Below, piece by piece: positions 1 through 64,000 of a stretch of DNA of 64,000 bases. How positions within the stretch are numbered: position 1 is the first letter of the stretch; every line of letters begins with the position of its first letter. The position numbers were made by a program, and so were the translations under genes. This DNA is from a virus, in the IMG/VR virus record IMGVR_UViG_3300041405_000225, positions 15,834 to 79,833 of that record; one strand, written 5' to 3'. The notes under the pieces are model-generated. The model ran no database searches. It was not told the origin of the DNA and was given only the letters and a program-made list of their open reading frames with translations.

Positions 1-372
1 GAACCGCCCGGATGCGTCCCGGGTGCCAGCTTGGCGCGGCGATGCCGCCAAACGTTCCCCCGCCATTCCTGCACGGTTGCGCGCTCCGCGGGCCTCACCA
101 GCCGCCCGCGAAGAGGATCGCGAAGACGATCGAGCGGCGGCAGGGTCATTGGCGGCGTTGTTGACCATGATCGGCGCTCGGCGGGCGCCAGCAGGTCCAG
201 GCTGCACCGCTGGCCGCCCTTGGCTCAGTTGGCCAAGCCGGCGCGCGATCTCGCTGGTGTTGGCGTCAATGCTGCGCAGCAGCTTCAGTTCTTGTGCGAG
301 CTGTTCAACCTCGTCGGCAATGCTCTCACCGCGCAGGAAGCCCGTGGCCGCGTCATGATCAAGTTGGGCCAT
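1..372 (-). CDS. N-terminus of probable tape measure protein (P1 Sit-like); runs off the window
   Basis: Manual translation from the ATG at 372, open to position 1: MAQLDHDAATGFLRGE...GTRDASGRF. An RDxxGRF motif is common near tape-measure N-termini; directly follows pro. Confidence 0.5.
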   Translation of the reverse strand, partial: MAQLDHDAATGFLRGESIADEVEQLAQELKLLRSIDANTSEIARRLGQLSQGRPAVQPGPAGARRAPIMVNNAANDPAAARSSSRSSSRAAGEARGARNRAGMAGERLAASPRQAGTRDASGRF

Positions 373-375
373 GAC

Positions 376-1290
376 TTAGTGCCCGCGCAGAACAGAGTTG
401 ACCACCGACAGCGTTTTTTTCATGCCGCTGGCCACCGCTGCGATGGCGCCCTTTTCTTCATCATCGTTCACCGGTGGTGCCTCATACCCCGGCAGATCGG
501 AGCGACCCATGAAACGATTAGCGCTATCGAGCATTGCGGTACCGGGATCCATTGGAATCCCGCGTTCCATCACCGCCGGGGCGCTATCGAGCATCGGCGC
601 TGCGATATTGGCTTGGCGCAGCTTCTCCAGCAGGCGCGCGTTCTGCTCGATCAGATCGTCATTGAGTTGGTATTGCTTCAGGAGGTCGGTGCTGACGCTC
701 GCGGCAAAGGCGTCCGACTCCTTGATCATGCTGTCTACAGAGTCCAGCAGTGCCGCGTTGTCGGAAGCGAAGGTGTCCACACCCGAGAAGGCGCCAGCGT
801 CCGCGCTATCGAGCATCACCGCATAGCCGCGGTTGCTGTCATAGTTGGGCGCCCGCACCAGGTCCATACCGAAATAGCCTTTCGGTACGCGCAACCCGCC
901 CTCTTCAGGCGCGAAAATCGCCGAGCTGAAGCCGTAGGCCTTGCTTTCCCACAAGCGCAGCGCCACCCGGCCCGGCGCGGTATCCAAAAACTCTTGCTCG
1001 TGCTCGATGTCGCCCGTTGGCAAGCACTTGATGTAGATCGTGCGCAGCGCCGGCTCAAGCACCACCGGCACCCCGCCTTCAATCACCGTTTCCGGCACGT
1101 CCAGCTTGTATTTCTCGCGGTACTGATGGCCCACATAGCCCACGATGTCGCCTTTCTGGATCGCCTCCTGAAGCGCAGCGCCGTTGAACAAGCGCATGGC
1201 CGCGTCGATATCGATCTTTCGCGCCTGACCGGTGAAGGTGCGCCCGTTGTCGTTCAGGTTGTAGCGGATCACGCCCGTGCGCTTACTCAT
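376..1290 (-). CDS. pro: Head-processing (prohead) protease, P1 Pro-like
   Basis: GYVGH, VPETVIEGGVPVV, HEQEFLDTAPG and PNY motifs match P1 Pro; directly downstream of portal. Confidence 0.85.
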   Translation of the reverse strand: MSKRTGVIRYNLNDNGRTFTGQARKIDIDAAMRLFNGAALQEAIQKGDIVGYVGHQYREKYKLDVPETVIEGGVPVVLEPALRTIYIKCLPTGDIEHEQEFLDTAPGRVALRLWESKAYGFSSAIFAPEEGGLRVPKGYFGMDLVRAPNYDSNRGYAVMLDSADAGAFSGVDTFASDNAALLDSVDSMIKESDAFAASVSTDLLKQYQLNDDLIEQNARLLEKLRQANIAAPMLDSAPAVMERGIPMDPGTAMLDSANRFMGRSDLPGYEAPPVNDDEEKGAIAAVASGMKKTLSVVNSVLRGH

Positions 1291-2921
1291 TGCTGCCCGT
1301 CCTCATCATCGTTGTTGCCACCGCCAGCACCCGGCAGCAAATCCATATCGTTGTCACCGCCACCGCCGAAACCCGGTTGCACTGGTGGCTTGGCGTTGGC
1401 CAGGCCTTTGGCGAATGTTTCCGCCGCTTCGGTATCCATTTCCGCCACCTTGGCCAGCAGGTAACTCACGGTGTCCTGCGGCAGCCCCAGCTCACGCAGC
1501 TGAGCCATGATTTGCACCAGGATCGCGGCCTTGTTCATGGCGCGTTCGGCACTGATTTGCTTTTCAGCCTCCAGTGCGGCGATCGCGCCGTAGAAATTGA
1601 TCGTGTAGGGGCGTTCGGCGTTCGGCCAGCACTTGCCGTACTTGGCCAACATATGGCGATCGATCGTGTCGTTGGCCATGTTGGTGTAGCTGGTGCGCAG
1701 CATCCGGGCGCGCTCGGCACCCATGGCGCTGGTGCGGTTGGAGCCACCATCGCCCAAGCCGCCGGACAGCAGGTCGGCGAAGCCCATCTGTGAAATGTCG
1801 GTACCGAGGGTGCCTGCTAGCTTCTTGGCGTGAAACATCACGTCTTCAACGCCCAGGTTCTGGCCGCTGGCACCGGAAGCAATGCTGCTCACCTGTGTCA
1901 GCTGCTTGTCGTTCCACACTGGCATGATGTTGAAGTTACGGGACGTCGAATAAATGCCCTCGCTGATTTGCTTTTCAGCGCGGGCCTTCATTTCCGTGAG
2001 CATTTTCACGGTGTTCTTGGTGATGCGCTCGCGCTGCTCTTTGGTGGTGTCTGCCAAGTTCATCGACAGCAGCACTTCTTCGATCGAGCTGGCGATACGT
2101 TGCCCGACTAGACCGCGCACGGCGGCATAGAGGTTGTCGAAATCATGCTCAGCGGCTTCCAGCAGAGAACCGCCAACCAGATCCGGCAGCGGCATGACGT
2201 CGCGCAACGACTTGGCTTCCAGATTGATCTTTTGTGCGTTTTCCAGCGCGCGGAACTGGGACACAAACCCCATGCGCGGCATCTTCCACCGGACCATTTC
2301 CAAGGGAGACACGCGACTCTGCATTTTCTCGCCCAGGCTGACCACGTAACCCACCGTGCGCCCCAGCTCTACATAGGGCTGCACGATCGGCGACAGAATG
2401 CTTTCGTGATCAAACGCCACGATGCCTTCCTTGGGCACGACATACAGCTTGGCGTAGGCATCACCGAAGCCGGTGGCGCTCACCCCCATGGAATGGCAGC
2501 TGTCATTGAGCATTTTGACGATCGGCGCCAGCTCTTCGAGCATCTTTTTATCGGCGCTGCTGATCTTCGGCTTGGGCTCAAGAAAGATCGTTTCGCCGGT
2601 TGTCTCGTGGCCACCCAGCGCCATCTGCACGTTGTTGCGCAGGGCGGTGCTGATCATGCCTTCCTGCATCATGAAGTGGTATTTCTGGTACAGCTGCGCC
2701 CTGGAACGAACGGGCTTGTCGCCGTTGCCCAGCAGCATTTCCATGCCGACATAATCAGCATCGAAGGTAGACACCTGCGCCATTCGGTTTTCGGCCTGTG
2801 TGGCGGCTTGAGCAAATGTCATATCAGCGAGCTGGCCGCCCGTGATCAGGTCGACACCCTTGCGGGCACCGTCGGCCAAGCGAGCCATAAGGCCCTTTTT
2901 GTGATCAGTTGAGTTCGCCAT
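1287..2921 (-). CDS. prt: Portal protein, P1 Prt-like
   Basis: GFADLLSGGLGDGG and KYGKCWP..ERPYTINF match P1 Prt motifs; 544 aa. Confidence 0.88.
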   Translation of the reverse strand: MANSTDHKKGLMARLADGARKGVDLITGGQLADMTFAQAATQAENRMAQVSTFDADYVGMEMLLGNGDKPVRSRAQLYQKYHFMMQEGMISTALRNNVQMALGGHETTGETIFLEPKPKISSADKKMLEELAPIVKMLNDSCHSMGVSATGFGDAYAKLYVVPKEGIVAFDHESILSPIVQPYVELGRTVGYVVSLGEKMQSRVSPLEMVRWKMPRMGFVSQFRALENAQKINLEAKSLRDVMPLPDLVGGSLLEAAEHDFDNLYAAVRGLVGQRIASSIEEVLLSMNLADTTKEQRERITKNTVKMLTEMKARAEKQISEGIYSTSRNFNIMPVWNDKQLTQVSSIASGASGQNLGVEDVMFHAKKLAGTLGTDISQMGFADLLSGGLGDGGSNRTSAMGAERARMLRTSYTNMANDTIDRHMLAKYGKCWPNAERPYTINFYGAIAALEAEKQISAERAMNKAAILVQIMAQLRELGLPQDTVSYLLAKVAEMDTEAAETFAKGLANAKPPVQPGFGGGGDNDMDLLPGAGGGNNDDEDGQQ

Positions 2922-2953
2922 TCAGGTACACACAGAGGCTTGAATTAACCTCC

Positions 2954-2995
2954 AGCGTACAGGCGCCCACAAGGGCATCCCGGCGCCGGTTTGCA
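2954..2995 (-). promoter_or_regulatory. Putative late promoter TGCAAA-N30-TACGCT (portal operon)
   Basis: Same motif and exact 30-nt spacing upstream of 7 structural operons. Confidence 0.7.
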
Positions 2996-3004
2996 CCGTT
3001 CTGG

Positions 3005-3514
3005 CTACTCGTTTAGATCCTCGCTCGCTTCCTCATCAGGCCGAGGATTGAGCAGGTATTTGCGGGTATAGGGCGGGATATTCACGTTGCCTGTGACGTC
3101 GACGATCTCAAAGTTGATGATCACGCCTTCCCCCATCAGCACGGCTACCAGCATGCGCTTGCCAGGCTGCACATAGGCTTCGGTACCTGGATCGGCCAGC
3201 GGCTCAATCGACGCTTCAAGCACGCCCTCTGCATAGTCCATGCGGCTGCTGTCGTCGGAGGTGTTGCCCAGGGGCGCGGCATAGCCCTGAGCGAAGTGAA
3301 TCATGGCCTCGCCCACCTCAACCCATTCGTAAGCGGTTTCGTCCTCATCGCTCATGACGCCCAACGGGCCGATGGTTGGGTAACCGTCGGCAGTCTCGTC
3401 GTCGCTGGTGCGGGTGACCTTCTTGTCAAAGAGCACGCAGGGGATAGCGTTGGGCTCGCGCAGGGTGCGCTGACGGTTTGCCCGGTTGATCTGAATGGCC
3501 ACGTTATTGAGCAT
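3005..3514 (-). CDS. Putative head-closure/neck protein (P1 gp7-like)
   Basis: Synteny after gp26 and gp25; weak N-terminal resemblance. Confidence 0.45.
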   Translation of the reverse strand: MLNNVAIQINRANRQRTLREPNAIPCVLFDKKVTRTSDDETADGYPTIGPLGVMSDEDETAYEWVEVGEAMIHFAQGYAAPLGNTSDDSSRMDYAEGVLEASIEPLADPGTEAYVQPGKRMLVAVLMGEGVIINFEIVDVTGNVNIPPYTRKYLLNPRPDEEASEDLNE

Positions 3515-3517
3515 GTC

Positions 3518-4645
3518 TTATCCCTTTACCTTGTTCACGGCGCTGAGCGCGGCGGCAATCTGTTTCTTACTGAAGCCTTGGGCCTTCATCGCAGCCGTAA
3601 GCGCCTGGTGCTGGACGCTGGACGCCTTCCTGTTCACTTTTGCGGCTTGGCTATGGCGCAACTTGTCGTTTGCCGCACGCACCGCGGCGCGATCGGCGGC
3701 GCCGGCCTTGCGGGCTTCCTGCTGGCGTTGGTACGACGGCTGTGCCTGGCGCTGTGTCTTCAGCTCTTCGGACGTCTTGATCACGGTCCCGCGTTTGGCT
3801 TGCTTGCGGGCCTGCTCCATCTGTTCGACGAACGCCTGCTGTTCCTTCACGGTCACTGCCGTGCGTTTGTTGCTGAGGGTGCGCCGCCCGTTTTCGATCA
3901 TGCGCTTGGCGAACAGATTGAACGTCGCGCCCGCGGTGATGGTGGCCATGACGCGGATGACGTGTTTGCAGGCAATCCCCTTCAGGGTGGGGTTACGAAC
4001 GCGGGGGAAACCATCCTCTGGCCGCCCATAGTTGAAGCTGCCAATGCTGGCGATATAGCGGTACCAGAACGTGTGCCGCCCACAGTCGCAATCAAACTTC
4101 AGCTTGCCCGCCAGCATGCGCCGGGCCGCTTCAAGCGTGGTGTTGCCGTCGGCCAGCACCTTGTCGTAGTCCAGAAACTGCACATAGACGTGATGTCGGG
4201 AGACGTCAGACTTTGCACTGGCGTTGGTCGTGATATGCACCACACCGCCCTGGTTGCTGATAGGGATTATCGTGTGGATTTCCCGGCTGGCGCGGGCTCG
4301 ATCATCCGGCGCCGACAGGTTGACCACCTGCTTTGCCAGGATCCCGCCCGGGGCCGCGGTGACAGGTACGTTGCCCTTGCGCTGGCCATGCCGGCGCTGG
4401 ATGTCGTGCACCGCGGCTCGGAACGCAATCAGGTCATCAACGGTGACAGGCCTGAATTCGCCGCCCAAGGTGGTGAATAGCCCGCGCTTCGGGTCATACA
4501 GGCCCGCCATGTCGTCGGCGGACAGAATCGCGCTCTGGTCGCCAATACGCTGCGCCCGGTCGGCTTCGAAAAGCTTTCGGGCTTCCGCACTGGCCTTGTT
4601 CGCCGAAATTACGACCTTGCTCCGTACACCCTTCTTGGCGGCCAT
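3518..4645 (-). CDS. P1 gp25-like morphogenesis protein with SWIM-type Zn motif
   Basis: FDCDCGRHTFWYRY...FPRVRNPTLKGIACKHV closely matches P1 gp25. Confidence 0.8.
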   Translation of the reverse strand: MAAKKGVRSKVVISANKASAEARKLFEADRAQRIGDQSAILSADDMAGLYDPKRGLFTTLGGEFRPVTVDDLIAFRAAVHDIQRRHGQRKGNVPVTAAPGGILAKQVVNLSAPDDRARASREIHTIIPISNQGGVVHITTNASAKSDVSRHHVYVQFLDYDKVLADGNTTLEAARRMLAGKLKFDCDCGRHTFWYRYIASIGSFNYGRPEDGFPRVRNPTLKGIACKHVIRVMATITAGATFNLFAKRMIENGRRTLSNKRTAVTVKEQQAFVEQMEQARKQAKRGTVIKTSEELKTQRQAQPSYQRQQEARKAGAADRAAVRAANDKLRHSQAAKVNRKASSVQHQALTAAMKAQGFSKKQIAAALSAVNKVKG

Positions 4646-4941
4646 CAGCGAACGGACCTCACGGCAGCGACGATGCCTGACTTCTGTTTTAGGTAGGCCA
4701 AGTGCTCTTTGGTTGGCAGAACCACGTCCTGTTCTTCCAGTGGGGAATCAACCGTCGACAGCCCAGCCGCTGCCTGAATGGCCAGCACCTCACTTGTATC
4801 GCCGTACACCCTCAGCGCCATCATTTGCAGGTGATAGCGCTCGCTCGGAAAGCTACGCACCACCTGGCGCCGAGTGGAATACGACGGCTCAGTCAGCGCG
4901 AATTTGCGCACTTCCAGATAAAACCGGACTTCAGGGATCAT
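4645..4941 (-). CDS. Baseplate protein, P1 gp26-like (LysM-like)
   Basis: PSERY...ALRVYG...AAAGL...LPT pattern; adjacent to gp25. Confidence 0.7.
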   Translation of the reverse strand: MIPEVRFYLEVRKFALTEPSYSTRRQVVRSFPSERYHLQMMALRVYGDTSEVLAIQAAAGLSTVDSPLEEQDVVLPTKEHLAYLKQKSGIVAAVRSVR

Positions 4942-4966
4942 CGCTCACCTCTTCAAACACCAGCGG

Positions 4967-5008
4967 ATTATCCCGGCGCCATCAGCCCTCTCTGCGGAGC
5001 GCTTTGCA
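4967..5008 (-). promoter_or_regulatory. Putative late promoter TGCAAA-N30-GATAAT
   Basis: Conserved motif and spacing. Confidence 0.7.
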
Positions 5009-5051
5009 TCCTCCAGACAAAACAAACCCCGCTCATGGCGGGGCACTTTGC

Positions 5052-5327
5052 CTATTCGCTGTCTTGCCACTTTCCCGGTGGCCACGTCTTGTCGGCGTAC
5101 TTCATTGCGGCCTCTTTTGTGCTGAAACGCCGGCGCAAGACCTTATCCGGGTGCCCAACGTCTCTGCGATCGCCGGTAATGTACGGTGCCCACGCCAGCC
5201 AGTAATCCGCCTCGGGCTTATCGTCCCAGCCGTGTGGTTGCGAGGCCCCAGCCCCGTCGGTTCGTGTCCAGCTGCTTGGCCTGAACTCTCGCCACAACGG
5301 CACCGGCCCGGCACTCACGCTCTCCAC
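5052..5327 (-). CDS. Hypothetical protein
   Basis: ORF in operon context, GTG start uncertain, followed by a hairpin. Confidence 0.4.
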   Translation of the reverse strand: MESVSAGPVPLWREFRPSSWTRTDGAGASQPHGWDDKPEADYWLAWAPYITGDRRDVGHPDKVLRRRFSTKEAAMKYADKTWPPGKWQDSE

Positions 5328-5329
5328 GA

Positions 5330-6124
5330 TCAACCCGCCAGCAGAGTGGCACGAGGGTCGCTGGCCAAGCGTTCGCGCTCTTCGTCCAGATACAACAGAC
5401 ACAGGGCCTCAAGTTCGCGGTCCATTCTGTCGCCCGGACGGGTGAGAGCTACGCGCCCCTGGCCGTCGATGCTCGGCGCCATCGCCGTCACCTGACCCGC
5501 CAGCGAGTCAAGGGGCGGGCACTTGATGACTTTGGTGGCTGAAGCCTCTTTGTAGCGCTCAAAGCCCAGCGCGTAGTTGTCCTGATACTGGTCGCGCAGC
5601 GATTCGCACTCCGGTGGCCACTGCACCTTGGCGTCTGCCCATTCCATACTGTTCGGCACGCTACGGGTAAGGCAACGGGCCAGATCGCAGCAGAACGACA
5701 ACACGCTGATCATCACCCGGGGATTGCCCAACGCGGCGGCGTACTCCACCAACCGGATGGCGTAGGCCGAAGCCATTTCGACATTCCCGTTCAACGTGCG
5801 CTCACTCAGCAGAACCGCCCGACGGCGCCCGCCAACACTACGCGGCGCGGCGATGATGAAATGGAAAGCGTGAAACCGGTAGTTGTCGCAAACGACGGCC
5901 AGAAAGTGCTCAAAGGCCTCCCCCTGCTTGATTGGACCAGCGCCAGCAAGCGCCTTGGCCACCAACGCGGGCACGTCGCTCGGCTTCAGCGAGGCGCCTG
6001 CCGGGCGGGCCTTCTTGGGGAAGTAGTCGAAGTTGCGGGTCTGGCCGATCCGTTCAACCTTGCTCAGCTGGCCCGTCGCAAAGAGGAATCCGCGGTTATC
6101 GTCGTCATGCCGGCTGCGCTTCAT
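5330..6124 (-). CDS. Hypothetical protein
   Basis: 264-aa ORF translationally coupled to the LytTR gene. Confidence 0.6.
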   Translation of the reverse strand: MKRSRHDDDNRGFLFATGQLSKVERIGQTRNFDYFPKKARPAGASLKPSDVPALVAKALAGAGPIKQGEAFEHFLAVVCDNYRFHAFHFIIAAPRSVGGRRRAVLLSERTLNGNVEMASAYAIRLVEYAAALGNPRVMISVLSFCCDLARCLTRSVPNSMEWADAKVQWPPECESLRDQYQDNYALGFERYKEASATKVIKCPPLDSLAGQVTAMAPSIDGQGRVALTRPGDRMDRELEALCLLYLDEERERLASDPRATLLAG

Positions 6125-6513
6125 GCTGCCACCGCCGGCACAAACCCGTGCTCTGCAACGTAGGCGCGATATTGCGCATAGAGGGTAGGCCGGCAGGTGC
6201 GGGACACGCCGAACTCACGTCCGCCCACCACGCAGAAATAATCAGGCTTGTTTTTTCGTAGCTCGTTGCGCGACATGACGCGATCGATCGCGCTCACACG
6301 TACCAGACTACTGCGGTGCGCCCGCGTCAAGCTGGTATCCCCGGCCTCGATCTCTTTGATTGAGTGCTTGCCGCACAGCATCCACTCAACGCCATCACGG
6401 TCCAGCGCGTGGACATACTTCTCATCAGCCCAAAAGGCCACGAATACAGACGAATCAACTTTTTCGGCACGTAGTCGGTGGTTCTTCCTGTAGCGGCGCA
6501 ATTCCATGTTCAA
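6121..6513 (-). CDS. Stand-alone LytTR DNA-binding domain protein
   Basis: FWADEKYV, SIKEIE, RAHRSSLV and GVSR motifs typical of LytTR; no receiver domain. Confidence 0.8.
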   Translation of the reverse strand: MNMELRRYRKNHRLRAEKVDSSVFVAFWADEKYVHALDRDGVEWMLCGKHSIKEIEAGDTSLTRAHRSSLVRVSAIDRVMSRNELRKNKPDYFCVVGGREFGVSRTCRPTLYAQYRAYVAEHGFVPAVAA

Positions 6514-6633
6514 ACCCTCAAAACTATCCCCGTACCAGTTTTATCGCTGTTTCACGCGATTAAAGACCAGAAACACGGGGTTTTGCCTCTTGGTCACGTC
6601 GAAATATACACCAATAAACATAAAAATCTATGT

Positions 6634-8184
6634 TTATGCGACGTCGGCAAAAAGGTCGTTGGCTTTGCTCAGGGCCGCTTCAGCGCGCGAAGACTTGGCC
6701 ACCGATGTTTCCTCGGTGCAGGCCACGTAGTTCACGTCTTCCAGGAAGGCCATACAGATGGTGTCGAAGAGGTCAGGCGAGGACAGGCCGTCTGCCGCCA
6801 TGCTCTCTTTGCTGGCGATCTTGTAGCGCCCCAGCTCGTCGAACGAATACGGCAGGCGGGAGCCTTGGTCGATGAGGTCGCGTTTGTACTTGGGCGCCAG
6901 CTTGACCACGTTGTCTTTGATCGCCTCGGTGGCGTGGACAGTGCACTGGGCGCGCTGGTTGATGAATCGCTTGCGGTTTTCGTTGGAGTGCGGACGGGCA
7001 CCCCACTGCACGCCCTGGATGATCATGCTGCCCATCTGCAATTCCTCCAGGCGGCGCATGAACTGGATACCCATGGCGTTGACGTCGATCACGATGGTGA
7101 CGTTCGGGAATTGCATGGCGTAGTCGCGCAGCTTGACCGCCAGCGGTGTCCAGTCCTCGGTAGCGCTGTAGATTGGCACGTCGACCACTTCCACCTTGCG
7201 CCGACGCTCGTTGGCCATCCGGTCGCCCTTACCGCTGACTCGCAGGTGGGTGGCCACCGTCTTGTCTCGCCCTACGCCAGCCGCGACGTCAACCACGATC
7301 ACATGGCCCCACTCTTCACCTGGCAGGATCGGGCTGGACGCCGCAATGGCGCGCTCAAGCATGGCGCCACTCAGCAAGTACTTGCTCAGGTTGGTAGGGA
7401 ACATCCCCTTAACCTTGATCTGGTATTCCGCTTCGTCGGTACCGCCGTATTGCTGGCGCTTCTCCTTGATGAACTTAAGCGAAACAATCGGACTCTCTTC
7501 GGAGTTGAATACCAGGGGCACCCACGGGCCGCCGCGGTAGATCGACTGGCCATGGTGGGTTTCCCAAAAGAAGCCGGTCGATCGCGTGGGCTGACTGGCC
7601 ATGATGAAACGGTTTCGCTCATCGGTCAGAGCGCCACCGATCACACCAAAGTTTTCGTCGGGGATGCCAGACGCCTCATCCGCCAGCCATAGCAGATAGT
7701 CGCCGTGGGTACCGGCCAAGTTCTCAGGGGAGCCGCGCGGGGCGGTACGGGTGGTTACGTACCAGGTGGCGCTATTGCCAACCACGTAGACCTTTTCGGC
7801 CTGGATCACTACATAGTCAGCGATCCACGCATGCGGGCCTTTGCGGATCTCGGCGAGCATGGTGGTGATTTCTTTCCATACGCCCTCTCGCACCGTCTTG
7901 AGTTTCGGTGCGGTCACATAGGTGTTGGAATTCAGGTAGCACAGCAAGTGCCAAAGACAGATAACGCCGAAACTGCGGGTTTTACCAGTACCGTGGCCAG
8001 ACGATACCGATACCCGGCAGCCATAGACTGAGGACTCATTGAACAGGTCTTGTTGTTGCGGTGTGACTTCCATCAAGCACGCTTCAACCGCGAAGGCGTA
8101 CAGGTTGAATGCGTAACGCTCGATGAACGCGGGCCACCTCGGGTCTGCCTCTAGACGCAGACGCTTGGGTTTAGGCTTGGCCAT
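6634..8184 (-). CDS. pacB: Terminase large subunit (P1 PacB-like)
   Basis: Walker A SGHGTGKT, Walker B WLADEASG, SQPTR coupling motif, nuclease DVAAG...D...SPDLFD. Confidence 0.95.
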   Translation of the reverse strand: MAKPKPKRLRLEADPRWPAFIERYAFNLYAFAVEACLMEVTPQQQDLFNESSVYGCRVSVSSGHGTGKTRSFGVICLWHLLCYLNSNTYVTAPKLKTVREGVWKEITTMLAEIRKGPHAWIADYVVIQAEKVYVVGNSATWYVTTRTAPRGSPENLAGTHGDYLLWLADEASGIPDENFGVIGGALTDERNRFIMASQPTRSTGFFWETHHGQSIYRGGPWVPLVFNSEESPIVSLKFIKEKRQQYGGTDEAEYQIKVKGMFPTNLSKYLLSGAMLERAIAASSPILPGEEWGHVIVVDVAAGVGRDKTVATHLRVSGKGDRMANERRRKVEVVDVPIYSATEDWTPLAVKLRDYAMQFPNVTIVIDVNAMGIQFMRRLEELQMGSMIIQGVQWGARPHSNENRKRFINQRAQCTVHATEAIKDNVVKLAPKYKRDLIDQGSRLPYSFDELGRYKIASKESMAADGLSSPDLFDTICMAFLEDVNYVACTEETSVAKSSRAEAALSKANDLFADVA

Positions 8185-8235
8185 ATTATCCTTAAACACA
8201 AAGGGGCCAGTTCCCCGGCCCCTGCCACTCTACGG

Positions 8236-8952
8236 CTACGCCAATCGCACTTTTAGCGACGGTTTGCTGTGTTCCGTACCGTTCAGAACGAACGCTTTCC
8301 AGCTGCTGCCAGACGCCCAGCAGCTCAACGTTGTTTGGGTGTCGCGGAAAAAGCCTTTGAGCCGAAATCGACCGGCGTGCAGCACCATCCCGCCGTTGTT
8401 GCAGTGGGCCAGCCCCCCACGCGCTACTTCAAAGCTCACGGCAGGCATGGCCCCGGCGTCTTCCATCAACCACATGACATCACGCCCACAAAACCCGGCC
8501 ATGTTTTCGGGGGAATGCGCGCTCGCAGCAAAAAAGAGAACGCCGCACCACTGCTCCTGCTGGCGCAGCCTGATGCTTCGGATGGTGATTCGCAGGTGTT
8601 CAACCAACCACGCGTGCTCGCCCGAAATGTTCCTGACCAGCTTGCTGTACTGCTCACAGCAGCGAAGCATGTCGCCAAACGGCACGGCTACGAGGGTCTG
8701 CGCGTCGGGGCGGCACAGCAAGCGCCAGAACGCGATGGGCGCCAGCGGGCTGATCACTCCCCGCTCCATCGCATTTAGGTCTGAGGCGATCGACACGCGG
8801 CAGTCCGGCAGTTGCGCGCTTTCGAAGGCCCGCCCCAGCTGGCTATCCACCTCCATGCCGCACACCTCCCGTGCGAACGCGGCCAGGTCGTTCGCATAAC
8901 GGCGGACAAATGCAGGCCAACGTTCATCCTCTTGGATCAGGCGCGCACTCAT
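8236..8952 (-). CDS. Degenerate paralog of TerL ATPase domain (Walker A lost)
   Basis: Collinear similarity to adjacent TerL: RWPAF..RYA, CRVS, HAW, SPEN.AG, GFF..T; ATGA overlap with upstream gene. Confidence 0.85.
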   Translation of the reverse strand: MSARLIQEDERWPAFVRRYANDLAAFAREVCGMEVDSQLGRAFESAQLPDCRVSIASDLNAMERGVISPLAPIAFWRLLCRPDAQTLVAVPFGDMLRCCEQYSKLVRNISGEHAWLVEHLRITIRSIRLRQQEQWCGVLFFAASAHSPENMAGFCGRDVMWLMEDAGAMPAVSFEVARGGLAHCNNGGMVLHAGRFRLKGFFRDTQTTLSCWASGSSWKAFVLNGTEHSKPSLKVRLA

Positions 8953-9548
8953 GCAGCGCCCTCCGTGGCCAGCTGCGCCGACTCCCGCTCGTGCTCGGCA
9001 ATCAGCAACGCGGCGGCCTTCTCGATCGCGCGCAACCGGGTTTCTGCCTTCATCGGATAGTGCGGCCATGGCCAGAGGGTGGTGGCGTAGTCCGGCACCA
9101 GCACTTGGAGGACATAGCCTGCCGCCGCGCGCAGCAACTCATCATTGCGATAACGCCGATCAAGTTCAGGGTTGTAGCCCTTCACCAGCTTCTGGCGCTG
9201 ACGCTCACTGAGGATTGCGTCCTCGCTGGCGCTGGTCACAGGCATGGCCGGCCACAGCGCCAGCGGTTGCTCCCAGCCTCGGGCGGCCCGCTGTGCCCAT
9301 TGCTCGGGACTCAAGTTGGTGTGTGGCCGCGGTACCGAAATGCCCTGATCCTTGCCACGGTGCCGAGTCAGCCAGGCTGTTGGGGTTTTGGTGCCCTGCT
9401 TGGACTGCGCCAGCGATTCCCATACCTGGAACGTCTTTTGTGTGTGGGCGTTCGCGTACTCGCCCGTTTCATCGTTATAGGCCAGGTCACTGATGCCGGC
9501 GTGACGACAGGACCGCTCGAAATGCTCACGATTGAAGAACAAGGTCAT
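8949..9548 (-). CDS. Phage hypothetical protein (ERxRQ...GYxPExD...WPW...KAAALLIAE domain)
   Basis: Widespread phage domain of unknown function. Confidence 0.65.
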   Translation of the reverse strand: MTLFFNREHFERSCRHAGISDLAYNDETGEYANAHTQKTFQVWESLAQSKQGTKTPTAWLTRHRGKDQGISVPRPHTNLSPEQWAQRAARGWEQPLALWPAMPVTSASEDAILSERQRQKLVKGYNPELDRRYRNDELLRAAAGYVLQVLVPDYATTLWPWPHYPMKAETRLRAIEKAAALLIAEHERESAQLATEGAA

Positions 9549-9820
9549 GGTGCAGTGCGCTCAGTTGAGAAGTTGTATGTGCGTCCAAACAGTTCAAGCA
9601 GCCCAGTCAGTGGCGGTGGAAATTTGTGGTTAATGGCGATGCGCGGAATGTCATCGCCCGCACCGCGGACACCTTCGAAGTGCCAACGATCGGCGGGGAG
9701 CTGTGCGCGCTCGGCGTGCTCGATGTCGCCAGCCTCATTGCGCAGCCACAGGTCATCCCCCAGCTCCAGGTACACGGTCAGCGTCTCGCCGGTCAGGCGA
9801 TTGGTGATGGTTTGACTCAT
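9545..9820 (-). CDS. Hypothetical protein
   Basis: 4-nt overlaps with neighbours. Confidence 0.6.
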   Translation of the reverse strand: MSQTITNRLTGETLTVYLELGDDLWLRNEAGDIEHAERAQLPADRWHFEGVRGAGDDIPRIAINHKFPPPLTGLLELFGRTYNFSTERTAP

Positions 9821-10278
9821 GGCTTCGGCCCGGCCTTGCCGTTGATCTCGATCGGCTTGGCGAACGCCTTGGTGAATCGGAACTCTTCCATCAGCTGGCT
9901 TCCATCCGCCAGCAGGGCCTGCGCCAACGTGGCCGCCGGGACACTGCGCCCCTCGGCCACATAAGCAGCCAGACAGCGCACCAACCGCTGCGCGGCATAG
10001 GTGCCATTGAATCCAGGCAGCAGGCGAGCACGCCCAACCACCGGCGATTCCAAGTCCACAGCGCGGGCTTCAGCGAAAGGCGGGGAGAAGTAGAAGCCAC
10101 CCAAACGCTTTGGCTCCAGGCTGGCCACCAAATCACCGCGCCCAAAAGTGCGCAGGCCTGAAGCTGCCAGGGATTTGATAATCAGGTTCACGGTATCCAG
10201 CCGGTAGCGCTGGCGCTCGCTCAGCATGACGCCAGCAGGCGCCGCGGGTGGTGCGATAGATAAAGCCTGCATGTACAT
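9817..10278 (-). CDS. Hypothetical protein
   Basis: Operon context. Confidence 0.55.
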   Translation of the reverse strand: MYMQALSIAPPAAPAGVMLSERQRYRLDTVNLIIKSLAASGLRTFGRGDLVASLEPKRLGGFYFSPPFAEARAVDLESPVVGRARLLPGFNGTYAAQRLVRCLAAYVAEGRSVPAATLAQALLADGSQLMEEFRFTKAFAKPIEINGKAGPKP

Positions 10279-10281
10279 CCC

Positions 10282-10452
10282 CTAAATCTTGAGCCGCAGC
10301 TGGGCGCGGTCGCATTCGTTTTCACCGTGCGGCAGCTTGTGGGCATGTACCTCACAGTTCCGACGCTTGCAGTCACGGCAGTAGGTGTAGGCGGGGGCTT
10401 TTTTGGTCCGCCGCCAGGTGACGCGATCGCTTTCGCAAAATCGACAATCCAT
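10282..10452 (-). CDS. Small Zn-ribbon protein (56 aa, not in ORF track)
   Basis: Manual translation MDCRFCES...YCRDCKRRNC..., two CxxC; fills the gap. Confidence 0.55.
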   Translation of the reverse strand: MDCRFCESDRVTWRRTKKAPAYTYCRDCKRRNCEVHAHKLPHGENECDRAQLRLKI

Positions 10453-10469
10453 GTAGTCCGTTCCGGGTC

Positions 10470-10480
10470 TATCCCCGGAC
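10470..10480. promoter_or_regulatory. Dispersed 11-bp motif TATCCCCGGAC (also 14322, 30586, 35207; reverse at 61386; variants at 6525, 13115, 31231)
   Basis: Five exact copies, intergenic or at gene boundaries. Confidence 0.6.
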
Positions 10481-11775
10481 TACACGGGGCGTGCGTCGAT
10501 CATCGCCTGCGCGTACACCCACCGGCGATCAGCAAAGGCGGCCATGCTTTCGTCTTTTTCCTGCACCAGCGGACAGGTAAGCGCGAAGTCGTCACGCAGC
10601 TCGATCAGGAATTTGTCCAGGGGCTTGGCTGACGGGCGCGTGTCCGGGTTCGGGCACGCGCCTGGGTCTGCAACCGGGGGCGCCTTCTTCTCGACTGCAA
10701 TCGGCAGTTCAGTGCTGTGGAAGGCCAAGGAAATGGCTTCGAAGAGGTCCGCCGCTTCCGCATGCTCATGTTTCCAGTCATCTGGCTTGTCCACCCGAAA
10801 ACGCCCGGTGTCATCAACGTGATACGGCACTTTCAAACCCAAATGTTCCAGCACCGTTTCGTAGTTGGCGGGGCGCAGACTCTGCGGGATGGCCAGCTTT
10901 ACAATGCCGGACTTGATGGCTTGGGCAGCAAGCACACTGCATTCAGCGCGCCGGTTGAAAAAGCGCCCACTGGTGCCACGCTTGGCCAGTGACTGGCCCA
11001 TCATCAGGCCGTAACGGCTGACTGTCGGGCTCGCGAAGGTTTGCAGGCACTGAAGAAAAAACGCACCCATTCCCTTTGCATCCACAAGGATGGTGGCATT
11101 CGGTAGTGCTGCCGCGCGCTGGAACAGCTCAGCCGCTTGCTGCTTAATGTCGCCGCTGCCTGTGTAAAGCGGATAATCGACCACCTCAACGAAACGGCGG
11201 GACTGGGGGCCGTCGTAGACTTTCATATGGGCGACAACGGTATTACCAGGGCGCACGCCGTCGGATACGCGCACACCGAATACGTCATGCGCCTCCACTC
11301 CTTTCGGGACAGGGCTGTCGATATCGAGGGCGCGCAGAAGGTCGCCTTCATCGAGAAGGAACGCGCTCGGCGATTGCGCAGGCTTCTGGAGAATCGCCGG
11401 CACCTCTGTATTGGCCGCCGGGGCGGAATGTTGCAGCTTGCCACCAATCACGGTTTGCACTGGATTTGGCTCCTTGGTGCGCACGATCTCTTTGATGGCG
11501 CTGGCCATAGGGGACGTCAGGAAGCTATTCAGCACCCGGCGCAGGCGATAGTGGGTCTGTGCGTAGCGCGATTTGCGGCCAAAACTTTCCTGGACTGATA
11601 CGGGCTTGCAGCCTGGGATCTCGACCCAGTAATGCACTCCGCGGGCGATGTTGGCGTGGTCGGGCGCCGTGACCGCGAACCCTTGGGTGATCAGCCACTG
11701 CCTGAATGCCGACACGTTGCTGGCCAGCAACAGATCGGTGTCATGCGTTCCCTTTGCCTTGGCGGTATTGCCCAT
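10480..11775 (-). CDS. Fusion protein with degenerate TerL nuclease (RNase H-fold) domain
   Basis: VEVVDYPLY, PNATILVD, RFFNRRAEC, AIKSGIVKLA, VPY..DDTGRF and ADLFE align with TerL C-domain; first catalytic Asp replaced. Confidence 0.85.
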   Translation of the reverse strand: MGNTAKAKGTHDTDLLLASNVSAFRQWLITQGFAVTAPDHANIARGVHYWVEIPGCKPVSVQESFGRKSRYAQTHYRLRRVLNSFLTSPMASAIKEIVRTKEPNPVQTVIGGKLQHSAPAANTEVPAILQKPAQSPSAFLLDEGDLLRALDIDSPVPKGVEAHDVFGVRVSDGVRPGNTVVAHMKVYDGPQSRRFVEVVDYPLYTGSGDIKQQAAELFQRAAALPNATILVDAKGMGAFFLQCLQTFASPTVSRYGLMMGQSLAKRGTSGRFFNRRAECSVLAAQAIKSGIVKLAIPQSLRPANYETVLEHLGLKVPYHVDDTGRFRVDKPDDWKHEHAEAADLFEAISLAFHSTELPIAVEKKAPPVADPGACPNPDTRPSAKPLDKFLIELRDDFALTCPLVQEKDESMAAFADRRWVYAQAMIDARPV

Positions 11776-12065
11776 CAGTCAGCTCCTAACGTGTTGGCCA
11801 TGAACGGCCTTAGATTTTCGATTCGCCCTGGCCGGCTGGCCTTCGGGCGCACTTCAACAATGGGCTTGATCCAGAGCTGTCCGGTTTTGAACAGGAACAG
11901 CTCCCACAGCCCCAACTTCATCTTGGTCGTACCCTTCTCGTACAGGCGCCAAGACTCACGGCTCACGTAAATCAGTTCCCCGGCAGCGCTCTCACTCAGG
12001 TTCCGGTTTTTCCGGGCCTTGCGGATGTTCTGCGGGGTTGGCTGCCGATCGGCGTTAAGCGTCAT
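11775..12065 (-). CDS. XRE-like HTH protein
   Basis: PTPQNIRKARK..LSESAAGELIYVSRESWRLYEKG. Confidence 0.75.
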   Translation of the reverse strand: MTLNADRQPTPQNIRKARKNRNLSESAAGELIYVSRESWRLYEKGTTKMKLGLWELFLFKTGQLWIKPIVEVRPKASRPGRIENLRPFMANTLGAD

Positions 12066-13183
12066 GCGTCACCACCATTGTCCAAAGCGGCGATCTCGGC
12101 TTGGCGCTGGGCCATGGCTTCTCGCTGGGCATTTGTTTGTTCCAGGCCGAGGCGATACGCCTCATTAAGTCGCTCTGTGTCCACTTGGGCCGCGGGTGGC
12201 TGTGCCGGCTCGATGTTCATGTTGAAGATCCGTCCCAGCATTTCCAGATACGGGCGAGCGTCGTAAACCTTCATTTCAAGCCCGTCCTTGGTTTCTTTCA
12301 CGCCGCCGTACAGCGCCAGCGCGCCAGGTGAAAGGTGGCGGGTGTCCTTGAGCACGAGCTGGCCGATACCGTTGCCATTGCACTCAGGGCAGTCCGGGTG
12401 CGGATCCAGATTGGTGTCAAAGCCCAGTCCGCCCAGTTCGTCGAACACCGGTGGCTTGCGCTTCATATGCTTGGCTTCAGCCACCAGCTCTTGGTGCCGG
12501 GCCTTTCTCGCTTCCAGTTCACGCGGGGTCATCTGGTAGCGGAAATCCTTGCCATGGCAGCACCGACAGCACTTGTAGATGTATTCCACCAGTTCGCGGG
12601 GATCAGCCATGGCCGCGCCGTAGATCCGCTGAATCACACGCCCGGTGATTTCCTCGGTCTTGGCGAACAGCTCCGCGCGCTTGGCCAGGGTGTAGGGATG
12701 TTCCTTAACCTTCTTTAACAGGCGACTGGCTGCCGCAGCGGCTACGGCGTCGGATTTGCACTCGTAGCCCGCATCTAGATACGCCTGAGTGCCGTTTTGA
12801 GTGACCAGCCAAAGGTCGACAAACTTCGCTTGGCGGGCGTCTAAATCGTGGAGACTCCCAGCCTGCAAGGCTTCCAGCTCTTTGGTGTTCAGCTTTACGG
12901 CTTTCTTTACTCGGGTACTCCCACCGGTTTTGCGTGGCGGTTTGGTCGGTGCGGGCGCAGCTGTAGCCCCTGCCGCTGGCTTGGTCGCGGCGGGCCTCTT
13001 GGGTTTTGCTGGGGCTTTTTTCGATGCCTTTGCAGGGGCCGTTTTTAGAACGCGACCAGCCCTCACCTTAACTTCTGGCTTTTGAGGGGGTGTAAACACG
13101 GGCCGGCCAGTATCGTCCGGGGATTGTTTATCCTCGGCAGATTTGGATTGAACATCAGTACCCTCGATCTTTTTCCGTGCCAC
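12062..13183 (-). CDS. Terminase small subunit with Zn finger and K/A/P-rich N-terminus
   Basis: LDARQAKFVD..NGTQAYLDAGY..AASRLL HTH; CCRCCHG...CPECNG. Confidence 0.85.
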   Translation of the reverse strand: MARKKIEGTDVQSKSAEDKQSPDDTGRPVFTPPQKPEVKVRAGRVLKTAPAKASKKAPAKPKRPAATKPAAGATAAPAPTKPPRKTGGSTRVKKAVKLNTKELEALQAGSLHDLDARQAKFVDLWLVTQNGTQAYLDAGYECKSDAVAAAAASRLLKKVKEHPYTLAKRAELFAKTEEITGRVIQRIYGAAMADPRELVEYIYKCCRCCHGKDFRYQMTPRELEARKARHQELVAEAKHMKRKPPVFDELGGLGFDTNLDPHPDCPECNGNGIGQLVLKDTRHLSPGALALYGGVKETKDGLEMKVYDARPYLEMLGRIFNMNIEPAQPPAAQVDTERLNEAYRLGLEQTNAQREAMAQRQAEIAALDNGGDA

Positions 13184-13256
13184 TTGTCAGCAACCTTAAT
13201 GCAAAGTTTCTTGGCTATCGACCACGTAAAAACCGCAACTTTCTGCACGCATGGCG

Positions 13257-13279
13257 CAAAAAAACCCGCAACCGCGGGC
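13257..13279 (-). terminator. Intrinsic terminator upstream of terS
   Basis: Minus strand CCCGCGGTTGCGGG followed by T7. Confidence 0.6.
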
Positions 13280-13530
13280 CAGAATCCTAGAAGGATCAGC
13301 CCGCCGAAACGGGCTCCCCAATGCCGTATAGGGGACGCCACGGCGGGCGCTGCAATGGTGTCGAGCCATTTCCCCAATTTTGACCGTTATCCAACATCGG
13401 CTACCTGATGAAGCCTCCCTGTCGAAAGACTTCAAAAGCTCGGGACCGTGTGGCATCCCTTACCCAGCACCTAGCGCACGACAGCCCGGCATGGCCACCC
13501 TATGCCGGGTGGCTGACTTACAAACCGGTG

Positions 13531-14283
13531 TTAAAACAGGGCTTGCTGTACAGCTTCACTCACCTGTTGCACCGTGCAGACAGGATGATCGAATTCGATA
13601 AGGGCAGATTCGCGTTGTTTGCTTGCAATTCGGTCTTTCACTGACACCGACAGCTCGGAGATAAGGCGCTCCAACTTGCCACCACCACGCAGGCCTTCAA
13701 ACGCCGAACCGTGATGCTTGCGGATGACCGCCAATGCATCGCTCAGCTCGATGGAGATTTCAGCCACTCGGCCCAGCAGCACGCGATCCATGCTCGCGCC
13801 TTCGACGCTGATTGCCGTCACTCGGGCCAAGCCTTCCAGATAACGCTGGTTGTATTTGCCAAGAACTGCCGTCAAGACGCCCGTAATCAGGGCCTGATTG
13901 CCCTCTTCAGGGGCCAGTCCAAGATCATCAGTGCGACCCAGCAGATAGTCGGTGGTGACTTCGTAAAGATCGGCCAGCACCTGAAGATTTTTCAGACTCG
14001 GCGATCGGTGACCATTTTCGAAGAGGCTGATCATCGTCAGATTGGAATGACCGAGACGCTTAGCCACTTCCAAATCCTTGAGGCCAGCGGCCCGGCGGGC
14101 TCTCACAAGGCGACTGGCAACAACATCGCGCAGGGCCTGCTCTTCATCCTTAGCGCGGCTCGATGGGCTCATGCCCTCCCCGCACTCATCAGGTTCAAAC
14201 ATGGCCAGGTTTGCAGGCGCAGCATCGAACTGCTCGCCCTCCACCAGCGCGATCCCTTCCCCGTTATCACCGTTCGCAGACAA
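13531..14283 (-). CDS. XRE-family transcriptional regulator
   Basis: RLVRARRAAGL..VAKRLG..ISLFENGHRSPS..LADLYEVTTDYLLG. Confidence 0.85.
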   Translation of the reverse strand: MSANGDNGEGIALVEGEQFDAAPANLAMFEPDECGEGMSPSSRAKDEEQALRDVVASRLVRARRAAGLKDLEVAKRLGHSNLTMISLFENGHRSPSLKNLQVLADLYEVTTDYLLGRTDDLGLAPEEGNQALITGVLTAVLGKYNQRYLEGLARVTAISVEGASMDRVLLGRVAEISIELSDALAVIRKHHGSAFEGLRGGGKLERLISELSVSVKDRIASKQRESALIEFDHPVCTVQQVSEAVQQALF

Positions 14284-14551
14284 TTTGGCGTCACCTTTTA
14301 GTCAGTGGCGCCATTAAATTGTATCCCCGGACCAATCGCAACCCCGAAATGCCTAAATAGTTCCCAATGACTGGTGGAACTTTTGCCAACTTCCTATTAT
14401 TTCAGGCGCCCCCGATTCTGAAGTTAAGCGCGTTTTTACCGACATTCCCCGACGGATCCAATCCGTTAGGCTCAAGGCTACCGCCTGTCAGGCTACGCCC
14501 GTAGCAATGCATGACACCCCCGAAAATAAAGGGCCCGCAACTGATCCGGTT

Positions 14552-14821
14552 TCAGCACAGCTCAGCCTGATTACGCTGATGGATCTCTATTAATAGCGTT
14601 TTTATGGCTTCGCAGCGCACTGGATCAATGGGTTCCAGCTGCGCCAGGAATGCCCGGCGGGCGTACAGGTCCAGACTCATCAGATAGTGCGCTTCGTAGC
14701 GATCGCGCAGGCCGCCACCTTCATGACAATAGCGTTTTGTTGGTGGATGGCATGAGCGGCAAAGCATGGCGTGATTTATATAAACCTCATGCGCCTCGTG
14801 CGTTGCCTCGTCCAGCAGCAT
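14552..14821 (-). CDS. Hypothetical protein (Cys/His motif)
   Basis: Coupled ORF. Confidence 0.55.
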   Translation of the reverse strand: MLLDEATHEAHEVYINHAMLCRSCHPPTKRYCHEGGGLRDRYEAHYLMSLDLYARRAFLAQLEPIDPVRCEAIKTLLIEIHQRNQAELC

Positions 14822-15330
14822 CAGAAATCCTCCATCTTCCAGGACGGATCGATATTTTTCCCCCCATCCACTTTCATGACGGCTATGAATTTGAATATCG
14901 GGAATTTTTCGGCAGCTACCTTGATCTTTACTCGCGCGTCATCAGTCCAAAATCCCTTCACTTCATGCACCTCCAGGTGCCCGCTGGCCAGCTGCACGAG
15001 AAAGTCCGGCGCATAGGTCGTTTTCGGGGCCAGCACCAGCTTGAAGGGCTCAAACTGGTACCACACCACCTCACCGATCATCCGGCGCCTCTCCAAATGC
15101 GCTTGGTAAAGTTCTTCGGTCTTATTCAGCTCGCCCGTTTTCAAGCGCCCCAGCGCCTGCATAGCCTTCATCCCGCCACCGGCTGCCGACTTCTTGCCCG
15201 ACGCTCCGGGCATGCGCATGTGTTCCGGTTCCTCACCCTTCTTGCCAGCTCCACGCCTACCCAGCGCCCTTTGAGTCATGGCCGGCGGCAGGCGGGCCAG
15301 ATCTTCTTCGCTGAATATCCGCTTGCTCAT
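14821..15330 (-). CDS. PD-(D/E)xK endonuclease (DUF1064-like)
   Basis: NKTE...YAPDF...HEVKGFWTDDARVKIKVAA. Confidence 0.8.
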   Translation of the reverse strand: MSKRIFSEEDLARLPPAMTQRALGRRGAGKKGEEPEHMRMPGASGKKSAAGGGMKAMQALGRLKTGELNKTEELYQAHLERRRMIGEVVWYQFEPFKLVLAPKTTYAPDFLVQLASGHLEVHEVKGFWTDDARVKIKVAAEKFPIFKFIAVMKVDGGKNIDPSWKMEDF

Positions 15331-15530
15331 TGCACCACCACGCCATCACAGCACCGGCAAGACCGCACAGAAGCGCGCGCACGCAACCAGAGCATGTAAT
15401 CGCGCTGCACCTGCGGCTCTTTGTATTCATCCAGGTTGCGCCCCATCGGGCCTTTCTTGCGATCAAATGGGCCTTCGTGGTCACACTCAAAATCACTACG
15501 GGCTTCATCGACTACTTCAAACGCGCTCAC
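15327..15530 (-). CDS. Small phage hypothetical protein
   Basis: Coupled ORF. Confidence 0.5.
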   Translation of the reverse strand: MSAFEVVDEARSDFECDHEGPFDRKKGPMGRNLDEYKEPQVQRDYMLWLRARASVRSCRCCDGVVVQ

Positions 15531-15661
15531 TTCACAGTCTCCAGACGATCGAACGGGGAACGGAACAGCTCCTGATCTGCGCTGGCCAATTTAATAGCGC
15601 GCACGGGGGCGCCACCCGCGGGGTTTGCAGGTGTTCGCAGTCAGTCAGAGAGTTGTGTGGA

Positions 15662-16462
15662 TCAGGCTTGCAGCTGCTGCTCGGGCGGTCTGTCCACTTG
15701 GCGGCGCAGATACACAGCGGCCAGATCCATCGGGAACAGCGAGCGCTCACCGCTCTGAATGGCTGTGTCGAGCGTCCACTGCCGTGTTTCAGTATTCATG
15801 CGATGCCAGCCTGTGTTTGGGAAATAGCCGAAGAACGACAGCACCTCAGTGGCTTCACACAACAGGAAGTGCGTGGCCATCGACTCTTCGTCCATCATTC
15901 GCTGGATCTCTTCCAAGTGGTACGAGCGCAAACCTCCCGGCAAGGCATGGCCGTTGTAAGCAATTGGTGGCTCCAGCCCCATGGATTCGCACCGCTCCAG
16001 ATGAAACGCCAGCGATCGGACAGGCCCGGCATCATCGTTCACGGCAAAGGCTGCATGCTTGAACAACCTGCGGGCGCGTGGCATGCGCTCTTCAGAGGCA
16101 GCTTCCACTGGCACCCGGGGCCGTGGCACCAACTTGGGATTGATCGTCGTCACCTGCGCCCCTGAGCCGCCCTGCAATTGATCGTCGGTGCTCGATGCAG
16201 GTCTCGGGGTGGATCTACCCGGCTTCAGCAGTTCAGGGCGCTCACGCAGCGGTAGAAAGCCTTCTTCACCAAGAATGACGCTACCAACGGCGCGCCCCAT
16301 TTCGATCTGGTCCATAACGAACTCAACAAGCGCCAGCCCGCGGGCCAACAACAGGTTCAGATTTTGGTGCCCGCAACGCTTCAGCAGCCCCTGCACGCGC
16401 ACCATGCTTTCGGGAGCCATAGAGAAAACGATTTCTTGCCGCTGTAGTGCCTGGCTGGTCAT
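15662..16462 (-). CDS. Hypothetical protein, possible N-terminal RHH
   Basis: Start MTSQALQ downstream of conserved promoter, with GAGG RBS. Confidence 0.6.
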   Translation of the reverse strand: MTSQALQRQEIVFSMAPESMVRVQGLLKRCGHQNLNLLLARGLALVEFVMDQIEMGRAVGSVILGEEGFLPLRERPELLKPGRSTPRPASSTDDQLQGGSGAQVTTINPKLVPRPRVPVEAASEERMPRARRLFKHAAFAVNDDAGPVRSLAFHLERCESMGLEPPIAYNGHALPGGLRSYHLEEIQRMMDEESMATHFLLCEATEVLSFFGYFPNTGWHRMNTETRQWTLDTAIQSGERSLFPMDLAAVYLRRQVDRPPEQQLQA

Positions 16463-16493
16463 GGGTACCTCTGAGCGTGTTGATTTGATATGC

Positions 16494-16540
16494 GACATAA
16501 TGACATAAAGACAACATATCACAATAGCGTTTGTATGTTT
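16494..16540 (-). promoter_or_regulatory. Conserved 47-bp early promoter/operator, copy 1
   Basis: AAACATAnAArCGCTATTGTGAT-N12-TGYCATTATGTC shared with 19909 and 28655. Confidence 0.75.
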
Positions 16541-16618
16541 TCCGTTGTTTGCCTCCCCTTCGATCGCCAGACATAAAAAAGCCCGCACGCGGCGGGCTCA
16601 TCAGTAAATCGGTCTACC

Positions 16619-16864
16619 TCAACTGGGCACGGGCTCTTCGGCTTCAGCGTCCTGCACCAGCTTGTTCAGGCCGCCAATCAACTCGCCAACGGCGCTGGTG
16701 TAGGTTTCCTCTGCCTTGGCGCACGCCCGCAGCACTTTGTTGCGGCGGCTGGCAGACAGCTGGGTCGCTCCGGCAAGCTCGGTGATGGCTTTGCGGTGCT
16801 CTGCGCTGGCTTCATTGACCGGATCTAGGAAGCGGCGCAGGTATACGGTTTCAATTTTTGCCAT
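16619..16864 (-). CDS. Hypothetical protein
   Basis: Start MAKIETV; followed by terminator near 16575-16598. Confidence 0.55.
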   Translation of the reverse strand: MAKIETVYLRRFLDPVNEASAEHRKAITELAGATQLSASRRNKVLRACAKAEETYTSAVGELIGGLNKLVQDAEAEEPVPS

Positions 16865-17081
16865 ATCGGCTCTGTCCTGGCTCGTCGAACTTGTGTGTCT
16901 GTACATACTGGATAAGGGCAATGCAGGCCGGGCAATCAACCATTGCGTCCGTGGGCAGGGCCTGATCGATATCCCCCTTCTGGCAGCCGCAAAGCGTGAT
17001 GTATCCGATCCTGCCGACGTAATGTGTTTGATCACGGGCCGGGTGATAGACCTTTTCCGCAATGGGCAATTGCTTAGCCAT
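16851..17081 (-). CDS. Hypothetical Zn-binding protein
   Basis: TLCG...CPAC; GGAGG RBS. Confidence 0.6.
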   Translation of the reverse strand: MAKQLPIAEKVYHPARDQTHYVGRIGYITLCGCQKGDIDQALPTDAMVDCPACIALIQYVQTHKFDEPGQSRYGKN

Positions 17082-17137
17082 GGTTTTCTACCTCCAGTCG
17101 ATCGCACTCAGTTGCGAGTGGTTGAACATAAACGGCG

Positions 17138-17389
17138 TTACTCGTAACGCGACGGGCGGCTGCCTTCGGCAATGATCGCGTCGATCATCCCGGGCGCATC
17201 GCCAATCTTGTGCATGGCGTCCTCGGCGAACTGCTCAAACCAGCGGACGTTTAGGCGGACCACCTCGACAAACGTCAGCTCGCCACTGTCCAGCTCTTCT
17301 TGGTGAATCGGCTCGAAACCGGTGGCGTCTTCGTAGGTCTTGAGCCAGGCGGCTTGCTCAGCGGTGATGTTCTTGGCATAGACGGCCAT
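17138..17389 (-). CDS. Hypothetical protein
   Basis: Start MAVYAKN with AGGA RBS. Confidence 0.55.
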   Translation of the reverse strand: MAVYAKNITAEQAAWLKTYEDATGFEPIHQEELDSGELTFVEVVRLNVRWFEQFAEDAMHKIGDAPGMIDAIIAEGSRPSRYE

Positions 17390-17411
17390 GGCGGGGGATC
17401 CTTTCTGTTGG

Positions 17412-17660
17412 TTATTCGAAGCGCTGGACCCCGGCCGATCCTTCGCCGGTAATCGCGCCGAGGTTGTGCAGTGTCTGCATCTGGAACTTGTGGCCGCAGT
17501 CTTCACACGACACCAGGCTGTAACGCTGATTGCCGTTGTCACCGGACGACGCCATGGCTCCCCACGCGCCGCCCATGGCGTGCTCTTCTGTCATGGTGAA
17601 GCTATAGCCGGATTGGCCGCCGCACTTCGGGCAGCCGTTTTCGGGGGTGTATGCAGTCAT
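17412..17660 (-). CDS. Zn-ribbon hypothetical protein
   Basis: CPKCGG...CEDCG. Confidence 0.6.
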   Translation of the reverse strand: MTAYTPENGCPKCGGQSGYSFTMTEEHAMGGAWGAMASSGDNGNQRYSLVSCEDCGHKFQMQTLHNLGAITGEGSAGVQRFE

Positions 17661-17692
17661 GGCGGCGGGGGTTCCTTATCGTATGGTTCGGC

Positions 17693-17896
17693 TTACCAGG
17701 CGACATCTTGTCGGTATTCCAACTCAGCCCAATCCAGCCACTCTTTCTGAACCGCCGCGTCGACATAAACACCGCCGGTCGTGGCCAGGTTGGTCGCGGG
17801 ATTTTCGGCGCGTTTTTTGGCTTCAAACTTTGGCCGATAGCCTTCGCGAAAATCTTCGGGGGACAATAATTTTTTGAGCCTGGACATTACACGCAT
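17693..17896 (-). CDS. Small phage hypothetical protein
   Basis: Operon context. Confidence 0.5.
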   Translation of the reverse strand: MRVMSRLKKLLSPEDFREGYRPKFEAKKRAENPATNLATTGGVYVDAAVQKEWLDWAELEYRQDVAW

Positions 17897-18010
17897 CGCG
17901 CTCGGCCTTATGTTGATTGAGATAAAAGTCTAACCATTGTGACACGACCTACGCTGCCTTCAGTCGACATGAACGGGTTCCTGTTCAGTTCATTATGGGT
18001 AACGTGCGGC

Positions 18011-18250
18011 CTAGTCTTCGCGTTCCAGGCGCAGCGCCGCTTTTCCTTCGACCCACTCGGCCTTGCGCCGCCATTCGTCAGCTTCGGCCTGTTCAACGGC
18101 CCCAACCGCGACCATGGCGTCGACATACCCGGCGGCATAGGTCTTGTTGCGCTCGACGTCCTCCAGGGACACGGCGCTTTCGATATCGGTGATTTGCGCC
18201 TGCACCTGGGCGCGGATCGTCTCGCGGTCTTCCGGGGTAAAGGTCGGCAT
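18011..18250 (-). CDS. Hypothetical protein
   Basis: AGGAG RBS. Confidence 0.6.
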   Translation of the reverse strand: MPTFTPEDRETIRAQVQAQITDIESAVSLEDVERNKTYAAGYVDAMVAVGAVEQAEADEWRRKAEWVEGKAALRLERED

Positions 18251-18262
18251 GGCGGGGCTCCT

Positions 18263-18496
18263 TTAACTGTTCAATTCGCGGGTCAAGGCGTCTTCAACGT
18301 GGTGACTGTAAGCAGAGTCGGCCAGCTCGCGCAGGTCGTGAGCTTCCTCCGGATCTATCAAGCCTTTGGCTTTCATTTGATCGACCTCATTGCGCAACTC
18401 AGCATTCCACACATCCAGCTGGTCGGTAGCCACCGTGCTGTCCAAACGCTCTTTCCAGTCCGCCAGCCGGCGCTCTCTTTCTGTTGTATCAGTCAT
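18263..18496 (-). CDS. Hypothetical protein
   Basis: GGGAG RBS. Confidence 0.6.
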   Translation of the reverse strand: MTDTTERERRLADWKERLDSTVATDQLDVWNAELRNEVDQMKAKGLIDPEEAHDLRELADSAYSHHVEDALTRELNS

Positions 18497-18591
18497 GGCA
18501 GTGCTCCCCTCTCAAATGTCCGTCTTTTACACCTGGTGTAAAGGGGGTCAGAGATTGCCGGTAGTAGCAAGATTAGACCCATGCCAGAATA

Positions 18592-18607
18592 CTGGATATA
18601 CATACAG
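18592..18607. promoter_or_regulatory. LexA (SOS) box CTGGATATACATACAG
   Basis: CTG-N10-CAG with AT-rich core, 16 nt upstream of the ATG at 18624. Confidence 0.8.
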
Positions 18608-18623
18608 ATATCAGGTATCAATC

Positions 18624-18872
18624 ATGGCCCGTGAATTACCGCCATTCCGGCCTGTCACGCTGGACGAATTGCGTTCAATCTGGTCCCAACATCCTAACTC
18701 TGACATTCAGCGTCTGGTGCTTGAGATCGTGCGCTACAGGGATGTTATCGCTGAAGTCGATCACCTTTACAAAACCACCCACCAGGCTTGGCGCGAAACC
18801 CACGGAGGCAACCTCATTGCCCTGCACCTGCTACAGAAACTCCTTAATGCAGAGCAGGAACGGCTGGCTTGA
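18624..18872 (+). CDS. Small SOS-regulated hypothetical protein (82 aa)
   Basis: MARELPPFRPVTLDELR...; counter-oriented gene behind a LexA box. Confidence 0.7.
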   Translation: MARELPPFRPVTLDELRSIWSQHPNSDIQRLVLEIVRYRDVIAEVDHLYKTTHQAWRETHGGNLIALHLLQKLLNAEQERLA

Positions 18873-18884
18873 GCGGTGCCGACG

Positions 18885-19115
18885 TCAGTGACGTACGGGA
18901 GCGGGAATATCGCCCAGGCTGGCCGCCAACAACTCAACGCTTTCGGCAGTCTTCTCCAGCTCCATCAGCGCCCTCGCCTTCGATTTTGCATAGGCCGGGT
19001 CGTCTTTATCAGGGTATTGCTCAATCGCAAATCGGGTGATCTCCAGACTTGCGCGCATTTCCACGACCTTCTGTCGAGCCTCTTCCAAATACTTATCAGT
19101 CATTGCAGGTTCCAT
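18885..19115 (-). CDS. Hypothetical protein
   Basis: ORF track. Confidence 0.5.
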   Translation of the reverse strand: MEPAMTDKYLEEARQKVVEMRASLEITRFAIEQYPDKDDPAYAKSKARALMELEKTAESVELLAASLGDIPAPVRH

Positions 19116-19212
19116 ACGATTGGCTTATTGCGGCGCTGGCCAGGGTGCTGTGCAGCAATGTGAGCGCCAACTGGAAAAGTCTTTCCAGTTAGGTGCAAAG
19201 TTTTTCTGATGG

Positions 19213-19458
19213 CTATGCGCCCCCGCTGTCGCGGTAGCAGCCGTAATGCCTTACATGCGTCGTTCCCACATGGTCGCTATTGCTCCGCGCCAGGATCGCC
19301 TCGCACGACGACGACCGGCGCATTTCGTCTTGTAGGGCTTCGTCATCGACCGAGGCATACACGTTGTCGTCGATACCGACCAGTACCAGCCCTGCGCGCT
19401 TGATGCGTAGCAGCGCCGTCTCAAGCTGCTTGATGGCGTCGATTTGATTCTTTTTCAT
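19213..19458 (-). CDS. Hypothetical protein
   Basis: Coupled ORF. Confidence 0.55.
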   Translation of the reverse strand: MKKNQIDAIKQLETALLRIKRAGLVLVGIDDNVYASVDDEALQDEMRRSSSCEAILARSNSDHVGTTHVRHYGCYRDSGGA

Positions 19459-19880
19459 GATTTACCACCTGGTGGGAAGTCGCCCGGGGCCGCCGACAGC
19501 ACGTCGCCCAGCCACTTGGCAATGCGCTGCTGTTCATCCTTGGTTGCACGGTGCAGGAAGTCACGAACCTCATCCGCCGCCCGTTCGACCGCCTCACGCT
19601 TGGACGGTGCAAAGCGCCCCCACTTTGGAAAAGGCTTGTACCCCTGCGCAGAGCCGTTGCGCGAATTCAGGCATGCCGCCCACATCCAGCGATTTTCAAA
19701 AGGCTCGATCTCAATACTGATCAGCGGCAACTCACCCATGGTGCGTTGGCACGCCCACTTGTGCGGACGCATCAATTTCACCGTAAAGCCGGCGTCTACA
19801 GGCTCGGAAGCTGGCACAGAAAAAAGATCAAGCTGGATGCCGAAGGCTTTGCCTGTCTTGATGCCCTGGTTGGTGCGCAT
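19455..19880 (-). CDS. Hypothetical protein
   Basis: Start moved to MRTNQG because the upstream ATG lies in the -10 box. Confidence 0.55.
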   Translation of the reverse strand: MRTNQGIKTGKAFGIQLDLFSVPASEPVDAGFTVKLMRPHKWACQRTMGELPLISIEIEPFENRWMWAACLNSRNGSAQGYKPFPKWGRFAPSKREAVERAADEVRDFLHRATKDEQQRIAKWLGDVLSAAPGDFPPGGKS

Positions 19881-19908
19881 TGAGGTATTCCGTGCGGTGT
19901 TAATTGCC

Positions 19909-19955
19909 GACATAATGGCACAAAGGCGCTACATCACAATAGCGCTTTTATGTTT
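19909..19955 (-). promoter_or_regulatory. Conserved 47-bp early promoter/operator, copy 2
   Basis: Same motif and spacing. Confidence 0.75.
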
Positions 19956-19988
19956 AATTTCGACATAACCATTACGCAGGGTCGGGCA

Positions 19989-20624
19989 TCAGAACGATTC
20001 ATCTGCGGGCTTGAGGCTCACATTCGGCAGCTCAAACCTGACAATCAGACTGGATGACTCCTTGTCGCTCACCAGCCGTATGGCCGCCGCCCGAACGTCT
20101 TCAGGCGCCGCCTTCAACATCGCTTCGACGTTTGCATAACCGGCAGTATCCGGCACTTCCAGATAGGTATAGGTCAGGTCGCCCGTTGCAAGCGCTGAGC
20201 TCTCAAAGGCCATGAACTTCTTCACGTAGTCGTCTTGGCTCACCGTGTTTCTCAGCGTCACCATGTCGAGAAACGACTTTTCGTTTTCCAGTGAAATGAT
20301 GTTGAAGGACTTCGATAGCGCGTCGGACACTTTCGGGTACAGGCTCTGTTTGTACGGGGCAATCAGCGCCACCGTGCTCAGCCTGTCTTCCCGGAAGAAC
20401 AGGGCCGCGGTGAACTTCTCGCCGAGAAATTCGAAGTTATCGGTGCAACGCCCTTTTTGCTCGGGGTTGGAGCAGTCGTAGTAGCCTGCTGATTTCGTGT
20501 ATTTCCCGATAGGCGTGCCGTAGGTGTAGTCCTTGAACAGACTTACTCCAGCGGATGCGCTTGGGATGCCGGCGAGCATGCCCAGGCTGGAAGTTAGCGC
20601 GAAAGCGAGTAGCTTTTTTGACAT
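19989..20624 (-). CDS. Secreted/periplasmic protein (moron-like)
   Basis: Signal peptide MSKKLLAFALTSSLGMLAGIPSASA. Confidence 0.7.
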   Translation of the reverse strand: MSKKLLAFALTSSLGMLAGIPSASAGVSLFKDYTYGTPIGKYTKSAGYYDCSNPEQKGRCTDNFEFLGEKFTAALFFREDRLSTVALIAPYKQSLYPKVSDALSKSFNIISLENEKSFLDMVTLRNTVSQDDYVKKFMAFESSALATGDLTYTYLEVPDTAGYANVEAMLKAAPEDVRAAAIRLVSDKESSSLIVRFELPNVSLKPADESF

Positions 20625-20729
20625 TGAGGTCCATTCTCTTTGAGTAGTTAGGTGTCACTCCACCAGACAATACTATGAAAGAGATTGCGCGGCCTCTATC
20701 GGCGCTGCCAGGCGACTTTTTGCAGGGCC

Positions 20730-20760
20730 AAAAAAAGGCGGCACATTGGCCGCCTTCTTT
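20730..20760. terminator. Bidirectional intrinsic terminator
   Basis: A-tract, GGCGGC-loop-GCCGCC, T-rich tail. Confidence 0.65.
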
Positions 20761-20778
20761 CATTGTACCCACCGCAAC

Positions 20779-21063
20779 TTATGCGGCTTTCATTTTCACT
20801 GTTACATCAATTTCCAGATTGGCGCTGGCCAACATGTTCACCAGTGCATCCAAGGAAAATTTGTCGATCTTCCCCTTCAGCAAATCATTCAGCCGCGGCT
20901 GTGTCACATGCAACTGCTGAGCCGCTTCCTTCTGCGAGACATTCCAGGCCTTTACGGTCCTGGTGATTGCCCGCATCAACTTGGATCGCAGGCGCAGGTT
21001 TTCAGCCTCTTCTGGCGAATCAACCAACGCATCCCACACTGAGGTAGAGCGTTCGTTTGCCAT
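20779..21063 (-). CDS. higA: HigA-type XRE antitoxin
   Basis: SQKEAAQQLHVTQPRLNDLLKGKIDKFSLDAL; downstream of toxin. Confidence 0.85.
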   Translation of the reverse strand: MANERSTSVWDALVDSPEEAENLRLRSKLMRAITRTVKAWNVSQKEAAQQLHVTQPRLNDLLKGKIDKFSLDALVNMLASANLEIDVTVKMKAA

Positions 21064-21159
21064 TAGGTTATTCCCTCTAATTTTACTGCTTGGTTCGTTG
21101 AGTAGCGTTGAAGGTAGAAACGCCTTTCCCCCACCGATTGGTGAGGGGGCGCCCGTTCT

Positions 21160-21489
21160 TCAGTCCAGCGATTTCAACCGAGCTTTGCCCAAATCGATAT
21201 CGCGCTTTTCCGTCTTTTGAGTGGTCTTCCGGAACGCGTGCAACACGTAGATCGCTTCCGGTCGATTCGCCACATAAAACACGCGAAAAGCCCCGTCATC
21301 ACATTTAATCCGGATCTCTTGCACACCCGGACCAACTGTTTGCATCCACTTTGCATCATCCGGCTCATCGCCTTCTTGCAGGAGCTCCAACTGGTACCCT
21401 GCTCGCTGCTTCGCTTCACTCGGGAAGTCCCGCAGATCGTCCTTGCTACTACCAACCCATTCGATGGGCTTCAATGCCTGATTGTTCAT
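21160..21489 (-). CDS. higB: HigB/RelE-family toxin
   Basis: WVGSSKDDLRDFP...GYQL...GPGVQEIRI...VLHAFRKTTQKT. Confidence 0.88.
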   Translation of the reverse strand: MNNQALKPIEWVGSSKDDLRDFPSEAKQRAGYQLELLQEGDEPDDAKWMQTVGPGVQEIRIKCDDGAFRVFYVANRPEAIYVLHAFRKTTQKTEKRDIDLGKARLKSLD

Positions 21490-21696
21490 TACGATGATCC
21501 CTTAGCCGATGTCGTCGGCGGTTAAATTTGCGATGTGCGGCCATGATTGCCTCTCCTGTCATGTGGTGATGTTGGGTAGCCTGTCCGCCTAATATTTGGC
21601 ATTGGTCACAGAGCTTTTATTGACCCAACACGTATAATTTATATCCGTTTTGATATCGCGTCAAGGGCAACTATTTCGGGCGCTATACGTCGCCCG

Positions 21697-22068
21697 TCAG
21701 CGGCTTGATTTCTTGCGTTTCGAGATCTTCAACAGGGTGTAACCCGTACCGCAGGACGTGCATCGCCCTTTCATTGAGCCGGAGCGGGTTTGTCGGAGCG
21801 TGCCGCCGCAGCTTGAACACGGTTGCTCCGCGACACGCTCGGCCATCCGTTTGTTGATTGCGTCGGTGTTGTTGCGCCTGGGTGCTCCTATCCCCAACGC
21901 TTTGCTGACACGCCGATATTCCTCTTTGATCCACTTACCATCCGGCTCATCGCCCATGCCATCGCCAAGCATGTCGCCCAGCTTGACCAGATCGCGGTAC
22001 AAGGCCGCGGTTCGCTCATCACGGGGATTAGGTGCAGGGGCTGGCGAATCAAACAGGTCTGGCTGCAT
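21697..22068 (-). CDS. Hypothetical protein with C-terminal Zn ribbon
   Basis: Start MQPDLFD; CSSCGG...CTSCG. Confidence 0.55.
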   Translation of the reverse strand: MQPDLFDSPAPAPNPRDERTAALYRDLVKLGDMLGDGMGDEPDGKWIKEEYRRVSKALGIGAPRRNNTDAINKRMAERVAEQPCSSCGGTLRQTRSGSMKGRCTSCGTGYTLLKISKRKKSSR

Positions 22069-22468
22069 GGGTAGCAACCTCCGCGTAGAGCACCAGCACC
22101 TCTGGCACCTGCACCACATCCCCCCGATTGAGTCTCACCAGTGCACGGCAGAAAGCCTGAAGGATTGTTTCGCCGCCGGCGATCCGGCAAAAGCCTTCAG
22201 GGCTATTGTCCCGGGCAAAGGCGCGAAAGCGTGGCGGCTCGCTTCCGTCCACTATCCCGAAGCTCTTCGCATGCTTGTCCATCAGCGGGCCGCCTTGGTT
22301 CCAGTCCGTGGAAGGCCGGTAGGCGTAGCCTCGATCCTCAAGGGACACGCGCCAGTAGGTGCCGTTGTGCGGTGGTGACAGCTTCACCGCCACACCCACA
22401 ACTTGCGCCACCACCCAATCCAAGGCCCGCCCCTCAAGATCGGCAAGTTTTACCTCGATCATGTTCAT
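22049..22468 (-). CDS. NinX/DUF2591-like phage protein
   Basis: LEGRALDWVVA...YRPSTDWNQGGPL. Confidence 0.7.
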   Translation of the reverse strand: MNMIEVKLADLEGRALDWVVAQVVGVAVKLSPPHNGTYWRVSLEDRGYAYRPSTDWNQGGPLMDKHAKSFGIVDGSEPPRFRAFARDNSPEGFCRIAGGETILQAFCRALVRLNRGDVVQVPEVLVLYAEVATHAARPV

Positions 22469-22788
22469 TGCGGCGACTCCACAGCGGGCACGAACGGCAC
22501 AGTGATAATGCCGAAGCGCTCTGCCCCAATAGCGCTACGCCCACCTGGATGCGCACTCATCCAAGCTTCACGGGCTTCCTCAGCGCGCACCCACTCGTTT
22601 TGCGGCGCCGCAGTGTCCGGCCAGTCAGGTTTGCCCCGTTGGTAAGCCTCCAGTTCGCTTCGGAAAGCCTCTGCTTCAGCATGGCAGCCGAAGCCCTTGA
22701 TGAATTCAGGCTGTTCGTAATCGACCTCAATCGTGACCAGGTAGCACTGGTGGGCAACGACTTTTTGCGGCTGCTCACTCATCACCAC
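22465..22788 (-). CDS. Hypothetical protein
   Basis: Coupled ORF. Confidence 0.55.
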   Translation of the reverse strand: MVMSEQPQKVVAHQCYLVTIEVDYEQPEFIKGFGCHAEAEAFRSELEAYQRGKPDWPDTAAPQNEWVRAEEAREAWMSAHPGGRSAIGAERFGIITVPFVPAVESPQ

Positions 22789-23024
22789 ACCCCTCCGTTG
22801 ATATGGCAGTACCCGGCAGCAGTCAGCCGAATGTGTTTCTCGCGCTCCCTCGGCGGGCCGTCACTATCACCATCCATCACAAATAGAGTCGCTGACTCTT
22901 CGAACAGGTTCGCCTTGGTGCCGTACAGCTCAGTGGCCAGCGCTTTGGCTAGGGCTGTATCAGCAACGATCTTGTCTATGAGCTGCTGCAACTCGGCCTC
23001 CTTGCGCTTACTCATCGACTGCAC
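22782..23024 (-). CDS. Hypothetical protein
   Basis: Coupled ORF. Confidence 0.5.
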   Translation of the reverse strand: MQSMSKRKEAELQQLIDKIVADTALAKALATELYGTKANLFEESATLFVMDGDSDGPPREREKHIRLTAAGYCHINGGVW

Positions 23025-23586
23025 CCTCTAGCATCGTTTCCCCAATTGGCGGCTTCCACAGTGCCGCGCCGTGGTAGGTGTAACCCTTAGCGTTCAGGGT
23101 ATTGATTGCGGCTACTGCTGCGCCCACAGCGCCTAACGTGTACACCGCCGTTTTCGAACACATGCGATCGGTAATGAGTTCCGCGTATTCAGGAGTGAAT
23201 ACGGTCTGGTTACCACCGCACGCTGCGTAATCACCAATCACCGCAAATGGCTCAATGTCAGCCACGGACGGTTCAGGGGTGGCGTCGAGCATCTGCGACC
23301 ACGCACTGATAGCGCGCCCCCGGGCCAGATGCTTGTCATCAACCTCATCATCTACGGCCTTGAGCATTTCGTTGGTTGGCTGGATTGGTACAAGCTTCCA
23401 TCCATCCGGCACCACCGATACCGGCGCGGCGCGCAGGTTCCACGGCGTCATATCCTTCAGCACGTCAACCGAGACATGGCAGTCCGTACACTGCACAAAC
23501 TGACCATCGGCATTGGCATACCCCAGCAGATTTATTTCAGCGCACCCACACAACGGGCACGGCAAAAGTTTTATTTCGTTGGTCAT
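23008..23586 (-). CDS. Protein with Lar-like Zn ribbon N-terminus
   Basis: LLPCPLCG...VQCTDC...WNLR, then VPDGWKLVP..PTNEM. Confidence 0.55.
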   Translation of the reverse strand: MTNEIKLLPCPLCGCAEINLLGYANADGQFVQCTDCHVSVDVLKDMTPWNLRAAPVSVVPDGWKLVPIQPTNEMLKAVDDEVDDKHLARGRAISAWSQMLDATPEPSVADIEPFAVIGDYAACGGNQTVFTPEYAELITDRMCSKTAVYTLGAVGAAVAAINTLNAKGYTYHGAALWKPPIGETMLEGAVDE

Positions 23587-23587
23587 G

Positions 23588-23887
23588 TCATTCGCCTTCG
23601 TTGGCCAGTTGGTTCAGGCGCTGGCCAGACGTGCCAGGGATTCCTTGGCTGCGCTCGATGCCTTGAGCGACCTCAACCAGCGCCAACCCTGCATAAGTGA
23701 ATTCGTAACGCTTGAACCCCACAGACCGGATAAGCCCAACTCGCGCCAGCGACTTCATCCGGTCCGCTGGAACGTCATAACCCTGGCCATCCTCGGTGGT
23801 TTCATGAAACCGAAGAACATCCCTATGTTGTTGCTCAGTCAGCACCAGCTGCACTTCTATCGCTTTGTTCGTCATACCGCCCCCCAT
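23588..23887 (-). CDS. Hypothetical protein
   Basis: Coupled ORF. Confidence 0.55.
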   Translation of the reverse strand: MGGGMTNKAIEVQLVLTEQQHRDVLRFHETTEDGQGYDVPADRMKSLARVGLIRSVGFKRYEFTYAGLALVEVAQGIERSQGIPGTSGQRLNQLANEGE

Positions 23888-24363
23888 GGCGTAAGTGGTG
23901 TGTCGTAACCCAGCGTTAGCGGGTGCAGTGGGTCGCCCGCCTTGGTGGTACCGAAATGCAGCACCGGCTTACCGCTGGCCAGCAACAGGTGCAGGGTGTT
24001 TTTGATGTAGTAGTGCAAGCTGGCCGGCACCTTGGCGGATACGCCCCAGCACGGCACCAGCACGTCGGCGACTTCGATAATCTCGCCCAAGTGCTGGATA
24101 TGGTCGGGACCGCAGGGCTGCTCAATGGTCGCCAGTGCGTTTACGTCAGTCGCCCGGTATGAGAAGACGTTGCCCACGACGAACTTGCGCCCACCGTTGC
24201 GCAGCGTGAAACCGCGCCACTTGCGCACGGTGTGATCGTCAATCAAGGCGTCTGCGGTTGATGGGTTGATGCCGAAGTACGCGATCACCAGGCCTTGCTC
24301 TTGGATGTCGCGATCGAGGCGGTAGCGATACAGTCCGCAGTCGCTGAGTACGGCACTATTCAT
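23872..24363 (-). CDS. DUF1643 family protein
   Basis: SDCGLYRYRL...GINPSTAD...NVFSYRATD...TKAGDPLHPL. Confidence 0.85.
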   Translation of the reverse strand: MNSAVLSDCGLYRYRLDRDIQEQGLVIAYFGINPSTADALIDDHTVRKWRGFTLRNGGRKFVVGNVFSYRATDVNALATIEQPCGPDHIQHLGEIIEVADVLVPCWGVSAKVPASLHYYIKNTLHLLLASGKPVLHFGTTKAGDPLHPLTLGYDTPLTPWGAV

Positions 24364-24587
24364 GGCTTTACCTGCTCGCCCGTGGCGATGTTGCGGACTG
24401 AGAAAAGCTTGTAGCCCTTTGGGATAGCATCCGGGTATTGGGCCGCAGTAACGATTTCATGAATATCCTCGGTGCCCATGTCTTCGGATTTCACAGTAAA
24501 ACCTTTCTTTCCCCACTTTGGGTCAGGTCGCATCCCGTCAGAAAGGGAATAACCGATTACTCGATATTCGATGCTGAACACCGTCAT
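24360..24587 (-). CDS. Hypothetical protein
   Basis: Coupled ORF. Confidence 0.5.
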   Translation of the reverse strand: MTVFSIEYRVIGYSLSDGMRPDPKWGKKGFTVKSEDMGTEDIHEIVTAAQYPDAIPKGYKLFSVRNIATGEQVKP

Positions 24588-24702
24588 TCGCTTGCACCCG
24601 ATTCGATTGGATTGATCTCGGGCGCTACAACCGCGACAGGTACCGGGTGTGCAAGACGCTGCAACAGGTCGAGGGATAACCCTTCAATCGTCTGGTACTT
24701 GC

Positions 24703-24912
24703 TCATAAGTGCAATCTCTCCTTGATCTCGGTGTACTGGTCAGCGCTCAGCTTGTGGTGATGCATCGCTTCGCGTAGCAGCGTTTGCGCGGCAGAAACAT
24801 GCTCCGGGGTCTTACCTTCCGAGAGTTTTTCGACTGTGCGCTCAACATGGCCGCGACTGGTGAACGTGATCCCGTGCGACTTCCACGGGAATTTTTGTTG
24901 GCCTGGGATCAT
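24703..24912 (-). CDS. Hypothetical protein
   Basis: Coupled ORF. Confidence 0.5.
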   Translation of the reverse strand: MIPGQQKFPWKSHGITFTSRGHVERTVEKLSEGKTPEHVSAAQTLLREAMHHHKLSADQYTEIKERLHL

Positions 24913-25403
24913 TGGTCACCGCCTTGACCTGCCTGATTGGCGTTGCGGAATTCCACAAAGCAGTGAGCCAGGTCATCGGCGCCGTTCTGTACAAGATCCG
25001 GCGTGTCCGTGAGATACGGCAGTGCCTTCCCCATCAGCCGCAAGGCCTCTGCCAACTGCTTTTGCAGCGCAGCCACATGCGCCTGCGATCGGGATAATTC
25101 CGACTCATCACTGGCGGTGCCAGCTACCACTACAGGCGTGTGGTTAGGGACATAGTTGATAAGCCCTTTGGCTTGAATGCAGCGAAGCGCTTCACGCACC
25201 GGCATACGACTGATGCCGTAGTGGTCAGCGATGGATTGCTGACTCATCTTGGTGCCGATCGGTAGCGCTCCGCTGGTGATGGCCAGCGCAAGCTGACCAG
25301 CGATAAACACACCGTCAACCTGGCGGTCAGGGCGTGGCCCCAGCGCATTCAGAAGTACTTCACACATGGCAACTCTCCCGTACTCAATCGTGTAGGTGCG
25401 CAC
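24909..25403 (-). CDS. GntR-family wHTH protein
   Basis: ITSGALPIG...IADHYGISRMPVREAL...GLI. Confidence 0.8.
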   Translation of the reverse strand: MRTYTIEYGRVAMCEVLLNALGPRPDRQVDGVFIAGQLALAITSGALPIGTKMSQQSIADHYGISRMPVREALRCIQAKGLINYVPNHTPVVVAGTASDESELSRSQAHVAALQKQLAEALRLMGKALPYLTDTPDLVQNGADDLAHCFVEFRNANQAGQGGDQ

Positions 25404-25734
25404 GGTTCCCCGTGTGCTGGTAATGCATGTCTTGAATGGCCAGCTGCTGATCGACAGTGAACAACGGGTTGCAAGTGTTGCAGTGCCCCGCCACTTTGAT
25501 GGCCGAGTAGTGAAGCGATATTGAGCTGTAATCCCGGTAGCAGGATGGGCAGCGAATCCCCTCCACGTTGCAGCAGGTCAGGGCCTTGTCATCGTCGTCG
25601 TGGTGCTCCGCGCATACCGGGCAGACGTAGATGGTGTGGACTTCCGGCATGCAACATTCACGCGCACCGTCTTCATCTTCGTGAATGTCTTTGCACTCAC
25701 CGCAGCGGTACAGCTCTTTAACTTTTATGTTCAA
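25384..25734 (-). CDS. Cys-rich Zn-finger protein
   Basis: Multiple CxxC. Confidence 0.65.
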   Translation of the reverse strand: MNIKVKELYRCGECKDIHEDEDGARECCMPEVHTIYVCPVCAEHHDDDDKALTCCNVEGIRCPSCYRDYSSISLHYSAIKVAGHCNTCNPLFTVDQQLAIQDMHYQHTGNRAHLHD

Positions 25735-25748
25735 GGCTGAATCCCCAG

Positions 25749-26360
25749 TCAGGCGATGACCCGCTCACCGATAACAGCAGTCGTGAAAGACGGTGTGTAT
25801 TCGACTTCAAGGCTGAATGCACCTGCGCAGATACCGCACGTCATCGTCTTGCTTCTGTAGTCCTCGGTCTCCAGATGGACTTTGGTGGCGCAATGCGGAC
25901 ACAGGCACTCATCCATGCACTCAAAGTCGTGATCGTCGTAGCCCTCTTCGGCGAACTTGGCCAGCGCTTCAGCCTTGGCGATCGCAGCTAAAACATCACC
26001 GCACGGCTTGCACATAAAGCCATCCGGGTGTCCCCACGGTGTTTCTGTGAGCTTTGAACGATGGGTACTGCACCGCACGCATACGTTGTGTTTGTCACAA
26101 ACGACGTAGCTGTATTTCTCACCTTTCCCGTTGCACTTTGCGCAGCCAGACACCCAGTACCAGGCGCCCTCGATCCGCTCGGCGTACAGCCCAACCTCGG
26201 GCGGATCCAGACGCACTTCGGGAAGGCCGTTACGGTGCGGACGCCCGTGCAACGCGTTATTCCATATGCAGGTGTTGCCAGAACGCGTGAGGTCAGTCCA
26301 TTCACCGGATATTTCCGGGATCAGGATCTTGGTGTCTTTGTCCATGGGGTGAAACTCCAT
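25749..26360 (-). CDS. Cys-rich hypothetical phage protein
   Basis: Five CxxC motifs. Confidence 0.65.
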   Translation of the reverse strand: MEFHPMDKDTKILIPEISGEWTDLTRSGNTCIWNNALHGRPHRNGLPEVRLDPPEVGLYAERIEGAWYWVSGCAKCNGKGEKYSYVVCDKHNVCVRCSTHRSKLTETPWGHPDGFMCKPCGDVLAAIAKAEALAKFAEEGYDDHDFECMDECLCPHCATKVHLETEDYRSKTMTCGICAGAFSLEVEYTPSFTTAVIGERVIA

Positions 26361-26400
26361 TCATGCGCCGCCATCGAGCACGACAGCGGCGCAGCAGTGA

Positions 26401-27408
26401 TCAGGCCTTGGCCCGCTTCAGTTGATCCATCAGCGCCGTCGGCAGACTGCGCAAGGTCAGAGTGCCGCCCTCTTTGTCGAACTCGACCTTGTTGCCCAGC
26501 AGGTGCGATTCGAAGCTGATCGACAGGCCTTCAGTGCGGGCGGTGAAGCGGCGGAATTGGTTGATGGTGCGCTTGTCGGCTGGGATCTCAGGCGACAGAC
26601 CATAGGCCGCGTCACGGGCGAACTCGGCAAACGCCTTGGGGTTGTCCTCATCGATCAGCTCTGACAGCTCGTCGAGGGTGAGCAGACCGCCGATTTTGGT
26701 CTGACTGGTGGCGTAGTCGACCAGCGTTAGGGTTTTCTCCCGGGCGGACTCTTCCGACAGATCCTCGCGTTCCACAAAGTCGCTGAAGGCTTTGAGCAAG
26801 GTCCGGGTTTCGCCCGGCGAATCGATACCTTCCTGGCAGCCGATGAAGTCACGGAAGTACTCCGACGACTTGCGCCCGTTCTTGCCCTTGATGAAGGAAA
26901 TGTACTGCCTCGACTTCGGGTTGCCCTGCCATTCAGAAATGTTGATACGCGCGGCCAGGTGCAGCTGGCTCAGATCCAGATGGCGGGCCGGGCTGACATC
27001 GAGCTGTTCGGTCACAGTCACGCCGTCGCTGTGGTGCAGAAGTGCGATCGCCAGATAGTCGGTAAGGCCCTGCTGGTAGTGGGCAAACAGAACGTGGCCA
27101 CCGACGGACAGATTCGATTCTTCCATCAGCTTTTGCAGGTGCTCCACCGCGTCACGACTGAACTGAATGAACTCAGTAGTCCCGGCCAGATACTGTTTCA
27201 GCCAGCCGCTGAATGGGAACGCCCCGGATTCAGCATGGAACAAGCCCCACGCTTTGCCCTGCTTGGCGTTGTAGCTCTCGTTCAGGTCGCCCAGCATGTT
27301 GTCGAGTGCGGCGGATTCGGCCAGTTCGGTGTCACGAGCGTGCAGCACCGCGGGGGTGCCGTCAGGCTTCTTGTCGATCAGGTGCACGATGGCATGGCGG
27401 ATTGGCAT
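26401..27408 (-). CDS. yejK: Nucleoid-associated protein YejK/NdpA
   Basis: [17 protein letters not shown]...[18 protein letters not shown]...YFRDFIGC. Confidence 0.92.
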
Positions 27409-27461
27409 TTGATGTCCTTGAGAAAAGTTCGGCGCACCACCAACGGCGCGCCGGCTGGCGA

Positions 27462-28232
27462 TTAGTCGAGGTGGTAGGTGAAGTCTTCTTCGCGGCAGTC
27501 GACGATTAGCTTGGCGCCACCGAAATACAGGGCCGCAATCTGGCGTTGCCACTTCGACGTCATGTTGAAGTGACGCCCGATCGGCTGGCCGTCCAACTGC
27601 GCGCTGTAGACCTCGCCGTATTCGTGGCCTTTGTCGGTGTGGCCAGTGATACGAATGCTCAGCCGATTGGCGTAATCCGCCTCGGAGCGGGTCCGCTCGC
27701 GCAGCTTGTTGCGATCGCGGTAGCTGATTTCTGGCTCTGCGTCGAAGAAAACGTGAACATAGCGCACGCGCGCACCGCCGGCTTCGTTGATGGTGATATG
27801 CGGTACATGCCAAGCCTTTTCGCTTGCCTTTTCCTGATTCACATCGACGAACGCCTCAAGCAGCTGATTCAGGCTGATGAACTCAGGGATCACGTCGTCA
27901 TGCAGCACTTCGTCAATCGCCTGTTCGGCGCGACGTAGCATGTCGCCGGTCACGCCTGCATCCATCCAGCGCTTTTTGAGCGATGTAATGATCAGGTCGT
28001 TGTAGCGCGGTAGATCGATCAGGTTGGAAATGTTCGATGGCAGGGCCTTGGCAATCTCATCGCGCACCGAACTGCTGAAGGTGCCGTGGGGGCTGAAGAC
28101 ATCCTTGACGACATCGGTAAACAAACGCTCTACACAGGCCTTGATGATCTCGCCAGGCCGGTCGCTGTTTGAAAAGGCTTTGACATGCTCTGTCATCACC
28201 TCTTCAAGCGTCTTACTTTTCGCTGCACACAT
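27462..28232 (-). CDS. Hypothetical phage protein
   Basis: 256-aa ORF with GGAG RBS. Confidence 0.65.
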
Positions 28233-28263
28233 AGTGTTACTCCCTACTTCACACTCGTGAAAA

Positions 28264-28623
28264 TCAGTCGTTGGCGTGCGGGATATCGAGAATCACGCGA
28301 CGCCCTATGAACGGTTCCAGCCGTTTCGCCAGCAGCGCGGCCACTTCCTGCCGCCCGGTCTTGCCTGCTGATCCCAAACTGCTGCCTTCAAGGGCCTCGA
28401 CCAGAATCGCCGCGTTCGTGTGCCCCACCTCCACCGCCTGCCCGGCCTCCAACCGCTGCACCAGATCGGTAGCAGCCAGCGCCCAAACGTCGGCGCTGAA
28501 AAACGGCTCTTCAACCGTTTCGAAGGTTTCAAGCATTACCTGGGGGGAGGACAGGAACCGAAGCCGGTCGAGCAAGACACCTGCTGCGAACCGGCTTATC
28601 ACCAAAAACTGCGGAGAATTCAT
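28264..28623 (-). CDS. Hypothetical protein
   Basis: Start moved to MNSPQF, downstream of the conserved promoter. Confidence 0.55.
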   Translation of the reverse strand: MNSPQFLVISRFAAGVLLDRLRFLSSPQVMLETFETVEEPFFSADVWALAATDLVQRLEAGQAVEVGHTNAAILVEALEGSSLGSAGKTGRQEVAALLAKRLEPFIGRRVILDIPHAND

Positions 28624-28654
28624 CGTCTGAGCCCTGGACTGGTTAACCGTCCTA

Positions 28655-28701
28655 GACATAATGACACAACATCACAATATCACAATAGCGTTTCTATGTT
28701 T
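28655..28701 (-). promoter_or_regulatory. Conserved 47-bp early promoter/operator, copy 3
   Basis: Same motif and spacing. Confidence 0.75.
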
Positions 28702-28719
28702 TTGTGATGGACTGATTCC

Positions 28720-29148
28720 CTACGCGGCTGCCTCGTTCTGATGGTCCTGGTACTGCTGGCTGGCGTACCACTTGGCCAACAGCGCCCGGACCTCTACCGG
28801 CACATCGCGCCCCGCTACCTCAACCATCTGCGTGCAGGCCTCCAGCAACGCGATCTCCCGCGCATACTCAGCAATGAACTCGGCCTTGTTGCCGTGAACC
28901 GCCTTCATCGACTTGATGGGGCCGGTACCGGGCTGGTGGTGGCCAGCGCACAGCGGCAACACGTACCAGTGCGCGTGCTTCTTGGTGCGCCCGTCACAGT
29001 GGTGGATCGACACGTACGCGTGCTCTTCGTAATTGCGCGGCCTGCCGTCCAAGATGCAGCAGATACACCCGCACACGTCTGCTACGGTGTCGTGCCAGCG
29101 TTGTTCACCCTTCGTCTTACTTCTTCCGTCCATTGCCATGCTCACCAC
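28720..29148 (-). CDS. ref: Ref-family RecA-dependent HNH nuclease
   Basis: GCICC...IHHCDGRTKKHAH..VLPLCAGHHQ...VHG. Confidence 0.85.
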   Translation of the reverse strand: MVSMAMDGRSKTKGEQRWHDTVADVCGCICCILDGRPRNYEEHAYVSIHHCDGRTKKHAHWYVLPLCAGHHQPGTGPIKSMKAVHGNKAEFIAEYAREIALLEACTQMVEVAGRDVPVEVRALLAKWYASQQYQDHQNEAAA

Positions 29149-29150
29149 CC

Positions 29151-30194
29151 CTACGCGGTCAGTCGGTTTTTAAAATCGCCACCCACCAGTTGCCCGAGCT
29201 TTGCTCTGGCCTGTTTGGCGACGTCGGTTATCTCGGACTTGGCGCCAGCCTTGATTGCGGGCGGCGCGACTTGAATAGGGGCTGCATTGGCAGCGGTGGC
29301 CACGGCCTTTTCGGCGCTCTCGCGGCGCAGGCGCTGTTTTTCCTGCGCTTGGGCTTTCACCACGTAGGATTCACAGTGGCGCAGTAGGGAGGCGATCGGG
29401 TGGCAGTTGTCGGCAATGGATGGCGTCTTGACCGCTTCGACGTAATACCGGGCGGTGAGGGGCGCGATGTCCTGCCCAATGCGCTCGACAAGCTTGGCCA
29501 TCTGTCCGCCGATCGTGGCGTTGTAGATCGGCCACTGGCGGTATTTGGTGTTGAACGCGATGGCATACGCCAGCCAGGCCGCAAAAGTTTTGCTCTTCGG
29601 GCTCTGCGGGTAGTTGGCCGGCGCCAGCGCCAGCGCCTTTCGCTCTTCGTCACTCAGCGAGCAGTCGTCGTTCGCTCCCGCAGGGTCGTCGGTGAGGTTT
29701 TTGACTGCTCTTTCAATGCTAACTGCTTGTTTATTATTAACTAAAGCGTCCGGGTTAGCCGTATCCGGTTGAGCCGTATTCGGCGAATCCTCACTCGGTG
29801 CCACCGTTTCCGGCAAATCCGTAACCGGTTCGCCCTTGCTCTTTTTCTGGCTCGCGATGAACAACGCACCAGCATCAAGATCCGGGTTTTCGGATACTTC
29901 GTAGGTCATCCCCTGGAAGGTGCCGCCCTGTCGGTCGTAGTGGCGGACCACGTAACCGGCCATTTGCAGTTCCTTGAGGATGCCATACACCTTGTCGCGG
30001 CCCGATCGCTTGCCCAAGCAATTACGCGTACGGGCCAGCAAGTCTTCAACGCGGACTTCCCAGTGATCCGGCTTGCTCAGCAAATACACGAGCATGCCGC
30101 GGGCTTCCCAGCTCAATCGGTTGTCTTCGATTGTGGTCGTGGGCAGGACGTAGAACTGGCTTTTACGAGCGGCGCGAATGATGCTCATCAGCAC
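29151..30194 (-). CDS. Phage-type replication initiator (wHTH), probable lytic replication
   Basis: EDNRLSWEARGMLVYLLSKPDHW...GRDKVYGILKELQMAGYV. Confidence 0.7.
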   Translation of the reverse strand: MLMSIIRAARKSQFYVLPTTTIEDNRLSWEARGMLVYLLSKPDHWEVRVEDLLARTRNCLGKRSGRDKVYGILKELQMAGYVVRHYDRQGGTFQGMTYEVSENPDLDAGALFIASQKKSKGEPVTDLPETVAPSEDSPNTAQPDTANPDALVNNKQAVSIERAVKNLTDDPAGANDDCSLSDEERKALALAPANYPQSPKSKTFAAWLAYAIAFNTKYRQWPIYNATIGGQMAKLVERIGQDIAPLTARYYVEAVKTPSIADNCHPIASLLRHCESYVVKAQAQEKQRLRRESAEKAVATAANAAPIQVAPPAIKAGAKSEITDVAKQARAKLGQLVGGDFKNRLTA

Positions 30195-30636
30195 CCCCTG
30201 TTAGGTGTGCTACATGGGCAATAACGGGTCGACTCGCGCAGAAATGCCGGAAACATCCGACAAAACTGGCAAAAAGAATGATTGCAAAGCCAGGGGAGGC
30301 TTTGCTATGGGGACAATTATGGTAAAGTCGGGGCACGATGCTTCACATCTCCTAAGCAATTGGGCGATGTCTCATCTGAATCCCACGGCTGAAAGCTTTG
30401 AAAAAAAGCAGGCCTAAAGCATGGAAGGCTTTGTGGTGCAAAGGGTCTAAGCATCGGTAGTGTTAAAAAAAGAACCTTCGCTTGCAGGCGGTCCGGGTTC
30501 TTTTTTTTTGCCTCTAATTCGGTGATTCAAAGGATAAGCTGCGCGCTGTATACCATACAGGCTTAGTGCCAGCCAATTAATCCCTTATCCCCGGACATTG
30601 TAAATACTGTTCTTTTGAACAGCCCTCCTATTTTCG

Positions 30637-31116
30637 TCATCCCCGAGGGAGCTTTTTGAGCTTCCCCATCGTCTTCTGATAGAAGGCTTCTGAAACACCT
30701 CTGAGCCCCAAACAGGCTTGCTCAAGCTGCTCGAAATTGCGCTTGCCCACCACGACCGGCACACCTTCGCCGCGTGCATCAGCCATGCGCTTCAGCCGTC
30801 GCGCGCGATTCAGAGACGCACGTAATTCCGGGTAGGGATAAGGCTGGTCCAAATAGCCGAAAGGCAGGCCTATAGCCTCTTCTACCTTGCGTGCCAAGAA
30901 CTCAGGGAACCCGCCTTTGGCTTGCATAGCCTGGGTGATCTGGTTTGCGATCGCATGACATTCAGCGTCCGGCAAATGCGACAGCAACGCGCGCATACCC
31001 CTCGGACTGTGCAGGTCTGAATACAAGCTAAATCGTTGCTGTCGTGCCCGCTTCCCGGCGTCAACCGCTTCCCTCGCGGTAGTGGCGCCTTCAAACACTT
31101 CTAGGTTCATGCTCAA
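30637..31116 (-). CDS. CI-like HTH regulator
   Basis: ARKVEEAIGLPFGYLDQP typical of lambdoid repressor N-domains; divergent from rdgC. Confidence 0.55.
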   Translation of the reverse strand: MSMNLEVFEGATTAREAVDAGKRARQQRFSLYSDLHSPRGMRALLSHLPDAECHAIANQITQAMQAKGGFPEFLARKVEEAIGLPFGYLDQPYPYPELRASLNRARRLKRMADARGEGVPVVVGKRNFEQLEQACLGLRGVSEAFYQKTMGKLKKLPRG

Positions 31117-31156
31117 GATTCCATTGGTAAATCCATGGGTAATTTACGCGCAAGCC

Positions 31157-31182
31157 CATAAAAACGCTATTAAACTTTGACA
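31157..31182 (+). promoter_or_regulatory. CATAAAAACGCTATT operator core followed by TTGACA (-35) of the rdgC operon
   Basis: Core of the 47-bp motif in + orientation; identical core at 14592-14606. Confidence 0.6.
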
Positions 31183-31344
31183 AACCTGTTTACTCTTCTC
31201 GATCTGGAAAAGCGAGCCTCAAACAGACCTGTCCGGGGATCATTACGGACCGTACGAACAGAAGTAGACTTGAAACACAAGCCCACGCTTCCTGTTCCAG
31301 CTCGTGCGTGTTCAAGGCCATGCCGCCATCAGTAAGGAAACAGC

Positions 31345-32460
31345 ATGTTTTTCAAGAATCTCCTGCTCTACCGCCTCACCCAATCGATCGACCTGTCAGC
31401 CGACACCCTGGAAGCCGCACTGGCCACCAAACAAGCGCGGGCCTGCGCTAACCAGGAACTGACCACTTATGGATTTACCGCACCGTTCGGCAAAGGCGAA
31501 GACGCTCCACTGGTACATGTCAGCGGCGACTTCCTGCTGATCAGCGCTCGCAAGGAAGAACGAATTTTGCCGGGCAGCGTTGCACGTGATGCCGTCAAGG
31601 AGAAGGTCGAAGAGATCGAGGCCGAGCAAATGCGCAAGGTCTACAAAAAAGAACGCGACCAGATCGAAGACGACATCATTCAGGCCTTCCTGCCGAGGGC
31701 ATTTATCCGCCGATCGGCGACCTTCGCCGCCATCGCGCCGAAGCTGGGTCTGATCTTCGTCAACTCGGCTAGCCCGAAGCGCGCCGAGGATCTGTTGTCG
31801 ACCTTGCGCGAAGTTATCGGCTCACTGCCGGTACGCCCACTGACGGTGAAGATGTCACCAACCGCCAGCATGACCGACTGGCTGACGACACAGAAAGCCG
31901 CTGATGACTTCTTTGTTCTCGATGAGTGCGAGCTGCGCGACACCCATGAAGACGGCGGTGTTGTCCGCTGCAAACGTCAAGACATGACCGGCGATGAAAT
32001 TCAGACTCACCTGAGCACCGGGAAAGTTGTCACTCAGCTGTCCATGGCCTGGCAGGACAAGCTGTCGTTCGTGCTCGACGACAAGCTGGTGATCAAACGC
32101 CTGAAGTTTGAAGACTTGCTGGTGGATCAGGCGGAACAGGACGGCGGCGACGATGCCCTTGGCCAACTGGATGCCAGCTTTACCCTGATGATGCTGACCT
32201 TCGCCAACTTCATTCCGGCGCTGCTGGACGCGCTGGGCGGTGAAGAGACCCCCGACGGTCTGGCCAGCACCAACGTCCCCGAAGATGAATTGCTGCCCGA
32301 GGCGATCGCCTTTGTGCGTGTTTCGCGCCGCGCAACTGTCGCCGCCCTTCAGCGCCATTTCCACATCAACTACAACCGTGGCGCTCGCCTCATAGAGCGA
32401 ATGCAGGCCAATGGCGTTGTCAGCCCGGCCAACGACAAAGGCGCCCGAACCGTTTTGTAA
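31345..32460 (+). CDS. rdgC: Recombination-associated protein RdgC with C-terminal FtsK-gamma domain
   Basis: [11 protein letters not shown]...KEERILP...FLPRAF; C-terminus [23 protein letters not shown]. Confidence 0.9.
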
Positions 32461-32513
32461 CAGCACTGCCCGGCGGGCCTCTGGTCCGCCATAACGCCAA
32501 GGATTAGCGAAAA

Positions 32514-32777
32514 ATGATCGTGATTGTTGATGGCCGCCGCGACACCAGCAGCGGAGAGAAACCCAATAAGCCTGTGAAGTGGACCGGTAATTTCGTGGTC
32601 GCAGATTCGTCAGGCAACGCCATTGAGGCCGCATGGGAACCAAACGGCGTGCCTCGCATGAACTACCAAGGGGCTCGTAACCGAGCGTCACAGCTGGTCG
32701 CCAGCCTGACCGCCCGCCTCTTCGAACAACACAAGCAGCCTATCCGCAAGGTGGCTTACACACTGACATCGCGATGA
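32514..32777 (+). CDS. Hypothetical protein
   Basis: Operon with rdgC. Confidence 0.55.
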   Translation: MIVIVDGRRDTSSGEKPNKPVKWTGNFVVADSSGNAIEAAWEPNGVPRMNYQGARNRASQLVASLTARLFEQHKQPIRKVAYTLTSR

Positions 32778-33253
32778 GTTTTTACGAGATCGATGGTACC
32801 GACTTGCGGCTGCCCCAGTTCATGGTGTCGCCGCAGGTGGGCAACCGCATACAGAGCGGAAAGGCACGGCTGATGATCATCCCGTTTCGACCTCAGCCGT
32901 CTGTTTGCGCGTCCACTCTCGAGAGCCTTGGCCTTCAATCAGTGACCGATCGCGACTTGCTGGGCGCTGCTCGTTTGGCCTTCAACCTGGGGCTAATTCC
33001 GCCGCCAATCCGGATGGGATATGCCTTTGAACTAAAGCACGAATTCGTACCTGAAAAGACTCACAAAGTAGGTACGGGGATAGTCGAAAAAATGGGCATA
33101 ACAAGGCTGCTGGATATAACCGCAAAGCACTGGCGCTTGTGTGGCTACTCCAACCGCGAAGACTTCAACACCTATTGGCACCAGGCAGCTGCTGACATGA
33201 GTGAGCACCCTAACCCTTGGTGCTGGCTGATCGAATTCAATTTCAAGGGGTAA
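32774..33253 (+). CDS. ASCH/PUA-like phage protein
   Basis: RLLDIT...NPWCWLIEF. Confidence 0.5.
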   Translation: MSFYEIDGTDLRLPQFMVSPQVGNRIQSGKARLMIIPFRPQPSVCASTLESLGLQSVTDRDLLGAARLAFNLGLIPPPIRMGYAFELKHEFVPEKTHKVGTGIVEKMGITRLLDITAKHWRLCGYSNREDFNTYWHQAAADMSEHPNPWCWLIEFNFKG

Positions 33254-33256
33254 GCC

Positions 33257-33550
33257 ATGGAAACGCCAGTAATCGCAGCTCTACTGATCCACGTCATCTG
33301 GCTCGCCCGCTCCTACAAGCACGTTAAGCCGATGATTGAGAAGTGGGTACGTACCACCAGCGCGATCAGTTCACTGATCCTCACCACTGCTTTGTTCTGC
33401 TTGATCTACATTCAAGTGAGTGAGTTGGCACGGAGAAATATTTATTTCGGGGCTGATTCAGTGAGCCGACAGGTTGTAAGCGTCATATCTTCCCCTGACA
33501 ATTCAGTTTGTTACGTGGAAATGCGATCACTTGACGATAACGGTAAATGA
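33257..33550 (+). CDS. Small membrane protein
   Basis: Hydrophobic segments, lower GC. Confidence 0.45.
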   Translation: METPVIAALLIHVIWLARSYKHVKPMIEKWVRTTSAISSLILTTALFCLIYIQVSELARRNIYFGADSVSRQVVSVISSPDNSVCYVEMRSLDDNGK

Positions 33551-33858
33551 CAACTACCGTTTGTCGTCTATTTTAAGCTCTATTGGAACTTACTCTAACG
33601 CTTGCTACCTTAAGCGAGTGTGGGGCGCAGTGTGGGACTGAGTTTTTCTGGCGTCAGGAAAACCCTTATTTCACAAGGCTTACAGGCCATACATACCGGG
33701 GATACACCATCCCCGTAGCTTTCGGTAAAATCTGCGCCACTTATCCTAATGAAGTACGGATCGGGAAAATTTCCCTTACCCCTGTCACTCGGTCCGAGAA
33801 TGGAAGCTGCAAGCAATGCGAACCCAAGCCGTTACACCCTGCAAAAAGGTCGAATACT

Positions 33859-35067
33859 ATGCCGCTCGCTCAAAAGGTTATCGCGACGATAACAGTCCCC
33901 GGCGTCTATGCCGATAAGAACGGACTAAGCCTCAAGGTTAGGCCCACTGGCACAAAATCGTGGGTACTACGCTATCAACTCAATGGCGAACGCCATGACA
34001 TCGGCTTAGGGTCATTTCCCGATATCAGCCTGGCCGACGCGCGCAAGAAAGCAATGGAATTTCGCGTTCAGATCAACAAAGGGATAGATCCACTGGAGCA
34101 ACGCAAGGAAGCGACAATTGCCGCGGTTACCGTTGAAGATGAAGCGCTGACCTTTATTGAGCGACATCGTGCAGGGTGGTCGGACAAGCACGCCACACAG
34201 TGGCTGAATTCGCTGACTGAGTATGTGTTCCCCGTCATCGGCAGCATGCCGATCGCCACCGTGGACACACCCGACGTCATCAAGGTGCTCGATCCGATTT
34301 GGCTGCAAAAACCTGAAACAGCGCGCCGGGTCCGTAACCGCATGGAGCGGATATTCGATCACGCCAAGGCTCACGGGCACCGCAAGAACAGCGAAAACCC
34401 GGCGCGCTGGAAAGGCCATTTGCAAAACCTCATGCCCAACAACCAAAACTCGGTTGAGCAGCTGGAAAGCATGGATTTCACGCGCCTGCCTTTCTTTATG
34501 CGTGTGTTGGAAGGGGAGGACTCCCGGGCCGCCCGCTGCTTGCAGTTCCTGATCCTGACCGCATGCCGTACCAGTGAAGCCTTGGGCGCCACCTGGAGCG
34601 AAATCGACATGATCAATCGTGTCTGGACCATTCCAGCCGAGCGCATGAAGAACGGCGAAGAGCACCAGATACCGCTGAGTGAAGAGGCTATGCAGGTTCT
34701 ACGCGACACTGGAACCCGCGGCAGAAGCGAGATCGTTTTCCCAGGCACGCGATCGACGACCATGTTGCCGGATAACTCGCTGCGCCGACTTTTGCGTAAA
34801 TTGAAAGAGGACTGCACACCACACGGTTTCCGGGCAACCTTCCGCACTTGGGCGTCTGAGAAAACGGCTTTTTCGCACGAGCTGTGTGAAATATCGCTGG
34901 CCCACGTTGTCGGCAATGCTACATCGCGCGCCTACGTCCGTGGTAACCAGTTGGAGAAGCGCCGACCGCTGATGTCCCGCTGGTCGAAGTACGCTATGGA
35001 CCGTGTAACACCGCATCACCCGATCATGGGAAAACAACCTACGCCCGAGCAAACAACATTTATATAA
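33859..35067 (+). CDS. int: P4-family tyrosine integrase
   Basis: Arm domain GLSLKVRPTGTKSW..GLGSFPDISLADAR; catalytic R (ACRTSE), K, HGFR, LAH and AY intact. Confidence 0.92.
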   Translation: MPLAQKVIATITVPGVYADKNGLSLKVRPTGTKSWVLRYQLNGERHDIGLGSFPDISLADARKKAMEFRVQINKGIDPLEQRKEATIAAVTVEDEALTFIERHRAGWSDKHATQWLNSLTEYVFPVIGSMPIATVDTPDVIKVLDPIWLQKPETARRVRNRMERIFDHAKAHGHRKNSENPARWKGHLQNLMPNNQNSVEQLESMDFTRLPFFMRVLEGEDSRAARCLQFLILTACRTSEALGATWSEIDMINRVWTIPAERMKNGEEHQIPLSEEAMQVLRDTGTRGRSEIVFPGTRSTTMLPDNSLRRLLRKLKEDCTPHGFRATFRTWASEKTAFSHELCEISLAHVVGNATSRAYVRGNQLEKRRPLMSRWSKYAMDRVTPHHPIMGKQPTPEQTTFI

Positions 35068-35240
35068 ATTGACACGACATTTCACATAAATTGACACCGC
35101 ACCAATCAGCCCGGCGGTCAAAAACCCGCCGGGCCATCCCCTACCGCTCTCACCTCCGTTCCCCCACGCAAAACGCCTTTTAGTGGCCTATCGCCATCAA
35201 AACCGCTATCCCCGGACCTGATTTGGCCGAAAAAGTCCGT

Positions 35241-35567
35241 TCATTGGCTTTTAGGGGTTGCCCCGTTCAAACCGCCGATCGCCGCCCCGCTTCCTTGCCC
35301 GACACGCACAGCGGCTTCCTGCTTTCCAATACAATCCAGCACCTGTGTGGCGCACTTTGTCAGTGCGTCTTCCGTCTCATCAATTGCACTGTACGGCGCA
35401 TCATTGAGCAGTAACGGCGGGCGCCCTGGCAGTCGACACGGCACCAGGCTGCACACCGGCAGCTGCGGCGCGATAAGCAGCGGGGTCGGTGGTTTCTGGA
35501 CGGGCGTAGCGCAGCCCAAGAGCAACAGGAACAGGCTGGCGGAAGTAATCAGCAATCGCTTTGTCAT
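35241..35567 (-). CDS. o-spanin (Rz1/LysC-like lipoprotein)
   Basis: Lipobox LLGC, Pro-rich, overlaps i-spanin 3' end. Confidence 0.75.
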   Translation of the reverse strand: MTKRLLITSASLFLLLLGCATPVQKPPTPLLIAPQLPVCSLVPCRLPGRPPLLLNDAPYSAIDETEDALTKCATQVLDCIGKQEAAVRVGQGSGAAIGGLNGATPKSQ

Positions 35568-35862
35568 TGCGCTTTAACTCTTCAAGGTTGCGGGATATCA
35601 GGGCGGACTGCGTGTCGAGTGTGGTATTCAGCCGCTGCGTGGTGCGGCTGACTTCCGAGATCTGCTGCTGCAACTCAGCGCGATCGGCCAAGACCCGCGC
35701 CAGCTCTTTGTTGTGTGCGTCCAGGGTGCCATTCGCTTCCGTGAGGGTAGCGACGTCCCGCAATGCCGCCTCTTTGGCCATTTGTGAGTGGTCCAACGAC
35801 CACAGCGACAGCAACGCCACCAAAACCCCAGCGCCGCCTACCGTCCAACCGATTGAAATCAT
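35401..35862 (-). CDS. i-spanin (Rz/LysB-like)
   Basis: N-terminal TM followed by coiled coil. Confidence 0.75.
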   Translation of the reverse strand: MISIGWTVGGAGVLVALLSLWSLDHSQMAKEAALRDVATLTEANGTLDAHNKELARVLADRAELQQQISEVSRTTQRLNTTLDTQSALISRNLEELKRNDKAIADYFRQPVPVALGLRYARPETTDPAAYRAAAAGVQPGAVSTARAPAVTAQ

Positions 35863-35889
35863 GATTACCCCCGGCGCCTGCGCGCTCCG

Positions 35890-36210
35890 TTACGGCTTTG
35901 CAGCCTCATCAGGTGATTGCAGCTCTTTACGGGGCCGCTCCACCGCCTTGCCGGCGACGTAACCGGTAGTGACGGACGCCAGCACCATCCCCGAAATGAC
36001 TTCCAGCGAACTGGCGATGATCCGCACCAGCTCGATGGCTTGAGCGCTGCCGTGTGCCATCCAGGCCACGCCGCCCATCACGCCACCGAACAACCCGATC
36101 ACGGCGGACAGCACAGTGACGCACAGGGCGAAGCCGAAGCGCTTCACCGACGGCCTGCCGGTGGTGCCCTCTTCAACAAATCGCCCCATCCAGCGCAAGA
36201 ATGCGTTCAT
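35890..36210 (-). CDS. Putative holin
   Basis: Two hydrophobic helices, lysis cassette position. Confidence 0.55.
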   Translation of the reverse strand: MNAFLRWMGRFVEEGTTGRPSVKRFGFALCVTVLSAVIGLFGGVMGGVAWMAHGSAQAIELVRIIASSLEVISGMVLASVTTGYVAGKAVERPRKELQSPDEAAKP

Positions 36211-36902
36211 GCGGACATGGCCCTCTGTGCGCGCTCCAGGTACACAAGGCGTTGGGACGCCCCGACCTGGCCGCCGTTGATCTTCTCGGTGATCATTTTG
36301 AAATTTCCAGCATCGGCCAGCTCGTTGAGCCCGCGCGAAAACCAGTACCAGCCCGCCGACAGCGCAGCGCCTTCGGGCAACCGCAAGTAGTCCGGTACCA
36401 GCGACAGCTCAAGGCCGACCGCCTTGCCAAACTCCAGGTGGTTCTCTTTGAAGGTCAGCTGCTTGAGTCCGGCGCCGCGGTACCGCCAGCCGTCACCACT
36501 CGCTTCAGGACCATTGCCGAACCGGTTGGCATAGGCGCTGTTGGCGATCGCTTCCGGCTTGCGCTCTATCTGCAAGGCCACAGCATTCGGCTTGTTGCGC
36601 GGCTTGCCCTCTACCATCACCTTGACGTAACCGCCCTTTCCATCCGGCACGGCGTAACGACTTGGCCAAGTGCTGGCCAGCCCGTAGGCGCTGTAGTTCA
36701 GGCCTTCAGTCACACGGATGAAGTCACCCGATTCATGGGCAATCTGCGCCAGGAACATGGTGATACGCGGGTAAGTGGTGATCTTGAAACGCCGCATGGC
36801 GGCATTGAGGGGGGCCAGGTACTTGGCGCATGCCACGCGTCCGTCTTGCGTGATGCACAGCGCTTGCAGCTGGCCCAGCGTTACCAGTTCGTTACCGGCC
36901 AT
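36207..36902 (-). CDS. GH19 endolysin
   Basis: FLAQIAHESG..EGLNYS...DGWRYRGAGLKQLT...SAGWYW. Confidence 0.92.
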   Translation of the reverse strand: MAGNELVTLGQLQALCITQDGRVACAKYLAPLNAAMRRFKITTYPRITMFLAQIAHESGDFIRVTEGLNYSAYGLASTWPSRYAVPDGKGGYVKVMVEGKPRNKPNAVALQIERKPEAIANSAYANRFGNGPEASGDGWRYRGAGLKQLTFKENHLEFGKAVGLELSLVPDYLRLPEGAALSAGWYWFSRGLNELADAGNFKMITEKINGGQVGASQRLVYLERAQRAMSA

Positions 36903-37206
36903 GAGGACTCTCCCGCTCCAGTTGTTCAACTTTGAAGCCGAGGCGAGCCACCAGCTGCTCCAGCGTCTCGTTTTTGCTTTCCAGCTTGCCCACGCGCTGC
37001 GTCAAAGCAGCCACGTCACGGTCGGCCAAGGCCTGCTTTGCAGCAATCTCCGCGATCGACAGCGCCACCTTGTCCAGCTTGTTGCTGAACGCAGTCACCG
37101 AAGAGCCGATGTTGCTGCCCAGCCAGCAGATGAAGGTGATGAACAGCACCTGCGAGGCGTTCATTACCCACTTCACCACCGGGTTTTCCCAAACCTGCGA
37201 GGCCAT
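36892..37206 (-). CDS. Membrane-anchored coiled-coil protein (holin/antiholin candidate)
   Basis: One TM plus coiled coil, upstream of endolysin. Confidence 0.5.
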   Translation of the reverse strand: MASQVWENPVVKWVMNASQVLFITFICWLGSNIGSSVTAFSNKLDKVALSIAEIAAKQALADRDVAALTQRVGKLESKNETLEQLVARLGFKVEQLERESPHGR

Positions 37207-37241
37207 ATCCCGATCCCATTACCCATAAGCACATGGCCATC

Positions 37242-37283
37242 ATTTTCGGGTAGCCATGCGCACGTTCCGGGTGGGGGTTTGCG
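37242..37283 (-). promoter_or_regulatory. Putative late promoter CGCAAA-N30-GAAAAT (lysis operon)
   Basis: Conserved motif and spacing. Confidence 0.7.
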
Positions 37284-37286
37284 CGG

Positions 37287-37538
37287 TCAGCGCCGCGGGC
37301 GACGGCTCAAGACACCGCCGAGCATGTTCAGGCCCTTGATCACGTTGTTGATGCCGCCAAGGATGGCGGACAGGCCTTTGTTCTGGTTTTCCTGGCTCTT
37401 TTTCCAATTCTGATAGGCCGAACATTCAAACAGCGCGTTGACTTCGCTAAGCGGCAGCCGGCTGGCCGTGGCCAGATCCTGGCGAAAGTACAGAGCCAAG
37501 TCCGCCTTCGTATTGATCATCTGCTTCCAGAAGCTCAC
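37287..37538 (-). CDS. Small protein, possible second tail-assembly chaperone
   Basis: GTG start with GAGGGG RBS; overlaps preceding gene by 92 nt. Confidence 0.5.
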   Translation of the reverse strand: MSFWKQMINTKADLALYFRQDLATASRLPLSEVNALFECSAYQNWKKSQENQNKGLSAILGGINNVIKGLNMLGGVLSRRPRR

Positions 37539-38289
37539 ACGCCCCTCGGCTGATTCCGGTACGAGGGTGAAATCGGGCCGGACCCAACTCAGGCACCCCC
37601 GTCGATTCGTCAGGTTCGGTTACTTGGGCCGCCAGCACGCCCTGCGCGTTGAATACCGCGTGCACAAAGTGCTGAAGTTTGAGCGAGGCCTGTGAGTAGG
37701 CGTCGAACAGCTGCACAAACTCGGTTTCCGGGCACTTCTTGAGCGCATTGATCTTCAACAGCAGCGCTTTGCTGTAGGACGCGGGATCGACGTACTCAAT
37801 CGGCGTCTCATTGACCCCACGGATACACGCCGACATCACGCCCAACTGCCAGCCGAAATAGGTCTTAGGCAATACGCCTGTCTCAACCATTGTTTCGATC
37901 GCTTCGGCTTGGTAGCCGTGCAGCGGCGTGCAGTGGTGAATATCCCCGCCGTGGTCAAACTCGACGAACTCCAGGTAGTCGGTATCCGCCAGCAGGTAGT
38001 CATGCAACCTGCCCTCGCCCAGCGCGAAGTCAGGGCCATCGTCCAGCATCGCCGCCAGGTAGAAAATCACGACGTTCATGCGCTCGTTGACGGACCACAG
38101 CAACGGATCAACCACTTGCAGCTTCCCCGCCGGGCGCGGGATGTGCTCACAGGCGGCCTTGAGGAACGCGGTGATAGTTCGCTGCGAAAAGCGGTAAGGG
38201 ATGGCGCACAGTTCCTGCACCTGGCCAATCTCCAGTTCGCGCGGTTGAACTGAAATGCGCAACGTGTGCACGGGTTGAATTGACTTCAT
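37447..38289 (-). CDS. P1 PmgB-like morphogenetic protein
   Basis: DPLLWSVNER and LKLQH motifs; follows tub. Confidence 0.55.
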   Translation of the reverse strand: MKSIQPVHTLRISVQPRELEIGQVQELCAIPYRFSQRTITAFLKAACEHIPRPAGKLQVVDPLLWSVNERMNVVIFYLAAMLDDGPDFALGEGRLHDYLLADTDYLEFVEFDHGGDIHHCTPLHGYQAEAIETMVETGVLPKTYFGWQLGVMSACIRGVNETPIEYVDPASYSKALLLKINALKKCPETEFVQLFDAYSQASLKLQHFVHAVFNAQGVLAAQVTEPDESTGVPELGPARFHPRTGISRGACELLEADDQYEGGLGSVLSPGSGHGQPAAA

Positions 38290-38990
38290 AGAGTCCCTAA
38301 CGAATCGTATTGTGTGAAAGTCAGGTTCAGCGCCGAAAACTCTTCGACAGCCCGGTTTTGCGCCACTTGGCAGCTCACTGGGACCAGAACCCACGATTTC
38401 GAATAGCCCCGGCCCTCTTCAATGGCGCCATGGGTGATGGTGAAGGTGTTGGCGTAGTCACCCGGCAGGCCGAACGTGCCATCAGGGTGAGCGTGCAGGA
38501 GCTTGAGGTTTTCAAACCATGACTTGATCTCCCCGTCCACGTCGTAGCACGTCATGGTCAGCTCTACCGGGTCGGCTCCCGTCGGTACCTGTGTGAACCC
38601 GGAGCCGATTTTTTTCGTCTCGTACCCCAACTGCACGCCGTTGTAGCTGAACTCCGTGGCCAGCAGGTTTATGCGCGGGGCCCCGACCTTGCCGATCGGT
38701 TCCACCAGCACATGCCAGAGGTTTGAGCGCTCGCGCAGGACGTCCATCGACTCCTGAAACATGGCGTACAACGTCGCCCAACTGGTACCGGCCAACGCAA
38801 CGTTGCCGCCGCCGTACTCACTGGATGCCCCAAAGAAGTTATCCATCAGGCCATTGGCGGCGCCGGACAGGTTGCCGTTGAGCAAGTTGCCGGCGATCTT
38901 GGTGTACTTGATCACCGGCGCCGACGCACTGAGAGCGCCAGCGACCTTCCCCGCCGCCTGATAGCCCAGGCGTTCGAAAATGCTGCCCAT
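38286..38990 (-). CDS. tub: P1 Tub-like tube/baseplate protein
   Basis: YETKKIGSG..PT...DGEIKSWF...PDGTFGLPGDY match P1 Tub. Confidence 0.8.
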   Translation of the reverse strand: MGSIFERLGYQAAGKVAGALSASAPVIKYTKIAGNLLNGNLSGAANGLMDNFFGASSEYGGGNVALAGTSWATLYAMFQESMDVLRERSNLWHVLVEPIGKVGAPRINLLATEFSYNGVQLGYETKKIGSGFTQVPTGADPVELTMTCYDVDGEIKSWFENLKLLHAHPDGTFGLPGDYANTFTITHGAIEEGRGYSKSWVLVPVSCQVAQNRAVEEFSALNLTFTQYDSLGTL

Positions 38991-39379
38991 CAGATGGTCA
39001 CCCACTCTTCACAGAACGCCATCTGAGGCAGCCGCAATTCGTAGTCCTGGATGCTCATTTGCACCTCGGCCACCGCCCGGCCAAACAGCTCCGCACCTTG
39101 CGTGCGTGAGGCCTCCAGCGCCATGCTGTTTTCCTTCTCCATGTACAGATCCCACAGCGGCCTGATGAGCGTTAGTTCGCTCTCGCTCAGGTCTACGTCT
39201 TGGGCCGCATTGGTGGCAATCAGCGCGTCGGCGCCCACAGGTTCACCGCTGGCCAGGTCCGCGCAGCCGTAATAAAACCGCGTGGCGCTGAGCAGATGAC
39301 GCTCAATCTGCTGCTCAGTCAGAATGCAACCGATCGGTAGCACCGCCACGTATTGGGCAACCAACGCGCTGATCTTCAT
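38990..39379 (-). CDS. Putative head-tail adaptor (PmgC-like)
   Basis: Helical; synteny before tub. Confidence 0.45.
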   Translation of the reverse strand: MKISALVAQYVAVLPIGCILTEQQIERHLLSATRFYYGCADLASGEPVGADALIATNAAQDVDLSESELTLIRPLWDLYMEKENSMALEASRTQGAELFGRAVAEVQMSIQDYELRLPQMAFCEEWVTI

Positions 39380-39388
39380 GGCCGCCCC

Positions 39389-39859
39389 TTACTTGTTGGC
39401 GAACCAATGGAAGTGCAGCGTGCCGGCGTACAGCAGCGGCGTATCGTTTTCCCAGTCGATATCTGGCGTATCCATGACCATGGACGCCTTCAGGATCTCT
39501 TCCTTGCGGGTGTAGTCGTCCGGACGCCCACGGTAAGCCGTTGCATCAAACTGCGCGCCGCTCTCGATGAGCGCGATCAGGGCGTCACTTACGGTGCCCG
39601 CAACCACTTCATACATCGCCACCGGACCTTCAAACTTGGTCTTGGCGTTCTGAGGTTGCACCATCAACTGCCCGTTCGGCCCATAGAACTCCATCATGTC
39701 TTTGGGGGTCGCAACCGGCCAAGGGAACTGCTTGATCAACAGCTGAATGTTCTCGTGCCCGTGGATGACCAGCACCGCGTCAGCGGTCGAAGCTTTGCGC
39801 CCCAGGTCGTGGATGTTTTGAAACGTGCTCGAAAGAACAACATGAGAATTGACCGTCAT
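39389..39859 (-). CDS. bplB: P1 BplB-like tail tube protein
   Basis: GHENIQLLIK...YGPNG match P1 BplB. Confidence 0.75.
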   Translation of the reverse strand: MTVNSHVVLSSTFQNIHDLGRKASTADAVLVIHGHENIQLLIKQFPWPVATPKDMMEFYGPNGQLMVQPQNAKTKFEGPVAMYEVVAGTVSDALIALIESGAQFDATAYRGRPDDYTRKEEILKASMVMDTPDIDWENDTPLLYAGTLHFHWFANK

Positions 39860-39891
39860 CGGGGCGCCCCTGATTGTGTGTATTCAGGCCA

Positions 39892-39933
39892 ATGATCAGG
39901 CATAAAAAAACCCGCCAATTGGCGGGGTTTGCA
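39892..39933 (-). promoter_or_regulatory. Putative late promoter TGCAAA-N30-GATCAT with terminator hairpin in spacer
   Basis: Motif plus CCCGCC-AATT-GGCGGG-T7. Confidence 0.7.
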
Positions 39934-39944
39934 TGCTTTCCCGG

Positions 39945-41108
39945 TCAGGATCGGGCAAAGAAACGCTTGATGTCTGGCCGGTCCAGCGCCGTCAGTGTGG
40001 CCATGCTCACTTGCACAGTCAGGGCAATGAAATTGCCTCGGTTATCCTTGGGGCCAGTCAGCGGATAACTGATCGACTCCACCACCATGGGCGCATACGT
40101 TTGTGCCGCGTAGGTCAGCCCGATCAGCTTTGGCGTCAGCGACGGGAAAAGTGCCTTGATAAAGCTGTCCAAGTCGCGCGTGGTTTGCAGTACCTCGGAC
40201 AAAATCCCTTCTTCCGCCAGTTCCTGCGGGAATACCCATTCCAGCAGGCGCTGTAACGGCGCCATCACTTCCTTTGCTGCGTCCGTAGTTGCCCTGAACT
40301 CAACACTGAAATTGATGCGCACCGGCGGCATGCCGCTGAACACCTGGCGCGAATTGAGCTTTGTCATCCCGGTGCGGCCTTCCAGCTCGTGCACCGCCTT
40401 CTTGAGCTTGTCGGCGCCGGTGTCGAGCATGGCGCCGATCTTGCCGTTCGGGTCAGGGTTGACTGCCTGCAACGCATTGAGCACCGGCACCAGCGATCCG
40501 CTTTGAATCATTGCTGTCAGCGCTGGCGCCTTGGTTTCAGGCCCCATGTTTTCGAAGGGGCTTTGCCAGTTGAAGGTCGCTTCAAACGAGCCCTCTTCCA
40601 TCGCACCATAGACGCCTTCGTATTCCTGGATGTCCGCCACGCCTTTGGAGTCGCACACGAACATGCGCGCCATCAGCAGCGGCGACAGGCTCCCCCAATC
40701 GCTGCCAAGGTCATTACTGGACACCTTCAGGCCCAGCAACGAATCGGCGACACCGCCCAACCCGGAGGCGGCGGTGTCACCATCAAGAAATTCAGAAACA
40801 CTGCCGCTGATTTTCTCGCCGACTTCGGAAAAGGTGGTTTCACCGTTCCAAAGCGCCGAGACGGTACCGGTCACCTTTTCCGCGCCACCTTTGAGCAGGT
40901 TCAGGTTTTCTTTACCGCCAACGAACCCGGCAAGCGTGTTTTCCGCTTGTCGGGCAACACCGCCGATAACCCCCTCTCCCACCCGACCGACAGTAGTGGC
41001 GGCTGACCCTAGCAGTTTGTTCGACGTGCTGCCGGCCAGGGTGCCGGTCACACCCTTGAGGGAGCTGGAAACCAGCGCCCCGGCCTTGTCAAAGCTAAAG
41101 TCAGCCAT
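39945..41108 (-). CDS. pmgG: P1 PmgG-like baseplate protein with Gly-rich N-terminal extension
   Basis: NWQSPF...NSRQVFSGMPP...PKDNRGNF match PmgG. Confidence 0.75.
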   Translation of the reverse strand: MADFSFDKAGALVSSSLKGVTGTLAGSTSNKLLGSAATTVGRVGEGVIGGVARQAENTLAGFVGGKENLNLLKGGAEKVTGTVSALWNGETTFSEVGEKISGSVSEFLDGDTAASGLGGVADSLLGLKVSSNDLGSDWGSLSPLLMARMFVCDSKGVADIQEYEGVYGAMEEGSFEATFNWQSPFENMGPETKAPALTAMIQSGSLVPVLNALQAVNPDPNGKIGAMLDTGADKLKKAVHELEGRTGMTKLNSRQVFSGMPPVRINFSVEFRATTDAAKEVMAPLQRLLEWVFPQELAEEGILSEVLQTTRDLDSFIKALFPSLTPKLIGLTYAAQTYAPMVVESISYPLTGPKDNRGNFIALTVQVSMATLTALDRPDIKRFFARS

Positions 41109-41111
41109 GGG

Positions 41112-41831
41112 TTACAGGCTCATTTTCTTGCGCAGGCGCATGGACTTCGCACGCTTGATCTTCGCGGTACCGCTGAAGGCCTTGCGCTGCATCTTGCGAA
41201 CCGCCGACTTCTGCGCCGCGGTCAAACGCACGGTGCCGGAAATGCGCTTGTTGATGCGCACCTTCTTGCCACCACGCACCACGATCTTCTTGCGATAGGT
41301 CGCATCGAGCATGGTGGCATCGTCTTCACCGTCCACAAAACGGCCAGCATCGTCCATCATGGCGTCTTCGCCATCAGGGAGTTTGTCCAGCAGCGCTTCG
41401 TGCACACGCTCAGCCACGTCGTTGTCGAACTTGCCATCGTTAAATAGCGCATCCAGATCGTCGTCAGGAATGCCCTTGTCCGACAGGTAGTCGCCAACCA
41501 CCTCGGCAACCATGCCGGCGTATTCCACTTCGTCTTCGGTCAGGTCGTTATCGCTGTGCGCGGCGGTACCGACGATCAGCGCCAGCAGACGATCACCATA
41601 GCCTTCGTCGTCGCCCAGGTCTTCGGTCTGCGCCCACTCGGCGATCACGCGGGTGGCATCCAGGCGCATGTCTTCGGTAAAGACAATTTTCGGCACTGCG
41701 TCGTTGTTGTTCTCGTTGGCGTTGTCGAGCATGTTCCCCTTGTTGTCCGGGGCATTGTTGCCTTCATTGGCCTTTTGAACTGCCGTCGCAACGGCATTCG
41801 AGTTTTTCAGAACGTCTCTCAGCATATTCAT
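41112..41831 (-). CDS. P1 gp21-like protein (acidic with basic tail; prohead core-like)
   Basis: VVRGGKK...RLTAAQKSAVRK...KSMRLRKK. Confidence 0.8.
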   Translation of the reverse strand: MNMLRDVLKNSNAVATAVQKANEGNNAPDNKGNMLDNANENNNDAVPKIVFTEDMRLDATRVIAEWAQTEDLGDDEGYGDRLLALIVGTAAHSDNDLTEDEVEYAGMVAEVVGDYLSDKGIPDDDLDALFNDGKFDNDVAERVHEALLDKLPDGEDAMMDDAGRFVDGEDDATMLDATYRKKIVVRGGKKVRINKRISGTVRLTAAQKSAVRKMQRKAFSGTAKIKRAKSMRLRKKMSL

Positions 41832-41843
41832 GTACGTGTCCCC

Positions 41844-43490
41844 TTAGCTCTGACGGACGATTGTTTGTTGCGCGCGGGTGATGCGGTTCGTACCGTCGTA
41901 GCAGACGTCAAAAAGCACCATCATTTCGTCGTAAGGCGCAGCCTCGTTACGCTTGACTTCGAACTGCCAGCCCGCGCCATCCAGCTCAGCGGTACCGTTT
42001 AGCCACTTGGCGGACTCAACTGCCGGCAACAGCGTGCCCAAGAAACGGCTCATCATCGTGATCGAGTCGTTCATTGGTTTTTGCAGGGTTTCCTGGCCGT
42101 AGGCCGCTACCTTGTCATCCAGGAAGGTCGCCATTTCAGCAACGGCGATCAGCTTGGTAGCACCCGTGGTTTGCGCGCCGGTCAGCGAGTCAACCCAGGC
42201 GTATTTCGCACCGCTCGGGTAGTCCTTGAAGATGCACGGGTTAATCTGGTTTTCCGCCAGCAGCTCCAGTTCATCATCCGACGGCTCGTGCGTTTGGGTG
42301 ATACCGGTACCGGCCAGACCGTAATCGCTACCAGCGATCACACGGTTGCGCGGCGCAATGCCTTTGGCGTTCACCTGAGCATTACGCGCGCAGCGCAATC
42401 CGATTTGCTGGCCAGACGTACCAAAAAACGCCTTGCCGCCGGCAATCGGGTTCGCTCGTTTAAGCGGAGCCCAATAGGCCTGCCCGTACAGTTCTTTTAC
42501 GCTGGCGCCGATCGACTGCACGAACGCCGCCGCCGCTTCTGGCGAAAACCGGCCCGGCACGTCGAACGGGAACTGTTTGTTGATCTCTTTGCCCAGGTCC
42601 GCCATCAGCGACAGCAGCGCCACGTTTTCCGAACCGCCGGCATTCAGGTAGGTGAAGTTCGGGCGAGAACGGCGCAGGCGATCAACCGCCGATTCCATTT
42701 CCGCCGCGGTGTAAACGGTACGACCTTCGGTGAAGTAATTCAGCAGCGCCGAAGAAAACTTGGCCTTGCCGTTGGACTTGCCGTAGAAGCCACAAGTGAC
42801 CGGTACAGAAGCGCCGGAGGCGACCTCGATCACGTCCAGGTCATCGGTGCCTTTGTCGATCACGTCACCGATGTAGCTGCTGTTACCGAACTCATCTTTC
42901 GCCTGTGGATCCAGGGAGCCGGTAAACGGGCCGATGATCACTTTGGCGCTGGCCGGGTCCACAAACTGCACGGTGATGATTTTCGACGGCGCAGCCGCGC
43001 CCTGAGCGTCCTCAGCCGCCTCGGCGTTGATTTCGCAGGTTAAGCCATCATTGAAGCAATCCAGGTGCTTGAACGCGATCAGGGCGCCTTCAGGCAGGTC
43101 TTCGCTTTCGAGGCCAACGCTCCAGACAGCAGGCGCAGCACCGCCACCTTCCGGCGGTACCGTTGCAGTCGCGATCAGCAGTTTGTTTACTGCGTCAGTC
43201 GCGATCATGCGGGACACGATGGCCTGTTGCGTGCCATAGCGCAGCGCTTCATAAACCTGAATCTGTGCCTCGCCCAAGGCGGAAACACTCAGGCTTACAG
43301 CCGAGCCCAGTTTGCGCTCCAGCTTTTCGCGGGTTACCGGGAAAACTTTGTCGATACGCCCTCGGGTGAAGCGGCCAATAAAACCGCCGTTGTAGTCGGA
43401 GGCAACGGAACCGATCTCGGAATTATCCGCGATGAAGTTCTGCTGGACGCCGGAGCGCTTGTTGATGGCGCGAGACATTTGAACAGTCAT
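41844..43490 (-). CDS. Tail sheath protein (P1 gp22-like)
   Basis: GRFTRGRIDK N-terminal motif, size and synteny. Confidence 0.75.
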   Translation of the reverse strand: MTVQMSRAINKRSGVQQNFIADNSEIGSVASDYNGGFIGRFTRGRIDKVFPVTREKLERKLGSAVSLSVSALGEAQIQVYEALRYGTQQAIVSRMIATDAVNKLLIATATVPPEGGGAAPAVWSVGLESEDLPEGALIAFKHLDCFNDGLTCEINAEAAEDAQGAAAPSKIITVQFVDPASAKVIIGPFTGSLDPQAKDEFGNSSYIGDVIDKGTDDLDVIEVASGASVPVTCGFYGKSNGKAKFSSALLNYFTEGRTVYTAAEMESAVDRLRRSRPNFTYLNAGGSENVALLSLMADLGKEINKQFPFDVPGRFSPEAAAAFVQSIGASVKELYGQAYWAPLKRANPIAGGKAFFGTSGQQIGLRCARNAQVNAKGIAPRNRVIAGSDYGLAGTGITQTHEPSDDELELLAENQINPCIFKDYPSGAKYAWVDSLTGAQTTGATKLIAVAEMATFLDDKVAAYGQETLQKPMNDSITMMSRFLGTLLPAVESAKWLNGTAELDGAGWQFEVKRNEAAPYDEMMVLFDVCYDGTNRITRAQQTIVRQS

Positions 43491-43501
43491 GTGCAGCCCC
43501 C

Positions 43502-43900
43502 TTATTCGCTCGCGGCGTCAGCAGCAGCCTTGCCGCCTTTGCCGGTGGGTTTGGTTTCAACGACTTTCGGTGCCTCTTCCGGCACTTCGGCCGCTGGCTC
43601 TTCCTTCGCGACGTCAGGGACTTCGAAAACTACAAAGTCTTCATCATCGCTGCTGTAGCGCTTGGCCAGGGCCGCACTGTCGGTCACGAGAACCCACGCC
43701 TGTTCAAAGTTTTTGACCTTGAACTGCGTTTCCACGCCTGGCGCGATCACTTCATTGATACCCGTCGACGGCACCAGCAACGGCTTAGCCGCCTTGTGGG
43801 TGATCGTCGCCATGAAAGGGAACTTGCGCCCTTCGCAGATGGCTTTTGCCAACTCGCTCGGCTCGTCCCCCGCCCCTTGCTTAACCTTGATCTTCGCCAT
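43502..43900 (-). CDS. Putative virion protein
   Basis: Between capsid and sheath genes. Confidence 0.55.
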   Translation of the reverse strand: MAKIKVKQGAGDEPSELAKAICEGRKFPFMATITHKAAKPLLVPSTGINEVIAPGVETQFKVKNFEQAWVLVTDSAALAKRYSSDDEDFVVFEVPDVAKEEPAAEVPEEAPKVVETKPTGKGGKAAADAASE

Positions 43901-44504
43901 GCTTCACCTGTAAGCCCTTGTCTGAATTCCAGCCCTCGCGCACCGCACGCCCGGCGTATTCACGCTGAATCGCGCTGTACTTCTCGGCTGTCGGGCAGAT
44001 CACCGTCTTGCTGCTGAACTGAGGCAGATGCACGTTCAACTGCCGCACCACTACCCGGTTGCGCGTGTTGTTCGTAAGCGTCAGCTCGGCAGGAAATTCG
44101 GCAATGTCCGGCAGTCCCCACGACGTAGACTGTAAGGGCTCTTCAGACCCCGTTTCGGCGGTGGTTTGCTCCAGTTCTGCGCCGTCTGGCTCAAGCTCTT
44201 CCAAGCGAGGCGCCGGCTTCCAATCCAGCGGAAAACGCCCCATACCCGGGAAAAACTCTCGGCGTACAAACACAGGCGCTGCCGGCTTATCCTGGCCGGA
44301 CGGTGCATCGGCAGCCGGCTCAACGGGCGGAATAGACGTGACAGAAACATCACCAGCGGGTGCCTGATCAACCGGCAAAGAAACGGGCGCCGTAGCGCCC
44401 CCCTCTTTCTGGTTGTTGGCATCACTGGCTTTAGCAGCCGCCTTGCGAGGTGTAGCCGGCTTGGTGCCCGGTTTCTCGGTGGCGGGTTTATTTGCCTTAG
44501 CCAT
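43881..44504 (-). CDS. Putative virion protein, low-complexity N-terminus
   Basis: Directly after capsid gene. Confidence 0.55.
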   Translation of the reverse strand: MAKANKPATEKPGTKPATPRKAAAKASDANNQKEGGATAPVSLPVDQAPAGDVSVTSIPPVEPAADAPSGQDKPAAPVFVRREFFPGMGRFPLDWKPAPRLEELEPDGAELEQTTAETGSEEPLQSTSWGLPDIAEFPAELTLTNNTRNRVVVRQLNVHLPQFSSKTVICPTAEKYSAIQREYAGRAVREGWNSDKGLQVKHGEDQG

Positions 44505-44517
44505 ATCAGCCCCCTTA

Positions 44518-46206
44518 TCAGTCTTCCAGCAGGTCGACGTTCTGAACGGTGATTAATGCGCAGCCCATTGCAGAAGGCTGGTGCGGGTTGATCTCGGTCA
44601 GGTTGCGGCCATACAGCGCAGTGCCTTGCTTGAGGTCCGACAAGATGCCCAGCGGGATCAACGTCGGCGGCACGGCGTCGGAGGTGACCACAGGGTTACG
44701 AGCAACCTGCGAGGCGCGACCGATCGCCAACATCTGGATTTCGGTAGCCGTCTCGTCGACGTGACGCGGGGTGTAGTAGACATCCACTTGGTTCTTGTAG
44801 CGGCCCACGCGGAAGATGCCCGGACGCGCCGACACACCCGACGGGACGAAATCGTCACTGCCCATGGTGCGGAAGTTGGAAGCACCCTTGGCGCCGACAA
44901 AGATCATGGAAATACCGAATTCCATGGTGTTGTTGGCTACCAGTTGATCCACTTCGCCCAGGAAGGCAGCGAAGTCGCGCCAGCGCTGTGCACGGGACTT
45001 TTGCAGCAGCTGGTTAGCGGCGTCGAAGTTGAAAATTCGGCTGGTGTTGATCGCCACTTCCTTGACCTTGGCCAAGGCCAGGTAGAAACGCTCGTTCGAC
45101 CACTGACGACGTGCCGAGTTGACGGCGACGGTCAGGAAGTCTGCACCCAGTTCGTTCTGTGCCTGACTACGCGCACCTGGTGCAACTTGCATCAGGGTGC
45201 GCTGCTCGGCGCAGAACAGGCTGAAGCTCTCGGCCTTGACCTTGACCGCAGGTGTCAAAGCAGGGTTGGCTTCGTAGTCGATGAAACCCACGACTTTCGG
45301 CACAACACCCGCCGGCAGAGCCGGGTTGAATGTCAGGCTACCGCTGCCGTTTGCAGGCGTAACCGAACCACCAATGGCGTAGTCCGAACCTGCGATATTG
45401 ATGGTACCGGCGATCTGGCGAGCGGCAGTGGTTTGGTTCGGGTTGACTTCAGCCGCCACCTTGAAACCCGCGACCTTGACATAGGTTCGGGTAGGCAGCA
45501 CAGGCACGGCGGCGCCAGCGCCACCAATGTCAGCTTTGAATGCAAAGGTTGCAGTCAAGCGGTCGCCCGCCATAGCTGCAACCACAGTGCGCTCCGGCAT
45601 GGTGTACGCCTGGCCACCGTTCACGCCGTCCAGGATATCGCCGTCTTTGTACGCACCGAAGGCAGTGCCGGCAGTGCTGTTGACGATCGCCAGTTTCGAT
45701 TCGTTCGACGACAGGTCCGAAGGCAAAGCCGCCGCGAACGGGATGGCTTCAGCAAGGCCGCCGACGATGGCCACCGCGATACGGTTAGGTTGGTGAGACA
45801 GTGGTGTCGATTGCAGGGAGCTGGATACGCTGTCGAGCGTCACGCCGTCAGGCAAAACGAGTTGCGAACGACCATCAGCGACCGACATGCCTTGAAAGAT
45901 TGCAGCATCAATCATGTCTGCGGATGGCGCGAAGCCGTGCGAATGCTGGAAGCGAGCAATACCGTCGAGCATTGCGGCCAGGATCGTCGGGCGAGATTTC
46001 TCGTCGACCATGGACATCAGCGGGACCATGCGCGCCGGAAGCATGTCATCCGGGTTTTTCAGCGCCTCGGTAATCGCCGCGACAGACGATTGAGAGGTGC
46101 TGTCGAGCATGTTGCCACTGCCATGGCTGAGACGCACCAGCTCGCTGACTTTGGCATCATCCGACTCCAGCGTGGTGTCGGGCGCGTATTCATACTGTTG
46201 CGGCAT
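44518..46206 (-). CDS. Major capsid protein (P1 gp23-like)
   Basis: AGTAFGAYKDGDILDG...TATF...RTYV match gp23; GAGGTAGGA RBS. Confidence 0.85.
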   Translation of the reverse strand: MPQQYEYAPDTTLESDDAKVSELVRLSHGSGNMLDSTSQSSVAAITEALKNPDDMLPARMVPLMSMVDEKSRPTILAAMLDGIARFQHSHGFAPSADMIDAAIFQGMSVADGRSQLVLPDGVTLDSVSSSLQSTPLSHQPNRIAVAIVGGLAEAIPFAAALPSDLSSNESKLAIVNSTAGTAFGAYKDGDILDGVNGGQAYTMPERTVVAAMAGDRLTATFAFKADIGGAGAAVPVLPTRTYVKVAGFKVAAEVNPNQTTAARQIAGTINIAGSDYAIGGSVTPANGSGSLTFNPALPAGVVPKVVGFIDYEANPALTPAVKVKAESFSLFCAEQRTLMQVAPGARSQAQNELGADFLTVAVNSARRQWSNERFYLALAKVKEVAINTSRIFNFDAANQLLQKSRAQRWRDFAAFLGEVDQLVANNTMEFGISMIFVGAKGASNFRTMGSDDFVPSGVSARPGIFRVGRYKNQVDVYYTPRHVDETATEIQMLAIGRASQVARNPVVTSDAVPPTLIPLGILSDLKQGTALYGRNLTEINPHQPSAMGCALITVQNVDLLED

Positions 46207-46258
46207 AATTCCTACCTCGTTGCGTGTTTTGGGCTGCGCCCGATCCGTTACAGCAACA

Positions 46259-46300
46259 ATTCTGAGGTCGAAAAAAACCCCCAACTGGTGGGGGTTTGCA
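46259..46300 (-). promoter_or_regulatory. Putative late promoter TGCAAA-N30-CAGAAT with terminator hairpin in spacer
   Basis: Motif plus CCCCCA-CCAGT-TGGGGG-T7. Confidence 0.7.
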
Positions 46301-46323
46301 TGGTTTTCGCGCCAGCTGGAAAA

Positions 46324-49300
46324 CTACTTATGCAGCACAATCATCCGGGCACTGACTGAGGTTTGCGCCAAAAGCGCGTTGTCTTGGAACGTGCCGCCGG
46401 CCAGTTTTTCGACTTCGGCGTTGTGGGAGTCCAGCCAGGCCCGGAACTGCACGGCCTTCTGGTCGGTACCGAAAAACACACCCTCCCCCGCGATCGCCAC
46501 CAGCGTCCCGCCGCCGGCCAGCATGCCGTAGGCGCGCATGATGTGTTCGGCGTCCTGGCGCTTGGAAAACGGTGGGTTCATCAGGATGGCGTCATACTTC
46601 TCATCCGGCGTGAAGGTGTTGAAGTCATGGGCGACGACGTTGTACCCCTTGAGCGTCAAGATGTCGCGCAGCTGACTGCTGATCTCGATCACGTCCACTT
46701 CCCCGCCTTCAGCTGCTGCCGCATCGGCAAGATTGCCATTGCCGGCACTTGGCTCCAGCACTCGCTTGCCCTTGCTGATCCTGGCCTTGCGCGCCATGCG
46801 TTGCGCCTCGGCGGCTGGCGTTGGGAAAAAGTCGATTCCCACCTTCTGGCCGATAATGGCGCGCTCAGCTTTGACCACTGCGCTTTCTTCCTGCTTGGCG
46901 GCCATGTGCGGCAGCAATGCCCGGCAAGCGTCCTGCAACTGCGCGTCGTTGGTAATGCCCATGCGCTTGAGACGTTCGACCCGGGCCAGCATTTCCATCG
47001 GGTCTTTCAAGTCCCAAGTGTCTTTGATCGTGCCAAGTACCTGGTAGGCCTTGCGAGTGATGGCGATATCGCCGTCATTGGTCAGTGGCCAGCGCTCAGT
47101 GCGATCGCCCATCTTGTTAAGCGCAGCGATCAGCTTGGAGTTGCCCGTGGCCGCCTTCTTGGCCAGCGTCATCGCCGCGCTCTTAAACCGACTGGACCAG
47201 ACCAATCGACTCGGCATGCTGACGTGCCGCAATGCGTCTTCGCCCACTGGATTGCCGCGCCGCTCCAGCTGTTCGCTGTAGGTAAGCCCCCGCTCGGAAT
47301 CAAACTTGGCACGACTCAGTGCGCTTTTCAGCTCTTGCAGCTGCGCCCGGCTGGTCAGGTTGGCCAGCGGCCCGGCGGCGCCGACCTCGATCGAATCAGC
47401 AATGTTGTTCAGGGTTCTGCCGTCGGCCTCATCAGCAGCTGATCGGGCGTAGGCACTGGCTGCCATCCCGGCACGGCGGTGCGTGTTGGTTTTGCGATCG
47501 GCATTCATCCCTTCGGTGCCGCTGGCAATTGCCTTGTTACCGGCTTCGCGCAGCTTCCCCACTTGGCTAGCGATGGCCTGCTGCTGGCGCTCCAACGCCG
47601 CACGGGTGTCGCGCTCCTGCTTTTCAGCCTCCTGCTCAGCGGTCAGCATCGTCGGTGCCGGAGCGGCCTGTATGGCGCTGGTATCCGCGTCCAGGTGCTT
47701 TTCGCGGATGAAGTAACCACCGTTCATGCGCCAAGTGTAGGGATCGATCGCTTTGGCTTCGGCCAGGGTCAGGTCCAGGCGGATGATCCCGCGCAGCACT
47801 TTGCCCTTCTTGGTGGTGTACTCAATGATTGAGTGGGTCTGTGCTGGCGGCGCAGGATCTTGATCGGCCTCGGTCGGCTCGATCTTTTCACCGGGCAGGA
47901 TCCAGCGCCGGCCAGTGTTGTATTCACGGGCGTAGGCTCGGACCTTCGCGGGGCCTTCCTTGCCGTAGGCGAACACCATGGCGTCTTTTTTGGACTCATC
48001 GGCAATCATTAAGCCGTCTTGCAGCACCAGAAATTCGCGCCGGCTGCCGTAGACAGGAATTGCACCCACTTCTGGCGGCTCAGCCAGCACACCCGGCTCA
48101 ACCAACTGCGTGCCGGCACCCGTCGTGCTGGTGGTGCTCGATCCTTTCGGTAGCGTGGTGTTGGGCAGGATGGTGCCGCCCTTATAAAACTCACCGTTCA
48201 TGCCGATTGTGCCGCCAGCTGGGGCGCGGCCTTGATCGGCGAGCGGTACTGGCTTCGCCGCACCGCTGACAAACGTGGCCAGCGTAATGCCTGGCGCAAG
48301 GGAGAACGGGTTTGACTGCGCGCGCAGGTTGTTGAGCACGTACCCATCCTGACGCAGCTGCGCCAATGCGCTCGGGCCTTCTTTGTTGGCACCCTGCAAT
48401 GACAGGCTGCCCAGTGTGTTGCGATCGGCGCGCCCGTGTTGCTCCAGGTACTCAACGATTTTGTATTTGGCTCGCGCCACCTGGAACGCTTCCAAGGGAA
48501 GCTTATCGGTGCGCCTGGCGGCGTATTCGCTGAAGGTCTTGAAGCCTACGGCATTGGCGGCAAACTCATCGGCTTGGTTTCCGGTCAGCGGCTCAGCAGC
48601 GCGTTGCTTCTTCACGCGCTCCGACAGATGCTCATCAGCCCAGGTGCGCACGTATGCCAGATACGCTTCCTTGTTGGCCGACACCCGGCCATTGTTCAGC
48701 TTTTCAAACTCACCCGCCCGGATCCCTGCCCAGCCAAGAAACCCCGCATTACTACTGTTGGTCGGGAGTTCTTCCAGGGTGTCGAGATACGCCTGGTAGA
48801 TTGGGTTTTCGGCTTTGCCGGCGCCGATCGTTTTTTCGAAGTCAGCCTGTTTTTCCGCTTCCTGCTCGGCCAAGCTGCGCGCCGTTTCTACCGCCGCGGC
48901 TTCAAGTCGGGCTTTCTCTTGATCTTGCGCCAGCTGCTGATCGATCTTGGCCTGCGCTGCGGCATCGATATTGCCCTGCTTGCGCTGCGCTATGGCGGCT
49001 TGCTCATCCTGGTAGGCCTGCACGTCCTTCGCCGCGGCTTGCTCGCCAAACACAGCCTGAAACTTGTCGGGGCCCCACTCCTGCGCCATCAGGCTTTTCA
49101 GGTCTGCCAAGTCGCGGGCAATCCCCGACAGCACACCATCCACCGCCACAGACACGCCGCCGATTTGGGCATAGCTGTAGAGCACTGCGCCCGACGGCAA
49201 GATTTCTTGCGTGCTCGGCAGGTACTGCGCCATCCGCGCCTGACCCTTGGTTAGCAGCAAGCCCGTCGGGGCCTTCGTGTACTTGGCCTGATCGAGATAG

Positions 49301-50142
49301 GCCTTTGCATAGGCGTCCAGGGCATCCGCATCGCCCATCACCAGCAGACCGCCATTCTTTTGCGGCAACGTGCCGGTGACCATTGGCTTTTCGGCCCCAT
49401 GATCATTGGCCGCCGGGGCATTCGGGTCGACCGCGACGACGGCCAGAATGGTGATATTGATATCGTCGTCTGCTACAGTGTCACCGACGGCGCTTGGTTC
49501 CTGCTCTTGAGGCAGACCATCAAGCATCCCGTTGGCGGCGTCACCGGAGCGGGGCCCTACCCCTGCATAATCCGGTGCGCCGTTTTTGTATGCTTTCCAG
49601 CTCTCCCGGTCCGCATGGGAAATGTTGTAGAACAGGTTCCCTTTGCCATCCTCGGCCACCGTCACACCTGCGGTCACCAGCAGGTCATCGACTCTTACCT
49701 GTTTCTGAATGAAGTAGAACGCCACAAACGCGTCATTGCGCTCCTTGTGCGATTCCTGCCGCTGGCCAGCGGTACCGGTTTCCAGAATTTCCCGAACGTG
49801 CTCGATCAGCTTGGCTTTGAGCACGTCGGCCTTCATACCCTGTTTGGACTTCTTCCAACCCGTGCTGTTGACGCTCACCGGCCCCACCACCGACTGGATC
49901 AGCTGCCCCTTCAGGTTTTCCTGATAGAACTGGCGCGCCTTCTCAAAAGCGGCCTGGCCTTCGCTTAGCGGCGCCGGGGCGCCTAACTGACCACGGATCG
50001 CCAGCGCTCGGGCACTTGCCTGTACCCGCGCGATCGGCGACAGCCCGGTACCGGCCAAACTGTCGCGCAGTTTCAGTAGCTCAGCGCTCAGGCGCGCACG
50101 ATCGATCGGCGACATAACGCCGGGTTGGTTCAAATCAGTCAT
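46324..50142 (-). CDS. Polyvalent protein: LPD3-like domain and C-terminal N6-adenine DNA methyltransferase
   Basis: FFPTP, VLEPSAGNG (motif I), MNPPF (motif IV); N-terminal SPIDRARL hairpin. Confidence 0.8.
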   Translation of the reverse strand: MTDLNQPGVMSPIDRARLSAELLKLRDSLAGTGLSPIARVQASARALAIRGQLGAPAPLSEGQAAFEKARQFYQENLKGQLIQSVVGPVSVNSTGWKKSKQGMKADVLKAKLIEHVREILETGTAGQRQESHKERNDAFVAFYFIQKQVRVDDLLVTAGVTVAEDGKGNLFYNISHADRESWKAYKNGAPDYAGVGPRSGDAANGMLDGLPQEQEPSAVGDTVADDDINITILAVVAVDPNAPAANDHGAEKPMVTGTLPQKNGGLLVMGDADALDAYAKAYLDQAKYTKAPTGLLLTKGQARMAQYLPSTQEILPSGAVLYSYAQIGGVSVAVDGVLSGIARDLADLKSLMAQEWGPDKFQAVFGEQAAAKDVQAYQDEQAAIAQRKQGNIDAAAQAKIDQQLAQDQEKARLEAAAVETARSLAEQEAEKQADFEKTIGAGKAENPIYQAYLDTLEELPTNSSNAGFLGWAGIRAGEFEKLNNGRVSANKEAYLAYVRTWADEHLSERVKKQRAAEPLTGNQADEFAANAVGFKTFSEYAARRTDKLPLEAFQVARAKYKIVEYLEQHGRADRNTLGSLSLQGANKEGPSALAQLRQDGYVLNNLRAQSNPFSLAPGITLATFVSGAAKPVPLADQGRAPAGGTIGMNGEFYKGGTILPNTTLPKGSSTTSTTGAGTQLVEPGVLAEPPEVGAIPVYGSRREFLVLQDGLMIADESKKDAMVFAYGKEGPAKVRAYAREYNTGRRWILPGEKIEPTEADQDPAPPAQTHSIIEYTTKKGKVLRGIIRLDLTLAEAKAIDPYTWRMNGGYFIREKHLDADTSAIQAAPAPTMLTAEQEAEKQERDTRAALERQQQAIASQVGKLREAGNKAIASGTEGMNADRKTNTHRRAGMAASAYARSAADEADGRTLNNIADSIEVGAAGPLANLTSRAQLQELKSALSRAKFDSERGLTYSEQLERRGNPVGEDALRHVSMPSRLVWSSRFKSAAMTLAKKAATGNSKLIAALNKMGDRTERWPLTNDGDIAITRKAYQVLGTIKDTWDLKDPMEMLARVERLKRMGITNDAQLQDACRALLPHMAAKQEESAVVKAERAIIGQKVGIDFFPTPAAEAQRMARKARISKGKRVLEPSAGNGNLADAAAAEGGEVDVIEISSQLRDILTLKGYNVVAHDFNTFTPDEKYDAILMNPPFSKRQDAEHIMRAYGMLAGGGTLVAIAGEGVFFGTDQKAVQFRAWLDSHNAEVEKLAGGTFQDNALLAQTSVSARMIVLHK

Positions 50143-52459
50143 TCATGCCCCCAAAGATCGAATCCAGCAGTGCGGTATTGGCCAGGGCCTTTTCAAAGGT
50201 CTTGCCGTCACGCAGCGTCTTGAAAAGCTCATCAAACGCGGCGCCGATGCGCTGGCGCTCTTCCCCCTCCGGGTATGGCTTAAAGGGCATACCTTCGTCG
50301 GGGAAGTAGTGGTGTTTGTTGTCCGCCAGACAGCTCAGGTAATCGTTTTGGCGATCCATGGCTGTCAGCTTGTCTTCCAGGTACGACTGGAACGCTCGGG
50401 CCGCCATTTCAGGCGTTGAGGACCAATATTTGCCTTCCTTGGAGCTGTCCAGCAGCGCCGCTTCGGCCAGGTACTTGGATACGCCCCGCCCGGTGTTCAG
50501 CCGCACTTCAGTTGTGCCCTCGGGCGAGAAATACGCCGCGGCAAGGGTCCGCCAGTTCTTTTTATTCTTGAGCACCTGCGCGCTGTCGCGATTGCCGAAG
50601 TAGGCATCTACTGCCATCACAGCCGCTTCAGCGTTGCCGGCAGCCTTGATGCGGCGAGCGATGTCGTTGTGCGGGTTGTCCAGGTTCAGACGGGCATTGC
50701 CGTAGGTACGTGGGGTGAACTTGATGGTTTCAGGCAGCCGGTGATCACCTTCGGTTAGCGCTCGCTTGAGCCCAATGAAGGCGTTTCGAATCGGCCCCTC
50801 GGGCACCAGCTCCGGGTTTTCGGTGGCGAATTCATCCGCGGCGCCAGCCTCGCCGCGCAGAAGGCCCGGCAGGATGTTGTCCATCGCGTGCAGGTGCTCG
50901 TGACCCAAGCCCCCGCCGCCGTTCATCTTGGTGATGTTGATTGCGCGCAGTACCGGTTCGTACTGCGCCGTCGCTGCACCCTTGCCACCTTTGCCGCGGG
51001 CGCCGAACGCCAGCCCCAGGCGCCCACCGAACCCAAGGTTGTCCTCGCTGATCCCCAGGACGTCCGCCATATCCATCATGGCGCCGGCAGACTGCTCTAC
51101 GTGCCATTTGGAGCTGTCGCGGTCATCCAGTACCCAGTTGCCAGACTGCACCGCCCGAAAGCCGCACAGCTGCTGTAGGGAGCGCGTAGAGTTGACCGCC
51201 ACCGGGCGCCCACCCTTGCGATCGAACTTGTCCACGACCTTGAGCGCGAAGGTCTGGCGCTTTTTGGTCGGGGCTTTCGGCGCACCCTGGATAACGTCGC
51301 CGCCTTTCTTGTCGGACCATTCCCAGTCCTTGGGGTCGCCGGACAATGCGTTTGAAACGTGACGGGCAAACGTCTCGGAGCCCGACCGGCTGCGAAACAT
51401 CAGCGCCTTGACGAACTTATCGCCCATCGACATCCAGGCGCGATTGATTGGCGAGTTCAGGTTGCGAGCCTTGGCCACGCCCAAAATCTCAGCCCGTTCC
51501 TGGTACAGAGCCGATCGCGCCGCCTTAAGCTGCGCCAGCAGTGGCTTGTTCTGATCCAGCAGGTTGGTCCATGCCTTCAGCGCTTCGCTGTAGCCTTTGG
51601 CGGCATCCCGCACGGCCTGCTCATGTTGCACCTCGATCTTCCAGCCACGGGCCAGGCGGTTGTCGAGGTCGCGTTGAGCCTTGTTGTTGAGGTGGCTCGC
51701 CTCATACATGGCGTTTTGCGCCTGATCCTGGCCCTTCTCGATCTCGCGCACCTGATCGGTAACGCCTTGAGCCCGATCGGTGATTTCCTGGTACCGATCA
51801 GACTCATCCTCATCCAGCTGCGAGCCCAGCAGTTCGTCGCGGATCTCATCCAGCGTTGCGACCAGCTCCTTTGGCGTCTGGCACAGCTCCAGGCGCGTGC
51901 GCAACGTCTCCAGCCCCAGCACGTAGGCTTGGCGCGCCACGGCGCTGTCTTCACTTGGCTCCTTGGCGATCGACGCATACACACGATCCATCAGGAACGC
52001 GGTAGCGGGCTCGGTTCCGCCCTGTTTCAACGCGTCCCAGTCAACCACGCCGAACAGGTTGGACTTGACCACGAGCGCACGCGCTTCGCGTGGTGTTTCT
52101 TCGATCGCGGCAAAGTCGATATCGGAGGCGCGCAGCATGCGGCCTTCGGCGCGGGCCTTGCGGATCACGCCCGCGGCCTCTTCCTTACGGCTACCGGGGA
52201 TGTAACCGACGTCCGCATAGCGATAGTTTGGGCTGTTGGGATCGTCGCTAAGGCCGTCGTCTGCGGCCTGTTCTGCGGCAGTCTCGGGATCTACTTGCGG
52301 GGCTGGTGCTGCTTTGCCGGTCAACTTGCGGCGGATATCCAACGCCTCAGCGCTGGCGCGGGCCTTCTCAAGCGCCTTGAGTGCACCGCCGATCAGCATC
52401 TGGCGCAGCGCCAGCAGCCGCGAACTTAGGCGGGCTTTCTCGATGGGGGAAATTTGCAT
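50135..52459 (-). CDS. Polyvalent protein: zincin-like HExxH plus LPD1 domain
   Basis: VQSGNW, GHEHLHAMD, YWSSTPEMAARAF...PYPEGEER. Confidence 0.78.
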   Translation of the reverse strand: MQISPIEKARLSSRLLALRQMLIGGALKALEKARASAEALDIRRKLTGKAAPAPQVDPETAAEQAADDGLSDDPNSPNYRYADVGYIPGSRKEEAAGVIRKARAEGRMLRASDIDFAAIEETPREARALVVKSNLFGVVDWDALKQGGTEPATAFLMDRVYASIAKEPSEDSAVARQAYVLGLETLRTRLELCQTPKELVATLDEIRDELLGSQLDEDESDRYQEITDRAQGVTDQVREIEKGQDQAQNAMYEASHLNNKAQRDLDNRLARGWKIEVQHEQAVRDAAKGYSEALKAWTNLLDQNKPLLAQLKAARSALYQERAEILGVAKARNLNSPINRAWMSMGDKFVKALMFRSRSGSETFARHVSNALSGDPKDWEWSDKKGGDVIQGAPKAPTKKRQTFALKVVDKFDRKGGRPVAVNSTRSLQQLCGFRAVQSGNWVLDDRDSSKWHVEQSAGAMMDMADVLGISEDNLGFGGRLGLAFGARGKGGKGAATAQYEPVLRAINITKMNGGGGLGHEHLHAMDNILPGLLRGEAGAADEFATENPELVPEGPIRNAFIGLKRALTEGDHRLPETIKFTPRTYGNARLNLDNPHNDIARRIKAAGNAEAAVMAVDAYFGNRDSAQVLKNKKNWRTLAAAYFSPEGTTEVRLNTGRGVSKYLAEAALLDSSKEGKYWSSTPEMAARAFQSYLEDKLTAMDRQNDYLSCLADNKHHYFPDEGMPFKPYPEGEERQRIGAAFDELFKTLRDGKTFEKALANTALLDSIFGGMND

Positions 52460-52490
52460 GATGTACAGGCCTGATCATTAGCAGGCCCGT

Positions 52491-52532
52491 ATTTTGGGGC
52501 GCCAGCAGAGGGCGCCCGGACGGGTATTTGCG
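52491..52532 (-). promoter_or_regulatory. Putative late promoter CGCAAA-N30-CAAAAT
   Basis: Conserved motif and spacing. Confidence 0.7.
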
Positions 52533-52717
52533 CGGTTATACGGTTCTGGCAGCCATCTTTTTGCGGCAATACGCGCAAGTAACTTGGTTCTGATCGCTGG
52601 TTGCCTGACGCATGTAACCACAGGCTGTTCCACGCATGCCCAGCGCGGAAAATTCGGCCCGTACGCTCTCAGGCATGCCTTTTTCTGCGTCCGCGCTGTA
52701 GAAGTGCATTTTCATGA

Positions 52718-53122
52718 TCAGACTTCCCCGCCAACGAAATAAGGCACGCCATCAACATCCGCGACCACGCCAGCCGCATACAAAACGACCTCAAGGCGCC
52801 GCAATGCAGCTCCCTGCACAAACGTGGCAATCGAATTCATATCAGCCCGCCCACCTTCAGGCAGAACGGTTTTGTAGAACGACTCCCAGGCCTTGGCCAG
52901 CGCCCCACGGACATCGGAATAAGTCGAAATGGCAAACCGACGGTTAAGCACTTGGCCAGCAATCTCAACCGTGTGCAAGTGCGCGTAGCCTGATTGGCTA
53001 CCATCGCTATCCTTGCAACGAATACAGCCGCATGGACCATCAGCAAGCGCGCTCATTAGGCATTCACCGAAGGCCAGCACAGGCCTGAGAAACAGGCGTT
53101 TATCATCTTCGAAAAGGTCCAC
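52718..53122 (-). CDS. Hypothetical protein (CxCxxC)
   Basis: Follows par operon. Confidence 0.55.
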   Translation of the reverse strand: MDLFEDDKRLFLRPVLAFGECLMSALADGPCGCIRCKDSDGSQSGYAHLHTVEIAGQVLNRRFAISTYSDVRGALAKAWESFYKTVLPEGGRADMNSIATFVQGAALRRLEVVLYAAGVVADVDGVPYFVGGEV

Positions 53123-53125
53123 GGC

Positions 53126-53506
53126 TTACTCCCTTTTTTCTTTTTCCGCCTTCAGCGCTTCCAGCTCTTCCAATGCGTCAAGCGCATCACCAAGCAGCTC
53201 GTGCAGTACGTTTATGCCGCGCTCTTCTGCCATACGGTAGTACCGTTCGTGCATGGGCACCGGAATCTTGATATTCAGCTGCTTTTTCGGCTCTGCGGCG
53301 TTGAAGCGGCGCGCTTTCGCTACCTTCACCGGTTTGGCCTCACGCGAATGAAAGCCGTTATCTTCAGCTACCTGTTGGATATCTTTTTCTATCTCTTTGG
53401 TAACTGTAGCGGTTGTAGCAGGTACTGGAGCCTTCGCCTTGAAGTCCCCAAGGATTGCAAAGGCGTTTGCGGCTTCGGTTGGTTCTTTTACTTGATCGGT
53501 ACTCAC
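53126..53506 (-). CDS. RHH centromere-binding partition protein (ParG/StbB-like)
   Basis: KKQLNIKIP...ELLGDAL; coupled to parA. Confidence 0.75.
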   Translation of the reverse strand: MSTDQVKEPTEAANAFAILGDFKAKAPVPATTATVTKEIEKDIQQVAEDNGFHSREAKPVKVAKARRFNAAEPKKQLNIKIPVPMHERYYRMAEERGINVLHELLGDALDALEELEALKAEKEKRE

Positions 53507-54198
53507 GATGCGGCCTCCTGAATAGTCTTGAGGTTCGTTAGCAGCTCAGCAGTGACAGCCTCAGCGTTTACGATTGCCGTCGCAACGCCCGGCACGAGCG
53601 AGGTATCCAGCAGTTCCAGTGGGCGCTGATACTTGAACATCGACTTGAAGGCATCGCGGTCCTTCATTTCGGTTTCAAACATTGGAATTTCAAGCTTTTG
53701 CAGGTCCTCGCGCAGCCCTGCCGTATTGCGCGTCTCATACGCGGCGGAAGTGCAGGTAAAGAGGATCGAATACGGCAGTCGGTAGTTCGGAACATGCCGG
53801 CGAACGGCCAGCTCCTGATCCGTAACCAGCTTGATCGCCTTACCCGCCTCTTTGGCGTCCAGGTGCGAACCACGCATAGGAATAATCACGTAATCAGCCT
53901 GCTGAAGCGCGTTAACCACAATCTTTGCCGCGGTGCCTTCCAGGTCTACCAGTACGAACGGCACCGCCTCAGCAGCTTCGCGGATCTTGTCGGCGATATT
54001 GTCTTCGTTTACGTCTGGAATGATCAGCAGGTTTTCCGGGCAGTGACCGCCAGAAGCGAAGTCCTTCAGGGGGTTGTTCGGGTCCGCATCCAAAAGCGCA
54101 ACCTTGGCTCCCTTCTTCGCCAGTTGCAGCCCGATGTTCAACATCGACGTGGTTTTCCCTGCACCGCCTTTAGGACTTACTGCAACCGTTGTAGGCAT
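53503..54198 (-). CDS. parA: Type Ib ParA ATPase
   Basis: SPKGGAGKTT deviant Walker A, LLDADPN, VLVDLEG; no N-terminal HTH. Confidence 0.92.
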   Translation of the reverse strand: MPTTVAVSPKGGAGKTTSMLNIGLQLAKKGAKVALLDADPNNPLKDFASGGHCPENLLIIPDVNEDNIADKIREAAEAVPFVLVDLEGTAAKIVVNALQQADYVIIPMRGSHLDAKEAGKAIKLVTDQELAVRRHVPNYRLPYSILFTCTSAAYETRNTAGLREDLQKLEIPMFETEMKDRDAFKSMFKYQRPLELLDTSLVPGVATAIVNAEAVTAELLTNLKTIQEAAS

Positions 54199-54199
54199 A

Positions 54200-54460
54200 T
54201 CCGATACCTCAAAGTAGAAAAATATAGAGAAAGTTATCTCTTGATACGACAAGGTACGATCGTATATCCCTACCAAATCGGTATCAATGGATATCTATAG
54301 ATATCCATAAATATTATTGTTTATCTTTTAGTACCAATTGATTCCTCTTGGTATCAATTGGCGACGTTCCACCTGATCCAGCGACTGGAATCCCTTTGGT
54401 ATCAATGGATATCTATTGATACTTTATGGATATCACAAGATACTGATTCGTACCTGTTTG
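54200..54460. repeat. Putative centromere (parS/parH) and par promoter
   Basis: AT-rich; GGTATCAATGGATATCTAT at 54280 and 54398; many GATAC/GATATC boxes. Confidence 0.7.
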
Positions 54461-54513
54461 ATAGCTGCACAAAAAAGGCCCGCGGGTGCGGGCCTTGTTG
54501 CGGTAGGGGGAGG

Positions 54514-54741
54514 TCAGTCGTTTTCGGCAAAGGCTGCCAGGCACTCAATTGCGTATTGCGCCGGGTACGACCATTCATGCGTGCCGGCTATCCAGTTCTT
54601 GAGCGTGGCATGGGACACGCCAACCCGTGCAGCGCAAGCGCGCTGACTTAAGCCCGTGCGCTTGATCACCTCAGCGACGTAGGCCGCATCGGTATTGTGC
54701 TGCGCCGCATCCGGCGCGCTGATTTTGATCTTGGTTGCCAT
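54514..54741 (-). CDS. XRE HTH protein
   Basis: TGLSQRACAARVGVSHATLKNW. Confidence 0.75.
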   Translation of the reverse strand: MATKIKISAPDAAQHNTDAAYVAEVIKRTGLSQRACAARVGVSHATLKNWIAGTHEWSYPAQYAIECLAAFAEND

Positions 54742-54815
54742 GGTCGGCCTTGGTCTGTCGTCAGATACGCACTCAGCCCGCGGAGGCGGGCTTTGTGATG
54801 TTGCTCTAGCGCTCA

Positions 54816-55072
54816 CTATGCAGTGGCTTCCTCAACGACGGTGCAGTGCTCTAGGGAGACGTATCCCGATACGCCCTCAATGAAAATCACGGCTTCACAG
54901 CTCGATACGAACGCCTTGCCGTTGGTCTTACAGCGATGAGTTTCGCCACGGCCCAATATCGACTCGTAGCTCACGGTCGTGCCGTCCGGGTGCTTTTCGT
55001 TCCAGTCGAAGCACTGGGCCTTGGCCTGAGTTTCCATTTGCTTCAATGACATTTGTTTGCGCGGTGGCATGG
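54816..55072 (-). CDS. Hypothetical phage protein
   Basis: Start MPPRKQ with AGGAG RBS. Confidence 0.55.
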
Positions 55073-55091
55073 GTGAATCTCCTTGTGTTGG

Positions 55092-55121
55092 TACTGGCGA
55101 AGCCCCAGTAAAGGGGCTTGT
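55092..55121 (-). repeat. 30-bp structured repeat, copy 1 (copy 2 at 56329-56358)
   Basis: TACTGGnnAAGCCCCAGTrAAGGGGCTTGT, 27/30 identical. Confidence 0.75.
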
Positions 55122-55135
55122 AAAGAAACTGCTGG

Positions 55136-56284
55136 TTACAGCCACATCGCGAACTGGCCACCGGTGTCGGCATAGCTATTCAGCGCAGCACCCCGGGCGG
55201 TTAGCTCATCGCGCAGCAGCTGCTCGGCGGCCTCGTCGTTCAAGTCCATGTAATAGGCGTCTTCTACAAGGTTATCGACCTCATCCGCAGTCAGGCCACA
55301 CTTTACGGCCTCACCGATCAAGCGGCTGCACAGGCGATCGTACTTACCAGAAATTGCCATTTCCGGGTGATCAACTGCGTTGTTCGCCATGAAAAACGCA
55401 TAGGCAAACCCCTCTGGCGTCACGCTGCGCGCATTCTTTGTCGCCAGGCTGCTACCGCCGTACATACGGTGCATTTTGGAGCCTTCCACCGGGTCAACAG
55501 GCGCAACTGGCAGGTCTGCATTGAAGCGCCCCCATATAAGCGTCTTCTTGGTGTAGGTATCCCCAACATGGAACGGATCAAACGAAAGGCGCCATGGTGG
55601 TAGGCCGCCTAAGCGTTCGATACGGCCCACGGGATTCTCGATCGCCCAAAGCACTGGCCGGAAGTACTCAATGACTCGCAGGGTCTGGTGAACCAGCTCA
55701 ACAGATGCCACGGTGCGACCGTCTGCGTCCTTGGCCGCGAAGTGCCGGGCACCTGAGACGGCGAAGTCTGTGCAGGGGCAGGCGGCCAGAATCGCATAGA
55801 TATCCAGCCCGTCGAAGTCACCGAACCAATCGCCGAAGAAGTCCACGCTGAACTTGTTCACGTCGCCGGTTTCCGGATTCTCTTGAATGTCGAACCGGTA
55901 AACCTGATAGCCCGCTTCCTCCCACGGACGCGACCACGCGCCCGACTTATCGAACAGCGACAGTACGACCTTATCGGCGTTGGTACCGGTCAGCCCTTGC
56001 GCTGCACAATGATCGCTCCAAGCCTCAACGCGCTGCCGGGCTTCATCCGGTGTCATCCAGCCATGGTCTTTCTGGTAAACGGTTGCCTTGTCATTCAAAC
56101 GCACAACTTCGCCAGTCAGCGGTGCATCGAACAGGTGATGTACACGCTCTTCCTGCGAATTCATCTGGCGTTGCGCTTCGTTGAAGCACGCGACGATTTC
56201 TGACAGCTCACGATCATCGACGCCGACGGCTGCATGCTCTGGCGCGTAACTCACTATCGGTGGCAAAACTGCTGGCTTGCTCAT
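55136..56284 (-). CDS. Phage C5-cytosine DNA methyltransferase-like protein
   Basis: VLSLFD..G (motif I-like), PCT (IV), ENP (VI), RSVTPEGFA. Confidence 0.75.
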   Translation of the reverse strand: MSKPAVLPPIVSYAPEHAAVGVDDRELSEIVACFNEAQRQMNSQEERVHHLFDAPLTGEVVRLNDKATVYQKDHGWMTPDEARQRVEAWSDHCAAQGLTGTNADKVVLSLFDKSGAWSRPWEEAGYQVYRFDIQENPETGDVNKFSVDFFGDWFGDFDGLDIYAILAACPCTDFAVSGARHFAAKDADGRTVASVELVHQTLRVIEYFRPVLWAIENPVGRIERLGGLPPWRLSFDPFHVGDTYTKKTLIWGRFNADLPVAPVDPVEGSKMHRMYGGSSLATKNARSVTPEGFAYAFFMANNAVDHPEMAISGKYDRLCSRLIGEAVKCGLTADEVDNLVEDAYYMDLNDEAAEQLLRDELTARGAALNSYADTGGQFAMWL

Positions 56285-56372
56285 TCACTGATTCCGTCTT
56301 GTTCTGGACGCGATAACCGCCGCGTTTCTACTGGAAAAGCCCCAGTGAAGGGGCTTGTGACGGCTCTGAGAG

Positions 56373-56654
56373 TCAGCGCGGCAGGCGCTTATAGAGCTCA
56401 GGGGCATGCGGGTCGAAAGGTGGTCGCCCCACAAAGCCGTTGTTCATCAGCCACTGGAGCAGGTTTCGCGCTTCCATACCCTTTTTGAGAATCCCAAGCG
56501 CCTTAACCGTTTCAACCACCGCGCGCCAGTCGCTGCCTTCTGGAGTAATAGCGGCGTACATCACCCGCAAAATCTGGTCGTGACGCTGGTCACCACTACT
56601 TGGTAGCTCAATGTCGCAAGGGTTTTTTTCGATTAATGCTGCTGAAGTTGCCAT
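56373..56654 (-). CDS. Hypothetical wHTH-like protein
   Basis: ORF with RBS. Confidence 0.5.
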   Translation of the reverse strand: MATSAALIEKNPCDIELPSSGDQRHDQILRVMYAAITPEGSDWRAVVETVKALGILKKGMEARNLLQWLMNNGFVGRPPFDPHAPELYKRLPR

Positions 56655-57004
56655 TGCGTTCGCCCTTTGAGTGATTTCGTTGGGCTCACTTTATGGGCTA
56701 GTTTCTGGCCCGTCAATTACTTTTTATGTCTTATCACAAAATCATAATTGAGCTGACATTTCGGTATGGATCACCGGGCGAAGAAACGCCCGCACAGGGC
56801 GGGCGTTCTTGAGGTATACCAAAGGATATCTACTGATATCTTTTAGTACTTATTTCTAGCGCTAGGCCGGCAAGCACTGGCTGGCTGCCTGTTCGCCGTG
56901 TTGTGGCGCTGCTGGATTGCACGCCGCCATAGCCACCTGGCATTGCAGCACCATGGCGAGCAACGCCCCCAACATCATCCGTTTCATGATCTTCTGATTC
57001 ATGG

Positions 57005-60000
57005 TTAGGCAACCTCGGCAGTGGCTTTCAATGCGTGCTGGCTGTAGGCCTCGGCAGCGTCAGCAAACAGGCCGCTCAACTCACCCTCACCGAAAGCGGC
57101 GTAGATGCGCTCCAGTTCCTTCAGGGCGCTGTCCGGGTCACTCAGGTCGGCGGTGCCGTCAATGATGCTGTCCAGGTAAGCTTTGGCTGTCTGCAAGGCG
57201 CTGTCCTTGTCGTCGGGTGGGGTTTGTTCTGGCGGGGTTGCCGCCGGCGGCTGGCTAAACAGATCGTCCTGCTCGATCGCAAACACTCCCTCGCCGAACT
57301 CCTTTTCAAGTTCGGCGTTGGCCGCCCTGACGATATCGGCAAAGCTGGCCGGCTCATCGCCGAACAGGCCCGCGGTCTGCTTACGCTTGGCTTCGGACTC
57401 GACGAACTGAGCCATGGCCTTGAACGCGGTCCCCAACCGCTTGGCGCTGCGGTTGTTTTTGCTGATAAACACGGCCATTGCCGCCACGGATGGATCGATA
57501 TCGCCAAACATATCGCCTTGGCGCAGATACTCATCGATCCCCAGGCCGCTTTCCTTCGCCTGGCGCAGAACATTGGTCGCATTGATGATCGCACTCACCG
57601 CTTCCTGATCCAGCGACAGCTCCAGGGAGTCGGTGACCTTCTCACCAGCGTCTTCAGCGCCAGCCATGTCCAGTTCCTTGGCTCGCATGAAGTCAGGGGC
57701 CGCCATGTTCAGCGCGCTGACGATGTTGGCGATCTCCGGCTTGCTGGAATCGGCAGTCAGCTCCAGCAGGCGGTCGTCGGAGTAGGCACCAGCGAAGAGC
57801 GCGGCCTGTACCCGGCTGATCAGACTGGCCGTCGGGCGCCCGTCGCTGGTGATGTACTGCGCGGCTTCTGTATCGCCCAGGCTTTGCAGGAACGCACTGA
57901 TAAAGTCCCGGTTTGCGGCGCTGGTGAGGTCGCCGTCGGCAAGCTTGGCCATCATGGCGCTGTCCAGGCGCTTGGCATCGCTGCGAGCCTTCTCGGTTGC
58001 GGTCATGGCCAGCTTGTCGTCTTGGTTGGCCTCGACTGCGAACTCAGCCCGGTCCACGGCGCTGACACGCACACGCACCAGCACAGGCGCCTTCATGTTC
58101 TGGATCTTGGTGGCGCTGACTTTGAAGTACTCCGCATGCTCAAGCAGCCACTCTCGGTATTCATCCGCCTTGCCAATGCGGTATGCCTCACGGATGGCCA
58201 TCGCCCGACCGTTGCCGGACTCAACCACGCGATCGGCACCAACGATAGGTGCGCCACTGTCGGCACGGTTGGTGCGCCCAAGGCTGTCAGGATCAAGATT
58301 GCGGGCAGTCTTCTGCACCCACGCCTGCGAAGTCGCCCGTGCTCGATCGCGCGGTTGCAGCTCGCTCGGGTAGTCCGGGTTCGCTGTGCCGTCGGATTCG
58401 TGACTGATGACCAGGTTCTTCGCCTCGATCACCTTGAACCCGGTCACAACCTTCGTGCCGTTGGCTGTCTTCACGGTGTTCTCACGGCCTTCTGGCGCGA
58501 TCTCGCCCGTATCGTCATCAGCACCAGGCTCTCCGGCTGGCGCGGCGCTGACGGGCTCCTGAGTAGTTTCAGGGGACTTGTTCAATTCGCGCAGACCGAA
58601 ACCGTCTACCTTCGCTTTCGCTGCGCGCACCAGGTCACGGCCAACACCGGCCAGAATTTCGTCCTTGGTGCCACTGGCGCCCAGGCTGAAGCCGGCTTTC
58701 AGCACCAGTTCACGCAAAGCGTCCACGTCGTCGATGGTGTCCAGAACCCCGAGAGCGCCCATTGCATTGCCTGCGATCAGGGCCGCCGTCAGCTTCTCCA
58801 GGTCGGTGCGGCTGTCGCGCAGGCTCGGGTCATCGCCCAGCATGTCCGGTTGAGCGTCTGGCTCGATGGCCGGAACTTCGGCAACACTCATCGCCGACGC
58901 CTCTGGACCACGATAGCCGGCATCCCACAGCTGCTTGGCCATGTCGGCGATGTCTTTGACCAGATTGCCGTAGAACGCTTCCCCGGGAGCCATTGCGGCA
59001 AGCTTGGAACGGGCGGCGGCCAGCATTTCCAACAGGCGCGCGATTTTCTGCGCTTCGGCGTCGTCGGCGCCGTTGCCGTGGTCTTGATTATCCTGGCCAG
59101 CGGTCTGCTGTGCTTCCAAGTTGCGCAGCTGTTCAGATACTTCAGAAAGGTAGTTGCTGGCGTTGATGGTGGCGAGAATGCCGCCGCTGTCGATCGCGGC
59201 CATATTTTCAGCGATTGCATCGCCCAACGAGGCGATGACGCCTTTCTTGGTGGCGCCCTTGCCGCCGATCGCGCGCGATGTCTTTTTGCCGGTCTGTACG
59301 GCTTCCAGGTCCGCCCGGTAGTCGGCCAGCTTTTCATTCAGTTGTTCCATGCTGAAGCCGCGCAGCTCGCCGGCGGCGACCTTGGCCATGAACTCTTCGC
59401 GCGTCATTGGAGTGCCGCCCATGGCTGCGATCTTCTCGATAACCCCATCAGCTTGCGCCAAGAACTTTTCGGCGTACTCGGACGGCTTGGCCACGATCGC
59501 ACCCGCTTCAGCTTCTGGAACTGCCGCCGGCGCCGGCAGCTGGGCAACTTTGGCTTGCAGGTTGGCAATTTGCTCATCCAGGCCTTGCAGCTCGGTGATT
59601 TTGCTTTGCGCCAGCGTCTTCAGTTCCTCGATCTTCGCGGTTTTCTCCGCGTTGGCACCGTTGGCTTTGATGAACTTCGCGCTGTTCTTCTCCACGAGCG
59701 CCATGATGCGGCGTGCTACCTGGCGCGGATTGATGTCTTGGCCGTGCTCGGGCGCCACCACCAGCGTGACGTCTTTCTTGTTCTGCACCCACTTCCAACT
59801 GACCATTTCATCTTTCGCGGTCAGCTTGTTAGGCGTGCTGTCCGGGTTATGGAAGAACACAGAAATGGTCTGGCCGTCGCTCATGCTGAAGAGCATGGCC
59901 ACCTGAGTGGTGCCGCGGTTCTTGAATGGCTGGCTCACTTCCACGCTGTCAGCCTTGACCGTGCCGGCGGCGGCCTGCATCACGCGCAACAGCTGTTTTG

Positions 60001-60739
60001 CTTTGCGATCGAACTGGGCGTATTCGATAACCATCGCATCGAGCATAACGCCGTCGCTCAAGTACTCGGCGATGTCCGCCATCGTCGCGCTGTCGAGCAG
60101 CAGTTTCTCAGAGTCACCACGGCGCAGGCCATACATCACCTCGCCCATGGTCATGCCCACGGGCAGATTATCTTCGCCCCAGGCCACCATGGCACCGGTC
60201 ATAGGAGTTACCTCATCCTGGATCAAGTCAGTGGCCACAAGGGGCCGGGTTAGGTCGCCTGACTTGAGCCAGGCCTTGAATTGCTTGATGGTGCACACGA
60301 CGTAGCTACCCATGCCTTGCCAGCCGCGTTCATAGCTATTGCGGTAAGCCGTAACGGCGCTGTCGACGTCGTGGAAGCCCAGCACGGCCTTGTGCTCATC
60401 AAAGGAACGATCTTTCTTCAGCTGATTAACCACGACCACCAGCGAGCTTTCGGGGATCGGTCCCACGTACACGTCAAAGGCATCACCGTCGGCGCCCTTG
60501 TAGCCGTTGATATAGCCATAGTTCGCCATGCAGACGATTGACCAGGGCTCACCGTCTGCCTTGCCCGTGCGGGGCGTGAACATCGGGGTTTCGATGGTGA
60601 TGGGTAGGCCGTGAAGGCGCAGGCTGCCTTTTGGGTAGTTGCCCGCGCGCAGCTGCTCGACAGTAGGCGTGCGTTTGGACCCAAGGCCGAACGCACCGCT
60701 ATGCGCGGCGCTGGTCAACTTTGCAAAGTGATCAGTCAT
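57005..60739 (-). CDS. darA: Fusion: inorganic pyrophosphatase-like, DarA_N, DdrB-ParB and DarA_C
   Basis: AGNYPKG..YGYI..GADGDAFDV..FDEHK; SDGQTISVFFH..VAPEHGQD..EKNSAKF; ELQPRDR..GAPIVG..VESGNGR; C-terminal YLDSII..AAEAY. Confidence 0.85.
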   Translation of the reverse strand: MTDHFAKLTSAAHSGAFGLGSKRTPTVEQLRAGNYPKGSLRLHGLPITIETPMFTPRTGKADGEPWSIVCMANYGYINGYKGADGDAFDVYVGPIPESSLVVVVNQLKKDRSFDEHKAVLGFHDVDSAVTAYRNSYERGWQGMGSYVVCTIKQFKAWLKSGDLTRPLVATDLIQDEVTPMTGAMVAWGEDNLPVGMTMGEVMYGLRRGDSEKLLLDSATMADIAEYLSDGVMLDAMVIEYAQFDRKAKQLLRVMQAAAGTVKADSVEVSQPFKNRGTTQVAMLFSMSDGQTISVFFHNPDSTPNKLTAKDEMVSWKWVQNKKDVTLVVAPEHGQDINPRQVARRIMALVEKNSAKFIKANGANAEKTAKIEELKTLAQSKITELQGLDEQIANLQAKVAQLPAPAAVPEAEAGAIVAKPSEYAEKFLAQADGVIEKIAAMGGTPMTREEFMAKVAAGELRGFSMEQLNEKLADYRADLEAVQTGKKTSRAIGGKGATKKGVIASLGDAIAENMAAIDSGGILATINASNYLSEVSEQLRNLEAQQTAGQDNQDHGNGADDAEAQKIARLLEMLAAARSKLAAMAPGEAFYGNLVKDIADMAKQLWDAGYRGPEASAMSVAEVPAIEPDAQPDMLGDDPSLRDSRTDLEKLTAALIAGNAMGALGVLDTIDDVDALRELVLKAGFSLGASGTKDEILAGVGRDLVRAAKAKVDGFGLRELNKSPETTQEPVSAAPAGEPGADDDTGEIAPEGRENTVKTANGTKVVTGFKVIEAKNLVISHESDGTANPDYPSELQPRDRARATSQAWVQKTARNLDPDSLGRTNRADSGAPIVGADRVVESGNGRAMAIREAYRIGKADEYREWLLEHAEYFKVSATKIQNMKAPVLVRVRVSAVDRAEFAVEANQDDKLAMTATEKARSDAKRLDSAMMAKLADGDLTSAANRDFISAFLQSLGDTEAAQYITSDGRPTASLISRVQAALFAGAYSDDRLLELTADSSKPEIANIVSALNMAAPDFMRAKELDMAGAEDAGEKVTDSLELSLDQEAVSAIINATNVLRQAKESGLGIDEYLRQGDMFGDIDPSVAAMAVFISKNNRSAKRLGTAFKAMAQFVESEAKRKQTAGLFGDEPASFADIVRAANAELEKEFGEGVFAIEQDDLFSQPPAATPPEQTPPDDKDSALQTAKAYLDSIIDGTADLSDPDSALKELERIYAAFGEGELSGLFADAAEAYSQHALKATAEVA

Positions 60740-60765
60740 TTAACGGGGCTCCGCTGGAAAGCCTC

Positions 60766-60807
60766 ACGATACCGCGGCAAAAATCGACGGCCCGGCAGTG
60801 GTTTTCA
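60766..60807 (-). promoter_or_regulatory. Putative late promoter TGAAAA-N30-TATCGT
   Basis: One mismatch, same spacing. Confidence 0.6.
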
Positions 60808-60863
60808 CGCTTTCGCGGACACAAAAAAGGCGCCGATCGGCGCCCTTGGGGTTATTACAGCGA

Positions 60864-61319
60864 TCAGCCGCCGCTCATCTTCGGCGTGGGGGCTGCTCTC
60901 ACCAGGTCGCTGGCAATCTTTGAGTTAGGAACATGCCCAGCGGCAAACGCCATGGTGCGGAGTTTGTTGGCCATGGCCGGCTCCATCCAGCAGGTGATGC
61001 GCTCTTTATCAAAGCCACGCTCATCAGCGCTTGAGTACTTCGCCGCCACCGTCTTGGGCAATTGATCCTCGCCGATCTCAATAACCGGATCCGGGGCGTT
61101 ACGCACCAAGTCGTTAAACGCCGTGGAGTAAGGGACTTTGTTTTCAAAAGCCAGCGCACGCAGCTTGAATACCAACGCCGACAGCATCCAGAAGGTCATG
61201 CGCTCTTTTGCCTCAACATTGGAGACAGGCCTGCCCATTCGCTTTTTACCGCCTTTAAGCGCCTGTTCTCTCTCAGGTTTTGCCATGTTGAGTCCCGCAT
61301 AATGTAGATATGGTGACAT
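60864..61319 (-). CDS. Tandem RHH-like DNA-binding protein
   Basis: Internal repeat KERMTFWM..KLRALAF..DLVRNAP / KERITCWM..KLRTMAF..DLVRAAP. Confidence 0.65.
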   Translation of the reverse strand: MSPYLHYAGLNMAKPEREQALKGGKKRMGRPVSNVEAKERMTFWMLSALVFKLRALAFENKVPYSTAFNDLVRNAPDPVIEIGEDQLPKTVAAKYSSADERGFDKERITCWMEPAMANKLRTMAFAAGHVPNSKIASDLVRAAPTPKMSGG

Positions 61320-61458
61320 TATGATAAATCAATTCTCAGCCAGCGCACCATTTACCCATCACAGCCCTGTTTTTCGTTAAAAATTGTCCGGGGATAGTTT
61401 TTTGTTGGCCAAATGAACGAAAAAGCCCCGGAATCGGGGCTTTTTGAGGAAGCGCTTA

Positions 61459-61683
61459 TCACAAGCCTACGAGGCGAATGCCTTGCTGCGTCTCGGCTTT
61501 TGGGCAGTTCAGCTCAGGGCGCGGAGGCCAGGCGCCGCGCGCCGACATTTCGCAATACATCTTCTGACTGGCCACAGCTTGCTGGTAATCGGTTTCCCCG
61601 ACCCAACCCACCGCATACACCAATCCAGCCGTCAGCAAACCCATCAGGAACGGCTTAGGCAATCGCTCGGTAATCTTGCGCAT
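61459..61683 (-). CDS. Small membrane protein
   Basis: One TM, RBS, terminator downstream. Confidence 0.55.
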   Translation of the reverse strand: MRKITERLPKPFLMGLLTAGLVYAVGWVGETDYQQAVASQKMYCEMSARGAWPPRPELNCPKAETQQGIRLVGL

Positions 61684-61787
61684 AACTTTTTCCCTTTCGT
61701 TTAGGCCGCAACCTTCGGCGAAATAAAGTTATAATTTTTATGTTTATTGCACAAGCAAAACATTAGCGTTTTATTGTTTATTTTGAG

Positions 61788-62240
61788 GTGTACATGAAAA
61801 TCATGGCTTCAGTCAGTGGATACAGTGGCGACAGCGTGACATTGCTGGCCCTCCTGGACCCAGCCACAGGGGTGCTCGCGATCGCTAAAAAGACTCGAGA
61901 TTTTCGGGAAGTCGCTGATGAGGGGTACGCCTTCGTCACCAACACGCGCACCGATGCCTATGACTGCCTTTTCACTGAGGATCATTGGGCGCAGGCGATA
62001 CGGGATTACCAGGTCGCGGAAGGCAACGAGACAGTCAAACTAGGGGATGAGGCCGCCCGATTTTCACCGCGGATTGAAACAGACGGTGTGGACGATCGCG
62101 GGCAGAAGTATCGACTCCACGCGGATCTATCCAATGGGGAAGTGGCGGTGCTGGCGCTGGTGCATTTTCAGCAACGCCAGCTGGCGATGTCAGCGGTTGA
62201 TTTGGCGATGGATGAATGGTTTGACCTCATCACCGTTTGA
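61788..62240 (+). CDS. Hypothetical protein, possibly P1 Mat-like
   Basis: Weak remembered resemblance (ETDGVDDRGQKYRL...LALVHF). Confidence 0.4.
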   Translation: MYMKIMASVSGYSGDSVTLLALLDPATGVLAIAKKTRDFREVADEGYAFVTNTRTDAYDCLFTEDHWAQAIRDYQVAEGNETVKLGDEAARFSPRIETDGVDDRGQKYRLHADLSNGEVAVLALVHFQQRQLAMSAVDLAMDEWFDLITV

Positions 62241-62248
62241 TGGGGCGC

Positions 62249-62803
62249 TTAAGACTCGCTGGACCTGTGCGGGAGCGAAGGCAAGTCGGGCTCAAACCCT
62301 TCCAGCAGCTGTTGTGCCGGAGGATCCATTCCTGGACCTGCCGGCAGCTGCATATCCCCCGGTGCGAGCTTCGGCGCCTGTCGAAGCGGGCCGGTACCGA
62401 GATCCTGTTGATCTTCAGACGACACGATTACCCGCGCACTGAAAGACGCCAGCTTGAGGTTTTCGCGACTGGACGCCCAAGCAATACGGCTATTGACGAT
62501 GTACGCGAGGCAACCGCCTCGATCCCCACCAATTCGAATCGCTTGAATCCACTGGTTTTCCGTCAGCACGGCAAGCGCGCGCTTGGTGGTGGCCACCGAC
62601 ACATTGGTCAATTTTGAAAGCGTGGCATGACTGGCGACAAGCCCGCCAGTTTCGTCCATATTCGCTACCATGATGTGCAACAGAGCTGCCGCCCGGGGCG
62701 CATCGGCGATCAATTGAGCCCAGGCTTCGTGCCCGGCTCTTTCGGTCTGAACCCATGTACCTCGCGGGGGTGGTTGTTTGAGCTTGCGTATGTCATCGGC
62801 CAT
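62249..62803 (-). CDS. rep: Plasmid replication initiator, IncP-9/pBBR1 Rep family
   Basis: RGTWVQTERAGHEAWA...SVATTKRA...VNSRIAWA...LPAGPGMDPPAQ; 184 aa. Confidence 0.9.
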   Translation of the reverse strand: MADDIRKLKQPPPRGTWVQTERAGHEAWAQLIADAPRAAALLHIMVANMDETGGLVASHATLSKLTNVSVATTKRALAVLTENQWIQAIRIGGDRGGCLAYIVNSRIAWASSRENLKLASFSARVIVSSEDQQDLGTGPLRQAPKLAPGDMQLPAGPGMDPPAQQLLEGFEPDLPSLPHRSSES

Positions 62804-62879
62804 GCAGTATCACCTCAGTTCCTAAGCGATACCTTACAAACTTGTTCGCTATCGATCAAGGTTGGCAGGATAACGTGCA

Positions 62880-63110
62880 GGGTTGAGCTAGGGTTAGCTC
62901 ATGCGGTGAGCTGGATAGGTAGCTCAACTAGTGAGCTGGGGGTAGCTCATTCTTGTTCGATATCTCTCAAATTTGATCGATATCAATGCACGAATGCACT
63001 AGGGGTAGCTCACCAGTTATGACCTACCCCTAGCTCACCAGCTGTGACCTATCCCAGTGCATCAGCTGTGCCCTATGGTCAGGTCATCTATGTGACCTAC
63101 CCCCACCGCT
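62880..63110. repeat. Putative oriV with iteron-like repeats
   Basis: Repeated TGAGCT-N-TAGCTCA and TGACCTA(C/T)CC units around an AT-richer core, immediately upstream of rep. Confidence 0.8.
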
Positions 63111-63341
63111 GGAGCCCTTGATTTACGGGGGGCCAGATGTCGTGCTTTCTCATGATCTACGGCGCCCTTCTTCCGTTGCTGCTGTGCCATTTGCCTGCGG
63201 CAGCGGCCAGTTGGGGCTACCTGGCAGACTTCGCTAGCCAGGCATCCCCAACCGGCTTGCCTTTTTCATCGTTCGGACGACAGCGGTAGCAGCTGCAACC
63301 GCCAACGCGTTGGCCGCTGGTGCGGCAGTAAATCGGGGCTT

Positions 63342-63743
63342 TCATTTCGGTAGGCTCTCCTTGTGAGTTTCAGGGATGGCGCAGGGGACGTCAAAAAATC
63401 CCAGGCGCCCATTTACGCTGATGAATGGGAGCGGACGCGGATCCCTCAAAACGATGGCCTTGTTCCCTGGCATGTACCAGGGCGATGGGTGGCTGATGTC
63501 GCTGCCGATTGCTTCAACCGATCCAATAATGCCCCCACGCAGAAGCTCAGCAGCCGGTGGAACGGTCACACCCAAACGCTGGGCGTATTCGACTGCATCG
63601 GTATATTCCTGCTTTGTCATGCCCTTTGACGCATGCACCAGGAAGCGCCCGCGAAACTTCGTGAGCCATGACCGATTTTCAATGTCTTTGCCGCCATGGA
63701 TGATCAACCACGCCCAAGGCTGGCGAATGCTCAGCGTTTTCAT
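63342..63743 (-). CDS. ASCH domain protein
   Basis: LSIRQPWAWLIIHGGKDIENRSW..RGRFLVHAS. Confidence 0.88.
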   Translation of the reverse strand: MKTLSIRQPWAWLIIHGGKDIENRSWLTKFRGRFLVHASKGMTKQEYTDAVEYAQRLGVTVPPAAELLRGGIIGSVEAIGSDISHPSPWYMPGNKAIVLRDPRPLPFISVNGRLGFFDVPCAIPETHKESLPK

Positions 63744-63994
63744 ATCGAAGCCTCTCGTTTAGCCAGCTGTTGATTCAACATTTCCACGGTGTTGGGGTGG
63801 GCGATTAGAGCGCTACCCATCCTCAAAAACATGCGGCAGGTCGTTACCTTGAACCGCTGGCCACGCTGCCACATGACGCGGTGAGCCCACTTACGTTCCT
63901 GTCGATGCGATTCCACCAGTTCAGGTACGTGAGGATCCGCCAGCACAGTCATGCCGTTGTATCGAGCGGTTTTGTTCATGGTCGCGTCAGTCAT
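63740..63994 (-). CDS. Hypothetical protein
   Basis: Coupled ORF. Confidence 0.5.
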   Translation of the reverse strand: MTDATMNKTARYNGMTVLADPHVPELVESHRQERKWAHRVMWQRGQRFKVTTCRMFLRMGSALIAHPNTVEMLNQQLAKREASI

Positions 63995-64000
63995 ACCAGC

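Follow-up and report, generated by a model that had tools for sequence, protein, structure and literature searches.

Terminase-like genes with lost catalytic motifs around terL in a family of P1-like Pseudomonas phage-plasmids

Few phage machines have been studied as thoroughly as the terminase, which is regarded as being built from TerS and TerL alone. In phage P1 and in the Xanthomonas phage Rb1, the pacA and pacB genes are adjacent, with no cassette between them. The delta and delta′ subunits of clamp loaders are pseudoenzyme subunits of ASCE/AAA+ machines, and both are obligatory and stoichiometric. In phage T4, vs.8 is an uncharacterised stand-alone paralog of the terminase ATPase domain, which still has both its Walker A and its Walker B motif and activates EcAvs2 (PMC13601566). 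Here, I describe a terS-terL region with three genes that resemble single domains of TerL. The window analysed is a stretch of 64,000 nucleotides (positions 15,834 to 79,833 of IMG/VR record IMGVR_UViG_3300041405_000225). Its source element is a P1-like Pseudomonas phage-plasmid with a PacB-type TerL. The features, from terS onwards, are as follows.

12062..13183, minus strand: terS, PacA-like small terminase, 373 aa (Pfam Terminase_2, 4.9e-14; phrog_51, 2e-18)
11775..12065, minus strand: 96-aa HTH protein (weak matches to HTH_31 and to the HTH of the MqsA antitoxin)
10480..11775, minus strand: protein X, 431 aa, with a dead nuclease-like domain (Nlike); 27 homolog clusters
11494..11775, minus strand: N-terminal domain of X, residues 1-94, unrelated to TerL, highly conserved
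10708..11373, minus strand: TerL nuclease-like domain of X, residues 135-356 (BLASTP against TerL, 1e-30; Foldseek)
10483..10629, minus strand: C-terminal helical module of X, residues 383-431, with an invariant LRDDFA...RRW.YA motif
10282..10452, minus strand: 56-aa protein, kept in all family loci
9817..10278, minus strand: 153-aa protein, without family assignment
9545..9820, minus strand: 91-aa protein, with a 4-nt overlap at each end
8949..9548, minus strand: 199-aa protein, with a 4-nt overlap with Alike
8236..8952, minus strand: Alike, dead paralog of the TerL ATPase domain, 238 aa (BLASTP against TerL, 2e-30; phrog_5902)
8202..8223, minus strand: GC-rich hairpin with a 9-bp stem and then a T-rich tail, located after the stop of Alike and before the start of terL
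6634..8184, minus strand: terL, functional PacB-type large terminase, 516 aa from ATG 8184 (phrog_2, 4.7e-33)
6121..6513, minus strand: 130-aa protein between terL and the third copy (weak matches to LytTR and to the regulator phrog_13895)
5330..6124, minus strand: p264, third and more degenerate TerL nuclease-like protein, 264 aa (BLASTP and hhalign)

All genes of the region are on the minus strand. The terS gene is the first of a tight string that runs to Alike, in which every junction is an overlap of 1-4 nt or a gap of at most 27 nt. It is kept in all family loci, as is the gene of the 96-aa HTH protein, which shares 4 nt with the end of terS and 1 nt with the start of X. The 199-aa protein was likewise found in every family locus, those without Alike included; its C-terminal domain matches solely PHROGs of unknown function. 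The TerL has all catalytic motifs intact and shares 35% identity with P1 PacB across 95% of its length; its start is most likely ATG 8184 (516 aa) and not GTG 8199. In P1 nothing lies between pacA and pacB. Since P1 and Rb1 lack the cassette, it is an add-on to a working pacase.

The preliminary description had read positions 8236-8952 as a collinear counterpart of the ATPase half of TerL that ends at the domain boundary and has lost the ATPase motifs, and this was reproduced. BLASTP of the 8236-9069 ORF against the 6634-8199 ORF gave a single collinear alignment (31% identity, E 2e-30), in which residues 45-273 correspond to TerL residues 16-242 and which stops at the boundary (...PSLK / ...VSLK). 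The true start of Alike is ATG 8952, which gives 238 aa and a 4-nt overlap with the upstream stop codon; its homologs are 228-240 aa in length. The phrog_5902 match is also common to the N-terminal half of TerL. In Alike, SGHGTGKT is changed to SDLNAMER and WLADEA to WLMEDA, and SQPTR is gone. With the P-loop scored as SG[HT]GTGK[TS] and the Walker B Asp plus catalytic Glu as xxDEA, the Walker A (GKT), the DE pair and SQPTR were present in 18/18 TerLs and in 0/16 Alikes, whose Walker B region reads WL[MV]E[DGNSA], out of register. Non-catalytic segments, namely the N-terminal D.RWPAF..RYA helices and SPENLAG, are common to TerL and Alike. The Alike model (pLDDT 63) is weaker than that of Nlike, and its top structural matches are the TerL ATPase domains of P74-26 and T4. 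By description, Alike is like T4 vs.8, a separate phage gene for a TerL-ATPase-like domain only, besides the real terminase. In contrast to vs.8, Alike has lost both Walker motifs.

It had also been proposed that the copies are coupled to their neighbours. For Alike this is true on one side. Its 4-nt (ATGA-type) overlap with the 199-aa gene amounts to translational coupling and is retained in every relative whose junction was checked. On the other side, Alike and terL are not coupled, with a gap of 51 nt that holds the GC-rich hairpin. A hairpin is present at this place in all clades, with differing sequences. The hairpin speaks for an unfixed ratio of Alike to TerL in the cell.

The nuclease half of TerL had been assigned to positions 10480-11775, and it was found there, inside X. 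BLASTP of the 431-aa protein aligned residues 137-352 with TerL residues 272-485 (33% identity, E 1e-30). VDVAAG is changed to VRVSDG, with Arg169 in place of the first catalytic Asp. This Asp (xDVxxG) is D in 22/22 TerLs and R in 18/18 X-borne copies. The model of residues 135-356 has a pLDDT of about 90, and its top PDB matches in Foldseek are TerL nucleases (E217 8dkr with 1e-6, then Sf6, G20c and HCMV UL89); this part of X is predicted to have the RNase H-like nuclease fold. As had been claimed, both terminal modules of the 431-aa protein are genuine and bear no relation to TerL; the nuclease-like domain sits in a disordered linker between them. The N-terminal domain also occurs in short X proteins of relatives without the nuclease insert, and the C-terminal motif is invariant with or without it. 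The X homologs (27 clusters, 389-448 aa) are all from Pseudomonas contigs of about 80 kb. The structural neighbours of the N-terminal domain are small phage hypothetical proteins, with weak PD-(D/E)xK-like matches.

A third copy, p264, lies beyond positions 8236-11775, two genes after terL. It matches TerL residues 279-461 with 24% identity (BLASTP, E 3e-6), and hhalign against a profile of TerL and stand-alone nucleases gave a probability of 96.5% (E 8e-10, 177 columns). It is confined to the clade of the studied element. Its first catalytic Asp position is non-acidic and the second Asp is also gone. The stand-alone nuclease copies have V or M at the first-Asp position in 10/10 cases. In the family, dead nuclease copies were found in at least four positions or architectures: in X, right after terL (L011, L022, L027), as p264, and upstream of terS (L021). 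In the tree, all of them nest among the TerLs of Pseudomonas phage-plasmids.

Do any of these proteins still cut DNA? The nuclease-like domains might nick or bind DNA as accessory endonucleases, or the N-terminal domain of X might be the real nuclease. The X-borne copies keep two of the three acidic residues (the second Asp, in ILVD, is invariant and the third, in ADLFE, is mostly kept), and the N-terminal domain weakly resembles Mrr, VRR-NUC and DUF4365-type folds. However, in three lineages no copy retains the first metal-binding Asp (R, V, M or F stands in its place), and p264 lacks the second Asp as well. The Atlas structural matches of the N-terminal domain are below or near TM 0.4, and a PD-(D/E)xK motif is not evident in it. 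Residual or altered catalysis is thus improbable.

The preliminary description had taken Alike and Nlike as one split second terminase. The halves do lie in reversed order, in separate genes 1.5 kb apart, but their distributions and histories differ. Alike occurs without the X insert in 8/18 loci, and 3/18 loci have neither. Alike is absent from 3/18 loci, and only a 54-aa tail is left in 2. It is monophyletic in the tree (support 100) and co-diverges with the element backbone; it is an old gene under vertical inheritance. The X-borne domain has been swapped as an allele between elements otherwise 95-99% identical. Against L004, its dS is about 1.9, while that of the flanking genes is 0.10-0.33. 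The insert is missing from close relatives such as L017; it is gained and lost within another gene. Two halves of a single second terminase were therefore rejected as an explanation. The paralog alignments end before the C-terminal tail of TerL, and the ATPase and nuclease halves are not in one polypeptide. When longer proteins were searched for, no dead TerL in fused form turned up, which is weak evidence. It is well supported that there are three separate pseudoenzyme genes, each derived from part of the element's own PacB-type terL by duplication, and the copies arose separately. They share sequence homology, folds and the packaging cluster with PacB-type TerLs. Unlike these, each dead copy is one domain, with Walker A, the DE pair and SQPTR or the first Asp lost and the conserved C-terminal tail absent, and one copy is embedded in another protein. 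I found no publication on these dead terminase copies.

Are the copies heading to decay? Neutral leftovers of partial terL duplications would fit the optional presence of the copies, the 54-aa Alike tail in two loci, and the very degenerate p264. However, the dN/dS values are well below 1. For Alike, the ratio is 0.11 against L004 at an unsaturated dS of 0.16, and 0.11-0.23 against L001; for the nuclease-like domain, dN is 0.33-0.49 and dS is 1.1-3.5. Intact ORFs were found in 19 (Alike) and 27 (Nlike) protein clusters, in agreement with the earlier claim of uninterrupted genes, and integrity holds across 37-100% identity. Moreover, both copies have family-specific invariant residues (WLME in Alike, Arg169 in Nlike), and the translational coupling is preserved. 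Decay is thus highly improbable. By their homology, the family-wide loss of catalytic residues and purifying selection, Alike and the nuclease-like domain qualify as pseudoenzymes. The motif loss, the intact ORFs and the selection together indicate that they are retained fold mimics, as first proposed, rather than decay products.

What may such mimics do? I favour, with a probability of roughly 45%, the reading that the dead copies are non-catalytic TerL mimics that occupy the binding partners of TerL and so tune the element's own pacase. Judged from the lost motifs, no copy should be able to hydrolyse ATP or cut DNA, and the copies would act as structural mimics. Alike would be produced from the terS operon in coupling with the 199-aa protein. 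As it keeps the N-terminal helices and SPENLAG without the motor motifs or the nuclease half, it may bind a partner of the TerL N-terminal region. Candidate partners are TerS/PacA and the 199-aa protein, and Alike might thereby limit or time how the pac-cleavage complex assembles. The dead nuclease domains, without the conserved C-terminal tail of TerL, may pair with DNA or with the nuclease domain of TerL, which would restrain or direct cutting. Within X, the domain could be a docking module that brings the small domains of X to the terminase. In another element (P0068), a dead nuclease copy is fused between two different small phage domains, which fits such a role.

The clamp-loader delta and delta′ subunits are a comparable case, as paralogs of active ATPases without hydrolysis motifs that are retained for binding the active machine. 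In contrast, the copies described here are dispensable in several relatives, and their interaction with the machine is putative. Since every copy is optional, none is a core pacase subunit. This optional presence speaks against pacase tuning, as does the hairpin, which suggests an unfixed Alike/TerL proportion. As the X-borne domain evolves fast and can be exchanged, the surface that it presents to a partner is probably variable. TerL, however, hardly varies (98.8% identity), and a variable surface aimed at it is hard to explain. Swapping of alleles is also commoner among genes in conflict than among housekeeping regulators.

Two kinds of conflict were considered. One is with host defence: the dead copies might bind TerL sensors (Avs1-3, Upx or unknown Pseudomonas sensors) and block or absorb them without activation, which would protect a plasmid-prophage that carries terL long-term. 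The copies are optional, fast-evolving and repeatedly re-invented, and the X-borne domain was replaced as an allele between near-identical backbones; such a pattern is usual for genes in conflict. TerL is a known immune trigger, and recognition by Upx is independent of the catalytic aspartates (PMC13601566), so a dead copy could still be bound. On the other hand, Avs3 is reported to read active-site residues and bound ATP, and EcAvs2 to read the ATP-bound ATPase site via a bridging ATP (PMC13601566). The motifs of these sites are absent from the dead copies; the P-loop is missing from Alike and the first metal ligand from the nuclease copies. This weakens simple Avs titration and makes an Avs decoy less likely than pacase modulation. 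Any look-alike that bound such sensors should set them off, as T4 vs.8 activates EcAvs2 (PMC13601566), and the genes are within the packaging operon and not in an early or anti-defence island. I regard such counter-defence as unlikely.

The other conflict is with rivals: acting as dominant-negative subunits, the mimics might poison or misdirect the terminase of related co-resident phage-plasmids or satellites and leave that of their own element alone. Rhizosphere Pseudomonas harbours many related 80-kb elements that circulate side by side, and the allelic diversity of the X-borne domain, uncoupled from the backbone, fits a specificity determinant under frequency-dependent selection. However, TerL is 62-99% identical across the family, which makes self/non-self discrimination at the TerL level difficult, and Alike co-diverges with the backbone rather than being shuffled. 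Such weapons seem quite unlikely.

Tentatively, and with rather less than even odds, I suggest that pseudo-terminases, dead copies of single TerL domains, are an unrecognised functional class that arose repeatedly in P1-type phage-plasmids and lost the same catalytic Asp by convergence. They would serve the pacase as exchangeable subunits for regulation or docking, or would disarm host or rival systems that target the terminase, and the copy in X would be a specificity cassette that can be swapped.

Around terL, this phage-plasmid family has as many as three dead look-alikes of TerL domains, which were re-created several times with the same catalytic residue lost each time. This implies a selectable non-catalytic job for TerL folds. 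They may serve to control pac cleavage, to deliver accessory domains to the motor, or in phage-host or phage-phage conflict. Family members are on record in culturable strains, P. fluorescens DR133 (CP048608) and P. putida KF715 (pKF715C), which make the question experimentally testable. In either case, DNA packaging or terminase-centred immunity would gain a new layer.

The source element belongs to Pseudomonas and is about 80 kb in size, and the stretch was found in metagenome DNA runs from the rhizosphere only. The window's TerL shares 35% identity with P1 PacB across 95% of its length, and P. fluorescens, P. putida, and P. atacamensis carry related plasmids of 81-95 kb that are classed as "non-mobilizable". 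Thus, the element is a P1-like phage-plasmid. Two culturable strains with members of the family are P. fluorescens DR133 (CP048608) and P. putida KF715 (pKF715C). The genes of interest all lie on the minus strand and are listed here in the order of transcription.

Genes of the terminase region
12062-13183, minus strand: terS (Terminase_2 and phrog_51), first in transcription order
11775-12065, minus strand: 96-aa HTH protein, second
10480-11775, minus strand: X, 431 aa, third; contains a TerL nuclease-like domain (Nlike)
between X and Alike, minus strand: proteins of 56, 153, 91, and 199 aa, in that order (the last at 8949-9548)
8236-8952, minus strand: Alike, 238 aa, TerL ATPase-like protein, before terL
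6634-8184, minus strand: terL (phrog_2 match), downstream of Alike
between terL and p264, minus strand: 130-aa protein
5330-6124, minus strand: p264, 264 aa, last

From terS to Alike, adjacent genes overlap by 1-4 nt or are spaced by 27 nt at most, and a 51-nt gap containing a hairpin separates Alike from terL. The pacA gene of P1 and of Xanthomonas phage Rb1 directly adjoins pacB, whereas in the window's family a cassette lies between terS and terL; thus, the cassette is specific to this family. TerL, Alike, and the small cassette genes had no match in Pfam, and X, p264, and the stand-alone nuclease-like copies had none in PHROGs. A strong terminator-like hairpin (GGCCCGCGG...CGGGTT, then T7) lies at 13263-13280 (minus strand), ~80 nt before terS begins, and the terS-to-Alike string therefore appears to have its own promoter in the ~80-nt gap. 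Scanning for promoters yielded no sigma-70-like sites, and terminator-like sites were about as numerous as expected by chance. In TerS, residues ~205-268 include C205, C206, C209 ... C265, C268, then G.G, invariant in 8/8 aligned family members. This cysteine cluster suggests a zinc-binding insertion in a PacA-like small terminase.

The alignment of Alike with TerL is collinear, covers TerL residues 16-242 (31% identity, E 2e-30), and ends at the domain boundary; residues 137-352 of X align with TerL 272-485 (33% identity, E 1e-30). The predicted structure of Nlike has a confident core (X residues 135-356), whose best PDB matches are the TerL nuclease domains of E217, Sf6, G20c, and HCMV UL89. 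The model of Alike is poorer, with the TerL ATPase domains of P74-26 and T4 as its best matches. Both proteins are thus paralogs of TerL halves, as the preliminary description had it. Its reading of them as catalytically dead also holds, and applies to the families rather than being a quirk of the window. The motifs SG[HT]GTGK[TS], xxDEA, and SQPTR are present in every true TerL examined, while all three are missing from each of the 16 Alikes; the D position of xDVxxG is Asp in 22/22 TerLs and Arg in 18/18 Nlike proteins. According to the motif table (n=16), the Alikes retain the N-terminal D.RWPAF..RYA helices, SPENLAG, and an invariant WLME.

Are these genes decaying duplicates? The homologs of Alike fall into 19 clusters (42-100% identity, 228-240 aa) and those of Nlike into 27 (37-70% identity, 389-448 aa); every source organism that is named is Pseudomonas, and contigs of ~80 kb carry many of the clusters. 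Between the window and L004, the locus of the close relative P. azerbaijanoccidentalis SWRI74, Alike has dN 0.019, dS 0.163, and dN/dS 0.11, compared with dN/dS of 0.04 for TerL and 0.13 for TerS. Against a second related locus (L001), the dN/dS of Alike is 0.11-0.23. For the nuclease-like domain, dN is 0.33-0.49 and dS is 1.1-3.5, near saturation in all available pairs, which puts the ratio well under 1. Thus, both are retained, as had been supposed, and selection maintains them. In the tree, the Alikes are monophyletic with support of 100, and their internal branching mirrors the TerL backbone. This indicates that Alike is an old, vertically inherited gene with a rate several-fold above that of TerL.

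Of 18 family loci, 13 have a complete Alike, three have none, and two have no more of it than a 54-aa C-terminal tail. In these two (L022 7971-8132 and L027 7971-8132), Alike is cut to a 54-aa ORF that keeps the coupling to the 199-aa gene and matches the C-terminal tail of the Alike type of L011, another family locus (E 1e-10 to 1e-12). The ORF was also considered as a retained TerL N-terminal motif, and this was dropped since its match to the TerL N-terminus was not significant.

X is a conserved protein with an N-terminal domain (~residues 1-94; Atlas searches gave weak PD-(D/E)xK-like resemblances), a linker that is disordered, and, at the C-terminus, a helical module (LRDDFA...RRW.YA). 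Most relatives have an X of only ~195-220 aa that lacks the nuclease-like part, the position of the insert being the linker. In a locus of the window's own clade (L017), the N and C modules are ~70% identical and the insert is missing. Only 5/18 family loci have it. From terS to terL, the DNA of the window and L004 is 95-99% identical, and this falls to 54-67% in window 11509-10618. The synonymous divergence is ~1.9 for the X insert, 0.4-0.6 for the flanking modules of X, and 0.10-0.33 for the neighbouring genes. These values mark an allele replacement rather than local mutation. The proposal of one split second terminase thus fails: Alike is vertical and mostly complete, while the X insert is exchanged, gained or lost, less frequent, and housed inside a linker. 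Fused dead relatives of Alike with greater length were also sought, and none came up, a result of little weight.

A tblastn search of the window with TerL revealed a third TerL-like region, p264, which is 24% identical to TerL 279-461 (E 3e-6). Its family profile matches the profile of TerL and stand-alone nucleases with a probability of 96.5% (E 8e-10, 177 columns). Catalytic positions 1 and 2 of p264 are non-acidic, and its distribution is limited to the window's clade. With the nuclease-like domain as query, an exhaustive HMMER search recovered 10 proteins of 211-424 aa, stand-alone or in other fusions, whose first Asp is Val or Met. Three loci (L011, L022, L027) have a stand-alone dead nuclease gene directly 3′ of terL. 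Since one stand-alone group has a C-terminal extension homologous to the small ORF after terL in L002, L007, and L009, its sequence suggests an origin by partial tandem duplication of the terL 3′ half and the next gene. Upstream of terS in L021 (883-1941), a 353-aa protein combines a coiled-coil-like N-terminal part with a dead nuclease-like domain (first Asp to Phe), which adds another independent position for such copies. In P0068, a protein of another element, the dead copy is flanked by two small phage domains, phrog_9165 and phrog_27241, the phrog_9165-like module being fused ahead of it. A small protein at window 54840-55052 (minus strand) is 47% identical to that N-terminal module.

In the tree, the dead nuclease copies form three well-separated groups with long branches, all inside the TerL clade of Pseudomonas phage-plasmids and diverging after the split from P1, Rb1, and a P. 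psychrotolerans plasmid. Thus, the family made dead nuclease domains one to several times, always with the first metal ligand missing. Net charge and pI did not differ clearly between dead and live domains. Some relatives have an intein (Hint/homing endonuclease, ~240 aa) inside Walker A of TerL (SGTG/C...HN/TGKT; L003 2911-5187, L008 8757-11051, L020 7444-9753, and the proteins P0058 and P0063). The TerL of the window is without it.

It had been suggested that the dead copies are decoys for Avs sensors. This is weakened by the published recognition modes: Avs3 recognises active-site residues and bound ATP, EcAvs2 recognises the ATP-bound ATPase site via a bridging ATP, and the ATPase-like paralog vs.8 of T4 activated EcAvs2 rather than blocking it (PMC13601566). 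The nearest published item, vs.8, keeps its Walker motifs, unlike Alike. Upx-type recognition of an unfolded ATPase core would need no catalytic residues, and the dead copies may therefore still have a counter-defence role, if a less likely one. A full-text literature search gave no description of dead TerL-domain paralogs, and no description of dead copies was found in the literature on TerL decoys with Avs, truncated large terminases, or Pseudomonas P1-like phage-plasmids.

The gap from the Alike stop to the terL start contains, at 8202-8223 (minus strand), a GC-rich hairpin whose tail is T-rich, with TAGAGT just upstream, within ~8226-8236. Relatives of all clades have a hairpin of differing sequence at this position, each after a TAnnnT hexamer (TAGAGT, TAAGGT, or TACAGT). 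The region may hold a terminator or attenuator and a P1-style late promoter of terL itself. The 199-aa protein, present in all family cassettes, has a C-terminal domain (~residues 100-190) that matches at least eight functionally unassigned PHROGs of very different lengths, each at its C-terminus; this is a widespread, uncharacterised phage domain. Atlas searches with this protein gave no usable lead.

With neither motor nor cutting residues left, the dead copies would have to act by binding. The dead nuclease domains lack the conserved C-terminal A..[LF]F[AD].[VI] tail of TerL, by analogy with other phages likely the portal-binding element, and the expected partner would therefore be DNA or the TerL nuclease, not the portal. 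The repeated architecture of small domain, dead nuclease, and small domain points to a docking module. Two points speak against modulation of the element's own pacase: every copy is optional, and the X insert has shuffled alleles, a pattern resembling that of genes in conflict. A complex prediction of TerS(88-373), the 199-aa protein, and Alike gave an ipSAE of 0.00, which counts neither for nor against binding. In lambda-type terminases, TerS binds the N-terminal region of TerL. Modulation of the element's own pacase is nevertheless the favoured proposal for the dead copies. Besides the missing tail and the repeated architecture, the grounds are that the terS operon contains their genes, that Alike retains the N-terminal helices of TerL, and that its translation is coupled to that of the 199-aa protein, which all loci have.
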